Shown piece by piece: positions 1-64,000 of a stretch of DNA of 64,000 nucleotides. The DNA lies in assembly GCA_052327205.1 (NCBI GenBank), contig CM126218.1, forward strand, positions 38,440,001 through 38,504,000, written 5' to 3'. This DNA comes from Somniosus microcephalus. Taxonomy: Eukaryota. Positions within the stretch are counted from its first letter, which is position 1; each line of letters opens with the position of its first letter. The notes beneath the pieces are model-generated. The model searched no databases. It saw only the letters and a program-made list of their open reading frames with translations, and was not told the DNA's origin. Position numbers and translations under genes: made by a program.

Positions 1-3000
1 ACTATGCAAGCCAGCACAACTGAGTCTTATCCTGTTCTCAATGTCCATAAATGCAACTTTCCAGTGGGCGTTATTGGATATCGAATAGGCGAGGAAACCT
101 TAGCTGATTTTCCTCTTCACTATTTCAGGGACATGTAAGCTAATTATAGTGCCTCTTCTCCTGATGCCACTATGGCCTAGATCAGCTATCTGAGCACAGA
201 GTTGGAGTTAACCCTAGACTTTCTTCATCTATATGGCACAATAATACACCACAGAGGCCATTTACCCACTGAATGATAGGGTGAGTTTGTGAAACTAATT
301 TGAACAAATCAATTGGAAATCAGATTATTATATGCAAATTCAACTTATACAGTAGATTTTTAACAGGACTATCATTAAACCATTACAATAAAATACCTGC
401 AAATGCAGAGACTATTTGCTCCACTCATTGAAACACAATTGAAAAGAAACTAAAATGACAGGCTTATGAGGCAAGACTGAAGTTTTATCATCAATCGTCT
501 ATTTGGTATTTATAAAGTCAATCTGATTTTAATAACGACTTAATTTCCTTTTATATCTCAGAAGAATTATACTAAGCAACATGCAATAATAATTGTTCTA
601 GAGGACAAAGAATGCACAAGAAATAAGCAGACAATTTTTTCATGACATGATTAATATTGCAGCAATTAGATGCTTTGTGACTGGTTGATCTCATGCTGCA
701 ATAGAGCTTTACTTTTCAATACTGCTAGTTCTAAAATGATCGATTTATATTTGTATGAACAGATGTATAATTATTTGGTTTTGCATTGTAATAGATCACT
801 TTTAATAAATTATAAATTCAAATTTTAATCAACATATAGAATAACAATTGAGTTGGAGAGTGCTGCCAGATTGCAACAAGATGAATTTTGACAGGAAAAA
901 TGGCCTTTTCTTGTTTTGTTTCTGCCTCCATCTCTCCTTTCTCATGTAATAGAATCAAAGGGTTCAGATAACATTGCTTAAACCAGAGAAGTGGAGCTCA
1001 AGCAGTTTATTAAAAAAAAATCACTGGTACTACTCAAGACCGTGTTACAGTTTCTAACTCCCGATCGAGTTTTTTCATTTGGGTTGGTTTCATTTGCTAC
1101 TGTCACCCAATACCACCTACAGCTGCCACAGCATGCAGTGAGACACTACCAAAGGACTGGCAGACAGGGGGAGATGTAGGTTTTTGCCCCCAGTGTTTAA
1201 CATGCATATTCAATGTAGCATAGATATTACTGTACATTTACATTGCATTGGAATTAAGTAATCATACATCAGTACGTACCAGCAAGCAATGGGATTAATC
1301 ACTGTCCTTTTGGTGTTGGCTGAGCTTCTGTTCCTTGGGTCATTCAATGCCTTAAGCCCTCCCTCTCTAAAAGCAAAGCTTAGGAATTTATACCGCATAC
1401 ATTCTCTGATCATGGATTTGGGTACATTGGGTACATCTTTCCTCTCAATGTTTTCTTATTTTTCCTTTGGTATCATTACTGCTATCCTGTATGGCTTTTT
1501 CTTGAGCTGTGAAGATAGAACGTCTCACTCTGGCAGCTGCGAATGCTGCTTCCCGATCGGCTGACAGTTGGTAATGCTTTGTCCTCTTGAGACACGGTGC
1601 TGTGCATGTGTGCAGTGCTCCGTGGACCAGCTGAGAACTGGCAAATCTCACCCAGTGAGTGCAGGCGAGCTTAACTGACAGCCATGTCTGGGATTTAAAC
1701 TCTCCATCCCCCACACTGCAGCTTTCCTTTCCTAAATAATTGCAAAGAACCTTTTCGATATGGTCTGCTTTCCTTTACATTTTGTGGATTTCCATCAATA
1801 AGCTACTGTTTGTAAACATGAGGGGCCACTAAGGGTACACTGCACGAAGTAATTTGGGATGTCCTGAAGACATGAAAGGCACTTTATAAATGCAAATTCT
1901 TTCTTTTCTTTAAAATTGCAGCATTAATGTGAAGCAAAATTGCTTTGCATCGATGCTATAGTTGTAGTGTAAATGCATCCTAAGATTTCTTTAACTCACT
2001 ATTTAAGCAGCCTTTGATTTCCAACTGTGAACTAGAAGCTGTCATTTTTCTATTTCACCAGTTAGTTTAATTTAGTTTCTTTCTCTCTCTTGGAAACTGA
2101 CAGCTATGGGCCAAAGAGGAATTGCCCAAATAGTGTCACCAAATGGATAAACAGAGTGCATTTTCAATCCTGAACTGGGGACTAAAGCCTACGAGGTGCA
2201 CAGAATGAATACTGCTCCAATGGTAGCCATCTGTCCTGAGAAGAAGTTTTTCAGAATTCCTGTCAGTACAATTAATGGCACAAGGGAACACGGTACTAAA
2301 CATTCCATTAAAGTAATGAGACTGAAAGGTTAAATCTGGAGATTTCAATACAATTTCTTATGAGTTAGTTGCTACTGGCTTCAATTATTTTCTCTTAGAA
2401 GACAGACTAAAAAATGTACTATTCATTTATTTGTTTGTGAACAGAACCATCTGATACTCCAGTCTTCCAATACTTTGACACAAGCCGCAAATTTTGCAAA
2501 TAAACTATTTCAACGTACAGTTCACTTAGTGAAAGAATGATGAGTTTTTTCAAAGGCATTTTATACAAAGTTGAAAAAAAATCTGCTAATATCTGAAACT
2601 TTAATTAGATCATCAAGAGCAATGGCTGAGACTAATGTATTTTCATAAGAACATAATTTTACATGCTAAAAGTCTTAGTATTTATGAATATTCTTAAACC
2701 AACAATATCATAATGATAAAATAATTTATTTTATTAAAGAATTTATTCTAACCCATCAGAGATGATCACAGTTTTCCTTTTAAATTACCTTAACCAAAAA
2801 GTTGTTTTAAATGCCCATTGCATTTAATTGCTGCCTGTGGTAGCTCCTTTTTATTGAGGAATCATCACTTCATAAACACCTTGAGCCAGCAGTGCCGTAA
2901 GGTTCTTTTATGCTATGAGGCTGCAGGTGACGGCAAATGCATGGCTCCTTCACCCTCAACTGCATTTTGAAATATAAACTGCCTGACTTACCTTGTTCTG

Positions 3001-3659
3001 GTGATAGCAGAGACCCACTGTGAACTCCCACCTGATTCACTGGCCTTACTTCTGCTTGGTGTCTTATGCAGAATAACACTGATTAGAACATAAACAATGG
3101 AAAACAGCACCTGGACGATTACATAATGATGCTCTCCCGAAACTAGCTGCAACATAAAACCTCTTCTAGATATTCTACCACATATCCTAACGATTGGATT
3201 AAGGATTTGTTCCTTAATGCTTAAAGGGGCATCGTCAGCCTACTGGGCACTGGCAAGACGGCTGAGTATGACAGCAAGAGATCAGAACAGCAAGCTTAGT
3301 ATATAGCACGGCACCAGAACGAGGATCTGCTCTGATCTTTTCACCAATGCTATTTTGATGTAATCCATGTGACGAACGCCTGAATGAAACTTTTCAAAAG
3401 CACTGCTTACAACAGTCTCACAATCGGTCGCCGTTCTGGATATGGCCAAATAATGATTACCCAAAGAGTTAATTCTGGAGGACAGCATCCTTTAAGTCTG
3501 ATCTTATCCAGATTACTAAATGCATCCCATACAGTGGCTGATGAAAAGCTAAATAGTAATTTGGAAAAGTAACTTGGTTAAAAAAGGGACGTATTTCAGC
3601 TTAATGCTTACAACAATTACAAGTCCAAAACATAAAGTTTTAAATCTAAAAGGCTCTCT

Positions 3660-4400
3660 TAGAATCATAGAACTTTATTGTACAGGTGGTTGTACTTCAG
3701 CCCATCGCTCCTGTGCTAGCTCTCTGAAAGTGCTATCCAATTAGTCTCATTCCCCAGTTCCTTTATTTTTTTCTTTTTCAATTATTTCTCCACCTTCCTT
3801 TTTAAAAGCTATTATAGATTCTGCTTCCACCATTATTTCTGACCTAACAATCCTGTGTCAAAATTAATCGCCGACTCTCTCCCTTCATTTTTCTGGTGAT
3901 AATCTTAAATTCATGTCTTCTCATTAAAAACTCATCAACCAGTGAAAATAGTTTTTGCCTATTTATCTTATCAAAATCCCTCTTAATTTTGAACATCTCT
4001 GTCAGATTGTCTTTTGGCCTTCACTGTTTTAGTGATAAGAGCCGCAGTTACTTTAGTCGCTCCTCATCCCTGATATCATCCTAGTAAATCACTTCTACAC
4101 CCTTTTACATGACCTTCCCAAAATAGGGCACCATAAACTAGGTAATTTAAGAGCAAAATCAGAAAGCACTTTTTCACACAAAGGGTAGTAGAATTCTAGA
4201 ATTCTCTCCCCCAAAAGGCTGTGGATGCTGGGTCTTTTGGAGCTTTCAAGATGGAGATCGATAGATTTTTGTTAGGTAAGGGTATCAAGGGATATGGAGC
4301 TAAGGCGGGTAAATAGAGTTGAGGTACAAATCGTCCATGATCTAACTGAATGGCAGAACAGGCTCGAGCCCTGAATGGATTACTCCTGTTTCTATGTAAC
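3660..4400. mobile_element. Two degenerate CR1 3' fragments in opposite orientation (about 3660-4140 minus, 4150-4400 plus)
   Basis: Similarity to the CR1 3' ends elsewhere in the window. Confidence 0.7.
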
Positions 4401-4948
4401 CGCAGCTGAACGAATGATTTATATTGGTTTAGTATTACCTCTTTGCTTTTGTACTGTATGCCCCGATTGTTAAAACTAAGGATCTCACATGCTTCCTTTT
4501 ACAGCTTTATCACCTTGCTACACCCACACCCACCACCCCTCACGACTTTTATTTAGAATCACTTTATACACAATTACTTTTCTGGAACCACTGAAAATAA
4601 ACTTATTCCAAATAAGATTAATCAGATTTCCATATTTCAGAGGCTACCCCCTAGTTAAGCCTACATGCTTATATGAGCGGACATTACAAGTGACAAAAAT
4701 CAGAAAAGCGTGCAGCAAAGCTGGACTGACTTGTTTATTAATATGTACCACAATCCTACCTGTGAATTATAGTTTTTAATGCACTGAAAGTCATGAAAAG
4801 TCTCACCTATTTCATTGTAACTAAGAGTTATTTTTTTCTTCATCTCTCACATATAATTCCTGTTTTATTCATTTCTACCAAAATGTAGAGCTACCAGTTA
4901 GAGCCTGACATATGCTGTTCCTAAAGTGCCATCCATCACAGACAGGAA

Positions 4949-5783
4949 GGCTGGAATTTTGCCGGCGCTCAGAGTGCGGGTTTGGAGGCGGGACCGCTGT
5001 CAACCCGCCTCCAATCAATCTTCCCAAGTGTCGGGTCCCCGATTTGCGCATGGACACGACACCTAGCGACGGGAAGAGGATTAAAGCCACTTACCTTCCT
5101 GTTAACAGGTACTTGATAGTAGTTAACAGGCTATTTTTCAATTTTGCCGCTTCTGCCTCGGGGTTCATGACGTTCGGACACCACGCCAGGTAAGTGTGGC
5201 GTGTTGTGAGTCTGGTGTAATGTTTCTGCATTGATGACAGCTGCAGAAGTGGTGTGAAGGATCCAATGGTGCACTGGTGAGTTTCAGAGGTAAGAAAATG
5301 TTGGGAAAATCATTTTTAATGCATTTACACTTTTCTGTAGGTAACAAGTTTTGAATTGGATGTCTAGTCCCACCTCATTTGGAGAACCTCTCTCACCAGT
5401 GACAGATCGCTTCTGTAACCTCACCTGCTGCTGCCATCTGTTCTAGCCTATGGAGGGAGTCATTGGAGAGTCTGGGTGCAAGAGCTCAACTTTGTACAGT
5501 GATTGTCAGTGTTTGCAGCAACCCAATGCTGTCAAACACTGAGAAATGAGCTGTCAAAAAAAATTGTGCATGGTCCCTTTAAGAAAACCGGCAGATGACG
5601 CGTCATCAAATGACGTCATCTGACCGGCTTCCTCTTAATTGGCCGGCAAGCCCGCAGGGTGGGCTTAACAAGGTCAATCAAGGGAAAATCACGTCTGTGG
5701 GCCGGATGCAGTTGGGGGCGGGACTGGAACCCAGAAATCAGCTGACCCACTCCCAAGCCGCATCCATTTACAAAATCGTGGCC
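4949..5783. mobile_element. Non-autonomous Harbinger-like element
   Basis: GGCTGGAATTTTG / CAAAATCGTGGCC ends. Subterminal gggtttggaggcggg motif also present (inverted) at the right end of the 56163-58463 element. Confidence 0.6.
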
Positions 5784-6139
5784 TAAGTGTTGCTAAACTA
5801 TTTCGCATGGGAACCATCACAATCAAGACCAATCCTGTCCTCATATGGCATCCAAATAAGTGTAGCAGGGACACTGACTAGTTATCAGGACAAGGAATCC
5901 TGGCTGATTTTTCCCCTCCCTGGCTCAGATATTGTTGTATCTCCATCATCACTCAATTAACTCAGCATAGACTAGGAAATATCTGTTTAGCTCAGTACCA
6001 CAACAGCCAATCTATTTAACCCTCTCTACTAGAAGCTCGAAGAACAAATTTTAAATTCTGTAAGGAATTAACTGCGAACAATATTACAGGCCAAACTTTT
6101 TTATTTTAGTTGTTCTTTCTTTAACTAACTCTAAAACGA

Positions 6140-7280
6140 CACTGATGACACCCAGCTCTACCTCACAGCCACCGCTCTCGATCCCTCCACTATTCTTCTT
6201 CTTCTCCTTCTTAGGCAGTCCCTCGGAACCGAGGATGACTTGCTTCCACATTAAAAATGAGTTCGCAGGTGACTGATTAGTCCAATGCGGGACCTACAGT
6301 CTCTGTCACAGGTGGGGCAGATGGTGGTTGAAGGGGCGGGTGGGTGGGGTGCTTAGGTTGACATGCGCTCCTTGCGCTGCCTGCGCTTGGCTTCCGCTTG
6401 CTCCCGGCGAAGAGACTCGAGGTGTTTGGCGTCTTCCCGGATGCTTCTCCTCCACTTTGTGCGGTCTTGGGCCAGGGATTCCCAGGTGTCGCTGGGGATG
6501 TTACACTTTTTCAAGGAGGCTTTGAGGGTGTCCTTGAAGCGTTTCCTCTGCCCACCTGGGGCTCTCTTGCCGTGCCAGAGCTCCGAGTAGAGCGCTTGTT
6601 TTGGGAGTCTCGTAACGGGCATGCGGACAATGTGACCCATCCATCGGAGCTGCCTATGATTTGTCACTCTGCTTGTCTGTTATCCAGTATTGGATGGGCA
6701 GAAGTTTCCTCCAATTAAATATTGGGAAGACCAAAGCCATTTCTTCAGCCCCCGCCACAAATTCCATTCACTAGCCACCGATTCCATCCTCCTCCCTGGC
6801 CACTGTCTGAGGCTCAACCAGATTGTTCACAACCTATTTGACCCTGAACTGAGCTTCCGATCTCATATCCACTCCATCACAAAGACTGCCTATTTCCACC
6901 TCTGTAATATTGCTGGTCTCCATCCCTGCCTCAACCCATCTGCTACTGAAACCCTCCTCCATCCTTTTGTTACCTCCATACTTGACTATTTCAATGTTCT
7001 CCTGGCCAGCCTCACATCTTCCACACTCTGTAAACTTGAGCTCATTCAAAACTCTGCTCTGCCTATCGTAACTCACACCAATCCCTGTTCACCCATCACC
7101 CCTGTGCTCGCTGACCTACATTGACTCCTGCCCCTGAAAACCTCTCTCATCAACCAAACTTTTGGTCACCAGTCTGAATATCTCATGATGTGGCTTGGTG
7201 TCAAATGTTGTCTGATAACGCTCCTGTGAGGCAGTTTACTACATTAAAGGCACAATATAAATGCAAGTTGTTGTTGTTAA
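6140..7280 (+). mobile_element. L2 LINE 3' fragment interrupted by the RTE element
   Basis: DDTQLYL at about 6144, FDPELSFRSHI...AYFHL.NI, and tail ataaatgcaagttgttgttgtt. Confidence 0.82.
6193..6655 (-). mobile_element. RTE (BovB-like) LINE 3' fragment
   Basis: QLRWMGHIVRMP...RLPKQALYSEL..GKR..GGQRKRFKD and a (GAA)n tail. Confidence 0.9.
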
Positions 7281-10200
7281 ACTGCTGAATAAAACAAACT
7301 GCAGATGGTTTGCACAGCAAAAGTGAATTAAAATAAAATGGAAAATAAATATCTTATTTTTTCAAGCTTTGCTTACAGTTGTCACAGCTTAGAAATAACA
7401 ATTTCCCCTAATTTTTAACTGACAGTGTCATTAACAGTACAATCACACGATGTCTTGGTGGAATTTCAGTTCCTTCAGAACTGAGATGAAACAACTTTTT
7501 TTTCTTCATTAACATATTAATCAGTTTTTCTTCTGAGGATATACTTCTTTCTCTCCTTGTTCTACTTTCTTCTCACTTTTGATCTCCCCCAGCATTATAG
7601 GTCGTGGTGACTGTGAATATGGGCAGGGCTCTTCGCTTCTATGAATGTTTCTGGGACTGGAGCCACCAGGAGATACTTGTGGGAAGGTGTCTGACCTTTG
7701 GCTAAGGAGCCTGACCTCTACACATCATGTCCTCGCCGCGACACGGCTCAGATCACTAACTCTGCTGAGTGGGAGATCGAAAGAAAATCAGGATGATGCA
7801 CATTGCTGATCTAAATACACTGTACCACCTAATCTACTCTGCCATACCACAACATGGTCAATCAACTACACTAGTATTTCATTAGTATACTAAATTCCAT
7901 ATTTTAGCAGACTGTGGAATAGTTGCTAAGTTATAATATTCATTTGATAGCAAATGCAAAGCATAAATTTGCCACATTTTATCATTTGTAGATAATGAGG
8001 CAAATCATAAATTACCAAACTTGTTATGCATTACATCATAATGTATGAATAAAAAATTGAATAAGTTACCCTATCTTTACTTTTATAATATAATATACTC
8101 GGGAAAACAACTGATATGAGCGTAGACAATTGGAATACTTATAGGAAAATGCTTGGATATAAAAACAAAACTTAGCTAAATTAACTTTAGTTAAGTGAGC
8201 TTAAAAATTGCATCCTTCTTTTAAAAAATCCATTATACCCACTGTGTGTTGATATGAACTTTAGTTAGAACAATCACATGGATTCCCAAGCCAACCTATC
8301 AAACACCACAATGTTGCTTCTTCAACAATTGGTAGGCACTAGCTGGTAACTAATAGTTCTAGCTTTATACTGAAACTGATTTGTGCTCACTCATCCAATG
8401 TATTATTCAATAGCAGGTAAAACAAAACGTGTTTATTTTCAATCACCACTTCAATTAAGAATTATTTTAATAAAGTGTTACTGCTACAACCTGTTCAGTT
8501 CCTAACACATAAAACGTTCCACGATTCCTTTTTGCTTTATTGACAGGGAGAGGCATCAAGGCAGAGAACTAGTGATTGTTCTCTGAACTATGTTCAAAAT
8601 TTGATGTCAAATCATGCTAAGGTCTAATCAATAGCAACAATCACCTATGCATATGTTTTTTAATAGAGAAATTCATAATGCGGTAACACTGAAGGCAAAG
8701 CTTTTCATCAAATAGCAGTTCATCAAATAGCTGTTTTTCAGTGTTATGCTGTACTGTTTGCTCTTGAAATATGCTGAATGATCTTACTACATATGTCAGC
8801 AGAACGGGAAGTGCTAGCTTGCTCCCTATGTAAAAGATGTATACCATCACACTACTAGGGTACTGTTCCTTTGAGCAGAAAACGTAATGACAATGATGCG
8901 TTATTTACGTACACTCTGCAGTTAAATACAGCTGAGATACTTGCATTACTTTTCTTAACTGGAAGTGTACAAAGAAGCAAGTAATGTAAAACAATCAAGA
9001 AATAAGGATCGGGAGAGACTACAGGCTCCAGATCTCTCATCTGCTTTCGTTAGCTGAAACAATTTTCCCCTGCCTTTACTATTCAAAAACTGCAAATCTG
9101 TCTTATTTTTCACCTTCCATTTTATGGACCATTAACTGCAATTAAGCATCTCTCAGTTTCTAAAGTGAACAGTTAATCTGACTCACCTGACCCCAAAGCA
9201 CTAGTGGAATTATGCAGAATTCCCAATCCTCTCTCAGACAGCAAAGATCTGCAGTCGAATACTGGCTTTCTGAGCACCTTGCTTTGATGCGTCATACCAC
9301 ACCAAAGCATCAGAGGAAAATCAGATTCGCATTATTTATTTTTTATTCTGACAAAGGCTTAAGACATAAATACGGCTGTTTTGGCTAAGGGTCAATAGTG
9401 AGCCAGCCCTGCATCAGTTTTACTGCCTTAACAAGTCTATCAATTCTTCATCAGCACAGACTTTCTCGACTGCATCGGTGTTTTTTTTGCAGTCAGGTTA
9501 TTATGGATATTCTGTCACATAGGGAGTCAAGCTGCTACACTCTGATTCACAACCCAGATGACTGGATACCTTTGCTTACACCGACAGTAAGAAAGGCAAT
9601 TTATTCATTATAGTTTCTTTTGTCTTCCAGCCACAACTATATTTAGTGCCTTAAAAGCTTGATTAGTTAAATGGAACAAGGGATGCCACTTCCCCATCCA
9701 CCGTAAAAGAAAATCCCATAGCATCTGAAAGATGTACTGTGAATAATCTGAAATAAGGGCCATCAATTCTACAGCTGCCAAAAACCAACTTCCCGCAAAC
9801 ATCCCTCAAATGGTGGCCAATTAAAGTGCTTCCAGAGACAATGCGAGGACAACCGAACAGCACAGATTGCTGCAAGACTGAAATAGCTTGCCTCCTACAG
9901 CCAATTAAGACACCCTAAAGCACTGCATTAGTTTAACAGATGCATTCATGAAAGGCTGACAATAATTCCCAGTGACCTTTTCATAAGATACCACAAAAGA
10001 GAGAGAAGGGGCAGCATATTTGAAAGAGAAGAAATGCACTATTTTATTTAAAAATAAGAAATGGAGGCTGGTTAGAACACTTTCATTTTCACAAACCTAG
10101 CCAAGTCAGGAGCTAAACCATTTTATTTTGTGCGGAGTGTAAATCTGAAAGACTGGACTGTTAAATGCTGTAAATTGGGAATAGAATTTGCTAATGAAAG

Positions 10201-11349
10201 TCTGTTCTTTGCTATGCTACAATTACCATAGCAACTTTCAGCTGTCATAGCAACCATTTAAAGATTCTCCATTTTAAAATTGCCGACTAAAATGACACCT
10301 AATAATTGCTGTCAGTGCTAAGCGCCATTGATTTTAACTCTGGATAATGTTCTTCTTTCAAACACATGAGATAGTAAACTGCATTTTTGTTTACCTATAC
10401 ATTTGCTATACCTTGTAGTGCATCAAATAGAATGATGTGATACATTCTTGATGTTACTCATACTTTTGTGGATTCAACATGACACAAACATATGGAATAA
10501 GTTAGCAGGGAAAGATATTGAAGGTAATAGTTTTTAACAGGATCAAGAGACAATTAGATTTGTTTCTGGAAATGGAGGGATATGGTAGGGTTGATAAAAG
10601 AAAAGAAAAGGTGGGCTTATTAGCTTAAAACATTCTTAGCTGCTCCTAAAAGTTCATTTGTTTTTCTCTGCTTATTTGTAACCAATTTTTTAAAATTGGA
10701 ATTTTATTGAATAATTTCACATTATCAACCATCTACAGTAATTTAAAATACTTTTAACCACCTCGCAATCTCTCTGGAACTGAACAAACGATCTGCTGCA
10801 AGTTTTACAAGGTACATGAGCTGTGCAAAATTTTATGCAGAGTAACTTCTAGGCCTGTCCAAGGTTTTATGGCTCTGGGATAAAGGGGAGTTTTGTGAGA
10901 AAATGTTCAAAAGGATTTGACAAGAGAAGTACAAGATAGTGAGCAACAGTGAAGTCTCAGTGCAATTGACCCTACTTAAAGAATGGTACACACAGGGTCT
11001 CAGTAAAGGAGGCTGGAAAATGCACACCATTTGAAATGAAGTTATCAAAATATGCATTTTGCTGATAATGGTTGAAATTACAGAACCAAGGCGAGTGGAT
11101 GGAGTTAAGATACAGATCAGCCATGATCTAATTGAATGGTGGAACAGGCTCGAGGGGCTGAATGGCCTTCTCCTGTTCCTATGTTCCTAAATCACAGATA
11201 TGAGTGGAATGGGACTCATTCTCTCCCTCATCCATACATGCTAGTTTACCTAATCCATTAATTGTATCAATTATTGAAATTGTCCCAGCATACCAACCCC
11301 AAGTGAAAAATGTTAATATAGTAAAGTATGGCAAACGAGAAAACACAAG

Positions 11350-12330
11350 AAGAAAAAGAAAAGGCACATTTATATAGCATTGTTAAAATGTTTTTTGTGG
11401 CTCACATTAACGAGTTAGTTTTTGTAGTGCAGTCGCTCTTTTGTTATGTAAGCCAGAAACATCCCACATAGAACAGTGCCGTGAATGACCAGTTTTTGGT
11501 GGTGCTGGTTGAGGGAGGAATGTTTTGCAGGACACGGGGAGAATTCGCTGTTCCTCCTCAAATATTGCCATGGGATCTTTAACATCTGCCTGAGCAGGCA
11601 GATAGGACATCTCATCTGAAGCATGACATCTCTAATAATGCAACACTTCCTCAGTTCTGCACAGGAGAGTCAGCCAGATTATGAACTCATTGGTACATGG
11701 ATATCATCCCTATAGTGGCCTTGAACTCACAGGCCTGGAACTTGGATTGCGCTTGAATCGCCATGCGATCCCTGTGCAGCACTTTCTACAATCAGGCTGG
11801 CAGCAGGACCACGGCAGCTCTGGTCACGGGCGGCGCTGGGTGGGGGGGGTGCGGGCTGGCGCCGGGGGGGAGCGAATTCGGCTGACTGGGACTCTGGCCT
11901 TGGGTAAGTCCCAGGGCAGGGGGTAGGCACAATTCAGCTAAGTATTTTGTTAAAAAGCTTTTCTTTTTGGTGGCAGCCTCCAGCGGTCTCTATAAGGATC
12001 GCTGGTTAGGCCCCACATAGACCAGGTAACCTGCCGTGTTCAGGGTAAACCAATTTCCAGTCTGGGTCCTAAAACAGGCGTTATAGACACCATATCAGCA
12101 TACTGAAATGGTCTAATGCCTGTTTTAGACAGCCGCCAAAAGGGCACCTCTACAGCACCCCAACCACTATGGCGTCAGACATGTTTCCGACGTTGTTCAG
12201 GCGAGAGGTTGGCCCCCTAAACTGAACCTATTTGCACCCATTTTCCACCTGCAACATATGTGCACCAAGGTCCAATATCATCCCCATAATCTGTTACCCA
12301 GTGGTAAGACTGCGACCAGCTAAGCTAACG
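11350..12330 (-). mobile_element. DeuSINE, head interrupted by a MITE
   Basis: Same tail and core motifs in reverse orientation. Confidence 0.65.
11732..12284. mobile_element. GC-rich MITE inserted in a SINE head
   Basis: GGCCTGGAACTTGG / CCAATATCATCCCC ends, flanks ACA/ATA. Confidence 0.55.
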
Positions 12331-14578
12331 AAGCGATGAGCCATACAGCTTAGGAACTGGAACAATTCACTTGTTCTGTTATTTTCATTAAGTATGAAAC
12401 TTAGTACATTTTGCTTTTTATATCGAACAACAAACCATTAATTTAATTTTACACATTTTTTTCAAATTCTATCACGTATCTGCTAAAGCAAAGATTCAAA
12501 TTTGCAAGATCCCTTGAATTATTCACAGAGAGATACAATATAGTGTCCCCTTGAAAATTACTTGTAAATATTAATAAAGAAATCCAGTATGTTGCCTGCA
12601 ATCTGTAATTTCTTTAAGAACCATTAATTCCCTTTAATTCTGCATCATATTGCTGGCTTTTTGTTGCACAACAGTGACACAGTTGTAATTATTAGCTACC
12701 TATTTGCTCACACCAACATACAGTATATAGAGTGCATGCATGAGTATCACATACATTAAGAAACCAAAATGACCAAAGCACAGACCCTCCTCCAGCAGCC
12801 CCAGGCCAATGCCACTTACTGTTCTGAGAAAAGGAAACAACCCATGTACCCGGCTAATAATTTGATATGATCTGACACATGAACATGGCTGGGGCAGAGA
12901 TGTGTGTAAATTCAGCTTAAATCATCTGAATACAAATTGAATGCAATCCTCAGTGAAAACAGCGTAGAACTTAAAGAGCTAAAAATGCATACATGATAAC
13001 TTCAATTTTTTTTTAGTATTGATCACAAATTCCATTCTTTTGTACCCAAAATGGCTCCATTATTTCACATCACTGAGCCAATCAGTTGCATTTCCTATTA
13101 GCCTCGTAGTTACTTAGGCAACTGCACCACCAAGTGCTCAAATACGATAATATCATGTTAATGCAAGATACACACAGAATATGCTACATATCCAACTGTA
13201 CACCTGGTAAACAACATTCACCAATTTGTCGTTAGTCTGGATTAACAAACACCAATGGAGGATGTCGTTTATACTTGATACTTAAACTTGTCCATTGCAG
13301 GATCGACACACAGATAAAATGTAATCCTTATACAGGCAGGGTGTTCATCTCAGCCAGAACTGCTTAGAAAAATAACCAAGATAATTTTGACAAGATCATA
13401 TCTTTGTTGATGAACTATTCCTGGTTGGTATTTGACAAACAATGAAACAAAAGTCCCCTTTGAAGTACAAGTTGACTCGCACTGCACGATATACTGAAAG
13501 TTGTTATAGACACACATTGTTTACGGATTCCTTATTAGTTTAAAAGTATGAACATCTTCTGTGTCATGCACACAGGGCATGCTATTCCACTGCAAAATGC
13601 AGCCAAATAAATCAATGGAAATGGAAATCGGGTGGCTCTATAACGGGCGGGCGATCCGCTCTGTACCATGCAAGTGTTGAAGGAGAAAGTTATCCCCTAG
13701 GATGATCGGTTCCACTTTCATCATCACTTATTTGGAAGACTTTGAGGCAGGCACATTTTGCTCTCAGAGCATTCTACTCCAATACTATATGAGGTGCAAT
13801 AAGACGAAGCACTACGTTAAATGATATGGCAGTAGAAGCATATAGATAGGATTTGTAGAACCAGCCAGCTTTGCTTCCCATTAACGACTATTAGAGAAAG
13901 CACAGAGTTCCAAATCCAGATTTTTATTCAAGTAAAGACATTGTGCATGTGCCTAACAACCTGAGTTTGTTTTCATTAGATCACAGAATAAATATAAATT
14001 AGGTGGCTCTTTGCCTACCTTAGCCCTTCCATCTAGAAAGGCTTAGGTTCAACATCACAACATTCAATTATCTCTTAATTGACTCCAAACTATGTGCTTT
14101 CACTGCCTTACCACAAGTTCATTCCAAGTGTGTTAATCAGTTCCTGTGAAAGAACCTCCTGGCATCAGTGCTAAATGTGTCTTTTGCCATCTAAACCTGT
14201 GTTCCCTTGTCCTATTTTCACAGCATTTCCTGAGTAGTGCTTGCAATTACATTTTCTAGATTGCTAAATATCTTATCCACCTCACTAAGCTCCTGTGTCA
14301 TTTGCCTCCTTTTCAGTTTCCTCTACCTTTCTTCATAATTCAATCCATTAGGAACACTAATGGCAATGATAGCACTAGGGATCAGTCATGTGGCTCGTTT
14401 CTCTCTGTGCCACCTCCAGGGATTGAATGTTTCTCTTGTGTCTCAGTAGATCCCTTTGGATTTAATATCACCACTGATTGGTTATCATGTCATTGCAAAA
14501 CATCTGGTACATTCATTCAGAATGCTCATTTTAGAACTTTAAAACATGTACTCCAACTACCTCTGCATAAACATTCTG

Positions 14579-16873
14579 TGCTCGCCTTGGCATCGTTCTG
14601 GCCCACATGATCCACCCTGACCAGTCCTACACAGTCCCAGGCTGGACCATCCACAACAACATCCACCTGGTCCTGGACCTGATCCACCATTCCCAGAGGG
14701 CCGATCTGTCGAGCGCCATCCTTTCCCTGGATCAGGAGAAGGCGTTCGACAGGGTGGATCCCAAATACTTATTCGGGACTCTGCAGGCATTCGGGCTCAG
14801 GATGCATTTCGTCGCCTGGATCCGACTTCTGTATGCTGCGGCCGACTGTCTGATTAAGGTGAACGGATCTTTGACGGCACCCCTTAATTTTGGGAGAGGA
14901 GTGAGTCAGGGATGCCCAATGTCTGGACAATTATATAACATTTGCGTGGAGCCTTTCCTGTGCCTCTTGCAGAAGGAATTGTCGGGACTGGCTCTGCGCA
15001 GGCTGGCTGTGGAGGTCGTTCTCTTGGCTTATGCCGATGACGTGCTTCTCATGGTCACGGATCCCGCTGACACGTGGAAGATGCACGAGTGCCAGTGAGT
15101 GTACTCTGCCGCGTCCCCCGCAAGGATCAACTGGGATAATGTTCTGGACTCCTGGTTGATCAGTGGCAGGTGGACTCCCTCACGGAGCATCTCCGGCCCT
15201 TTGCCTGGAGCATCACGCACTTCCTGTACCTGGGAGTCTACCTTAGCCCTGCTGAAGAAGCCTGGCCGGTGAACTAACAAGAGCTGGAGACCAATGTCAC
15301 CCATCGCTGGACAGGATCTGCTCCGAGTGCTGTCCTACAGGGGCTGACACTAGTCATAAACCAACTGGTGGCCACTATGCTATTGTACTGTTGGTAACTT
15401 TGATCCTTGCCCCAGAGTTTGTTACCAAGGTTCAGAGGAAACTCGTCGACTTCTTCTGGGACAAAAGGAAGCAATGGGTGGTTGCTGTGGTTCTGAGTCT
15501 CCCGCTTAGGGAGGGCAGTCTGGTGCTGGTTTGCGTTCCACCTTAAGACTCTGCAGAGATACCTGTACGTCAAGGATCCTCCTGAATGGTGTGTGCTGGC
15601 GATGTTTTTTTTCTGCCAGATGCATGGCCTGAATTGACACGTAACTCCTGTTTGTTAAGTTGCTCGGCAACCATGTGTCCGTGCAGGAGCTGCCTGTCTT
15701 TTACTGGGATGTAATCAGGGTCTGGAGTATGGTTGTCTCTAGCCAGAGCTCTCCCCCATCTGGAGCAGAGGCCATACTAAGGGAGCCGCTGCTTAGGAAC
15801 CTGGCCTCTGGGTGGCCGGCTTTGGTGACACGTGGCTGGCGAAGAGGGTGGCCCTGGCTGCTAAGGTAACCAGAGTCAGGGATGTTCTGGATGGCGGAGG
15901 AGTGAGCTGGATGATGCCAAAGGTTTTGGCAGCCTGGATGTCCTGGCGCTACATCCGGCCCACGGCCAAAGCCATCCAGGCACTAAAATCCGCACCCAGC
16001 CCTGATTTCACTAGGTTTGTCAAGAAGGCGCAAGCAATCCCGTCTGAACCGACTCCTGTTCGGACGGAATTTCTCATCGGCGCAAGGCCCCGAAACTTCC
16101 CTCAGGTGCCTGCGCCATCTCTCGGAAATTCCCTCCGTGCCATTCCACTCAGGACAGAGGGATTGCCTGTACGGGCTGCTCCTGCACAATCTCCGCTTCC
16201 TCGCCCTTGGCTTCCGTCTGGACGTGCCTTGGTGTGCCATCTTGCCGTCCGGCGGAGGCGGTGACCCTAATGCAAGGGCTCGCTATGCGAGAGTCCTCCC
16301 CTGCATCATTGGGAATCTGGGGTGGAGAGTGTTGCATGGAGCAGTTCCATCAAAGAGGTTTTTAAGTCTCATCATGGACCCCCAAGCCGCCTGTGACTTT
16401 TACGGCCTGGACGAGTCTGTGTTACACATTTACACCTGTATGGTTGCCTGAAGAGGCTGCTCCTCAACCTCTGGCTGCAATTCAGTCCCATGCTCCTGAT
16501 CTTTGCCCACCTGGTTTGGAGGGGGGCGGGCATGTCTGAGGACCTCCTCAGATGGCCATCCACGTGGCCCGTGGGTGCAGTTGCTCTGGCTGCCTGCCTC
16601 TCTTCTGTGGCCTTGTCTGCACCCGGGTGGCCCTGGAGAAGGAGCATGCGGTGTCCGCCAGTACTTTTGAGGCCTTCCGCGACCAGTGGGCATCACAGCA
16701 ACTGCAGTGTTTAGTGGACACGGGCAATAATATTATTTAAGTTACAAATTTCCTTTGTTTTATGATGTAGTTTTCCATTAGTTGTACCCCTTTAAAAGGG
16801 GGCACATTTGTTTGTTTTTGTTTGATGGCACTGGTGCAACTCAGCGTCTCCTTATCGACTAATTAAAGGAAAG
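14579..16873 (+). mobile_element. 5'-truncated Tx1/L1-clade LINE
   Basis: RT motifs IHPDQSY, SLDQEKAFDRV, GVSQGCPMSG, AYADD and zf-RVT-like LGWRVLHGAV. Perfect 14-bp TSD GCATAAACATTCTG at 14565-14578 and 16874-16887. Confidence 0.92.
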
Positions 16874-17069
16874 GCATAAACATTCTGCCAATGGAACAGT
16901 CTAACTTTTAACACTAAACACAGAGCTAATTTTTTTAAAGCATTTTGATATTATAAAATTATGAACTGTAAAATTCCAATGAGAAGTGAGTTTTGTGGAA
17001 GCAATACTGTGGTACAGTTTCTAATAAGGCCTCACAACAGCAAATAATTCTTGTTAAATAAGATACTGT

Positions 17070-17733
17070 GGGGGAAAAATTGGGTGAGTAGCGCCACCTG
17101 TTAGCGCCTAAAGAGGCAGTCAGTGGCTGTAGCGCCACTGGCTGCGCCTCCCGCGATATTCAGCAGGGGCGCTAATGGTGGCGTTAGCCTTTTGCGCTGC
17201 GCCGCCACCAATGACGTCATCGGTGTGCGCAGCGCCCCATTCGCGCCCCGATCGCGATATTTGGTAGCGAACGCCGCTGTAACGCCGTTCGCTACCCGCG
17301 CCCGGTTCACGGGGCCTTGCTGCGCCGGCAGAGGCGCAAGTTAAGGTGGAGGTGCGGGGCGGCTGTTTTTTCGGCGGCCGCCTGCCAGCACCTCCGTCCC
17401 CGGCCTCCTGGTCTCCCCCCCCACCGCGGCATTGCCGGCTGTTTCCCGAGAGCCCGGCACTTCTCCTTGGTGCCGGGCTCTTTTGCCGGCACTCGCAATC
17501 GGGACTCGCGCTGTTGCAGGCCCCTCCCCCTTAGCAATGGGAGGAAGGCCTGCAGCACGCACGTAGCGCTGCGAAATTCACTTTCAGCGCCCTAAGAGGG
17601 ACGCGGAGCGCCTCGAGCCGCACCCCGTCTCCCTCTAGGGGCACTTCAACTGAATTTGCGGCGATCGCGGCGCAAATTCCAGCGTCCAGGCGAACTTTGC
17701 GCCGCTTGGGCACCTCAGGCCAATTTCTAGGCC
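17070..17733. mobile_element. CpG-rich Harbinger-type MITE
   Basis: Imperfect TIRs GGGGGAAAAATTGG / CCAATTTCTAGGCC, 3-bp TSD TGT, abrupt GC/CpG step. Confidence 0.75.
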
Positions 17734-18246
17734 TGTATATCTATCACAAAGTATTAAATTTCTTTATATCCCTGAAAATGAAAAAAACAAGGAATGTACC
17801 AGTGACTTAAGAGAGATGAAAATACACTAAATCTGTATGTTTCACATATGTGCTAACAATACTATTTCTCAATATCTGAACTTAAATTATCCATGACAAG
17901 ATCTAATTATTTAACCATTTCTCAGCAGAAACTTCCGTAGATTCCAGAAAACATGCTGTCTTCTAAATAACGTGACAATTTCAGCCACAGGATGAAGGCT
18001 GAGGCAAATGTGTAGCAGCAGAGAAATTGATGAGTTCATCTAATTCAAGTGTAATAGCAGCCAAGACTGACATAGCATAGAGATAAGGTGCATTCAAGAT
18101 AAGTGATTTATACAGGCTTACTTTTCTATCTCATTTCCACTTCCTCAGTAAGCCACTAGGCTATGTTATAACACAACCCTTCAGAATTTAAATCTCTTCA
18201 GAACTAATAGTTTATTTTCAACGCATCACACAAATCATGAACTTAC

Positions 18247-18399
18247 ATTAATGAGTTCAATTTCCCACAGCTTTTTCACAAGATCCATTGATGTATAACC
18301 ATTTGCCAGAAAGGTCTTGATGTAATCATTCAGCTCTAAAGAATCTAACCAGTCTGCCACAGACGTTGGACTGTTCGCATCGTATCCAATAACTTTAAC
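18247..18399 (-). CDS. ANKS1B: ANKS1B SAM2 first exon
   Basis: ttatttcag|GTT ... ATTAAT|gtaagt. 153 nt, phase 0-0. Encodes [51 protein letters not shown]. Confidence 0.95.
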
Positions 18400-18949
18400 C
18401 TGAAATAAAGGAGAAAAATGCATGTGTAAAAGATGCATAAAATTATGTTGGAGAGCTTGTTCATTTTCATGGAACCCTGCCCTGAGTACCAGTTGTCATA
18501 TCTGATGCATTCCAAATCATTAGAAAAAGTAGTATGTTAAGATTATAGCTGTCAGGTGGACCCCGGCAGAATATCTACATCCTAATACTGTCAGTTGTTA
18601 TAGCTTATGTTTTTCCATTAATAACATTTGCTATCTCTAGGCATGGGAGCTAATCATGCAGTTATTATAGTGGCTGAGAACATATTATAATTCCTATTCA
18701 GCATTGTGACAGAATTAATCATCATATAGAAATATTTTGTGGGGCGTGCAGTTGGTAGATTTAGGAATTTGATGGTACTGTACACCATTACAGTCAGGTT
18801 TAAAACACTTCCATATGCTTTCTGATGATACAGTTGGGCACAATTCAGCCAGCATTACTTTTGAGGAAATGTTTGTCATCAAAACTTGAATCTTCAGGGT
18901 ACTAAATAAATGTACACAAACCTCAACAAATCATAATTACAAATCAATA

Positions 18950-19425
18950 GTTCACCAGATTGATTCCTGGGATGCGATGGCTGTCATATGAGGAGAAATT
19001 GAGTAGACTTGGCCTATATTCTCTGGAGTTTAGAAGAATGAGAGGTGATCTCATTGAAGTGTATACAATTCTTAGAGGGCTTGACAGGGTAGATGCTGAG
19101 AGGCTGTTTCCCCTGGCTGGAGAGTCTAGAACTAGGGGTCACAGTCTCAGGATAAGGGGTAGGCCATTTAGGACTGAGATGAGGAGAAATTTCTTCTCTC
19201 AGAGGGTGGTGTATCTCTGGAATTCTCTACCCCCAGAGGGCTGCGGATGCTCAGTCGATAAGTATATTAAAGACTGAGATTGATAAATTCTTGGGCACTA
19301 AGCGAATTAAGGGGTATGGGGATGGGTGGGAAAGTGGAGTTGATTTAAAAGTTCAGCCAAGATCTTATTGAATGGCAGAGCAGGCTTGAGGGGCCATATG
19401 GCCTACTCCTGCTCCTATTTCTTAT
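18950..19425 (+). mobile_element. CR1 LINE 3' fragment
   Basis: ORF2 C-terminus LYSLEFRRMRGDLIE...RTRGHS plus 3' UTR. Confidence 0.9.
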
Positions 19426-19519
19426 CTTATGTATAATGCATGTCAGAAAATCAGTTCTAATTTCCAGCCTTAGACGCAGCGGGCCCCATAATCTATCAAT
19501 AGAAAATGCTAAATACAAT

Positions 19520-20194
19520 GGGCCGGATATTTCAATGCCTACGGGTGTGTACGCACCCGTAGGGACATCAGAAATGCCGGTTTCAGGCATGCACAGTGCA
19601 TGCGCTGAAAACCAGCATTTCCGATCTGTCAAGAATCGTCTTGACAAATCGGACACCTGCCCTGGAGAAGGGCCTCTGTGGGCGGATAGATCCGCTTTCT
19701 GGAGACCCTCCGCCCACAGAAAACCCTTAGAAAGCTTACACCTGGTAAAAGCAGGAGTAAGGCCTGCTTTTACCAGGATAAGAGTTGAAAAAAAGTTTTT
19801 TTTTTAAAAATTCACTCATTTAAAAATACTTTTAAAAAGGTAAGTTTATTTTTAGCCCCGTAAAAAGCTTGAATTATTTTTTTCAAAAAATTAAATTTTT
19901 ATTTAAAATATTTTTAAAAAGTGATGTTTAAAAAAAAACTATGAAAAGTTTTACTATGTTTTGGGGTGATCTCCATTCATATATTTGACAGGTCTATCTG
20001 TCAAGTGTATGAAGGGAGATTCCCTTCTTTGATTGGCTCCCCATGGCCCACGTGATCCCAGGGATGCTGCGAACTGCCTGTGCCTCTGGGACACGTGGGC
20101 CCTGCGCATTTCCAGTTTGGAGAGGCCCAGGAGCAGAAGTATAGGCGTTTCGGGAGCCCTCCGCACGCGGGAAGCCTCCGATCGGAAAATACCC
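19520..20194. mobile_element. Harbinger-type MITE, family shared with 26888-27680
   Basis: 3-bp TSD AAT. Shared internal motifs gcatgcacag.gcatgcgctgaaaacc and aaggtaagttta...ttttagccccg. Confidence 0.75.
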
Positions 20195-20569
20195 AATGTT
20201 ATCAGTTGTAGAAGAATATGTTAATATTGTAAGTTCAATTAAGTAATCTCTTCTGTCTAGTCCAAGCTCTTGCACATAACAAGAATCCATTGGGTTTTAC
20301 TACCACATTTCTAAGCAATAAAGAGCCAGCATCTAACTTGATAAACTGAAGTACTGTTGGTTAAAAGACAACCGAAGTCTCTTAATGAAACAGTTCAGTG
20401 AGTTTCTGGAAAGTGAAAACATCGATGGAAACCATTTAAAAATTATTTGTTTTCTTACAACTTTTAATCGCACAATATGATAACTAAAGAGAAAAAAACA
20501 TTTTGCCAGTTTGGACTTGCAAGTGGCTTAAATGTACTTTTGGGCATCTCTCCACACAGAGGTATGTCA

Positions 20570-21946
20570 AACATAGAAGATAGGAGCAGGAGTAGGCCAT
20601 TCGGCCCTTGAGCCTGCTCCGCCATTCAATGTCAGCCTCAAGAAATATATCCAACTCTTTCTTGAATATATTTAATGAACTGGCCTCCACCGCCCTCTGT
20701 GGCAGAGAATTCCACAGGTTCACCACTCTCTGGGTGAAGAAGTTCCTCCTCATTTCAGTCCTAAATGGCTTACCCCTTATCCTTAGACTATGACCCCTGG
20801 TTCGGGACTCCCCGGCCATCATAAACATCCTTCCTGCATCTAGTCTGTCCAGGCCTGACAGAATTTTATAGGTTTCGATGAGATCCCCTCTCAATCTTCT
20901 AAACTCCAGTGAGTATAAGCCCAATCGACACAATCTCTCCTCATACGTCATTCCTGCCATCCCAGGTATCAGCCTGGTGAATCTTCGCTGCACTCCCTCC
21001 ATGGCAAGAATGTCCTTCCTCAGGTAAGGTGACCAAAACTACACACAATACTCAAGGTGCGGTCTCACCAAGGCCCTGTACAACTGTAGCAAGACACCCT
21101 TGTTCCTGTACTCGAACCCTCTTGCTACGAAGGCCAACATACCATTTGCCTTCTTAACCGCCTGCTGCACCTGCATGCTTACCTTCAGCGACTGGTGCAC
21201 AAGAACACACAGGTCTCTTTGCACTTCCCCTTCTCCCAATCTATTGCCATTCAAATAATAATCTGCCTTCCTGTTTTTGCCACCAAAGTGGATAACCTCA
21301 CATTTATCCACATTATAGTGCATTTGCCATGTTTCTGTCCAATCACCCAACCTGTCCAAATCGTACTGGAGTTTCACGACATCCTCCTCACAGCTTACCC
21401 TCCCACCCAGCTTTGTGTCGTCTACAAATTTGGAGATATTACATCCAATTCCCTCGTCCAGATCATTAATATATATTGTGAACAGCTAGGGTCCTAGGAC
21501 CGATCCTTGCGGTACCCCACTAGTCACTGCCTGCCACTCGGAAAACGACCCGTTTATTCCAACTCTTTGCTTTCTGTCCGCCAACCAGTTCTCTATCCAA
21601 GTCAATACCTTGCCCCCAATCCCATGTGCCTTAATTTTGCACGCTAATCTCTTATGTGGGACCTTATCGAAAGCCTTCTGAAAGTCCAAATACACCACAT
21701 CCACTGGTTCTCCCTTATCTATTTTACCAGTTACATCCTCAAAAAATTCCAGTAGATTAGTCAAGCATGATTTACCTTTTGTAAATCCATGTTGACTTTG
21801 TCCGATCCTGTCACTGCTTTCCAAGTGCTCTGCTATTACATCTTTTATAATAGACTCCAGCATTTTCCCCACTACCGATGTCAGGCTTACCGGTCTATAA
21901 TTCCCCGCTTTTTCTCTACCACCTTTTTTGAATAGTGGGGTAACAT
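20570..21946 (-). mobile_element. CR1 LINE, 5'-truncated, same subfamily as 23200-25665
   Basis: RT ORF pieces nearly identical in protein to the + copy. Short deletion in the 3' UTR. Confidence 0.95.
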
Positions 21947-23199
21947 CAAGAATCAAGAATAACATCAGTTGATAAATTCAGGTTATATTCAAAATTAAAT
22001 GTCAGCACTGTTTTATCAGGCAATACATCTAATCTAAATGTTACAGCTGAAGAGTCATCTGCTAATTACTAGTCTTTTGTACAAATGTTACTGTAGCAAG
22101 TAAACTAATTGCCCGTGTTGAATTTATTTTATGAAACACTATTAACCTTTAGATTACCAGAAGATTCTGGGAAATGATGGTCTACCTGGGCCACTAAATC
22201 TTAAACTTCTTACCTTACAAATGACGGCAATGACACAAATACTAACATTATAATAATAAATATACTCAATAGTAGTTTAATACTGCATCATCAATCCTAC
22301 ATTACAAAATAAGCACTTAAAATAATATTTAAAATAATTAAACACTGCTGCTTCTTATTCAATCACCTACAAATGTTGCCTTTTTCTCTTTTTCCCCATT
22401 TTCTTTCCTATTTTTAGAAATGAGCTTTACTCTTACTGTATTTTTCTACCTATTCTCTCCATTCTAAACCTTTTCTCTGAAAATTAACTTTAAACCCAAT
22501 CACGCTCCCTATATGCTCTCACCATCCAATTTGGAGAGGGAACAACCGGATAAAATGTTTCGGATTGGCTGACAACAGACTTTAATTTTTCATCCAATTA
22601 AATGCTAAAAATGTAAAAATTGACCATTTGCATCATAGATGTGACAAGTTCAATATTTAAGTAGGTTCAATCCAGCATCTAGTAAGTAAGAGCTGACAGT
22701 ACTGTACAATTTTTAAAAATCTAAAAAGGTTGGCACTTTCACGGTCATAAAGATGGTGGGAGATGTGGAAATGTCACACTGATGAAACAGAATAGACATT
22801 ATTGAGACACTAAAAGGGGAGCGAACCCTAAATTTCTTTTTAATAGCTGATTTACTTGTCATAATTTAACAAATTTCACCATTAGTCAACAAGTTACAAC
22901 TTGTCTCAAGTTCCTTGAGTCAACATATTTGATCATTACTGCAATTGCAATTATTTTGGTTCCAGACTAGTTTATATAAGCTTATCAACCTTAATACAAA
23001 CAAACTCATCACTGGATACACATCATTAGCATTTCCAGATTGCTGATGATATACAGAACAAACTCTTACAGCGCCTACAACCACTGCTGCGAGGAACTGG
23101 TTTAAGATAAGCAAATCACCTCCCATTATCAAATTAGAAATATATACCTCTTGACAGAGGATATTAAATAACTGATGTCTCCTAATTATACAGCACAAG

Positions 23200-25665
23200 T
23201 GACTTTAATCTACATATAGGTTGGGCTAACCAAATTAGTTACAATACTGTGGAGGAGGAATTCCTGGAGTGTTTACGGGATGGTTTCCTGGACCAATATG
23301 TCGAGGAACCAACCAGAGATCAGGCCATCTTAGACTGGGTATTATGTAATGAGAAAGAATTAATTAGCAATCTTGTTGTACGAGGCCCTTTGGGTCGGAA
23401 CGATCATAATATGATAGAATTCTTCATTAAGATGGAGAATGAAGTAGTTGACTCAGAGACTAGGGTCCTGAATTTAAATAAAGGAAACTATGATGGTCTG
23501 AGGCGCGAGTTGGGTAGGATTGATTGGGGAATGTCACTCAAAGGGTTGACGGTGGATAGGCAATGGCAAGCATTCAAAGACTGCATGGATGAACTACAGA
23601 AATTGTTCATCCCAGTTTGGCATAAAAATAAAACAAAAAAGGTGACTCAACCGTGGCTAACAAGGGAAATTAGGGATAGCATAAGCTCCAAGGAGAGGAC
23701 ATATAAATTGGCCAGAAAAAGCAGTAAACCGGAGGATTCAACAAAGGAGGACAAAGAGATTAATTAAGAAGGGGAAAATAGAATGAGAGAGTAAGCTAGC
23801 AGGGAACATAAAAACTGACTGTAAAAGCTTTTATAGATATGTGAAGAGAAAAAGATTGGTGAAGTCAAACGTAGGTCCCTTGCAGTCAGAATCAGGGGAA
23901 TTTATAATGGGAACAAAGAAATGGCAGACCAATTAAATACATATTTTGGTTCTGTCTTCACAAAGGAGGACACAAATAACCTCCCAGAGATGTCGGGGAA
24001 CATAGGGTCTGATGAAGGGGAGGAACTGAAAGAAATCAGTATTTGTAAGGAAATGGTGTTAAGGAAATTGATGGGACTGAAGGCCGATAAATCCCCAGGG
24101 CCTGATAATCTACATCCTAGGGTACTTAAGGAAGTGGCTCTAGAAATAGTAGATGCATTGCTGATCATCTTCCAACATTCGATGGTATCTGGAACAGTAC
24201 CCATGGATTGGAGGGTAGCTAATGTTACCCCACTATTCAAAAAAGGTGGTAGGGAGAAAACGGGGAATTACAGACCGGTAAGCCTGACATCGGTAGTGGG
24301 GAAAATGCTAGAGTCCATTATAAAGGATGTAATAGCTGAGCACTTGGAAAACAGTGACAGGATCGGACAAAGTCAACATGGATTTACAAAAGGTAAATCG
24401 TGCTTGACTAATCTACTGGAATTTTTTGAGGATGTAACTGGTAAAATAGATAAGGGAGAACCAGTGGATGTGGTGTATTTGGACTTTCAGAAGGCTTTCA
24501 ATAGGGTCCCGCATAAGAGGTTAGCGTGTAAAGTTAAGGCACATGGGATTGGGGGCAAGGTATTGACTTGGATAGAAAACTGGTTGGCAGACAGAAAGCA
24601 AAGAGTTGGAATAAACGGCTCTTTTTCCGAGTGGCAGGCAGTGACTAGTGGGGTACCGCAGGGATCGGTCCTTGGACCCCAGCTATTCACAATATATATC
24701 AATGATCTAGACGAGGGAACTAGATGTAATATCTCCAAATTTGCAGACAACACAAAGCTGGGTGGGCGTGTGTGTTGTGAGGAGGATGCCGAGAAACTCC
24801 AGTATGATTTGGACAGGTTGGGTGATTGGGCAGAAGCATGGCAGATGCAATATAACGTGGATAAATGTGAGGTTATCCACTTTGGTGGCAAAAACAGGAA
24901 GGCAGATTATCTGAATGGCAATAGATTGGGCGAAGGGGAAGTGCAATGAGACCTGGGTGTCCTTGTGCACCAGTCGCTGAAGGTAAGCATGCAGGTGCAG
25001 CAGGCGGTTAAGAAGGCAAATGGTATGTTGGCCTTCGTAGCGAGAGGCTTTGAGTACAGGAACAAGGATGTCTTGCTGCAGTTGTACAGGGCCTTGGTGA
25101 GACCACATCTTGAGTATTGTGTGCAGTTTTGGTCGCCTTATCTGAGGAAGGATGTTCTTGCCATGGAAGGAGTTCAGCGAAGATTCACCAGGCTGATACC
25201 TGGGATGGCAGGAATGACATATGAGGAGAGATTGGGTCGATTGGGCTTGTACTCGCTGGAGTTTAGAAGAATGAGTGGGGATCTCATTGAAACTTATAAA
25301 ATTCTGACAGGACTGGACAGACTAGATGCAGGAAGGATGTTCCCGATGGTCGGGGAGTCCAGAACCAGGGGTCGCAGTCTAAGGATAAAGGGTATGCCAT
25401 TTAGGACAGAAATGAGGAGGAATTTCTTCACCCAGAGAGTGGTGAACCTGTGGAATTCTCTACCACAGAAGGTAGTAGAGGCCAATTCATTAAATATATT
25501 CAAGAAGGAGTTGGATATATTTCTTAAGGCTAAAGGGATCAAGGGGTATAGGGAGAAAGCAGGGACGGGGTACTGAATTTGGATGATCAGCCAGGATCAC
25601 ATTGAATGGCGGAGCAGGCTCGAGGGGCCGAATGGCCTACTCCTGCTCCTATCTTCTATGTTTCT
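23200..25665 (+). mobile_element. CR1 LINE, most of ORF2 plus 3' UTR, inactivated
   Basis: Endonuclease end (ILDWVL, DHNMIEF) and RT (YLDFQKAF, GVPQGSVLGP). Catalytic motif reads FADN rather than FADD, TGA at 24947-24949, CR1-type ttctatgtttcta tail. Confidence 0.95.
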
Positions 25666-26253
25666 AAGTGCATTTAGATACAGATTGGTATCTAAATTGA
25701 ACCTAATCATTGGCAAATGGATTGGTTCAACTCATACACAGTTCTGATATACATATATACATATGCAGTACATGCATTTATAAAACAGCACATTAGAGCA
25801 AAGAACTGTTATCAAATGTGCCTTTATTGACACCAAACTAAAAAGGCAGAATAAACTAGTATTGCCAGCAGGACTTGCTTTAGTCCTTACAACTGTTTCA
25901 TAACTTGTTATTCCATTTCCACCAAAAAGGTCAATGGATGACATAGCACTGAACTTGGCTAATTTCTCAATGTGCTTGTTATGGAGTTGGTATAATGGAC
26001 AAAGTAGTTTCCCACCGAGTGAAGCAGGGAAAAATTTCAGTTGTTTGAATTTTAATGTCAACAAAAAAGTTTTGTTTGTACATGTTCTACATGGATGAGA
26101 TCAGAGAGATTGGAGACTTCACAGAAGCGGTAAAATGAACACAAGAGCAGCATACTCAACTTCAATGGATATTTCCTAAGTGAATTACTTCTCCACATGA
26201 TTTAATATAACTACAGTAGGTGTTCTCTTTTCAGACAGCATCTCTCAACTTAC

Positions 26254-26352
26254 CCGTGGAAGGCCACGGACTGCCTGCAGGATTCGTTGTCTATGTGAAG
26301 AGTTAAGGATGCCGATCTCCAACAAATCCTGGTCTTCCACTACATTGCTTCC
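26254..26352 (-). CDS. ANKS1B: ANKS1B SAM1 second exon
   Basis: ctttctag|GGAAGC ... CCACGG|gtaagt. 99 nt, phase 0-0. Encodes [33 protein letters not shown]. Too short for the ORF track. Confidence 0.95.
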
Positions 26353-26887
26353 CTAGAAAGGGAGGAAAAAAAAGAGAAAAATGATGTAATTCCCACAGTC
26401 CAATTGTGATTGCAACGATCTGATGAACACCGTCACTGTACGCACAGCAGTAGAATTCTACAGTAAACAGCAGGTGAACAGTGGTCATCAAATAGCTACA
26501 CTGTGCCTTGAAACATCGCTGTGCTTGCTGAAAGTTCTTTGAAGTTGACTTGCTTAGATATCAATGGAGTGTGGAATAAAAGAATGAAAGCTATTGTAAA
26601 CAAAATAAAGGAAGCAGAAGGAGCAAACCAGCTTTCCATACACCTTATTGATTCTATGCACAGAAAAGAAGGCACTTTCTTTTACCCTGAACAGTCAGTT
26701 CCTCAAGGTTTACAACTGTGGTACACAGCATGACACAACCATCTAGTGGCACAGCTATTGTGCCATTCTGATAACATATGTTTCTTTTATTAAGATGCAA
26801 TCTCTGCCCCAGAAGGGGCCTTGAACCATATTTTGTCTTCAGAAAAGAAGTGCTATATATTTGGGTACTAATTCAAAAAAAGATAAT

Positions 26888-27680
26888 GGCCCAGTAATTC
26901 CGGGCACAATGCGTGAGTACGGTCGGAGTACTCACGCGTGTGCCCGGACGGGGTACTCACGCGTGTGCCCGGAGGAATTGCCGGTTTTCAGCATGCACAG
27001 CGCATGCGCTGAAAACCGGCATTTCCTGTCCTCTGACCCAAGGGGTTAAGAGGCAGAACGCGCGCGACTGCACAGGCAGCGCGTGCGCAGTGAAATTCCT
27101 TTTTTTCCCCCCCAGAGTTGCGCGTGTGTAAAGGCCTCCGGTCTTTACGCATTGAAAAACCACACGTAAGTACTTAGTTTTTCAGGTAAGTGGGCTTTTA
27201 GTACAATTGAGAATTTTTTTTCCCACAGGTTTGTTATTTTTAAAGAATTTACAGTAAGGTAAGTTTAGTTTTAGCCCCGATTTTTTATATAATTTTTTTT
27301 TTCAAATTTTAAAATTATTGTTTAAAATAGTTTTTCAGAGTTCTTTATTGTTCATTTAAGTAGTGCAATGTTTTTTTAAATTTTCTTTCAGGTTTAAGTA
27401 GTGTTTTGGGGCCAGGAGTTTTCATGAGTTTGACAGCTCTTACTGTCAAACTCATGAATGAGTTTCCCCTCCCCTGATTGGCTGCACAGTGCTCACCTGA
27501 TCCCAGCCGGCACATCGCACTAACTACGCCGCTGGATCAGGTAAGCACATCGCACCGACATCTGAACCGGGCCAGTGACAGGAAATGCAAGCAGGCCCGG
27601 GCTTCAGATGTCGGCGCGCAGGGTGAGTGCACATCGGGGACTTGCACGCGCGGCAAGCTCCCGATCCTAATTTCAGGGCC
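26888..27680. mobile_element. Harbinger-type MITE
   Basis: TIRs GGCCCAGTAATT / AATTTCAGGGCC, 3-bp TSD AAT. Confidence 0.8.
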
Positions 27681-27891
27681 AATGCTGCAGACTAGTCTTT
27701 TCATTTCATGGTGTCATTTCTTACAACAAAACACAGTTTCCAATTTTTCACCAAGTATCATTAAGATAATCCTGAATATTCTGAGGATGTTGATTTTGTG
27801 CAACAACGTTAAAATTTTAAAACCTTCAGAAAATTCAGAGAACAAGAAAAATAGTAAGACAAATGTGAATTGTATTTTAAAGGTCAAATAA

Positions 27892-28148
27892 TGAAAGAAA
27901 GAATTGCATTTATATAGCGCCTTTCAAATCTCAGGACATCCCAAAGCGCTTTACAGCCAATGAAGTACTTTTGAAGTGCAGTCACTTATAATGTGGGAAA
28001 CGTGGCAGCCAATTTGCGCACAGCAAGCTCCTACAAACAGCAATGTGATAATGACCAGATAAGATGTTTTTTTAGGGATGTTAATTGAGGAATAAATATT
28101 GGCTAGGACACGGTAGATAACTCCCCTGTTCTTCTTTGAAATAGTGCT
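27892..28148 (-). mobile_element. DeuSINE 3' half
   Basis: Reverse complement of the same tail (gcatttatatagcgccttt) and core. Confidence 0.75.
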
Positions 28149-28205
28149 GGAGTGTTTGATATCAGGAGAGTCTAATGCTCTTTGATGGTAATTTCTGGGG
28201 AAGCA

Positions 28206-28284
28206 CAGACAGCATATCTCAACTTACCCGTGGAAGGCCACGAACTGCCTGCTGGATTCGTGGTCTATGTGAAGAGTTAAGGAT
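28206..28284 (-). pseudogene. Partial duplicate of the SAM1 second exon (3' 57 nt, donor and intron start)
   Basis: 79 bp matching 26232-26310 with 4 substitutions by direct comparison. Retains CGG|gtaagt and lacks the acceptor half. Confidence 0.93.
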
Positions 28285-28329
28285 TTTCATGTTGATGCAT
28301 TGGCCCCTCCAATGCATCAACATGAAAAT
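28283..28329. repeat. Perfect inverted repeat, 21-bp arms, 5-nt loop
   Basis: ATTTTCATGTTGATGCATTGG-cccct-CCAATGCATCAACATGAAAAT. Confidence 0.95.
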
Positions 28330-28332
28330 AAG

Positions 28333-28780
28333 AGTTAGCTTGGCTCAGTGGTAGTTCTCTTGCCTCTGAGTGAGGCCTGTATGTGCCATCCCTACTCTAG
28401 AAACTCCAGCATTTAAATTAGGTAGATATTTTAGTGCAGTACTGGGTGAGTGCTGCATTGTCAGAGGTGCCGTTTTTCCAATGAGATGTTATATTGAGAC
28501 CGTATGTGCTTGTTCAGGTGAATATAAAGGATCCTGTGGCACTATCTGAAGAAGAGTAGGGGAGTTCTCCTGGTTCATGGCCAACATTTATCCCTCAACC
28601 AACACCATCAAAAAACAGGTTGACTGGCCATTTACCTCACTGCAGTTTGTGGGATCTTCGTGTGTGCAAATTGATTGCTGTATTTCCCTACAAAACAGTA
28701 GTGAGTAGCTGTTAAAATAATGAATTAGTCACAAAGCGCATTGGTAAAAGGTGCTATATAAATGCAATTTATTTCTTGCT
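28333..28780 (+). mobile_element. Full-length tRNA-headed DeuSINE (SacSINE1-like)
   Basis: A-box-like tggctcagtggtag, Deu-like core ggcactat.tgaagaagag.aggggagttctcc, tail gctatataaatgca. Confidence 0.75.
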
Positions 28781-28781
28781 A

Positions 28782-28950
28782 TTCAAGGAGGAGTTGGATA
28801 TATTTGTTAAGGCTAAAGGGATCAAGGGATATGGGGAGAAAGCAGGGACCGGGTACTGAATTTGGATGATCAACCATGATCGCATTGAATGGCGGAGCAG
28901 GCTCGAGGGGTCGAGTGGCCTACTCCTGCTCCTATCTTCTATGTTTCTAT
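28782..28950 (+). mobile_element. CR1 3' end, same subfamily as 25500-25665
   Basis: Near-identical to 25500-25665. Confidence 0.88.
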
Positions 28951-30269
28951 GGCCATACCGCTATTATTGCCATATTGGAAAGTATATATCGGCATAGCAT
29001 GAGATAGCATTGCCAGTTGCTGTGGCTTTCACTGTTCTTCTACTTCTGTGCATGATTGCTTTATATTTTGATCTCTTGTTGAATTATTAGCTACAATAAG
29101 TCAGATATCTTGTGTTAAACCTCTCACACATTATTGAAATCTTTGGAGCGATGTAGCACTGAAAGCCAGATTATTATTTGTTGTGCCTCAAAATATTTCA
29201 ACCTGTGTATAATTTGTTTTGGAAAGTGCTTTGTTCTGCCTAATATCTTTGCTAATAGTTATCTTTTAACACAGTCAGCCACTAAATAATCACTAGTTAG
29301 ATTTTTTCAAATCTGGACATGATTGAATAAACCTATTATACAAAGGATCTGATGGAACAATATTTTTTCAAGAAAATATTGAGATATAATAGATGAAATC
29401 AGAGCTCACATGGTACAGTCGCACTCAACCAAAAAACAATAGAGTGATTAGAACTACACAGGTTGGATATAATTAGAACAGACAACTGATGGGCAGCTGT
29501 TCAATAGATACTTAGAATATTGATTTTAGTAGTCAGTCTTAGTTCCAAGAAACTAGAACTCATGACTTTAGACATGCCAAGCATACTGTAGATAAACAGG
29601 CCTAGTTGGCATTAAGAACATTAATTGACAAGATATATTTAAATAAATTGGACTTTAAATATTTTCATGATTCCTGCAATGGTATACCTCCTTCTTTTGC
29701 TTTGAAGCCAAATAGATATAAAGGAATATTAAAACAGCATTCTTCACCATTGATTACAGCTGTCATTCACAGTGAGTTCAAAAGCATCAGGCTAGTTTTC
29801 CAGAAAGTGGTTTCCATCCAATTTCACCACCCTTTCAGGACCAGGTCACATTGTAAGAGCCTTGTTTGCAGAACCCCAATGAGAAAAACCACACAACTGA
29901 ATTCCCCCTCTCGACTCAGCCAGATACACAATAATTAAGTGCCTCTGTCACTTAAAAGGACTTAGCAATTAATGCTGGTTAAGTAGTTGAACTATATAGA
30001 GGCCTTTCTCCACCCTCATCTTGAACTGACAAACTGTTTGGTCAAGCTTATTTTATGTATTCTTCCAGCCAGCAGTAAACAAATTAAGTGATCCCAGCCA
30101 CAAGCTCCCATAAATAAATATTAATATAAAAGGTTTTTTTTTTAGGAAATGAGACATCATATGTAGGTTACATTAAAAAAATATAAAAGATAATCAAAAT
30201 TTAAGCACATTAAGAAAACTGAAAAATAGCAAGTTTGTCTTTTAAAAAAAAAAGGGGTTAGACAAAATG

Positions 30270-32320
30270 TCAAATTACAGACAAGCAAGCATTATCCTGA
30301 TTGTGGCAAAATTACTTGAAACTATGATGAAGGATAGTAGAAAGCATCACCTTGTGGGATGGAGCTAATTAGACACAGCCAGCACAGATTTAAAAGAAGC
30401 AGGTCTTGCTTAGCCAACCAATTGAATATCGTTGAGAGATTATGTACCTAGTGGACAGCGGTGAGTCAATGGATGTTGTATATCTGGATTTCAGAAAGAC
30501 ATTCGACACTGTCCCACATATTGGACTACTGCATAATGTTCAGGTCCACGTGATTGATGGCAGAGAAATGGTAGATACAACTTAATATGGAGAAGTGTAA
30601 AATCATAGAAATTTACAGTGCAGAAGGCGGTCATTCGGCCCATCGTGTCTGTGCCGGCTGAAAAAGAGCTATCCAGCCTGATCCCACTTTCCAGCTCTTG
30701 GTCCGTAGCCTTGCAGGTTACGGTACTTCAAGTACATATCCAAGTACTTTTTAAATGTGATGAGGGTTTCTGCCTCTACCACCCTTTCAGGCAGTGAGCT
30801 CCAGACCCTCTGGATGAAAAAGTTCTCCTCAACTCCCCTCTAATCCTTCTATCAATTACTTTAAATCTATGCCCACTGGTTATTGACTCTCTGCGAAGGG
30901 AAATAGGTCCTTCCTATCCATTCTATCGTGACCCCCCATAATTTTATACACCTCAATTAAATCTCCCCTGAGCATCCTCTGTTCCAAAGAAAACAACCCC
31001 AAGCCTATCCAATCTTTCCTCATAGCTAAAATTTTCCAGTCCTGGCAACATCCTTGTAAATCTCCTCTGTACTCTCTCTAGTGCAATCACAGCTTTTCTA
31101 TAATGTGCTGACCAAAACTGTACACAGCACTCCAGCTGTGGTCTAACTAGTGTTTTATACAGTTCTCACATAACCTCCCTGCTCTTATGTTGTATACCTC
31201 AGCTAATAAAGGGAAGTATCCTGTCCTTATTTACCTGTCCTGCTACCTTCAGAGATCTGTGGACATGCACTCCAAGGTTCCTGTGTTCCTCTACACTTCT
31301 CAGTATCCTACCATTTATTGTGTATTCCCTTGTCTTGTTTTCCCTCCCCAAATGCATTACCTCACATTTCTCCGGGCTGAATTCCATTTGGCACCTTTCT
31401 GCCCCTTGACCAGTCCATTGATATCTTCCTGCAGTCTACAGTTTTCTTCCTCACTATCAACCAAATGGCCAATTTTTGTATCATCTGCAAACTTCTTAAT
31501 CACGCCCCCTACATTGAAGTCTAAGTCATTGATATATACCACAAAAAGCAAGGGACCTAGTACTGAGCCCTGTGGAACCCCACTGGAAACAGCCTTCCAG
31601 TCACAAAAACATCCGTTGACCATTACACTTTGCTTCCTGCCACTGAGCCAATTTTGGATCCAACTTGCCACTTTCCCTTGGATCCCATGGGCTTTTACTT
31701 TTCTAACCAACTTACCATATGGCTAAAATTATGAGGTGCAACAGAAGAAAGGATAGTGTGGATTATGTTCTAAATGTAAACGTGCTTGTGGTACTGCAGC
31801 AGGATAAAGATTTTGGTGTGTTAGTGGACAGGTCTCTAAAACCATTGCTTTTCTAACTGCATATGAGCAAATGGAACGTTGGGATGTATAACGTGGGGTC
31901 TAACTTGTAAATCAAGAGAGGTCATTCTAAAATTACATTTGGCCTCAGTGTGACCACATCTGGAGTACGACATGTAATTTTGGACTGCCTATTTTAAGAA
32001 GGGTATTAAGTTATTGTAGGCAGTGAGAAAGAGGCATACTAAATAAATTCTAGACCTGATGGGAAAGAGCTATCAGAAGAGGTTAGCTACCCTGAGATTT
32101 TTCTCTCTACAAGACTGAGGGGCGATTTGATGAGTGCAATTATGATTATGAAGGGCGTGGAGAATGTGGAATCAGATCAATTTTTCTGCGCTGTAGCTAA
32201 CATTCAAGAATTAGACATCATAGTTTTGAAATAAAGATGGCAAAAGTAAATGGTAAATGCAAGATTTTTGTTCAGTTAAAGGGTGATAAAGATATGGAAT
32301 TAGACTGCCAGCAAGGTGGA
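30270..32320 (+). mobile_element. Old CR1 fragment interrupted by a younger antisense CR1
   Basis: Degenerate RT sequence at 30270-30600 and 31730-32320. Confidence 0.7.
30604..31723 (-). mobile_element. CR1 LINE, 5'-truncated
   Basis: GVPQGSVLGPLLF...KFADDTK. Flanked by TAAAAT on both sides (probable TSD). Confidence 0.9.
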
Positions 32321-32984
32321 CTACACAAGGTCCTCTCACCAAATATGACTCAAGCTTCTAAGATTTAGATTTACCACAGGGACATTTTGTGGGAATTAAA
32401 TAAGTAAGCCAGATGCACTAATAGTTAATTAGTGTGAAAATTGTTACATTGAATTACTAAGACTGAAATGCAGATCTTTTAGAGACACGTCCAGGGTTCC
32501 AGGGAGTTCAAATGTGAAACGAATCAAAAGTCTGATAACAGGAAGTTACTCATCCAGTTTGTTGAGAAACCAATCAAATATCCTTAATGCTCATGCTGTG
32601 CAGTAAACACAAACTCTAAATAGTTAGCTCACCAAATGCTGTGATAAGCACTTTAATTGAGTTGACAGTTTCTTCTACAAGGGGACTATATTACAGATGC
32701 ATGGTTGAACATACAGATAATTCCCTGCAAGCTTAACTTTTTTTTGTCAAGGATCTAAAAGGCTGGTGAGGAAATAATCATTCTAAGTCAAATGAACATC
32801 AATTAAGAGTTTTAAAGTTTATAATGTCACATTTTCTGGCTCGAAAACATTTAAAAGTACAAATGGATAATTTCCAGCCCAATCATTCCTGAAAATAAAA
32901 ATGTCAGAACCGGTCAAAGTTTTAAAATGATATTTCTTACCACACTATGAATTGTTTGCATTGCAATTCAAAGAAGGTTTTCCT

Positions 32985-35900
32985 CATTACTCACTAAGGA
33001 CGCAGGAGGAAGGGAACAGGAGTAACATTATTACTCACTCAGGATGGGGGAAGGGGAAGGGAATAACCTCTTTACACACCAAGGACAGGGAAAGGGAGAG
33101 GGAATAACCTCTTTACTGACTCAGGATGGGGAAAGGGAGCGGGAATAACCCCTTTACTCACTCAGGATGGGGAAAGGAGAGGGAATAACCTCTTTACTCA
33201 CTCAGGACAGGTAAAGGGAGAGGGACCAACCTCTTTACTGGCTCAGGGCGGGGAAAGGGAGCGGGAATAACCTCTTTACTCACTCAGGATGGGGAAAGGG
33301 AGAGGGAATAACCTCTTTACTGACTCAGGACGGGGAAAGGGAGCGGGAATAACCTCTTTACTGACTCAGGACGGGGAAAGGGAGAGGGAATAACCTCTTT
33401 ACTCACTCAGGATGGGGAAAGGGAGAGGGAATAACCTCTTTACTCACCAAGGACAGGGAAAGGGAGAGGGAATAACCTCTTTACTCACTCAGGATGGGGA
33501 AAGGGAGAGGGAATAACCTCTTTACTGACTCAGGATGGGGAAAGGGAGAGGGAATAACCTCTTTACTGACTCAGGACGGGGAAAGGAGAGGGAATAACCC
33601 ATTTACTCACTCAGGATGGGGAAAGGGAGAGGGAATAACCTCTTTACTCACTCAGGGCGGGGAGAGGGAGAGGGAGTAACCTCTTTACTGACTCAGGGCG
33701 GGGAGAGGGAGCGGGAATAACCTCTTTACTCACTCAGGGCGGGGAGAGGGAGAGGGAATAACCTCTTTACTGACTCAGGGCGGGGAAAGGAGAGGGAATA
33801 ACCCCTTTACTCACTCAGGACAGGGAAAGGGAGAGGGAATAACCTCTTTACTCACTCAGGACGGGGAAAGGGAGCGGGAATAACCCCTTTACTCACTCAG
33901 GACGGGGAAAGGAGAGGGAATAACCTCTTTACTCACCAAGGACAGGGAAAGGGAGAGGGAATAACCTCTTTACTGACTCAGGACGGGGAAAGGGAGCGGC
34001 AATAACCTCTTTACTCACTCAGGATGGGGAAAGGGAGAGGGAATAACCCCTTTACTCACTCAGGATGGGGAAAGGAGAGGGAATAACCTCTTTACTCACC
34101 AAGGACAGGGAAAGGGAGAGGGAATATTACTCAATCAGGACGGGGAAAGGGAGAGGGAATAACCTCTTTACTCACTCAGGACGGGGAAAGGGAGAGGGAA
34201 TAACCCCTTTACTCACTCAGGACGGGGAAAGGGAAAGGGAATAACCTCTTTACTCACTCAGGACGGGGAAAGGGAGAGGGAATAACCTCTTTACTCACTC
34301 AGGACGGGGAAAGGGAGAGGGAATAACCCCTTTACTCACTCAGGACGGGGAAAGGGAAAGGGAATAACCTCTTTACTCACTCAGGACGGGGAAAGGGAGA
34401 GGGAATAACCTCTTTACTCACTCAGGATGGGGAAAGGGAGAGGGAATAACCTCTTTACTCACTCAGGATGGGGAAAGGGAGAGGGAATAACCTCTTTACT
34501 CACTCAGGACGGGGAAAGGAGAGGGAATAACCTCTTTACTCACTCAGGACGGGGAAAGGGAGAGGGAATAACCTCTTTACTCACTCAGGACGGGGAAAGG
34601 GAGCGGGAATAACCCCTTTACTCACTCAGGACGGGGAAAGGGAGAGGGACTAACCCCTTTACTCACTCAGGATGGGGAAAGGAGAGGGAATAACCTCTTT
34701 ACTCACTCAGGATGGGGAAAGGGAGAGGGAATAACCTCTTTACTCACTCAGGGTGGGGAAAGGAGAGGGAATAACCTCTTTACTCACTCAGGACGGGGAA
34801 AGGGAGAGGGAATAACCTCTTTACTCACTCAGGGTGGGGAAAGGGAGAGGGAATAACCTCTTTACTCACTCAGGACGGGGAAAGGGAGAGGGACTAACCC
34901 CTTTACTCACTCAGGATGGGGAAAGGAGAGGGAATAACCTCTTTACTCACTCAGGATGGGGAAAGGAGAGGGAATAACCTCTTTACTCACCAAGGACAGG
35001 GAAAGGGAGAGGGAATAACCTCTTTACTGACTCAGGACGGGGAAAGGAGAGGGAATAACCTCTTTACTGACTCAGGACGGGGAAAGGGAGAGGGAATAAC
35101 CTCTTTACTCACTCAGGACGGGGAAAGGGAGAGGGAATAACCTCTTTACTCACTCAGGGTGGGGAAAGGGAGAGGGAATAACCTCTTTACTCACTCAGGA
35201 CGGGGAAAGGAGAGGGAATAACCTCTTTACTCACTCAGGGTGGGGAAAGGGAGAGGGAATAACCTCTTTGCTCACCAAGGACAGGGAAAGGGAGAGGGAA
35301 TAACCTCTTTACTCACTCAGGATGGGGAAAGGGAGAGGGAATAACCTCTTTACTCACTCAGGACAGGGAAAGGGAGAGGGAATAGCCCCTTTACTCACTC
35401 AGGACGGGGAAAGGGAGCGGGAATAACCCCTTTACTCACTCAGGACGGGGAAAGGGAGAGGGAATAACCTCTTTACTCACTCAGGATGGGGAAAGGGAGA
35501 GGGAATAACCCCTTTACTCACTCAGGACGGGGAAAGGGAGCGGGAATAACCCCTTTACTCACTCAGGATGGGGAAAGGGAGAGGGACTAACCCCTTTACT
35601 CACTCAGGATGGGGAAAGGAGAGGGAATAACCTCTTTACTCACCAAGGAAAGGGAGAGGGAATATTACTCAATCAGGACGGGGAAAGGGAGAGGGAATAA
35701 CCTCTTTACTCACTCAGGACGGGGAAAGGGAGAGGGAATAACCCCTTTACTCACTCAGGACGGGGAAAGGGAATAACCTCTTTACTCACTCAGGACAGGG
35801 AAAGGGAGAGGGAATAACCTCTTTACTCACTCAGGACGGGGAAAGGGAGAGGGAATAACCTCTTTACTCACCCAGGGTGGGGAAAGGAGAGGGAATAACC

Positions 35901-36430
35901 ACTTTACCGACTCAGGACGGGGAAAGGGAGAGGGAATAACCTCTTTACTCACTCAGGATGGGGAAAGGGAGAGGGAATAACCTCTTTACTCACTCAGGAT
36001 GGGGAAAGGGAGAGGGAATAACCTCTTTACTCACTCAGGACGGGGAAAGGAGAGGGAATAACCTCTTTACTCACTCAGGATGGGGAAAGGGAGAGGGAAT
36101 AACCTCTTTACTCACTCAGGACGGGGAGAGGGAGAGGGAATAACCTCTTTACTCACTCAGGACGGGGAAAGGGAGAGGGAATAACCTCTTTACTCACTCA
36201 GGATGGGGAAAGGGAGAGGGAATAACCTCTTTACTCACTCAGGACGGGGAGAGGGAGAGGGAATAACCTCTTTACTCACTCAGGACGGGGAGAGGGAGAG
36301 GGAATAACCTCTTTACTCACTCAGGACGGGGAGAGGGAGAGGGAATAACCTCTTTACTCACTCAGGACAGGTGAAGGGAGAGGGAATAACCTCATTACTC
36401 ACCAAGGACACAGAAGGAAGGGAGAGGGAT
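32985..36430. repeat. Minisatellite, 41-bp unit, roughly 83 copies
   Basis: Consensus GGGGAAAGGGAGAGGGAATAACCTCTTTACTCACTCAGGAC with 40-bp variants. No unique spacers. Confidence 0.98.
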
Positions 36431-37201
36431 TAATCTAAATTAGTGGACGAAGCAGCTCAGACAATGGTTAACATATCACTTAAATGCAGGCAACTGTGCC
36501 ACACCAACAGCAACAGCGAAACAATTTTCAACTGTGCCAGACTTCGTGGTAGTTCCAAACATAACACAAAATTGGGACCATTATCTTCTTCAAAGATTCC
36601 TCAGTTTACTTCTGAATTTCTGAATCTGGATACTGTTCTGACAACTACAGGGTGTCATTATTATTAGGACCATGAACAAGTTTCATTCTTCAAAGATTTG
36701 TGGAGCCCATTGACTTGGCATGTTCCATGTCTAATCTTTAATTCTTCAAGGTACATTCATAAGATGCTGATGTTACACTGTTTCACTCTTATCCTTCTGT
36801 TGTGTGGATGCCCACACACCAAATCATAAATCTTTTTTATGGGAGGGGGCTGAACAAAAATTTACTGTAATCAAGTGATTATGAGAGCCAAAAGCATGTA
36901 ATGGTCTTATCCCAAAGCAACAGTCTAAAGCATAATTATTGGCACTCTCTTTTACAGGATCACAAATTACTCAACAGATTTTCTATAATTTCCCCATGAT
37001 TAAAGAACACTTCCCCATGTTTGTAATCATGTCAAAATTACAAGTACCACTACAGTTAACAACGTCTTAAAAGATGAACAAATATAATTTTTGTATGCAT
37101 AATTTCTTGGAGCGCTCATCCTTGCATTGAAGTTTCTCTGTTTCTTCAAATGTGCTTCACTAATGAAAGATTTATATTCTACATGGTTTAAAAACAAGTT
37201 A

Positions 37202-37730
37202 CAGGAAACTCTTTGGTATCCGGCACTGACGTGTTGCCGGTTGATCAAAAATTCCGGATGACGGAGAGGGTTATCTACCGAGGCTATTTTTAACAAATAA
37301 AAAAAAAAAAATCAAGAAATGTGCAGTATACAGTAATTGGGTACTCACCTACAGAATGTTGTGTTAAATGGATGGTGGAAGATGCTTGATTAAGTACAGT
37401 ACTGCCAGTTGAGGGTAATGCAATGCACTGACTACCAGCAGCGTAGGCGACACATAGTACCCCTGTAAAATGGCGGATCAGAAGAGACTACCGGCAGCGC
37501 GGGAGAGTCAGACTCCTGTTACAGGGGTATTGAGGTGTTCCGACTTCCGACAGCGCCAAGAAGCCGAGTAGTGGCAGTTTGGAGAACTACCCCCACTGAC
37601 AAACTCGGCCACCGTGGGAGACTCGGACTCAGCAACATTGCCGGTTATTGAGGTGTTGTTTTCGGAGTGAGAATTTTGCTGGTTAATAGAGAATTCCGGA
37701 TATTTAGGTGCCGTTTAAACGAGTTTCCTA
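37202..37730. mobile_element. Tc1/mariner (pogo/Tigger-like) MITE
   Basis: TA|CAGGAAACTC...GAGTTTCCTA|TA with TATCCGG subterminal motifs, TA TSD. Confidence 0.7.
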
Positions 37731-38640
37731 TACCTTCATTTTTTACAAATATCAATTTTGGGATATGGGTGTCACTGGCAAGGTCAGCATTTGTTGCCCA
37801 TCTGTAGTTTCTCTTGAGAAGGTGGTAATAAGCCTTATACTGAACCGTTGCAGTCTGTGTGGTGAAGGTACTCCCACAGTTCCAGGGTTTTGACCCAGTG
37901 ACGACGATGTATTGGCGAAATATGTTCAAGTTGTGATGGTGTGTGACTTGGAGGTGAACTTGAAAGTGATAGTGTTCCCATGCGCTTGCTGCCCTTGTCC
38001 TTCCAGGTGTTGGAGGACACGGGCTTGGGAGGTGTTGTCGAAGAAGCCTTGGTGAGTTGCTGCAGTGCATCCTATAGATAGTACACACTGCAGCTATGGT
38101 GCGCCAGTGGTGGAGTGAGTGGATGTTTAAGGTGGTGGATGGGCTGCCGATCAATGCTTTGTCCTGGATGGTGTCAAGCTTCCTGAGTGTTGTTGCAGCT
38201 ACACTCATCCACGCAAGTGGAGAGTATTCCATCACAATCCTGACTTGTGCCTTGTAGGTGGTGGAGAGGCTTTGGGGTGTCAGGAGGTGAGACACTCGCT
38301 GCAGAATATCCAGCCTCTGACCTGCTCTAGTACCTATGGCATTTAGGTGGCTGATCAGTTGAGGTTGTGCTCAATGGCAACCTCAGGATATTGACAGTGG
38401 AGATTTCAGCTATGATAATGCTGTTGAATGACACTGGAGATAGTTGGACTCTCTCTTGTTGGAGATAGACATTGCCTGGCACATGGGTAGCACAACTGCT
38501 ACTTGCCACTTATCAGCCCAAGCCTGGATGTTGTCCAGGTCTTGCTGCATGCAAGCATGGACTGCTTCATTATCTGAGGAATTGCAAATGGAATGGAACA
38601 CTGTGCAATCATCAATGAACAGCCCCACTTCTGACCTAAT

Positions 38641-41600
38641 TGTAGTGTATGTATTTTGCAGAAGGAACTATATTCTGCAGCCCCTGTATACTGCAGTACC
38701 AGTAGTGACCACCCCTGTATATAAGCCTGTGTAGTAACTTTGCATAGTAGTTCCAGTTTTGTCTCCACTCAGTAAACACCTGTTGTAACCAACTCCTGCA
38801 GTCTGTGTCTCAATTACACACGGACATAATACTGGCGACGAGCAGATCCGAACTTACCTACAGTTCTGCACCACCTCATGGGGATCCATCCCTGAAGCGA
38901 AGTTGTTAGAGGTCGAGGCCAGAAGGAAGAAAGAAAAAAAAAAACAAAAACAGAAGAAACGGGCGTCAACCGTGGGCAGCCGCCTCTGATTCATCGGAGT
39001 TGAAGATTTGCAGGAGAGGCTGTCGAGAGCGGGGCTTGGTTATCCTGTCTATGGTGTTCCAGCTAATCGGGCTGGTGGCAGGTAGTACACTGATCCTTCC
39101 TGGGCTGCGGTGGGCTAGAGCTCGATCGGGTGGCTTTTCAACGGGGCCGAGCAGCGTTGTCGGGAAGAGGAGAGAGAGAGAGAGGGTGGAGCACACAGGG
39201 CGCGGCCGGTGCTACGAAGCCGGGCAGCGTACAGACCCGAGAAGAGGGAGGAAAGTGTCCCGTAGGGTTTGCTCTGACGACGGGAAAATAAAAGAAATTA
39301 GAAGCGCAGAAAGCCGCGAGGAGCTGCAGTTTGCCACGGGGATCGCGGAGAGCGGCGTTAGCAGCAGCACGGGGGGGAAGTGTGCGAAGACCATAGGGCA
39401 TCGCCATCAAGGCATAAAAACGCCAGCAACAGCGCTAGCAGCAGCGGAGAAGACAGAAAGCGCGGGAGGCACCATCTTAGATTTCCAAGATGACGAAGAC
39501 TGGCAATATCACTGCCTTCGATAATGCAATAGAAGACTGGACCACGTATGTGGAAAGAGTCGAAGTATATTGCAAGGCAAACGAAGTAGCCGGAGAAAAA
39601 GGCATCGGTACTACTAAACTTAATGGGTGCAAGAACGTACGGCCCATTGCGGAACCTGATCACTCCAGCCAAACCGATGGCGAAGAGTTTTAACGAAATT
39701 GTTGATATCCTACAGGAACACCTAAATCCTACACCGCTGCTGATAGCAGAAAGATTTAAATTCCACAAGAGAAATCAGCATAAAGATGAGAGCAATGCTG
39801 ATTACCTTACGGAACTACGCAAGCTATCAAAGCACTGCCAGTTCGGAGCAGGACTGGCAGATACCCTACGGGACAAATTTGTCTGTGGACTCCTGAGTGA
39901 AGGAACCCAGAAGAGGTTACTCTCAGAGAAAGAGCTGACGCTAGATAAGGCTTTCAGCGTGGCAGTATCGTACGAAGCAGCAGCAAGGGGAGCTGCGGAA
40001 ATACAGCAAAAGCCACAGGAATACGGCACCCATGAAATGACATGGGGATTTGAAAAATGTTATCGCTGCGGCAGAACAACCCATGACCAGAAGGACTGCT
40101 GGTCCAAGGACAAAATATGCAGGCAATGTGGAAAGATGGGACACATTGCACGAGTTTGCAGGTCTGGGAAGAAGACTAACGACAACAAAAAGGCTACTAA
40201 GGAACAGTACAGGAAAGTACAAAAGATGACGGACAGTAGTTCCGAAGACCAGAAGAGCGATAGTGAATCCGGGAACAAGAGACTAAGCTGTCTCAAACTT
40301 CACAACGTAATCGCAAAAGAGGATCACCGAACCATTTGGGTCACCCTCACGATAGCAGGGTCCCAAGTCAAAATGGAATTGGATACAGGATCAGCCCTGA
40401 CCGTCATGAATCGACGAGACTACGAGCGGCTATTCTCACACATACCCTTGAAAGAGACATCCATTGTCTTGAAGACGTATACGGGGCAGAAAGTATACCC
40501 CAGAGGGAAAAAAGGGTGCCTGTCGAATACAACGGCAAGGAAATACAGAAATTGTATCTGTACATACTGCAAGATGGTGGACCACCGTTATTGGGACGTG
40601 AATGGATCAGAAAGATAAGTTTAGACTGGCACTCCATTCAGGCACTGACTGTGGCTGGTAAAAAGGATGACGACGTCACACCTGGACGATTGTCAAAAAT
40701 CTTAGCTAACGCCAGAGGTATTTCAACAAGAACTGGGAACTCTTAAAGGCATAACCGCCTCGATAAAAATAGAAGAGAATGCAATTCCCAAGTTTTTCAA
40801 AGCTAGACCGGTACCGTATGCAATTCGCCCAGCCGTCGAGGCAGAGCTGGAGAATCTGGAGAATGCAGGCGTGTTATCTAAGGTAGACTGGAGCGAGTGG
40901 GCGACACCCATCGTTCCTGTCATGAAGAAAACGTTAAACAATAAGTCTGAGGAGCCAAGGAAGGTTCACATCTGTGGGGACTTCAAGGTGACGGTGAACC
41001 CAGTCCTTCACACAGTACAGTATCCTCTCCCGAGGATAGAAGATATCTTCGCCTCACTATCTGGAGGGAAGCGTTTTACAAAAATTGACCTAGCACAAGC
41101 ATATTTGCAGATGGAGGTTGAAGAATCCTCTAGGAAGTATCTCACGATAAACACTCACAAAGGTCTTTACCAGTATAATCGACTGGTCTTCGGAGTAGCA
41201 TCAGCTCCGGCGATATGGCAAAGAGCGATGGAACAAGTCCTGCAAGGGATTCCGGGGACTCAGTGTTACTTGGACGACATCCTAGTGACAGGTGAAGATG
41301 ACAGTGAACACCTTGCCAACCTAGAGCAGGTGCTCACTAGACTAAGAGAACATGGGCTACGAGCCAATCGCCCCAAGTGCGAGTTTTTTAAGAAACAGAT
41401 ATCGTATTGTGGCCACGTGATTGATGAAGAGGGGTTACATAAGTCCCCTGACAAAATTGAAGCGGTAGTTAAGGCTCCAGCGCCTGAAAATGTGTCGCAA
41501 CTGAGGTCATTCCTTGGATTGGTGAATTACTACCATAAGTTTTTGCCGAATTTGTCCACAATTCTGCACCCACTGAACGCCCTGCTACAAACTGGAGTAG

Positions 41601-43733
41601 CATGGAAATGGAGCGATGAATGTAAGCGGGCCTTTCAGAAGAGTAAAGACCTAATCACTTCAAGAGAAGTATTGGCTCACTACAACCCATCACTGCCGAT
41701 AAGACTGGCGTGTGATGCGTCTTCCTACGGCATTGGAGCGGTACTGTCACATAAATTCCTTGATGGTTCAGAGAGGCCGATAGCTTTTGCGTCACGCTCG
41801 TTAACTTCAGCCGAGCGTAACTACGCCCAGATTGACAGAGAGGCCCTCAGCCTGGTGTGGGGGGGTGAAGAAGTTCAATCACTACCTGCACGGTCAGAAA
41901 TTTACTCTACTAACTGATCATCAACCTCTTGTCTCCATTTTCAACCCTCAGAAGGGCGTCCCGATAATGATAGCACAACGGCTACAGAGGTGGTCCCTTT
42001 TCCGAGGGGCACACCAATATGACATCGCGTACAAAGGAACTAAACAGCATGGGAATGCTGATGGATTGTCGCGCCTACCGTTGCCGACGGTGGAAGAAGC
42101 AACTGCAGTGGATCCTGTGGAGATATTCCACTCGACCATAGTCCAATGTCTACCTGTGACGAATGCAAACATAGAAAAGGAAACACGAAATGACCCGACA
42201 CTCTCCAGGGTCTATGATTTAACGGTGAAGGGATGGCCAGCACATGGCGAACCACTGCTGCCAGCATTCTCGCCGAGAAGAGAACAGCTGTCAGTGTGCA
42301 GAGGAATCTTGATGTGTGGATCCAGAGTAGTAATTCCACCCAAATTGAAGGATAGAGTGCTCAATGAGCTTCATGAGGGTCATCTGGGAGGGGTAAAAAT
42401 AAAGAACTTAGCCAGAGCGTTTGTGTGGTGGCTGGGAATCGATAGAGAAATCGAAGAGATGACCAAGAGCTGTACAGGATGCCAGAAGGTCCAAAACGCC
42501 CCACCACAAGCCCCTCTACATCCATGGGAGTGGCCCTCATCTCCATGGCAAAGGGTGCACATTGATTTTGCTGGTCCATTTATGGACTCGATGTTTTTAA
42601 TTGCGGTGGATGCACATTCAAAGTGGCCAGAGGTAATAAAAATGTCCTCAACCACCACAGAAAAAACTATCACAGTCTTACGAACCATATTCGCCAGAAA
42701 TGGGCTGCCTGAACAGATTTGCTCCGACAATGGACCACAGTTTGTGTCTGAAGAGTTCCGGAGGTTCTTAAAGAACAATGGTGTTAAGCATTACACATCC
42801 GCCCCATATCATCCAGCCACCAATGGATTGGCTGAGAGGTTCGTTCAAACATTCAAGAAGGCTATCAAGGCAATGTGTAATGAAGACATACCCCTACAAC
42901 ACAAGGTGGATAACTTCTTGTTTGCCTACCGGAATGCGACACATGCGGTTACCAACCAAACTCCAGCCATGATGTTCTTCAATCGAAGACTACGATGCCG
43001 CTTGGATTTGGTTAAGCCAAACATCAGAAGTGATGTGGAGAACAGGCAGTTTCAGAATATGAATGAAAGGCCGACCAGGAGTTTTAAGATAGGTCAACCA
43101 GTTTTGGCCCAGGACTACCGCACAGAGAAATGGCAGCCAAGAACGATCTGCACACGGCAAGGACCTCTAATGTATACCGTGGACGTTGGAGAGAGCATTG
43201 TAAGACGCCATGCTGACCAGATTCTAGAGTCACTGGAAAACGTCAATTCCACACCACGATCCGATACACCTGGTGATGAAACCGAAGTACCAATTGCATC
43301 TACCTCAGAATCGGTGATATTGGAAGCAGACGAACCAAACAACGACGTTGATTCCGAATCAACTTTGCCAGAAGAACCTGATACCCCAAAGAGGCGTTAT
43401 CCAGACAGAATCAGGAAGCCTCCTCAAAGACTGAACTTATAATTGCTTAACTTCAGCTAATGTATATAGCAACTGTAATTGTAAATATGTTATTTAATTA
43501 TTAATCGAATGTTATGTACTGTTTAGCTAAAAGGGGAGGAATTGTAGTGTATGTACTTTGCAGAAGGAACTATATTCTGCAGCCCCTGTATACTGCAGTA
43601 CCAGTAGTGACCACCCCTGTATATAAGCCTGTGTAGTAACTTTGCATAGTAGTTCCAATTTTGTCTCCACTCAGTAAACACCTGTTGTAACCAACTCCTG
43701 CAGTCCGTGTCTCAATTACACACGGACATAATA
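38641..43733 (+). mobile_element. Full-length Ty3/Gypsy (Mag-like) LTR retrotransposon
   Basis: 191-bp LTRs at 38641-38831 and 43543-43733 (3 mismatches). PBS TGGCGACGAG at 38833-38842, PPT AAAAGGGGAGGA at 43529-43540, 5-bp TSD CTAAT/CTTAT. Domain order gag-PR-RT-RH-IN. Confidence 0.97.
39490..43442 (+). pseudogene. Frameshifted Gypsy gag-pol polyprotein
   Basis: Two CCHC knuckles, protease LDTGS, RT YLDD, RNase H LACDAS, integrase HHCC zinc finger and core (HIDFAGP, SDNGPQF, NGLAERF). Broken by about 4 frameshifts near 39600, 40510, 40715 and 41860. Confidence 0.93.
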
Positions 43734-46700
43734 CTTATGATGGAGGGAAAATCATTGATAATGCAGCTGAAGATATTTGGGCCTAGGAACATACCCTGCC
43801 ATTTTGATGATGGGGATGTTCATGGAGTCTCCACCTCCCATTAGTTGTTTAATTGTCCACCACCATTCACTACTGGATGCGGCAGGACTGCAGATCGAGG
43901 ATGTCCTCAGTGTAAAGATTGGATTTTGTCTCCATAAGGACTGTGCGGTGGTCACTCCTCTCAATACTGTCAAGGATAGGTGCTTCGATGACAGGTAGAT
44001 TGGTGAGGACGAGGTCAAGTAAGTTATTCCCTTGTACAGGTTGCGAGACTGTTGGCTTGTGGATAAGCAGGCCTGAATGCTTTCTGTTTTGTAAATTAAC
44101 TCGCCATTTCACTAAATTGATATGCATTCTCAGCAAGCATATAGGATTAAAGATATTTTCATCCCCATTTTCTGATAAAAATGACTTGCTGAACATACCC
44201 CATTCTGACTATTGAGAAGAACTGTTGCTAAGGTAACAGTAGATAATGAAGTAAAAAAAAATTGAAAATAAATGGAGTGACCTTGAAATGAGCTAGCTAC
44301 ATTTTGCTTCAACAACGTGATTCCTTTTCTCTAAAATAAAGGAAATAAACCCTTTAAATAAAAGGTAATTTTTAATAGATTGCTCACTACCACAATTTCT
44401 GATGTAGTGCTCACACTATGTACTATTTGGTTTGTGGCAAAAATCACTTTGTAACATAGTTTTTTTTCGTATTTTTCTTTACAGGCAATAATAGTTCTTA
44501 TTCTTCCTTCCTCAACTGGCAGCAAAGCTAACCTGCTTTTTCAAAGTATAAAATTACCCTACAATCTGTTTCTTGGGATGGCACCTGGCTATTGAGTTTT
44601 GTACTTTTAAAAAATTTCTTTAAAATTGTGAAGCTTTCAGTACCGATTTCTAAGCACTGCAGAAGTAAGAAATTGCAACAACCCCAGAGTGAAAGATTGG
44701 TGCATTAGATCTCAAGAGACTATAAGGTGTGAAAAGGCCATTTGGTTTATCAAGAAAACTTTGTACGTTCACTATAAATTTTCCCTCATGTGGACTCTAC
44801 ACAAATCCTCTTCCTGAGGGAGGAAATGACCAACCACTTGGAGAAGCTCCAAGATGGTAAAGCTCGATGAATTGCACCCTTGACTACCAAAGGTTTATCG
44901 AGCAAGACTCCCAAATATTATTCAAACCTCATAACTCACACTTCGAATGCTTAATGGTTGCTTTCCACAAATGATACTCTACAGAAACTAATTTTTACTG
45001 TGTCAAATGGTCCATCACTATCATATTGATCCAGCTCTTTTCTTGAAGAATTAAATCAACATAGCATTACCTACTTTTTGGTGCATGTATTCACCATTTC
45101 TACTAGTGTGTGGGGGAAATGCTTCAAGTTTCTAGGCTGGTTAATTTTGTCCTTGTGTTTTCTAGTTCTGCAGGTTATAGTTGCAGATTCTACAGAATGA
45201 TACAATTATACAGTAAAAGCAGAAGATGACAGGATTTTGTTCTGAGAGAAAAAAATATTGAATTTGGCATTTTCAAATGTTAAATATGGGGACATTCATT
45301 GTATTATCTAAAAGAAAAGCAGCAGCAATTCAAATGTTAGTAGCATTATGGATTATTGTTTTGTTATTCAGAACATCAGTCTTTTTATATCCATTGAATT
45401 GCTTTTTATAGCTAAACATGAGTGATACATATGCATGGAATAAGGGATGATATTCCCGAGAGAGAATAAACAAAAATACTACACCAATAATTCCGGATGA
45501 ATATAGCATTACAAAGATATAAATCAAAAGGAGGAGAAAAGTAACAAGGGCTGACTGGTGCCAATTGGTTTTATACTTGGAGCAGCACACCAATGAGGCG
45601 ATTTATTTTGTAGTTAAATGGCTGAGTGGAGCAGCAGGCAAGTCTCTGGATTATTACAGCACAGTTGACTACGATTAGAGGTATTGGCTCTCATTCTACA
45701 TTTTTTGTAGCATGTGCATTAATAAATATGGTACACTTGATGAATAGCACAATAATGACATGCACATTGTCCATGCAAAGGAACTAAAATCATGTGGACT
45801 GATCCTTTTGTAGTGTCTGTGCTATAGTTGTCCAAATTCAAGTCTTTCTGAGTAGTGAGTGGCACAGCAGTGATAGGTACCAATCAGCAAGAAACATGTA
45901 GTGAGATCGGATAAATGGATAACCATGGAAAAAGGACAGTATACAATCCCTGATTTACAACATCAGGGTAAAGCAACCATTCTTGATCAACAATGGCTAA
46001 TACGGTATTGTATAAGTAACACTGATGTAGACAATAAAGTTAGACTCTGGTGGATAAATGGTCATTACTGCACTAGAACTACGTAAAACAGTGATTATAT
46101 CGATCTGATCTGGCTCCATAAAGAGGGGAAGTTCCTTGAATCATTTAATTATACCTTCTTGGCTTTTGTTCAAAAGCTTAACCATAGCGATCTTAGAAAG
46201 TTTCATCTGGTGAAATCCCACAAGGGTGAATGCTTGGAGTTTCCATTCTAACACACTCTTAAGGGATTCCAAGGACTTTTGCAATCGCTTGAATTTTAGC
46301 TCTTCACACTGAATTCCTTCAGCTGACACACAGAGCGCAGCAACATTTCCTCTCTGTACAATCATTTCAAGATTTCTTACATTTTACCCCAAGGCTTTTA
46401 CATGCAGGGGTCAAGGGCTAACAACACTGCTTACTCACTGTAACTTTCATCAAGTAACAAAACAAACCAATATATTTGATAAAAAAGTCAAAAACATTAC
46501 TAATGGAATCATCATTAATTCCCCCTGAAAGAGACTAATCTAATTTAACCTCACCCTTAGTTCCTAGTTTAGATATGTATTTGCCCAATAGGTTAAATGA
46601 CTGAAATCAATAATTTGACTACTGCAACTTCCAAGAACTTATTATTTCTTAGACTGAGAATGAAATGGATATTTCCACTTGTAACTGGAATAAAATAGTT

Positions 46701-48639
46701 CTAAGGTAAGCAGTTTTATCTTGATGCTATTTGCCTGATATTTTCCTCAGTGTGTTAGTTCTCACAAACACGTAAGCACGTTTACAACCAATAATCATCA
46801 ATATTAGTGGACAGAGGAAACGATCTGGATTGATCAGTGCAGTTACCAAACTCAGATCATTCATGTCCTTCAGTCCCAAATGGCAGTGTACAGTGCACAG
46901 TGGCAGCTGTCCATTCAAGCAACAACAGGTGAGGTATTCTCTCAACAGCACCCTGACTGTTGATATCTCAAGGAGTGAACTATGCAGGTGTGAAACAGAA
47001 CTTTATGGCCAATAATCATGGTTTATACTTAGCCTTGGCTGTCTTGTGATGCAGGCATGGGTGGGGGTTGGGGGTGAAGGATAGCAGTATTTTCCAATTC
47101 TGAAGGCATTATGTTGCATTTCTATTGCTGTACTGAGAGATGTACATGCTCGGACTATTTGAATTACCACGTTACAAAACTTACCTCATTTCTCATTTAC
47201 TGATCTCCAAGATTTTAGAGCACACTTTCAGAATATATATATATATTATATATAGTATGCAGTTTCCAGGAGTGAGCTTGGTTCAGTGATAGCATTCCTG
47301 TCTTTGAATCAGGTTATGGGTTCGAGCCCCATTTCAGACAGCCCCGGCAAGTGGAGACAAGAGTTAGTATTTAGCGGTTTCAAGGTCTCTGAATACTGAA
47401 CTGACTTTTCACCATCTAGTGGGCTACTTATGTCCAATGGGAGCAGAGTTGCCCCCCCACCCCCAATCATCATAGCTCTGGCGAGCAGGAGACCAACCTC
47501 TGAATACTGGGGGTTGACCTCTGCGGGTACTTGCATCCAATGTGAGTGGAGTGACAATCCCCCATCACCTCCAGCCAGTCAGGCGACTGACTTGGCCACA
47601 TAAAAAATGGGTCTTCATTACAGAAACAACCCAGACCGTGATCTACTGGGTGTAAAAGCAGTGGAAGAAATGGGTTGCCTCATGTGCCGCAAGGCACGAA
47701 AGAGCAGATTATGATTTAGCAGTTTCAATATGACTATTGTGACCTTCAACTAATTCTCTTCTAGAGTTATTTGATTCCTAAACTAATTTTTTTTTAAAGA
47801 AAGAAAATGAGAAACCAGACTGTTATAGGCTAGCTGGAACGAGAATGCCTTTTCAGAGTGGGTGAACATTTTAGGCAGGACACTGCAGAGTTCAGGAGTA
47901 CAAGTGACTAAAATGGCGGTGCATTCGTAACACTTTGAGCAAATTGATTTCACTAACTATGGATTGGAGGGAATAGCAATTTTTGTTTTTTTTGCATAAA
48001 GATTTTTATAACTGATATAACTGTACTCATCATGCGTTGCAAATAGATATGGGTGGTTGATAATGGATTTCAAGCCAGCAGTTCAATCAAGCAGATCTGA
48101 CGACAATGTAAAACTTAAAAATATACCTTGAACAGCTTATGAACATTAGCCAACTTCCCACGACTTTTGCAATTTATTCCACAGTGACCTGAACCATGAT
48201 AACAACTGACAAAGTGCCAAACAGGTTACGGTTGTCATGGGTACATATGAAGTAAGTCCCCAGTCCAGATACCACATGGTCTTGATATGTATTCTATTTA
48301 ATGATATTTTACATTTTATGTTAAAATTATTTGGTTCACTGTAAATAATTTTATTTAAGGAGCTTGAGCAAACGTTAGTTTCCTGTTGCGATTAAGGTGA
48401 GAAGTAGTCCCCATCATAATGCTGATATATACGGTGTGGGAGTTCCACCAGCTGGCACACGCTTGAAATGGAATGACTGCACTCATGCACGTCGTCACAA
48501 CTTGATATCCAATCATTGCAGCTCGTAGGAGCCACCTGTTGGATAAATTCCATGTGCCATAAATTCTTTCCATGCATCCTTGCTGTAAGCAGGAAATCCT
48601 ATGACAGATATGGCAACATGCTGGCTACTTGGAGATCAC

Positions 48640-48925
48640 CAAGCCAAAGAAGGAGATATTAGGAGAAGTGACTAAATGTTTAGTCAGAGGTGGGTTTTAA
48701 GGAAGGTTTTAATGGAAGATAGGGCTTGGAGAGGCAGAGGTGTTTAGGGAGGGAAGTCGACGGCTGAAGGTATAGCCTCCAGTGATGGGGCAAAGGGAGT
48801 GCGGGATGCACAAGATGTCAGAGTTGGAGGAACGCAGAGTTCTCGGAGGGTTGTAGGGCTGAAAGAAGTTACAGAGATAGGGAGGAGTGAAGCCATGAAG
48901 GGATTTAAACATGAAGATGTGAATT
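48640..48925 (-). mobile_element. L2 3' fragment
   Basis: FKSLHGFTPPYLCN...YNPPRTLRSS, a typical L2 C-terminus. Confidence 0.75.
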
Positions 48926-51094
48926 AAGTTAGAAGATGGGTACTTGACGATAGTATTATTATATGTGCTGAAACTTTTCCAATCAGTATATGTTTAACAA
49001 TGTAAAACATAAAGGTTGGAATTTTTTCTTCTTTAAATTCCGAATATTCTCGTTTTTTTCGGAACGTTAATCGTGCTATTGCCAGTGGCTACGTTTTTGT
49101 AAATAGCTGCTGCTCATTAAAAAATTTAATGCATTAATTTTGTCCCCTCTGGCACACTGGAATGATTATTGACTTCAGCATGCTGCATCATTGATATGCC
49201 AAATCTAGAGAAAAGGCTTATTAAAAGCTGACGCTAATCATTATAGTGTGCCTGATACAATGCATGCAGAATGAAAAGCAAAACTGCAGAGGGCTCTTTC
49301 TCCCCGCTGTAATGCCTTTGCAAACAGGAATGGAAAAGCACAGCGGCTGGAAGTCATATCTGAGGAGAACATGTGACCCTCAACATAGTAATTTAAAAGG
49401 TACAACAGTTTGGCCATTAGTGGCCCTACCCCAATCAGTTGATGGACAGCCACTCATTCTCCTACTTCTATACATTGCACTAAAACTGTAGTGGTTTTGG
49501 CATTACACAATGAATCACGAATTCTGCCAATATTTACTGTATCTGTACCACTGACAGTGAGACGCAAACAACTTTATTTTCACCACAACGACAGGCTCAC
49601 TCTGTGGGTCTGCATGGATTGTTCACTTGTATCATGGGCATTCAGCCTCTTCAGTGCTGATAATGACTACACTGTTGTATTAGACAGACAACTTAAAGAC
49701 AGAATTCCACTACACCATTAATCTCTACTAGTACTTAACAGATACAATAAAGGAAACTGCTGAACTGATCATCTGTGTCCAAAATGCAAAGGTCCACTAG
49801 CTAGCTGCCAGTACCTTGTGTTCATTTGCAATTTATTGAGTCAGTGAGCAATCTGAAGTGAAGATACACTTCCTAAAATCTGCTGTGCACTTTGAGTTGA
49901 CAATATTTATCTCAGTTGTTGTCGATACACACAGCACTGCTATCTTTTATAGATGACAGAGACCAGTCTCAACTCTTTTTAACAGCTGAAGGGGAACAGG
50001 TATTTGTTCTAACAGAAAAGGCTGAAAATATTGAAGTGTGCAAGAGAAGAAGTGAGTAAATGCAGGCTAGTGACATCCTAAAAGGGACGAGAATTGATTT
50101 TTTGTAGATCTTTCAAACATCGAGGTGAGCTTCACTCTTAGATTGTATGAGAAGCTCAGCAAATAGAACAGAGAGTGATGCTCACAAACAAAAGGAAATG
50201 CTTATTAACCAAGAAGGGTGAAAGCACTCAAAGTGTTTTGAAGAAAGATAAAGACAGGCAAACGCCACTTAAAACTCTGAACCCTCTTCTTGTACAAAAT
50301 ATTCTCATCCCTCTGATTTCCCCAGCAAATGAAAGTTATTGGTCAGGTATATAGAGAGAAAAAATTGCAAAAAGGAATAATATTTCGAATTCAACATAAT
50401 GCTCTTCCCAGAGCACTGGAACAACTGATTATTTTTTCTTCAGTTGTTTAAATTTCTTATAAATTATTTCAAAGTCAGTGGTGATGAGGGAAGCACAGAA
50501 GGGATTCTCCTGTCCCACACACACACCATCTTCCAGAAAACAATCTCAATCAGCAAAACAGCAAAAGTCTTTTTAAGCACAATATCAACACCAACTTTTA
50601 CTTTAAAAATTATAAGCTTTAATTATAATGTGATTGGTCTGTTTTCTATTAACGTAGAACGCACAGAAGAAATGACATATCAGAATCATTGTGGAAATTT
50701 GATTTAAGGCAATGCTCTCAGTGTCAAATTGTTCTCTTAATCTAATTCGTGTTGCGCAGTGGCTGGAGTATGCAATGTTTCTCAGTTGGTCCAAGGACTT
50801 TTAATAACTATGGATTAATAAATGCATGAGGGCAAGTCCCTTATTTAATTTGGCAAATAATAAAAGATAAATAAAAAGTAATTGCTGAAGGATATAATAT
50901 TTACAGGTGCACATGTGAATACAATGATGCAAGTGGAAAGAAGTCCCTCAGCTTACTTCTACAATGTTATAACTGTTGCATATAACAATTAGATTACATT
51001 GGGATATAAGAAAATATGACAAGCTCAGAAGCTGGTGAGAGTACTGATGCTTTAGAGATGGGGTTAATTAAATGTAATTCCATAGCAAAGAGGA

Positions 51095-51215
51095 AAGAAA
51101 AAATTGCAAATGCTGGAAATTTGAAATAAAAACATAAGTGCTGGAAACGTACAGCAGGTCTGACAGTACCTGAAAAGAGAAGTTTGTTTTTTTCTGGTAG
51201 AAATTCTTCACCAAA
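51095..51215. repeat. Short interspersed repeat remnant, possibly Penelope-derived
   Basis: aaatgctggaaatttgaaataaaaac...tgctggaaa...cagcaggtc, a motif recalled as common in shark genomes. Confidence 0.4.
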
Positions 51216-53723
51216 ACCTATTTTTTTCTCATTATTGTGATTCACAAATGCAAGGAGACTGTCTCCAGTGCTCCAACTTTTGGAAGAATCTGTATCTGAT
51301 GATACCTCTTAATAAGTCTACTTAAAGGCATTTTTAAAGAGATATTAAACATGCTGCAAGGTAAACTTTTTCAATTTGATTTCCTTTATTGTAAGTAAGG
51401 GTGAAGTATCTGTACACGTCACCATGAAAATACCTCACCTTCAAGTTATTGAGGTGAGAAGCTGGTGTACATGGGTGGGTGGACAGAAGAAAAACAGCTG
51501 AACAGAAATAGTGTTCACCAAAGCAGGGAAGGGGAAGGGGAATTTAAAAATAAATTAAATCAACAGTTAGGAAATACTGTAATGTTGATACAATCCTGAT
51601 GTAATTTTCAAAATATTGATATATTAACAAACATTGTATAAACAATAAACTGAGGGATTTATTTCCAACTGCTTCAGGTCAGTAATTTTTTTTCACTTTT
51701 CTCCCCCCATAATAAAAAGTGCATCAACATTTCCTCTGGATCAATTAAGCCCTTTTGAAATGAGTCTCTGCACTCATGTCCCAAAATCCTAACTTTTTCT
51801 GTCAGCTAAAAAATGATTCACTTGAAGCAGGTGGAAAGAAATCAAGGGTTATGGATCAAAGATGGATACATGGATTGAGGAACAGATCAGCCATGATCTG
51901 ATTGAATTGTGGAACAGGCTCGAGAAGCTGAATGGCCTACTCATGTTCCAATGTTTATTGTCTTATATATAATATTATTACATCGGGATATATGAACATT
52001 ACAGTAACAATTTCTGAAATGTGTTCTTTGTTAAAAAAATATTTTAAATTACCCCTCTTCCCCTGCTAGAGGTGAACACTATTTCTGTTTTCATATTTCT
52101 CATGAAATTATTTTAACAATAAGAAATGTTAATTATCATAATGTAAATAAGAACCTATGAATGAAGTTCAAATATTTAGGAAACAGAATTTTGTGTTGTG
52201 TTTTTACGGAGCCAAATCTGATCATTGTAGTCAGCTACCCCTAATTTAAAAAAGAAAGCTGTCTTCATTTGTGTAACATAATGAACAGACCGCTTTCCAA
52301 AGTGACAAAACTTACCTTGGCAGAAACACTGCAAATTATTGTTAAATACACCAGCTATGAGTAACCTGAAAGGAATGGGTGACCAGACTGAGCTGAAGTG
52401 CAACTCATTGTCCAAAATCTCAACAGTTTACCTTCAGCATTTTTACCAACATAACAGCAAAACTGGGACATTATTGGTTCATCGCCTAAATATAATTAAC
52501 GCACAATTCTCTGCTGAGCTCTGAGCAGAGGCTATTGTGTAATGGGAGATGTTTCTTTCTGGTCAGTCTTATGGTTTGAAAGAATTGATAACGTATCAAG
52601 AAACATTGAAAATTACACGAAATGCACTGCAGACAGGAATAAACCACCACCATTTGAGAACCAATAACAAATATCCTTCCACTGTCATGATATAAATAAA
52701 CTGCAGAATTATAATTCTACCTTATCAACAAAATAAATACATGAAAATCAACCATACAATTCTGCATTAATCCAATTTACATCCATTTTAAAAATCAATC
52801 CTGGTTTTAGCTTAGTGGGTAGGAAAGATTATAATGTAGGCATTCTTTCAGTGATTGACACTCCCTGTAAGAAACAGCTAATTATAGCAGGTCTCCTAGT
52901 AACTACAATAATTGCTTTTCTCTCTAGCTGAAAATCACCACATATTTCTATGAGTGAAAATAAATTACAAAAATGACTTCTGTACAGCAGGTAGAAGAGC
53001 ATTTACTGTCCCTGTACAAGCACTTGACAAATGTACCTTCCTATGTGGCTCAGACAGGTAACTTCGACTCTGTTTTAATCACAAATCGTATTGATCAGAA
53101 TTGATCTTGGGTCATCAAAGTTCCATTTTTATGTAAATTCTTTGGCAAAATAAAAGTTTATAAGAGAAATTCTAAAATGTTACAACAATCTTTAAAACCT
53201 AAGAATTTTTGGCTATTGAAAATCTCTCATGTCTTACTGTTTTCATCACTGTACCTTTTTAGGTAGTTACAGACAGCAAAACTTTTAAGTGTGCACATTT
53301 ACTGAGAGTTCACTTTCAACTCTCCCACAGCTGTTAGAACTACCTTAATTATAGCATTCGCGTATGTATATTTACAAAAGAATTTCTTTTCAGAAACGAA
53401 ATAAGTGTTTTCTAGCCCCTATGGAGTGCAAGCAATGATACATAGTTACAAAACAAACACACACTCACACACACAGAAAAAGCTTCAAGATCCAACCAAA
53501 GCTTTCATGTTAGACTGCAGAAGCATATCAGTTATGCCGCAATGGAAACTGATAAATCCATCAGGGTTATTTATAGCCAAACTGATGCTTCCTTCTGTCC
53601 TTTTTGAATGGGTAGTTAGAGCTTTACAATATTAAATTTAATGGGCCACACAGGTCCACAGTTGCTGAGGCAACAGTACAACGGATGCAGGTCACAATAT
53701 AGTTGGACAGAGAAAAAGAGAAA

Positions 53724-53751
53724 GGGGGGTGGGGGGGGGGGGGGGGGAGGG
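53724..53751 (+). repeat. Poly-G tract
   Basis: ggggggtgggggggggggggggggaggg, about 75 nt into the intron after the SAM1 exon. Confidence 0.9.
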
Positions 53752-53823
53752 TGATAAGAAGTAGCATGGTTTTGAGAAAACATCAACTGTTCATGCGCAA
53801 AAATAAAACAGAAGGTAGCTTAC

Positions 53824-53930
53824 CATGAACTGGATGTTGTCAAATCCGTTTGCCAGCAGGTGGTTCTCATACTGGGGGAGTCCTATGCTCTCCAGCCACC
53901 GTCCCACAGTCTGAAATACAACTCTGGGTC
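53824..53930 (-). CDS. ANKS1B: ANKS1B SAM1 first exon (long-isoform acceptor)
   Basis: cctcttacag|GACCC ... TTCATG|gtaagc. 107 nt, phase 1 to 0. Encodes PRVVFQTVGRWLESIGLPQYENHLLANGFDNIQFM. Confidence 0.95.
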
Positions 53931-54024
53931 CTGTAAGAGGTTGAAGGGGAAGCCGCTTCAGTAGTGACATGCCATCAATCCGGTAATAGGGGCATTCCGA
54001 GGTTGAGAGGTGGCATTGCCACAT
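53824..54024 (-). CDS. ANKS1B: First coding exon of short AIDA-1 isoform (5' extension of the SAM1 exon)
   Basis: ATG at 54024 gives MWQCHLSTSECPYYRIDGMSLLKRLPLQPLTGPR, in frame with SAM1. It matches the recalled human short-isoform N-terminus MMWQCHLSAQDYRYYPVDGYSLLKRFPLHPLTGPR. Confidence 0.88.
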
Positions 54025-54560
54025 CGTATTCCTCGGAATGTGACTGTCGAATGAGCCCGCCAGCTTGATAGCTTTTGTGGTGCACAACTCTATTGTCAAT
54101 ATATTTCTCTGTAGCTTGCTTAAATGCTGGAACGCTTCTCACAGCCAGCAGGTATTAGAACAAGATGTGGGTCCAGCATGCCAAGGTGTCTATATATATG
54201 TATATGTATAGTACTCAGTCTAAAGAACACATCAGAGAGAGAATATTAAGAGCAGGCTGGTCCCTGAACGTGTGAATGTCGCAGTTCTCCACGGTAAGCA
54301 CTGCTCTGCCAGCAGCTAGGATTCTTTTTATCAAGTACTCCCACACTCATCAGTATGCTGTACCATGCTTCATGCTCCCCCCCCTCTCCTGTTCATTGCC
54401 CAGCCCAGGCTACACCTCACAGTCTCTATAAAGGCCATCAGAAAGCCAGATTTCTTTGTCTGCTAGCTGTAATTCTGCTGCTGATGCAGATGCTGATGCT
54501 GTTCCCTCCTACACACACATACAACCTTGAATGGTGAGTTCGGTTAAAACAAATGCAGGA
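54025..54560 (-). promoter_or_regulatory. Putative internal promoter / 5' UTR of the short AIDA-1 isoform
   Basis: Non-repetitive sequence directly upstream of the alternative ATG. The TSS cannot be located from sequence. Confidence 0.5.
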
Positions 54561-55114
54561 AATACCACTTTCATCTGCTTACTGTAAATGCTACTGCTTC
54601 CTCCGACATGCAACACTGAAACACCAGTCCTGAATATCATGTTCAAACAATATCACAGTTCAACACACTTTCAGCTAAAATACTAAAACTTTTAAAAGCA
54701 ATAAACATTTTCAAATATTTTATGGATGGAGTAACAGAAGGTACTTGCAGTTACACCAGGAGAGCGTTGAAGAACCTTTTTAATGGTTAATTCAAACTAA
54801 TATTTGTGGCCTCAAATAAATCACGCTAACAGCTGCTCAGACCTCTTATTTAACTGTCATAAAGTACATCACACTCCATCAAAACTACCGTTCTACAAGC
54901 CAATGACAGAGCCACAAACTGCATATTCAAATTGAACTATGACCTCATTAACCTTTCATAGATTCTCTTATTCTTCATCATTAAAGGGAGATTACAGCTA
55001 TTTTGGAAGGGCAGGTGAATGCAGCAGCTGTAATTAATGTGATATGCAATGTTTTCTTGATGCAGTAACAAATAATATTACAGCATAATAAAAAGACAGC
55101 TTTGTCATCCAGTA

Positions 55115-55555
55115 GCAATTACTTGCATTTTATATAGCACCTTTAACGTGCAAAAATGTCCCCAAGCACTTCATGGATGCATTATCAAAAAGAAAATGCC
55201 GCCTGCTCCAAGGAGGTGATATTAGATGGGGTGACCAGAAACTTTTGAGGAGGGTTGTTGACAGAGGAGAGGGAGGTGGAAAGACAGAGAGGTTTAGGGA
55301 GGGAATTACTGAGCATCAAGCCTACAGCTGCCAATGATGGGCTGAAAAGGAGAGGGGAATGCACAAGCCGCCAAAGTCAAAGAATAGTGTGTTTGGGGAC
55401 GGGTTTGTAGGGCTGGATGTAGTTACGGAGATAGGCAGGGGTGAGGCCATGAAGGGGTTTAAACAATTTTGGGAACTGGGGACCAATGTAGGTCAATGAG
55501 GACAAGGGTGATGGTAAGTGGGACTTGGTGCGGGTTAGGTATCGGCAGCAGACCT
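55115..55555 (-). mobile_element. L2 3' fragment
   Basis: Similar to 48640-48925 with a gcattttatatagcaccttt tail. Confidence 0.7.
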
Positions 55556-56162
55556 TTAATGCTAATCATAGAATGATACAGCACAGGAGGCCATTCAGCC
55601 CATCATGGCTGTGCCAGCTCTTTGGTAGAGCTATCCAATTAGTGCCACTCCCATACTCTTTCCCCGTAGCCCTATAAATTTGTCCCCTTCAAGTATTTAT
55701 CCAATTCCCTTTTGAAAGTTACTACTGAACCTGCTTCCACCAATGTTTCAGGCAGTGTGTTTCAGATCACAACTTGCTGCGTAAAAAATGTTTCCTTGTG
55801 TCGCCTCAGGTTCTTTTGCCAATCACCTTAAATCTGTGTCCTTTGGTTGCCGAACCTTCTGCCATTGGAAACAACATCTCCTTATTTACTTTATCAAAAC
55901 CACTCACAATTTTGAACACCTCAATCAAATCTCCTCTTAACCTTCTCTGCTCTAAGGAGAACAATCCCAGCTTCTCTAGTCTCTCCATGTAACTGAAGTC
56001 CCACATCCCTGGTACCATTCTCGTAAATCTCTTCTGCACCCTCTCTAAGGCCTTGACATCCTTCCTAAAGTGTGGTGCCCAGAATTTAACACAATACTCT
56101 AGCTGAGGACCTAACCAGTGTTTTATAAATGTTTAGCATAACTTCTTTGCTTTTGTACTCTA

Positions 56163-58463
56163 GGGACTGGATTTTGTCAGTGTGGTCGGGCTGGGGTGTG
56201 TCAGGACCCCGACTCCTAAGTGAAGTGTTGAAAAAGTGCGATTTTCCCCTAATTGGCCAATTCATTTCCTGCATGTGGGAACCACTGGCCCAACTAGTCT
56301 TTTCATACAGAACGTCGCCTCCGATGATGTCACCAATGCTGTTGGATTTAAGGCCTGCAAGCAACTTTGATTCTTCTGGAGACTGCAAAGGCTCTGCAAT
56401 TTATATGAAGGAGTTGAATTGTGGAAAATGTCAACGATCAAGCAAAAATGTGCTCCTCGGTTTGATGAGCCCTCCCTCCAAGCTCTGGTGTACGGAGCCA
56501 GCTGTAATAAGGAGGTGCTGTTCCCTTCCTCAGGGAGAAAAAACCACCCCAGCAGACAAAAGCTGTGTGGCTACAAGTGGCCCAGGTTGTCAACTCCATT
56601 TCAATGAGCGGCAGAACCTGGCTGCAATGCAGAAAGAGGTTTCATGACCTTCTCCGCACCGGAAAAGTGAGTATGGCTTTCCCATCACCCTCAATCTGAT
56701 CCCCATCGCCTCTCCTCACCAGCACTCTGCGTTGCCAGCCTCTTCCTCCACATCCCTCTTGACACTTAGATCCCTGCACCCTTACCCATTCCCTCTCTCC
56801 TTATGGTCACATTCACTTAACTATTCGACCATGCAGCCTTCACACTTCCTATCACTGTGATGCCATGACAATAACTAATTACAACACACAGGGAGGGTCC
56901 TTTGTATCCTTCTGAGCATCTATGCTATGCATTCACTACACTCACTCCTTCCATGGTCCATGGAGGATCTTAGTCACAAGGGTATTGAAAACATGGTCAT
57001 TGTTCAGAATAGAATGACATCTCTTGAGGAGCGATGGTCAGCTATTGGGCAAACAAAGCAGACCTTCATGCAAGTCCTCTGGAGTAGGACTTCCAGTGCG
57101 GAAATGGGTCCTCATGGCCTCCCTGCAGTGCAGCAAGGTGCTGTCAAGCCACTTGCTACCTCTGAAGTGGGGCTGACCCATGAGAGGGATGTTGGTGGCA
57201 GACAAGAAGGAAGTGGGGGCTCCTCTCCAAGCGTTCACACGACCATGCCACAGCAAAGCCCTCGGTCAGAGTCCTCACCCAAATGAGATGGGCGTCTCAG
57301 CCCCTGCACAGCCATAGGAGCAGCAGGCTGTTGGCAAGCCCGCACAGGTTTGCCACCCCAGAGGATGACCACCAAAGGCGTCGAGACAGGAGCAGCAAGA
57401 GAGCGAGCAAGGGGCCTCCACATCTGCTGAAGCCACAGAGGAAGCACCACGTAGGAGCACGCGTAAGAGGAAGATAAAGCACAAGTAGTCACAAGGGTAG
57501 TCACTTGGGTGCTGTATTGTTTTGTTTTGGACCAGCCATCATTGTGATTGTATTATAAAGTGTTTTGATGGCAAACTGTTGAAGTTGTGGCCTGTGTCAT
57601 TTCGCAAATGGGACTTTCACATTGAGGGCTTAGGGTGCCTTGCGATTATCAGAATGGTGGTCAAAGTGATAGGATTCTGTAGGTTCTTCTCCACTGTCGA
57701 TGATCTGGTAAGGAGCGGGACTAAAGTGTTTGATTGTGCAGGCTAAGCAAATCTGGCCAGGATGAGTGCGCCCCTTGCATCCCAGGCAGCAATATGGTGG
57801 CGCTCTGGCGCCTTCTGGCCTGTGCATCTTCAGGTGGGTGACTAGCAGCTTGGCGCTCCTATTGATGTTCCTGCTGTTGCTCATGGTTCTGCTGCTGCTG
57901 CGGCTGGTCTTCATCCGAATCTGATGTCCAGGAGGAAAGGAATTAAATGATCGCCATGTTTCTGGTATATGCCTCAGTTGAGGAAGCGCTTAGTCAAGGT
58001 GGGGAGAGGGGTTTCCAAGGAGGTCACACTGGGGATGGGTGTCAGGCTTCAAACTTCCACAACAATGAGTAGGCCTGCTAAAAGTTCCCCCAAACCTGAA
58101 ACAACAAAGTTCTGCCACCTGCAAATGATCATCGGTGAAAACTCCTTTGTAATGGTGGAGCTGCAGCTGTTCGTAAGCAATCCACTAGTGAGGCCGCCAG
58201 GATTACTTGGCGCGTTCCAGAGGCGGCGGGTAGGATGGGGGAAATGTGTTAAAATCAGAAAGGCCTCTCAAAATGGGATTAAGTGGTTGTTAAGGGCCTT
58301 AAGGGCCTATCCCGCCTCTTGGAGGCGGGATGGAAAGCGGATCAGAAATCACGCACTTGGGAAAATTGCTCGGAGGTGGGAACGGGTCCACCCGCCAGTT
58401 TTGGCGATTTTAACAACTCGCACGCCTCCAAACCTGCCTCCTCGGGGCTGGGAAAATCGAGCC
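56163..58463. mobile_element. Internally deleted PIF/Harbinger DNA transposon
   Basis: Imperfect TIRs GGGACTGGATTTT / AAAATCGAGCC and probable 3-bp TSD CTA. Degenerate Myb/SANT-like peptide APRFDEPSLQALV...KEVLFP at about 56440-56650. No DDE core seen. Confidence 0.75.
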
Positions 58464-58659
58464 CTATGCCTTTGCTTATAAAGCCAAGGATCCCATATGC
58501 TTTTTTAACAGCCTTCTCAACTTGTCCTGTCACCTTCAAATATTTATGTGCATACACCCCCAGGTATCTCTGTTCCTGCACCCCCTAAAAAATGGTACCA
58601 TTTAGTTTATATTGCCTCTCTTCATTCTTCCTACCGAAATGTATCACTTCAAACTTCTC

Positions 58660-59220
58660 ATAGTCATAGAGTCATAACGGCACAGAAGGAGGCCATTCAG
58701 CCCATCGAGTCCATGCCGGCTCTCTGTAGCGCAATCCAGTCAGTCCCATTCCCCCGCTCTATCCCCGTAGCCCTGCATGTTTATTTCCCTCAAGTGCCTA
58801 TCCAGTCTCTCCTTGAAAACACTGAGTGTCTCCGCTTCCACCACTCCCGTCGGCAGCGAATTCCAGGTCGTCACCACTCACTGCGTAAAAAAGTTTTTCC
58901 TCACATCCCCCCTGTATCTCCTGCCCAAAACCTTAAATCTGTGTCCCTTAGTCCTCGTACCATCAACTAGTGGGAACAGCCTTTCCCCGTCTAGCCTATC
59001 CAAACCTGTCATAATCTTGTACACCTCTATCAAATCAACCCTCAACCTCCTTTGCTCTAATGAAAGCACATCCAGCTTCTCCAACCTGTCCTTGTAGCTA
59101 AGATCCCCCATCCTGGAACCAATCTGGTAAATCTTCTCTGCACCCTCTAAAGGGCTTTCACATCCTTCCTAAAGTGTGGTGACCAGAACTGGACGCAATA
59201 CTCCAGTTGTGGCCTAACCT
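58660..59220 (-). mobile_element. Second CR1 3' fragment nested in the first
   Basis: Has its own 3' tail (catagagtcata) and ORF2 C-terminus SLEQRRLRVDLIEVYK. Confidence 0.85.
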
Positions 59221-59912
59221 GTGTTAAATTTAATCTGCCCTGTGTCTGCCCATTTCACCAGTATGTATTTGTCCTCCTGAAGCCTTTTATTATCCTTCTC
59301 ATTGTTTATTACACTTCTGATTTTCGTGTCATCTGCAAACTTTGAAATTCTGCTCTTTATACCCAAGTCCAGTTCTTTAATATAAATCAAAAGAAGCTGT
59401 GGCCCTAAGCTGTGGAACACCACTGTATACTTCCCTCAAGTCTGAAAAACAACCGTTCGCCACTACTCTCTGTTTTCTGTCCCTCAGCCAATTCTGTATC
59501 CACGCTACCACTGTCCCTTTAATACCATGGGCTCTAATTTTGCTAATAAGTCTGTTATGTAGTTCGTTGTCAAACACCTTTGAAAGTCCATATACACAAC
59601 ATCAACCACACTACCCTCATCAACCCTCTCCTTTACTTCATGAAAGAACGCAATCAAGTTAGTCAAACATGATTTGCCTTTAAAAAATCCATGCTGACTT
59701 TCATTCATTAGCCCATACTTTTCCTAATGATGCATACTGTTAATAAAGGTCCAAGAAGAAAACACTTTCACTAAACTGAGTTAGCAAGACTATATAAATA
59801 GCAACACTCTGGCAAGTGTCTTGAAGAATCATATTATTCATCAGCCACAAATACTTTTTTTCATGAATTTATTGCAAAGGTAATTGCGTGGACTTAAGAT
59901 TTTGTTCCTTAC

Positions 59913-59985
59913 CTGAAGCATCATCATGCTTTCCTTTCAGGCCAGTATTGATTCCAGCTCCGATGGAGCTCATGATTTTATCAAT
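59913..59985 (-). CDS. ANKS1B: ANKS1B coding exon (IDKIMSSIGAGINTGLKGKHDDAS)
   Basis: ttttcag|ATTGAT ... GCTTCAG|gtaagg. 73 nt, phase 0 to 1. Continues EWEE-IDKIM as in ANKS1 proteins. Confidence 0.9.
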
Positions 59986-60589
59986 CTGAAAAGAACATAG
60001 TAAGAACCATTAATCTATAAACAGCTGCTTCACAGGCTCATCCTTTCCAGAGTTTTGTACACCTGCAGAATCAAGGGCTGTGTTATGTTCTGATTAAGCT
60101 CACCATGGGATCCATTACAACTGTTTGCTCAGCTGTAGTCTTAGTTATACTCCTGTTCTCAAAAAATCCAGAAAGCAATTATATCTCGGTTTGTAGAAAG
60201 GGAAAGTTGCACATATAAATGGAAAATAATTAATGACCAAAATCCTCATTACTTGACTATTTCTATAATCCATTTACAATTTAAAAATACCATTCTTCCC
60301 ATGGTGCTAGCTACGTTGTTAATTAATCCTGGAAGTCATAAAGATCACGTGTTTGAAATCCAGTGATCTATTCAGAAGCAAGTAAAATCAGCTTCCATTA
60401 CTGTTGAAAATAATCTTCTGGTCACAGCACAGTAGTTTAAGTGATGGCGGGCATTACCCAAGCCAGAAGGTTGCAAGAATGCACTCCAATGCTGGTCGAC
60501 ACTATAGCTCACTTGTCTCCTGTCGGATGACTTTCATGAGCTTATAGACAAATCACTAGATGTGAGCGAGGGAGGCATTGGCTCAGTAA

Positions 60590-61895
60590 ACTCAAATTTC
60601 AGCATCTACTAGCTGATAATGAAGCAGTGGGCAGACATGTAGCAGATACAATTTAATATGAAGAGGTGTGAGGTAATTCATTTTGGGAGGAAAAACAAGG
60701 AATGTGAATTTACCCTCAATGGAAAGACATAGAAGGGTGTGGATGAACAGAGACATCTAGGCATCCAAATATTTAATTCCCTGAAAGTGCAACTACAGGT
60801 AGATAAAGCCATAGAAAAAGCCAACAGCATTTTAGGTTATATAAATAGGGACATAAATAACAAGAGCAAAGGAGTGAAGAGGTTAAAAGCTAGATTAGCG
60901 GCTTAACTGACTAGCTGGCTGACGTAATAAAGGAGAAGTCTTTATTAAACAGACAGTTGGAAAAAGCATATTACATGATGATTGGGGGAGTGAAAGAATC
61001 AAGGAGGCCATACACTGAACAATGGGCCGCCAAGATGTGATTTGCGAAGATGAGGTTAAGCGTACGTAAATTGGATAGAACAATGGCAGATGTGGAAACA
61101 GGGCAAATGAGATAAATAAGATGTGTTTTGTGGAGATGTGATTAATTGGTCAAGTCCCGAAGATGTGAAGGAAACAAGATGTAAGATTGTATATAAGCCA
61201 ACTGCTCGAATGTAAAAATTACACTCCCGTCTCAGCTCAGACTGAGAGGGCCTCTCCCTGCACGTGCTTGAATAAAGATCGCTTGGAACCAGTACACGCT
61301 CGTCTCCGTCTGCTTTGGGGCAGAGAGAAATCCCACAACAGAAGTAACATTAAATTTATACAAAGCTTTGACTGAGCAATTGTTGGAGTACTGCGTGTGG
61401 CTTTGAAAGGACATTAGGGCCTAAGAGAGCACGCAACCTAGATTCACGAGGATTTTGCAGGGATGGGAAACTATAGCTTGTGAGGTGAGACCTGGGATCC
61501 TGAGACTGTTTATACTGAAGGCTAAGAGGAGATTTAGGGTTTTTTAAATGATGAAGAGATTTGATAGGCTGAAGAAGGAAAGACTATTTACTCTGGTTGG
61601 GGAATCAGTGATGAGGGTTCATCAATTTAAAATTGTCACTTAGCAAGGAAGGAGAGAGGTCTGAAGAAATTTCTTTACTCAACATATTATTGGAACATGA
61701 AATGCTTTCCCACAGGGAATAATTGAGATGATAGCATCTTTTAAGGGAGACCTGGATATATATTTGAAGAAAAGGTGGATACAAGGCTGTGGGGAAGCAG
61801 GCAAGTGGGATTAGTTTTTGAATTGTTCCAGCAACGAGCAGCACAGGTACTATGGGCGAAATATCCCCCTTCCATGCTGTAAACTTCTATGATTC
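60590..61895 (+). mobile_element. Old CR1 fragment interrupted by a solo LTR
   Basis: Degenerate RT C-terminal coding sequence and ttctatgattc tail. Confidence 0.75.
60875..61340 (+). mobile_element. Solo LTR (ERV- or Gypsy-type), 466 bp
   Basis: TGAAGA...ACAACA termini, 4-bp TSD GGAG/GAAG, TATATAA near 61190 and AATAAA near 61271. Cleanly interrupts a CR1. Confidence 0.75.
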
Positions 61896-62189
61896 AGTTG
61901 GGGAGAAGTCCGCAATGTTGATTCTCATGGATGGAAGAGGATGCAATATTGTCAGTAACCACCGGTACTCTGGCTCGGGTAATGGAATTGCTGAAATCAT
62001 CACTATAGAAAAAACTGGAGTCAACTAAGTCTCAAACTCATCATAACAGCGACTATTTTGCATATCTCCTGCAAGTTATCAAAACATCTGAAATCATGAT
62101 TGGAAATAAATTAAATCTGAATAATTAATAGGTAAAGTTACTCAAATACATGAATTGAACACATTGCAGTGAGGGTGCCAAGGTTGGGG

Positions 62190-62577
62190 ATATTTTTTCA
62201 TTTTTGTCATCCAGTGGGAGCACAAAGCCATAACCAGGCAGAGGTTGGGTGAACCACCAAATGCCGAGTAAAGCTCCCTCAACTCTGCCCCACAAACGTG
62301 CCCTACGCTCAAGCTCAGAATAGCACCTACTACACTAGTGTGATTCCTCCCACAATCTGGTGGCTTTTCTCAATGAGACTGTCATGCCATATACTGTTGA
62401 AATATGAGTACTTCTGCATCCACAGAGAACTGAATTGATATTACCCGAAATGATGTTGAATAGAAATACACAGCCAGCAGCCAGTAGACTTTCAGCCTAT
62501 CATTCCGGGCTGGAGTAGAATCCCGGTCCCAGGGTGAAAAGATAGTGTGCTAACCCACCCCACTATGCAGTCCCTCA
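62190..62577 (-). mobile_element. Degenerate tRNA-derived SINE (LF-SINE-like)
   Basis: The minus strand begins gggactgcatagtggggtgggttagcacac...ttcacc...gggattctactccagccc, a tRNA-like head. Family assignment is tentative. Confidence 0.4.
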
Positions 62578-62685
62578 CAAAATGTTTAAAGTTTCTTTAT
62601 GAAGACTTGCTATTCCTAAAAATGATTTAGGAATTACATTTTTTAGTTTCAGGATAAAATTAAATAAACATTTTGTGAGGGACTG
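62568..62685. repeat. Perfect inverted repeat, 21-bp arms, 76-nt spacer
   Basis: CAGTCCCTCACAAAATGTTTA at 62568-62588 and its reverse complement at 62665-62685. Confidence 0.92.
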
Positions 62686-63040
62686 AGTTAAAATCTGAAT
62701 TATTAAATGACTAACTTCCTAATATATAGATGCCTAAGCAAGTATACAATGGACTCTGCATGTTATGTCCTGTCAAGCTGGTTTATACAGTACCATTATA
62801 AATGAGCAAGTATAGTTCATTTGGTGGACAGTGCACACTGGGCTTCAGTTTACTGCATTAGTTGTGCAACACGCTACAAGGAATTAGACATCACTCACTT
62901 ATCTAGCTGATGATTTTATTTGTCATTTCTTTAATAATCTCATGGTTCCCTTAATGCAAATCACGATTTAAACACTATGCAATCTTCGAATGTCCACAAT
63001 TGACATCTGGAGCAGATGGCACTTTCATAATAACTCTTAC

Positions 63041-63705
63041 CTCTTCCCATTCAGCTGTGAAAGAAGGTGTTCGTTCCAGACATTTTCCGGTGCATTGTTT
63101 GTTTTCTTTAAAGTAGTTTGATACAGACTCACAGCGACTGCTCCTTGATTCTTCCTCAATCGGTGAACAAGTAATAAGGTTGGAATCCGACTTTGAAATG
63201 TTTCTGGCTAATTGTAATTCAAGAAGAGTCTTTCCTCCAGATCTTAGCCTTCCTAAAGTGCATGCCCTATCCTCAAAGCCAAGCTTCTCTCCTGTGCTGC
63301 TTATCCAGTGATCGTTATTCCGAAAAGTTCTGGTGCTGACAAATGTGTCACTGTCATTCTGGTTCACTTTTGTGTGGAAAATGGTCTTATAAACAACTTG
63401 TGGTTTGCTTTCTCTGTTTAGTATTGATGCATCACTGACAGTTTGCAGCCTTTGTGCCTCATTTGTTTCATCTGGACATTCTAGTGAATTTGCTTTAATT
63501 AAATTTGGCTCCCGAGTTGGCTCTTTGATTCTCAAGGTGTTGTCATTGTTGAACTCCTTATTTGCTTTAGTGTACAGATGATAAGGATTCTCTGGAGATT
63601 CACAGGCCGGGGAAGAGCCATGCAGTAGACCTGCAAACTGCTCAGGGATGTGGCCACCATGGAGCTCCTCTTCCGCAGAGGCTTCACGTTGGCAAAGACT
63701 CTCCT
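63041..63705 (-). CDS. ANKS1B: ANKS1B large linker exon between ankyrin repeats and SAM1
   Basis: Acceptor tctttgccag|AG at 63705, donor TGGGAAGAG|gtaaga at 63041. 665 nt, phase 1 to 0. Encodes QFAGLLHGSSPACESPENP, RACTLGR, SKSDSNL and ERTPSFTAEWEE, motifs recalled from vertebrate ANKS1B. Confidence 0.92.
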
Positions 63706-63839
63706 CTGGCAAAGACAGGACAAGAAGTTAGTCATTACAGCTTCAGTACAAAGAATGAATAAAGGTAACATTGTGCTTAATTAAAATGGAGCTATTCCTA
63801 TTGAATGCTTTCTTCTGTAATAAGGAAAAGAACAATTTA

Positions 63840-64000
63840 CAGGAAACTTTGGTTTATCCGGAGGTTAACTGTCCGGAATGCTCGAGCCACCGGCAAAGAT
63901 CAGGAGCCGTTTCGTTAGTTTTTTTTTCTTTTCGTTGCTTTTTTTCCCCACCAGTCAGGCTCTGCAAGGTCTCGCTGAAGCTGTTGCTAAGCTACAGAGA
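63840..64000. mobile_element. Left end of a related Tc1/pogo-like element, running off the window
   Basis: TA|CAGGAAACTTTGGTTTATCCGG resembles the 37202 terminus. Confidence 0.5.

Follow-up and report, generated by a model that had tools for sequence, protein, structure and literature searches.

How did the end of a coding exon, joined to a perfect fold-back hairpin, come to lie in an intron of its own gene, and does it do anything there? The question is raised by positions 28206–28329 of the 64-kb window, the whole stretch of DNA that was analyzed. The source is a 99-nt coding exon of an ANKS1B-like gene (26254–26352, minus strand, phase 0/0), ANKS1B being a synaptic scaffold gene. Its 33 residues form the second half of the first SAM domain and are most like the first SAM domain of ANKS1B, with 2kiv_A ANKS1B as the top phmmer match (E 3.3e-13, 50.3 bits versus 38.6 for ANKS1A). 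The source exon itself is intact, with an acceptor preceded by a full pyrimidine tract and the donor CGG|GTAAGT. The previous exon lies at 53824–53990 on the minus strand (donor after 53824; 53990 is not a mapped 5' end), and the next exon, on the same strand at 18247–18399, belongs to the second SAM domain. The copied fragment is located in the 27,471-nt intron that runs from the previous exon (last base 53824) to the source exon (first base 26352), 1.9 kb before the true acceptor.

Self-comparison of the window reproduced what a first-pass annotation of this DNA had described, a 79-bp copy of 26232–26310 about 2 kb away in the same orientation, with four substitutions of which two are non-synonymous (Q>P, L>Q). 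The copy occupies 28206–28284 and its template 26232–26310, both on the plus strand; the alignment is ungapped, and the start-to-start distance from 26232 to 28206 is 1974 bp. The template comprises 57 nt from the 3' end of the exon together with its donor and 22 nt of the following intron, and the copy accordingly holds 57 nt of exon and, as had been noted, intron sequence (22 nt), while the source acceptor is not included. In this genome (A), one substitution, at 28216, falls in the intron part; of the three in the exon part, that at 28243 is synonymous (Val), and those at 28253 (L>Q) and 28262 (Q>P) change the residue.

The abutting inverted repeat was likewise confirmed, with a 2-nt overlap between the end of the copy and the left arm. 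It is a perfect fold-back at 28283–28329 with 21-bp arms (28283–28303 and 28309–28329) and a loop of 5 nt, in which the left arm would be the insert and the right arm its template. This is the longest perfect hairpin of the window; about 0.016 perfect hairpins of such arm length are expected at random per genome, and the 151-nt strand holding it has a z of −4.6. The arm 20-mer has one forward and one reverse exact match in the whole 6.45-Gb genome, both at the hairpin itself, and the three genome matches (3/3) of the 196-bp stretch around the element are the stretch itself, the exon and its own hairpin, in a search that skips common words. Membership of a known repeat family, which the first-pass annotation had named as a finding that would overturn its reading, is ruled out by this single-copy state of the arm and of the 196-bp stretch. 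A microRNA precursor was also considered and rejected, the scores being below the gathering values (mir-196, 25.4 bits versus 55.4; mir-5697, 24.4 versus 50).

At the left junction of the copy we found a probable third templated piece. The 14 bp at 28192–28205 (plus strand) match, reversed, the acceptor junction of the same ANKS1B-like exon (26346–26359, minus strand) at 13 of 14 positions, with the lone mismatch on the A of the acceptor AG; this template lies 36 bp from the end of the 79-bp template. When the match is anchored at the junction and sought in the 529 bp round the template, only 4 of 2005 control regions and 3 of 3000 random anchors score as high (P ~0.002); in a 264-kb search its 22 bits fall under those of shuffled sequences (23–28). 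Because the piece was spotted post hoc and is significant in the junction-anchored local test only, we grade it as probable and no higher. Further left, 28149–28191 is a unique spacer, presumably native flank: no template for it stood above shuffles, either in 264 kb or locally, and one of its 23-mers is single-copy in the genome at up to 2 mismatches.

The element occupies 183 unique bases between two head-to-head SINEs of one tRNA-derived family, which, like the 14-bp piece, add to the earlier description. We used a background sample of 1.064 Mb, comprising this region and four unselected 200-kb blocks. The left SINE (27895–28148, minus strand) is 5'-truncated and has 43 matches of at least 150 nt in the sample (median identity 80%), with alignments stopping near 28148. 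The right SINE (28332–28769, plus strand) is full-length, starts 2–3 nt after the hairpin, and has 42 matches of at least 150 nt (median 72%), the 5' ends of other copies being in register here. The two are 69% alike over 259 bp, and their tails give a 23-bp inverted repeat at 27902/28769. They presumably belong to the SacSINE1/DeuSINE group, a likeness from which we take the organism to be a cartilaginous fish. The SacSINE1 family is described in PMC5499810. The arrangement raises the question of whether the head-to-head pair made the site fragile. Directly after the right SINE tail, 28780–28956 is a 177-bp end fragment of the LINE at 23186–25673, 93% alike and very high in copy number in four runs compared.

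Six of 22 available sequence runs were compared with the locus, and the segment was recovered from organisms other than this one (B, C and D). A contig of B spans 28119–28475, the whole element, with 1 difference; a contig of D spans 28120–28462, again the whole element, with 12 differences and no gaps; and overlapping contigs of C together cover 28171–28467, copy and hairpin included. In C and D, no difference is listed within 28192–28205. Contigs of a further organism, E, fall on repeats only, none on the unique parts of the locus. Among B, C and D, all carriers, no allele lacking the element was found. The data for B, C and D come from three studies (P1, P5 and P3), of which P1 may be the window's own source and the other two are independent. 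An assembly artefact, the other explanation that the first-pass annotation had held against itself, is thereby ruled out, since contigs of three other organisms carry copy and hairpin. Because relatives carry it, the segment is real and older than the split of lineages whose flanks differ from this genome by 4.2% (D) and 2.7% (C). At the epaulette-shark mutation rate given in the cited part of PMC10587355 (7e-10 per generation, interval 1.4–14.1e-10), the flank divergence would, by loose extrapolation, correspond to some 30 million generations.

The distance between template and copy was likely shorter at the origin. A contig of C joins 26878 directly to 27681, without the intervening repeat of about 800 bp, and a contig of D also leaves the stretch at 26878. 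Because this repeat is absent in C, we estimate an original distance of ~1.2 kb (about 1170 bp without 26879–27680). The repeat, at 26879–27680, is high-copy and has internal hairpins at 26973–27027, 27421–27458 and 27551–27618.

What kind of event could produce such a structure? Three templates whose orientation alternates speak for repair synthesis of DNA with several switches, of the kind known as MMBIR-type complex templated insertion, and since the exon-derived 14- and 79-bp pieces run opposite ways, both DNA strands would have been needed. We propose that copy, fold-back and the likely 14-bp reversed piece probably go back to one repair event in the germline, during which a DNA polymerase changed templates several times, and that they are a neutral remnant of it. 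The pieces, their orientations, their single-copy state, their presence in relatives and their neutral level of divergence are observed; a single event, the order of the pieces, a DNA template and a lack of function are inferred. In the proposed course, synthesis of the plus strand would leave the chromosome after about 28191, read 14 nt at the acceptor end of the exon in reverse (26359 to 26346), switch strand and copy 79 nt forwards (26232 to 26310). It would then jump to the right flank on the 2-nt microhomology AT found at the switch between copy and arm (3 nt with the exon allele of organism C), copy 21 nt of that flank backwards (28329 to 28309) and rejoin at 28304. The resulting insert would be a chain of reversed 14, forward 79 and reversed 21 nt.

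A chance adjacency of copy and hairpin has a probability of ~0.0005, which favors one event and, with the probable third piece, strengthens the earlier proposal of a repair or template-switch scar. Taken singly, the ingredients turn up about once to a few times per Mb: the background sample holds 3 perfect hairpins with arms of at least 21 bp, that at 28283–28329 among them, and 7 local two-copy segments of 40–400 bp, this one included, of which two resemble terminal-repeat pairs and for which the repeat filter saw the 1.064-Mb sample only. In none of the 6 other two-copy segments of the sample does a hairpin arm longer than 8 bp stand at an end. Among 12 other hairpins with arms of at least 15 bp, one is flanked by 28-nt matches that belong to a longer palindrome of its own, and another has a match of 21 nt in its flank.

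Serial nearby templates with at least one reversed define complex MMBIR-type insertions, and such a series is present here, the 79-bp direct and 21-bp reversed pieces being certain. According to the cited part of PMC8421209, complex multi-template insertions are common in the human germline (33 of 103 curated calls in one person and 26 of 99 in another). The class 'complex' of the templated insertions described there (MMB-TI) shares with the element several short nearby templates, reversed then forward, and germline inheritance; joins in that class have 1–3 nt of microhomology, and the switch between copy and arm has 2 nt here. The element differs in being old, fixed across species and templated in one part by a coding exon more than 1 kb off, and there is here no reference allele to define the junctions. 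For polymerase theta, inserts are mostly <25 bp and templated within 10–20 bp of the break, with about 3% from distant sites, and reiterated switching has been described, as far as the cited parts of PMC5068794 and PMC11541566 go. The fold-back, a 21-nt reverse-complement copy of the flank primed by 2–3 nt of microhomology, resembles the inserts in these sources, whereas a 79-nt piece from more than 1 kb away is atypical. Thus, of the earlier attribution to templated insertion with snap-back synthesis by polymerase theta or template switching, the scar and the template switch stand, while theta with its usual reach (a template within about 20 bp, an insert mostly <25 bp) accounts for the fold-back alone, the 79-nt piece from 1974 bp away being out of range. 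The enzyme may have been an MMBIR polymerase or polymerase theta. The element is real and old, likely neutral, and ordinary in kind, probably one more complex templated insertion; a literature search gave no account of this locus or of such an anatomy among the matches listed, supplements excluded.

Three other origins were weighed against a single multi-switch event. In the first of them, equally neutral today, a ~1.2-kb tandem duplication starting at 26232, with the 14-bp piece as junction insert, would have duplicated the whole exon, and a later deletion with a fold-back insert would have removed the half of the duplicate that held the acceptor, along with what remained of the unit. Each junction would then be ordinary end-joining, for which a fold-back template within 20 bp of the breakpoint is typical in the cited part of PMC11541566; the 14-bp template would lie 114–127 bp from the duplication start, and loss of the acceptor would presumably have silenced an in-frame duplication of 33 residues. 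Two events are required at one spot, however, and a self-search of 27800–28900 gave no further direct copy of unique intron sequence; we regard this course as unlikely. More doubtful still, with little probability left to it, is a patch templated by RNA, in which reverse-transcribed host pre-mRNA mended a break (a class 2 templated sequence insertion), with the LINE machinery behind the neighboring SINEs as a possible agent. The copy has the orientation of the gene and of the truncated SINE, and the flanks show neither target-site duplication nor poly(A). In the cited part of PMC5110952, intronic templates are known, and the class 2 polymorphisms resemble the element in patch size (reported range 73–414 bp), intact donor, and lack of target-site duplication and poly(A); their donors are distant and argued to be RNA, whereas here the template is local and the pieces lie in both orientations. 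The element thus has the intact donor and the plain flanks of that class, and lacks the distant donor and the single RNA-derived patch. The 14-bp piece is opposite in orientation, and the SINEs are far more diverged from their family (72–80% identity) than the copy from the exon. Because the pieces run in opposite orientations, we favor a DNA template.

A Helitron has a 3' hairpin followed by CTRR, and dispersed copies; since the hairpin here adjoins a gene fragment, we also considered that the exon end was captured and carried by a Helitron or a cut-and-paste element. Yet the element is a single copy beside its own template, neither strand has a CTRR within 30 nt of the hairpin, the arm has a GC content of 33%, and both 23-bp inverted ends, at 27902 and at 28769, belong to SINE tails. 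With a single-copy arm and spacer and no CTRR near the hairpin, we rejected Helitron or Pack-TIR cargo as highly improbable, the least likely of the origins considered.

Taking the element as the remnant of one multi-switch event, we asked how it has since evolved. Its divergence is at the level of the flanks, with 7/138 versus 76/1791 differences in D (5.1% vs 4.2%, Fisher p 0.66) and 3/138 versus 45/1649 in C (2.2% vs 2.7%, p 1.0), both being weak tests on 138 bp. Over all lineages, the exon part shows 7 changes, and 5 of these alter the residue (L>Q, Q>P, R>G, H>Y, V>I), the random expectation for non-synonymous changes being 71%; one of the two synonymous changes (28243) may have arisen in the true exon instead. 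Neutral decay, at first suggested from the two non-synonymous substitutions, is therefore supported across three lineages, by divergence at flank level and a non-synonymous share at random level, and nothing points to selection on the element in this low-power test over 138 bp. The hairpin is identical in B and C, and in D the pairs 28290:28322 and 28291:28321 are broken by three changes, none compensating; over the tree, 3 arm changes are observed and 2.3 expected, and perfection in A, B and C has a probability of 0.32. A ninth difference in the D contig was counted without placement and could belong to the final bases of the right arm. The arm differences of D with an assigned position (28290, 28291, 28322) are all on two adjacent base pairs, and one makes a CpG; this clustering could stem from a single multi-base event or from an ancestral CpG. 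As a neutral scar, the element matters little: it clearly records multi-template repair in the germline of a slowly evolving vertebrate, and it is a marker that the clade shares.

The copied donor deserves separate treatment, since the first-pass annotation had pointed out an intact CGG|gtaagt upstream of the true exon that could act as a decoy or seed a new exon. The motif CGG|GTAAGT is indeed present at 28222–28230 (minus strand; last exon-like base 28228). Splice sites were scored by consensus matches and pyrimidine fraction, and the motif has 8/9 consensus matches, the same as the true donor. It is unchanged in B, C and D, a constancy that neutral drift gives with probability 0.61, and donors with at least 8/9 matches number 9 among the 1681 GT sites of the host intron, the copied one included. 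There are 35 AGs in 28240–28800 as partner acceptors; that with the best tract, 28545, lies in the antisense SINE, has a pyrimidine fraction of 0.88, reached by about 4–6% of the 1699 AGs in the intron, and would delimit a 318-nt exon with stops. Such an exon, used as a poison or decoy exon tuning ANKS1B output, has in its favor the strength of the tract at 28545, the equality of copied and true donor, the constancy of the motif in four organisms, and the existence of decoy exons in large introns, as described in the cited part of PMC6097662. There, the decoy exons of SF3B1, OGT and ARGLU1 have in common with the copy an intronic 5' splice site in a large intron; they are highly conserved, whereas here there is no excess conservation, no strong acceptor close by and no junction evidence among the nine RNA reads placed. 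Moreover, 8 further donors of the same intron match the consensus equally or better, the stop-free in-frame options of 21, 24 and 111 nt have tracts of 0.41–0.47, and a 37-nt option loses its AG (28266) in organism D.

RNA reads bear on the gene rather than on the copy. Nine reads were placed from two runs, chosen by species label and sampled at 24% and 31%, and all are of the true-exon type: 7 from the first run, on 28226–28261 with 90–95% likeness, fit the true exon alleles and the first two letters of the next exon, and 2 from the second have the exon's T at 28262. The ANKS1B-like gene is thus transcribed from the minus strand at the locus. In these shallow data, none of the 9 reads falls on the copy's flanks or the hairpin; the 7 and 2 reads may represent one molecule each, a depth too low to weigh use of the donor, and as the comparison stretch excluded the true acceptor, a 28228>26352 joint would appear only as a loose end. 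The intact donor stands, and its role as a decoy or exon seed finds no support, the site being one of 9 such donors with weak acceptors nearby and no excess conservation; we consider its use with 28545 improbable. Were the donor used, a repair accident and an antisense SINE would have made a regulatory exon in ANKS1B, a use for which there is no support here.

The element is not fully inert: it has outlasted a flank divergence of ~4%, and in organism C copy and exon seem to have been made alike again. There, a 45-bp contig is at double depth (37.4 versus 13.8–18) and contigs break in register at 26296/28270 and 26282/28256, from which it follows that exon and copy of C are identical over 26267–26311 (45 bp). 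By the counts of differences, C has one allele of the pair at 28243 and one of that at 28253; more probably, these are a synonymous A at exon position 26269 and loss of the copy's T at 28253, a T that is present in both A/B and D. The intron of C also has the copy's A at 26242 (paired with 28216), where A/B and D have the base C, as does the copy of D. The exon alleles of D at 26269, 26279 and 26311 are outside this comparison. With D as outgroup, two repeated changes in opposite directions are required, each with a probability of about 0.005 by mutation; a root on the C branch requires one (28216 in D, about 0.011) together with several-fold rate differences. Some repeat change is required under any root.

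It is possible, though we would sooner doubt than assert it, that the ~80-bp scar is a gene-conversion partner of the conserved coding exon 1–2 kb away, as judged from an unrooted tree and from contigs of a single individual of each organism. Were D the outgroup, sequence would have moved both ways in the C lineage, over a length well under the 200 bp or so needed for efficient exchange; the copy as a whole is also well below that length, and conversion below roughly 200 bp is slow yet possible according to the cited part of PMC3924818. A parallel is the duplicate exon 26 of salamander Nav1.4 (PMC8476164, in the part cited), likewise a partial-gene duplicate that persists across species with substitutions common to it and the original; that duplicate is whole, expressed and open, whereas here 57 nt of exon without an acceptor are decaying. 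If conversion is true, this would be a natural case of a coding exon exchanging sequence with an intronic copy of ~80 bp, and tiny intronic scars could feed mutations into exons.

Some further features of the region were observed in passing. Open frames inspected by eye suggest two oppositely oriented LINE fragments, presumably CR1-like, at 20487–21977 and 23186–25573. Elsewhere in the host intron, at 39590–43439, open frames of 342, 403 and 545 residues read, by eye, like gag/pol pieces of a Gypsy-type LTR retrotransposon. A perfect hairpin with 45-bp arms and a loop of 6, in repeat-derived sequence, is found 14.8 kb left of the window (C17:38425201-38425296), and a near-perfect palindrome of ~117 bp at C10:30090997-30091113, unique-looking in the 1.064-Mb sample, is another likely fold-back scar.
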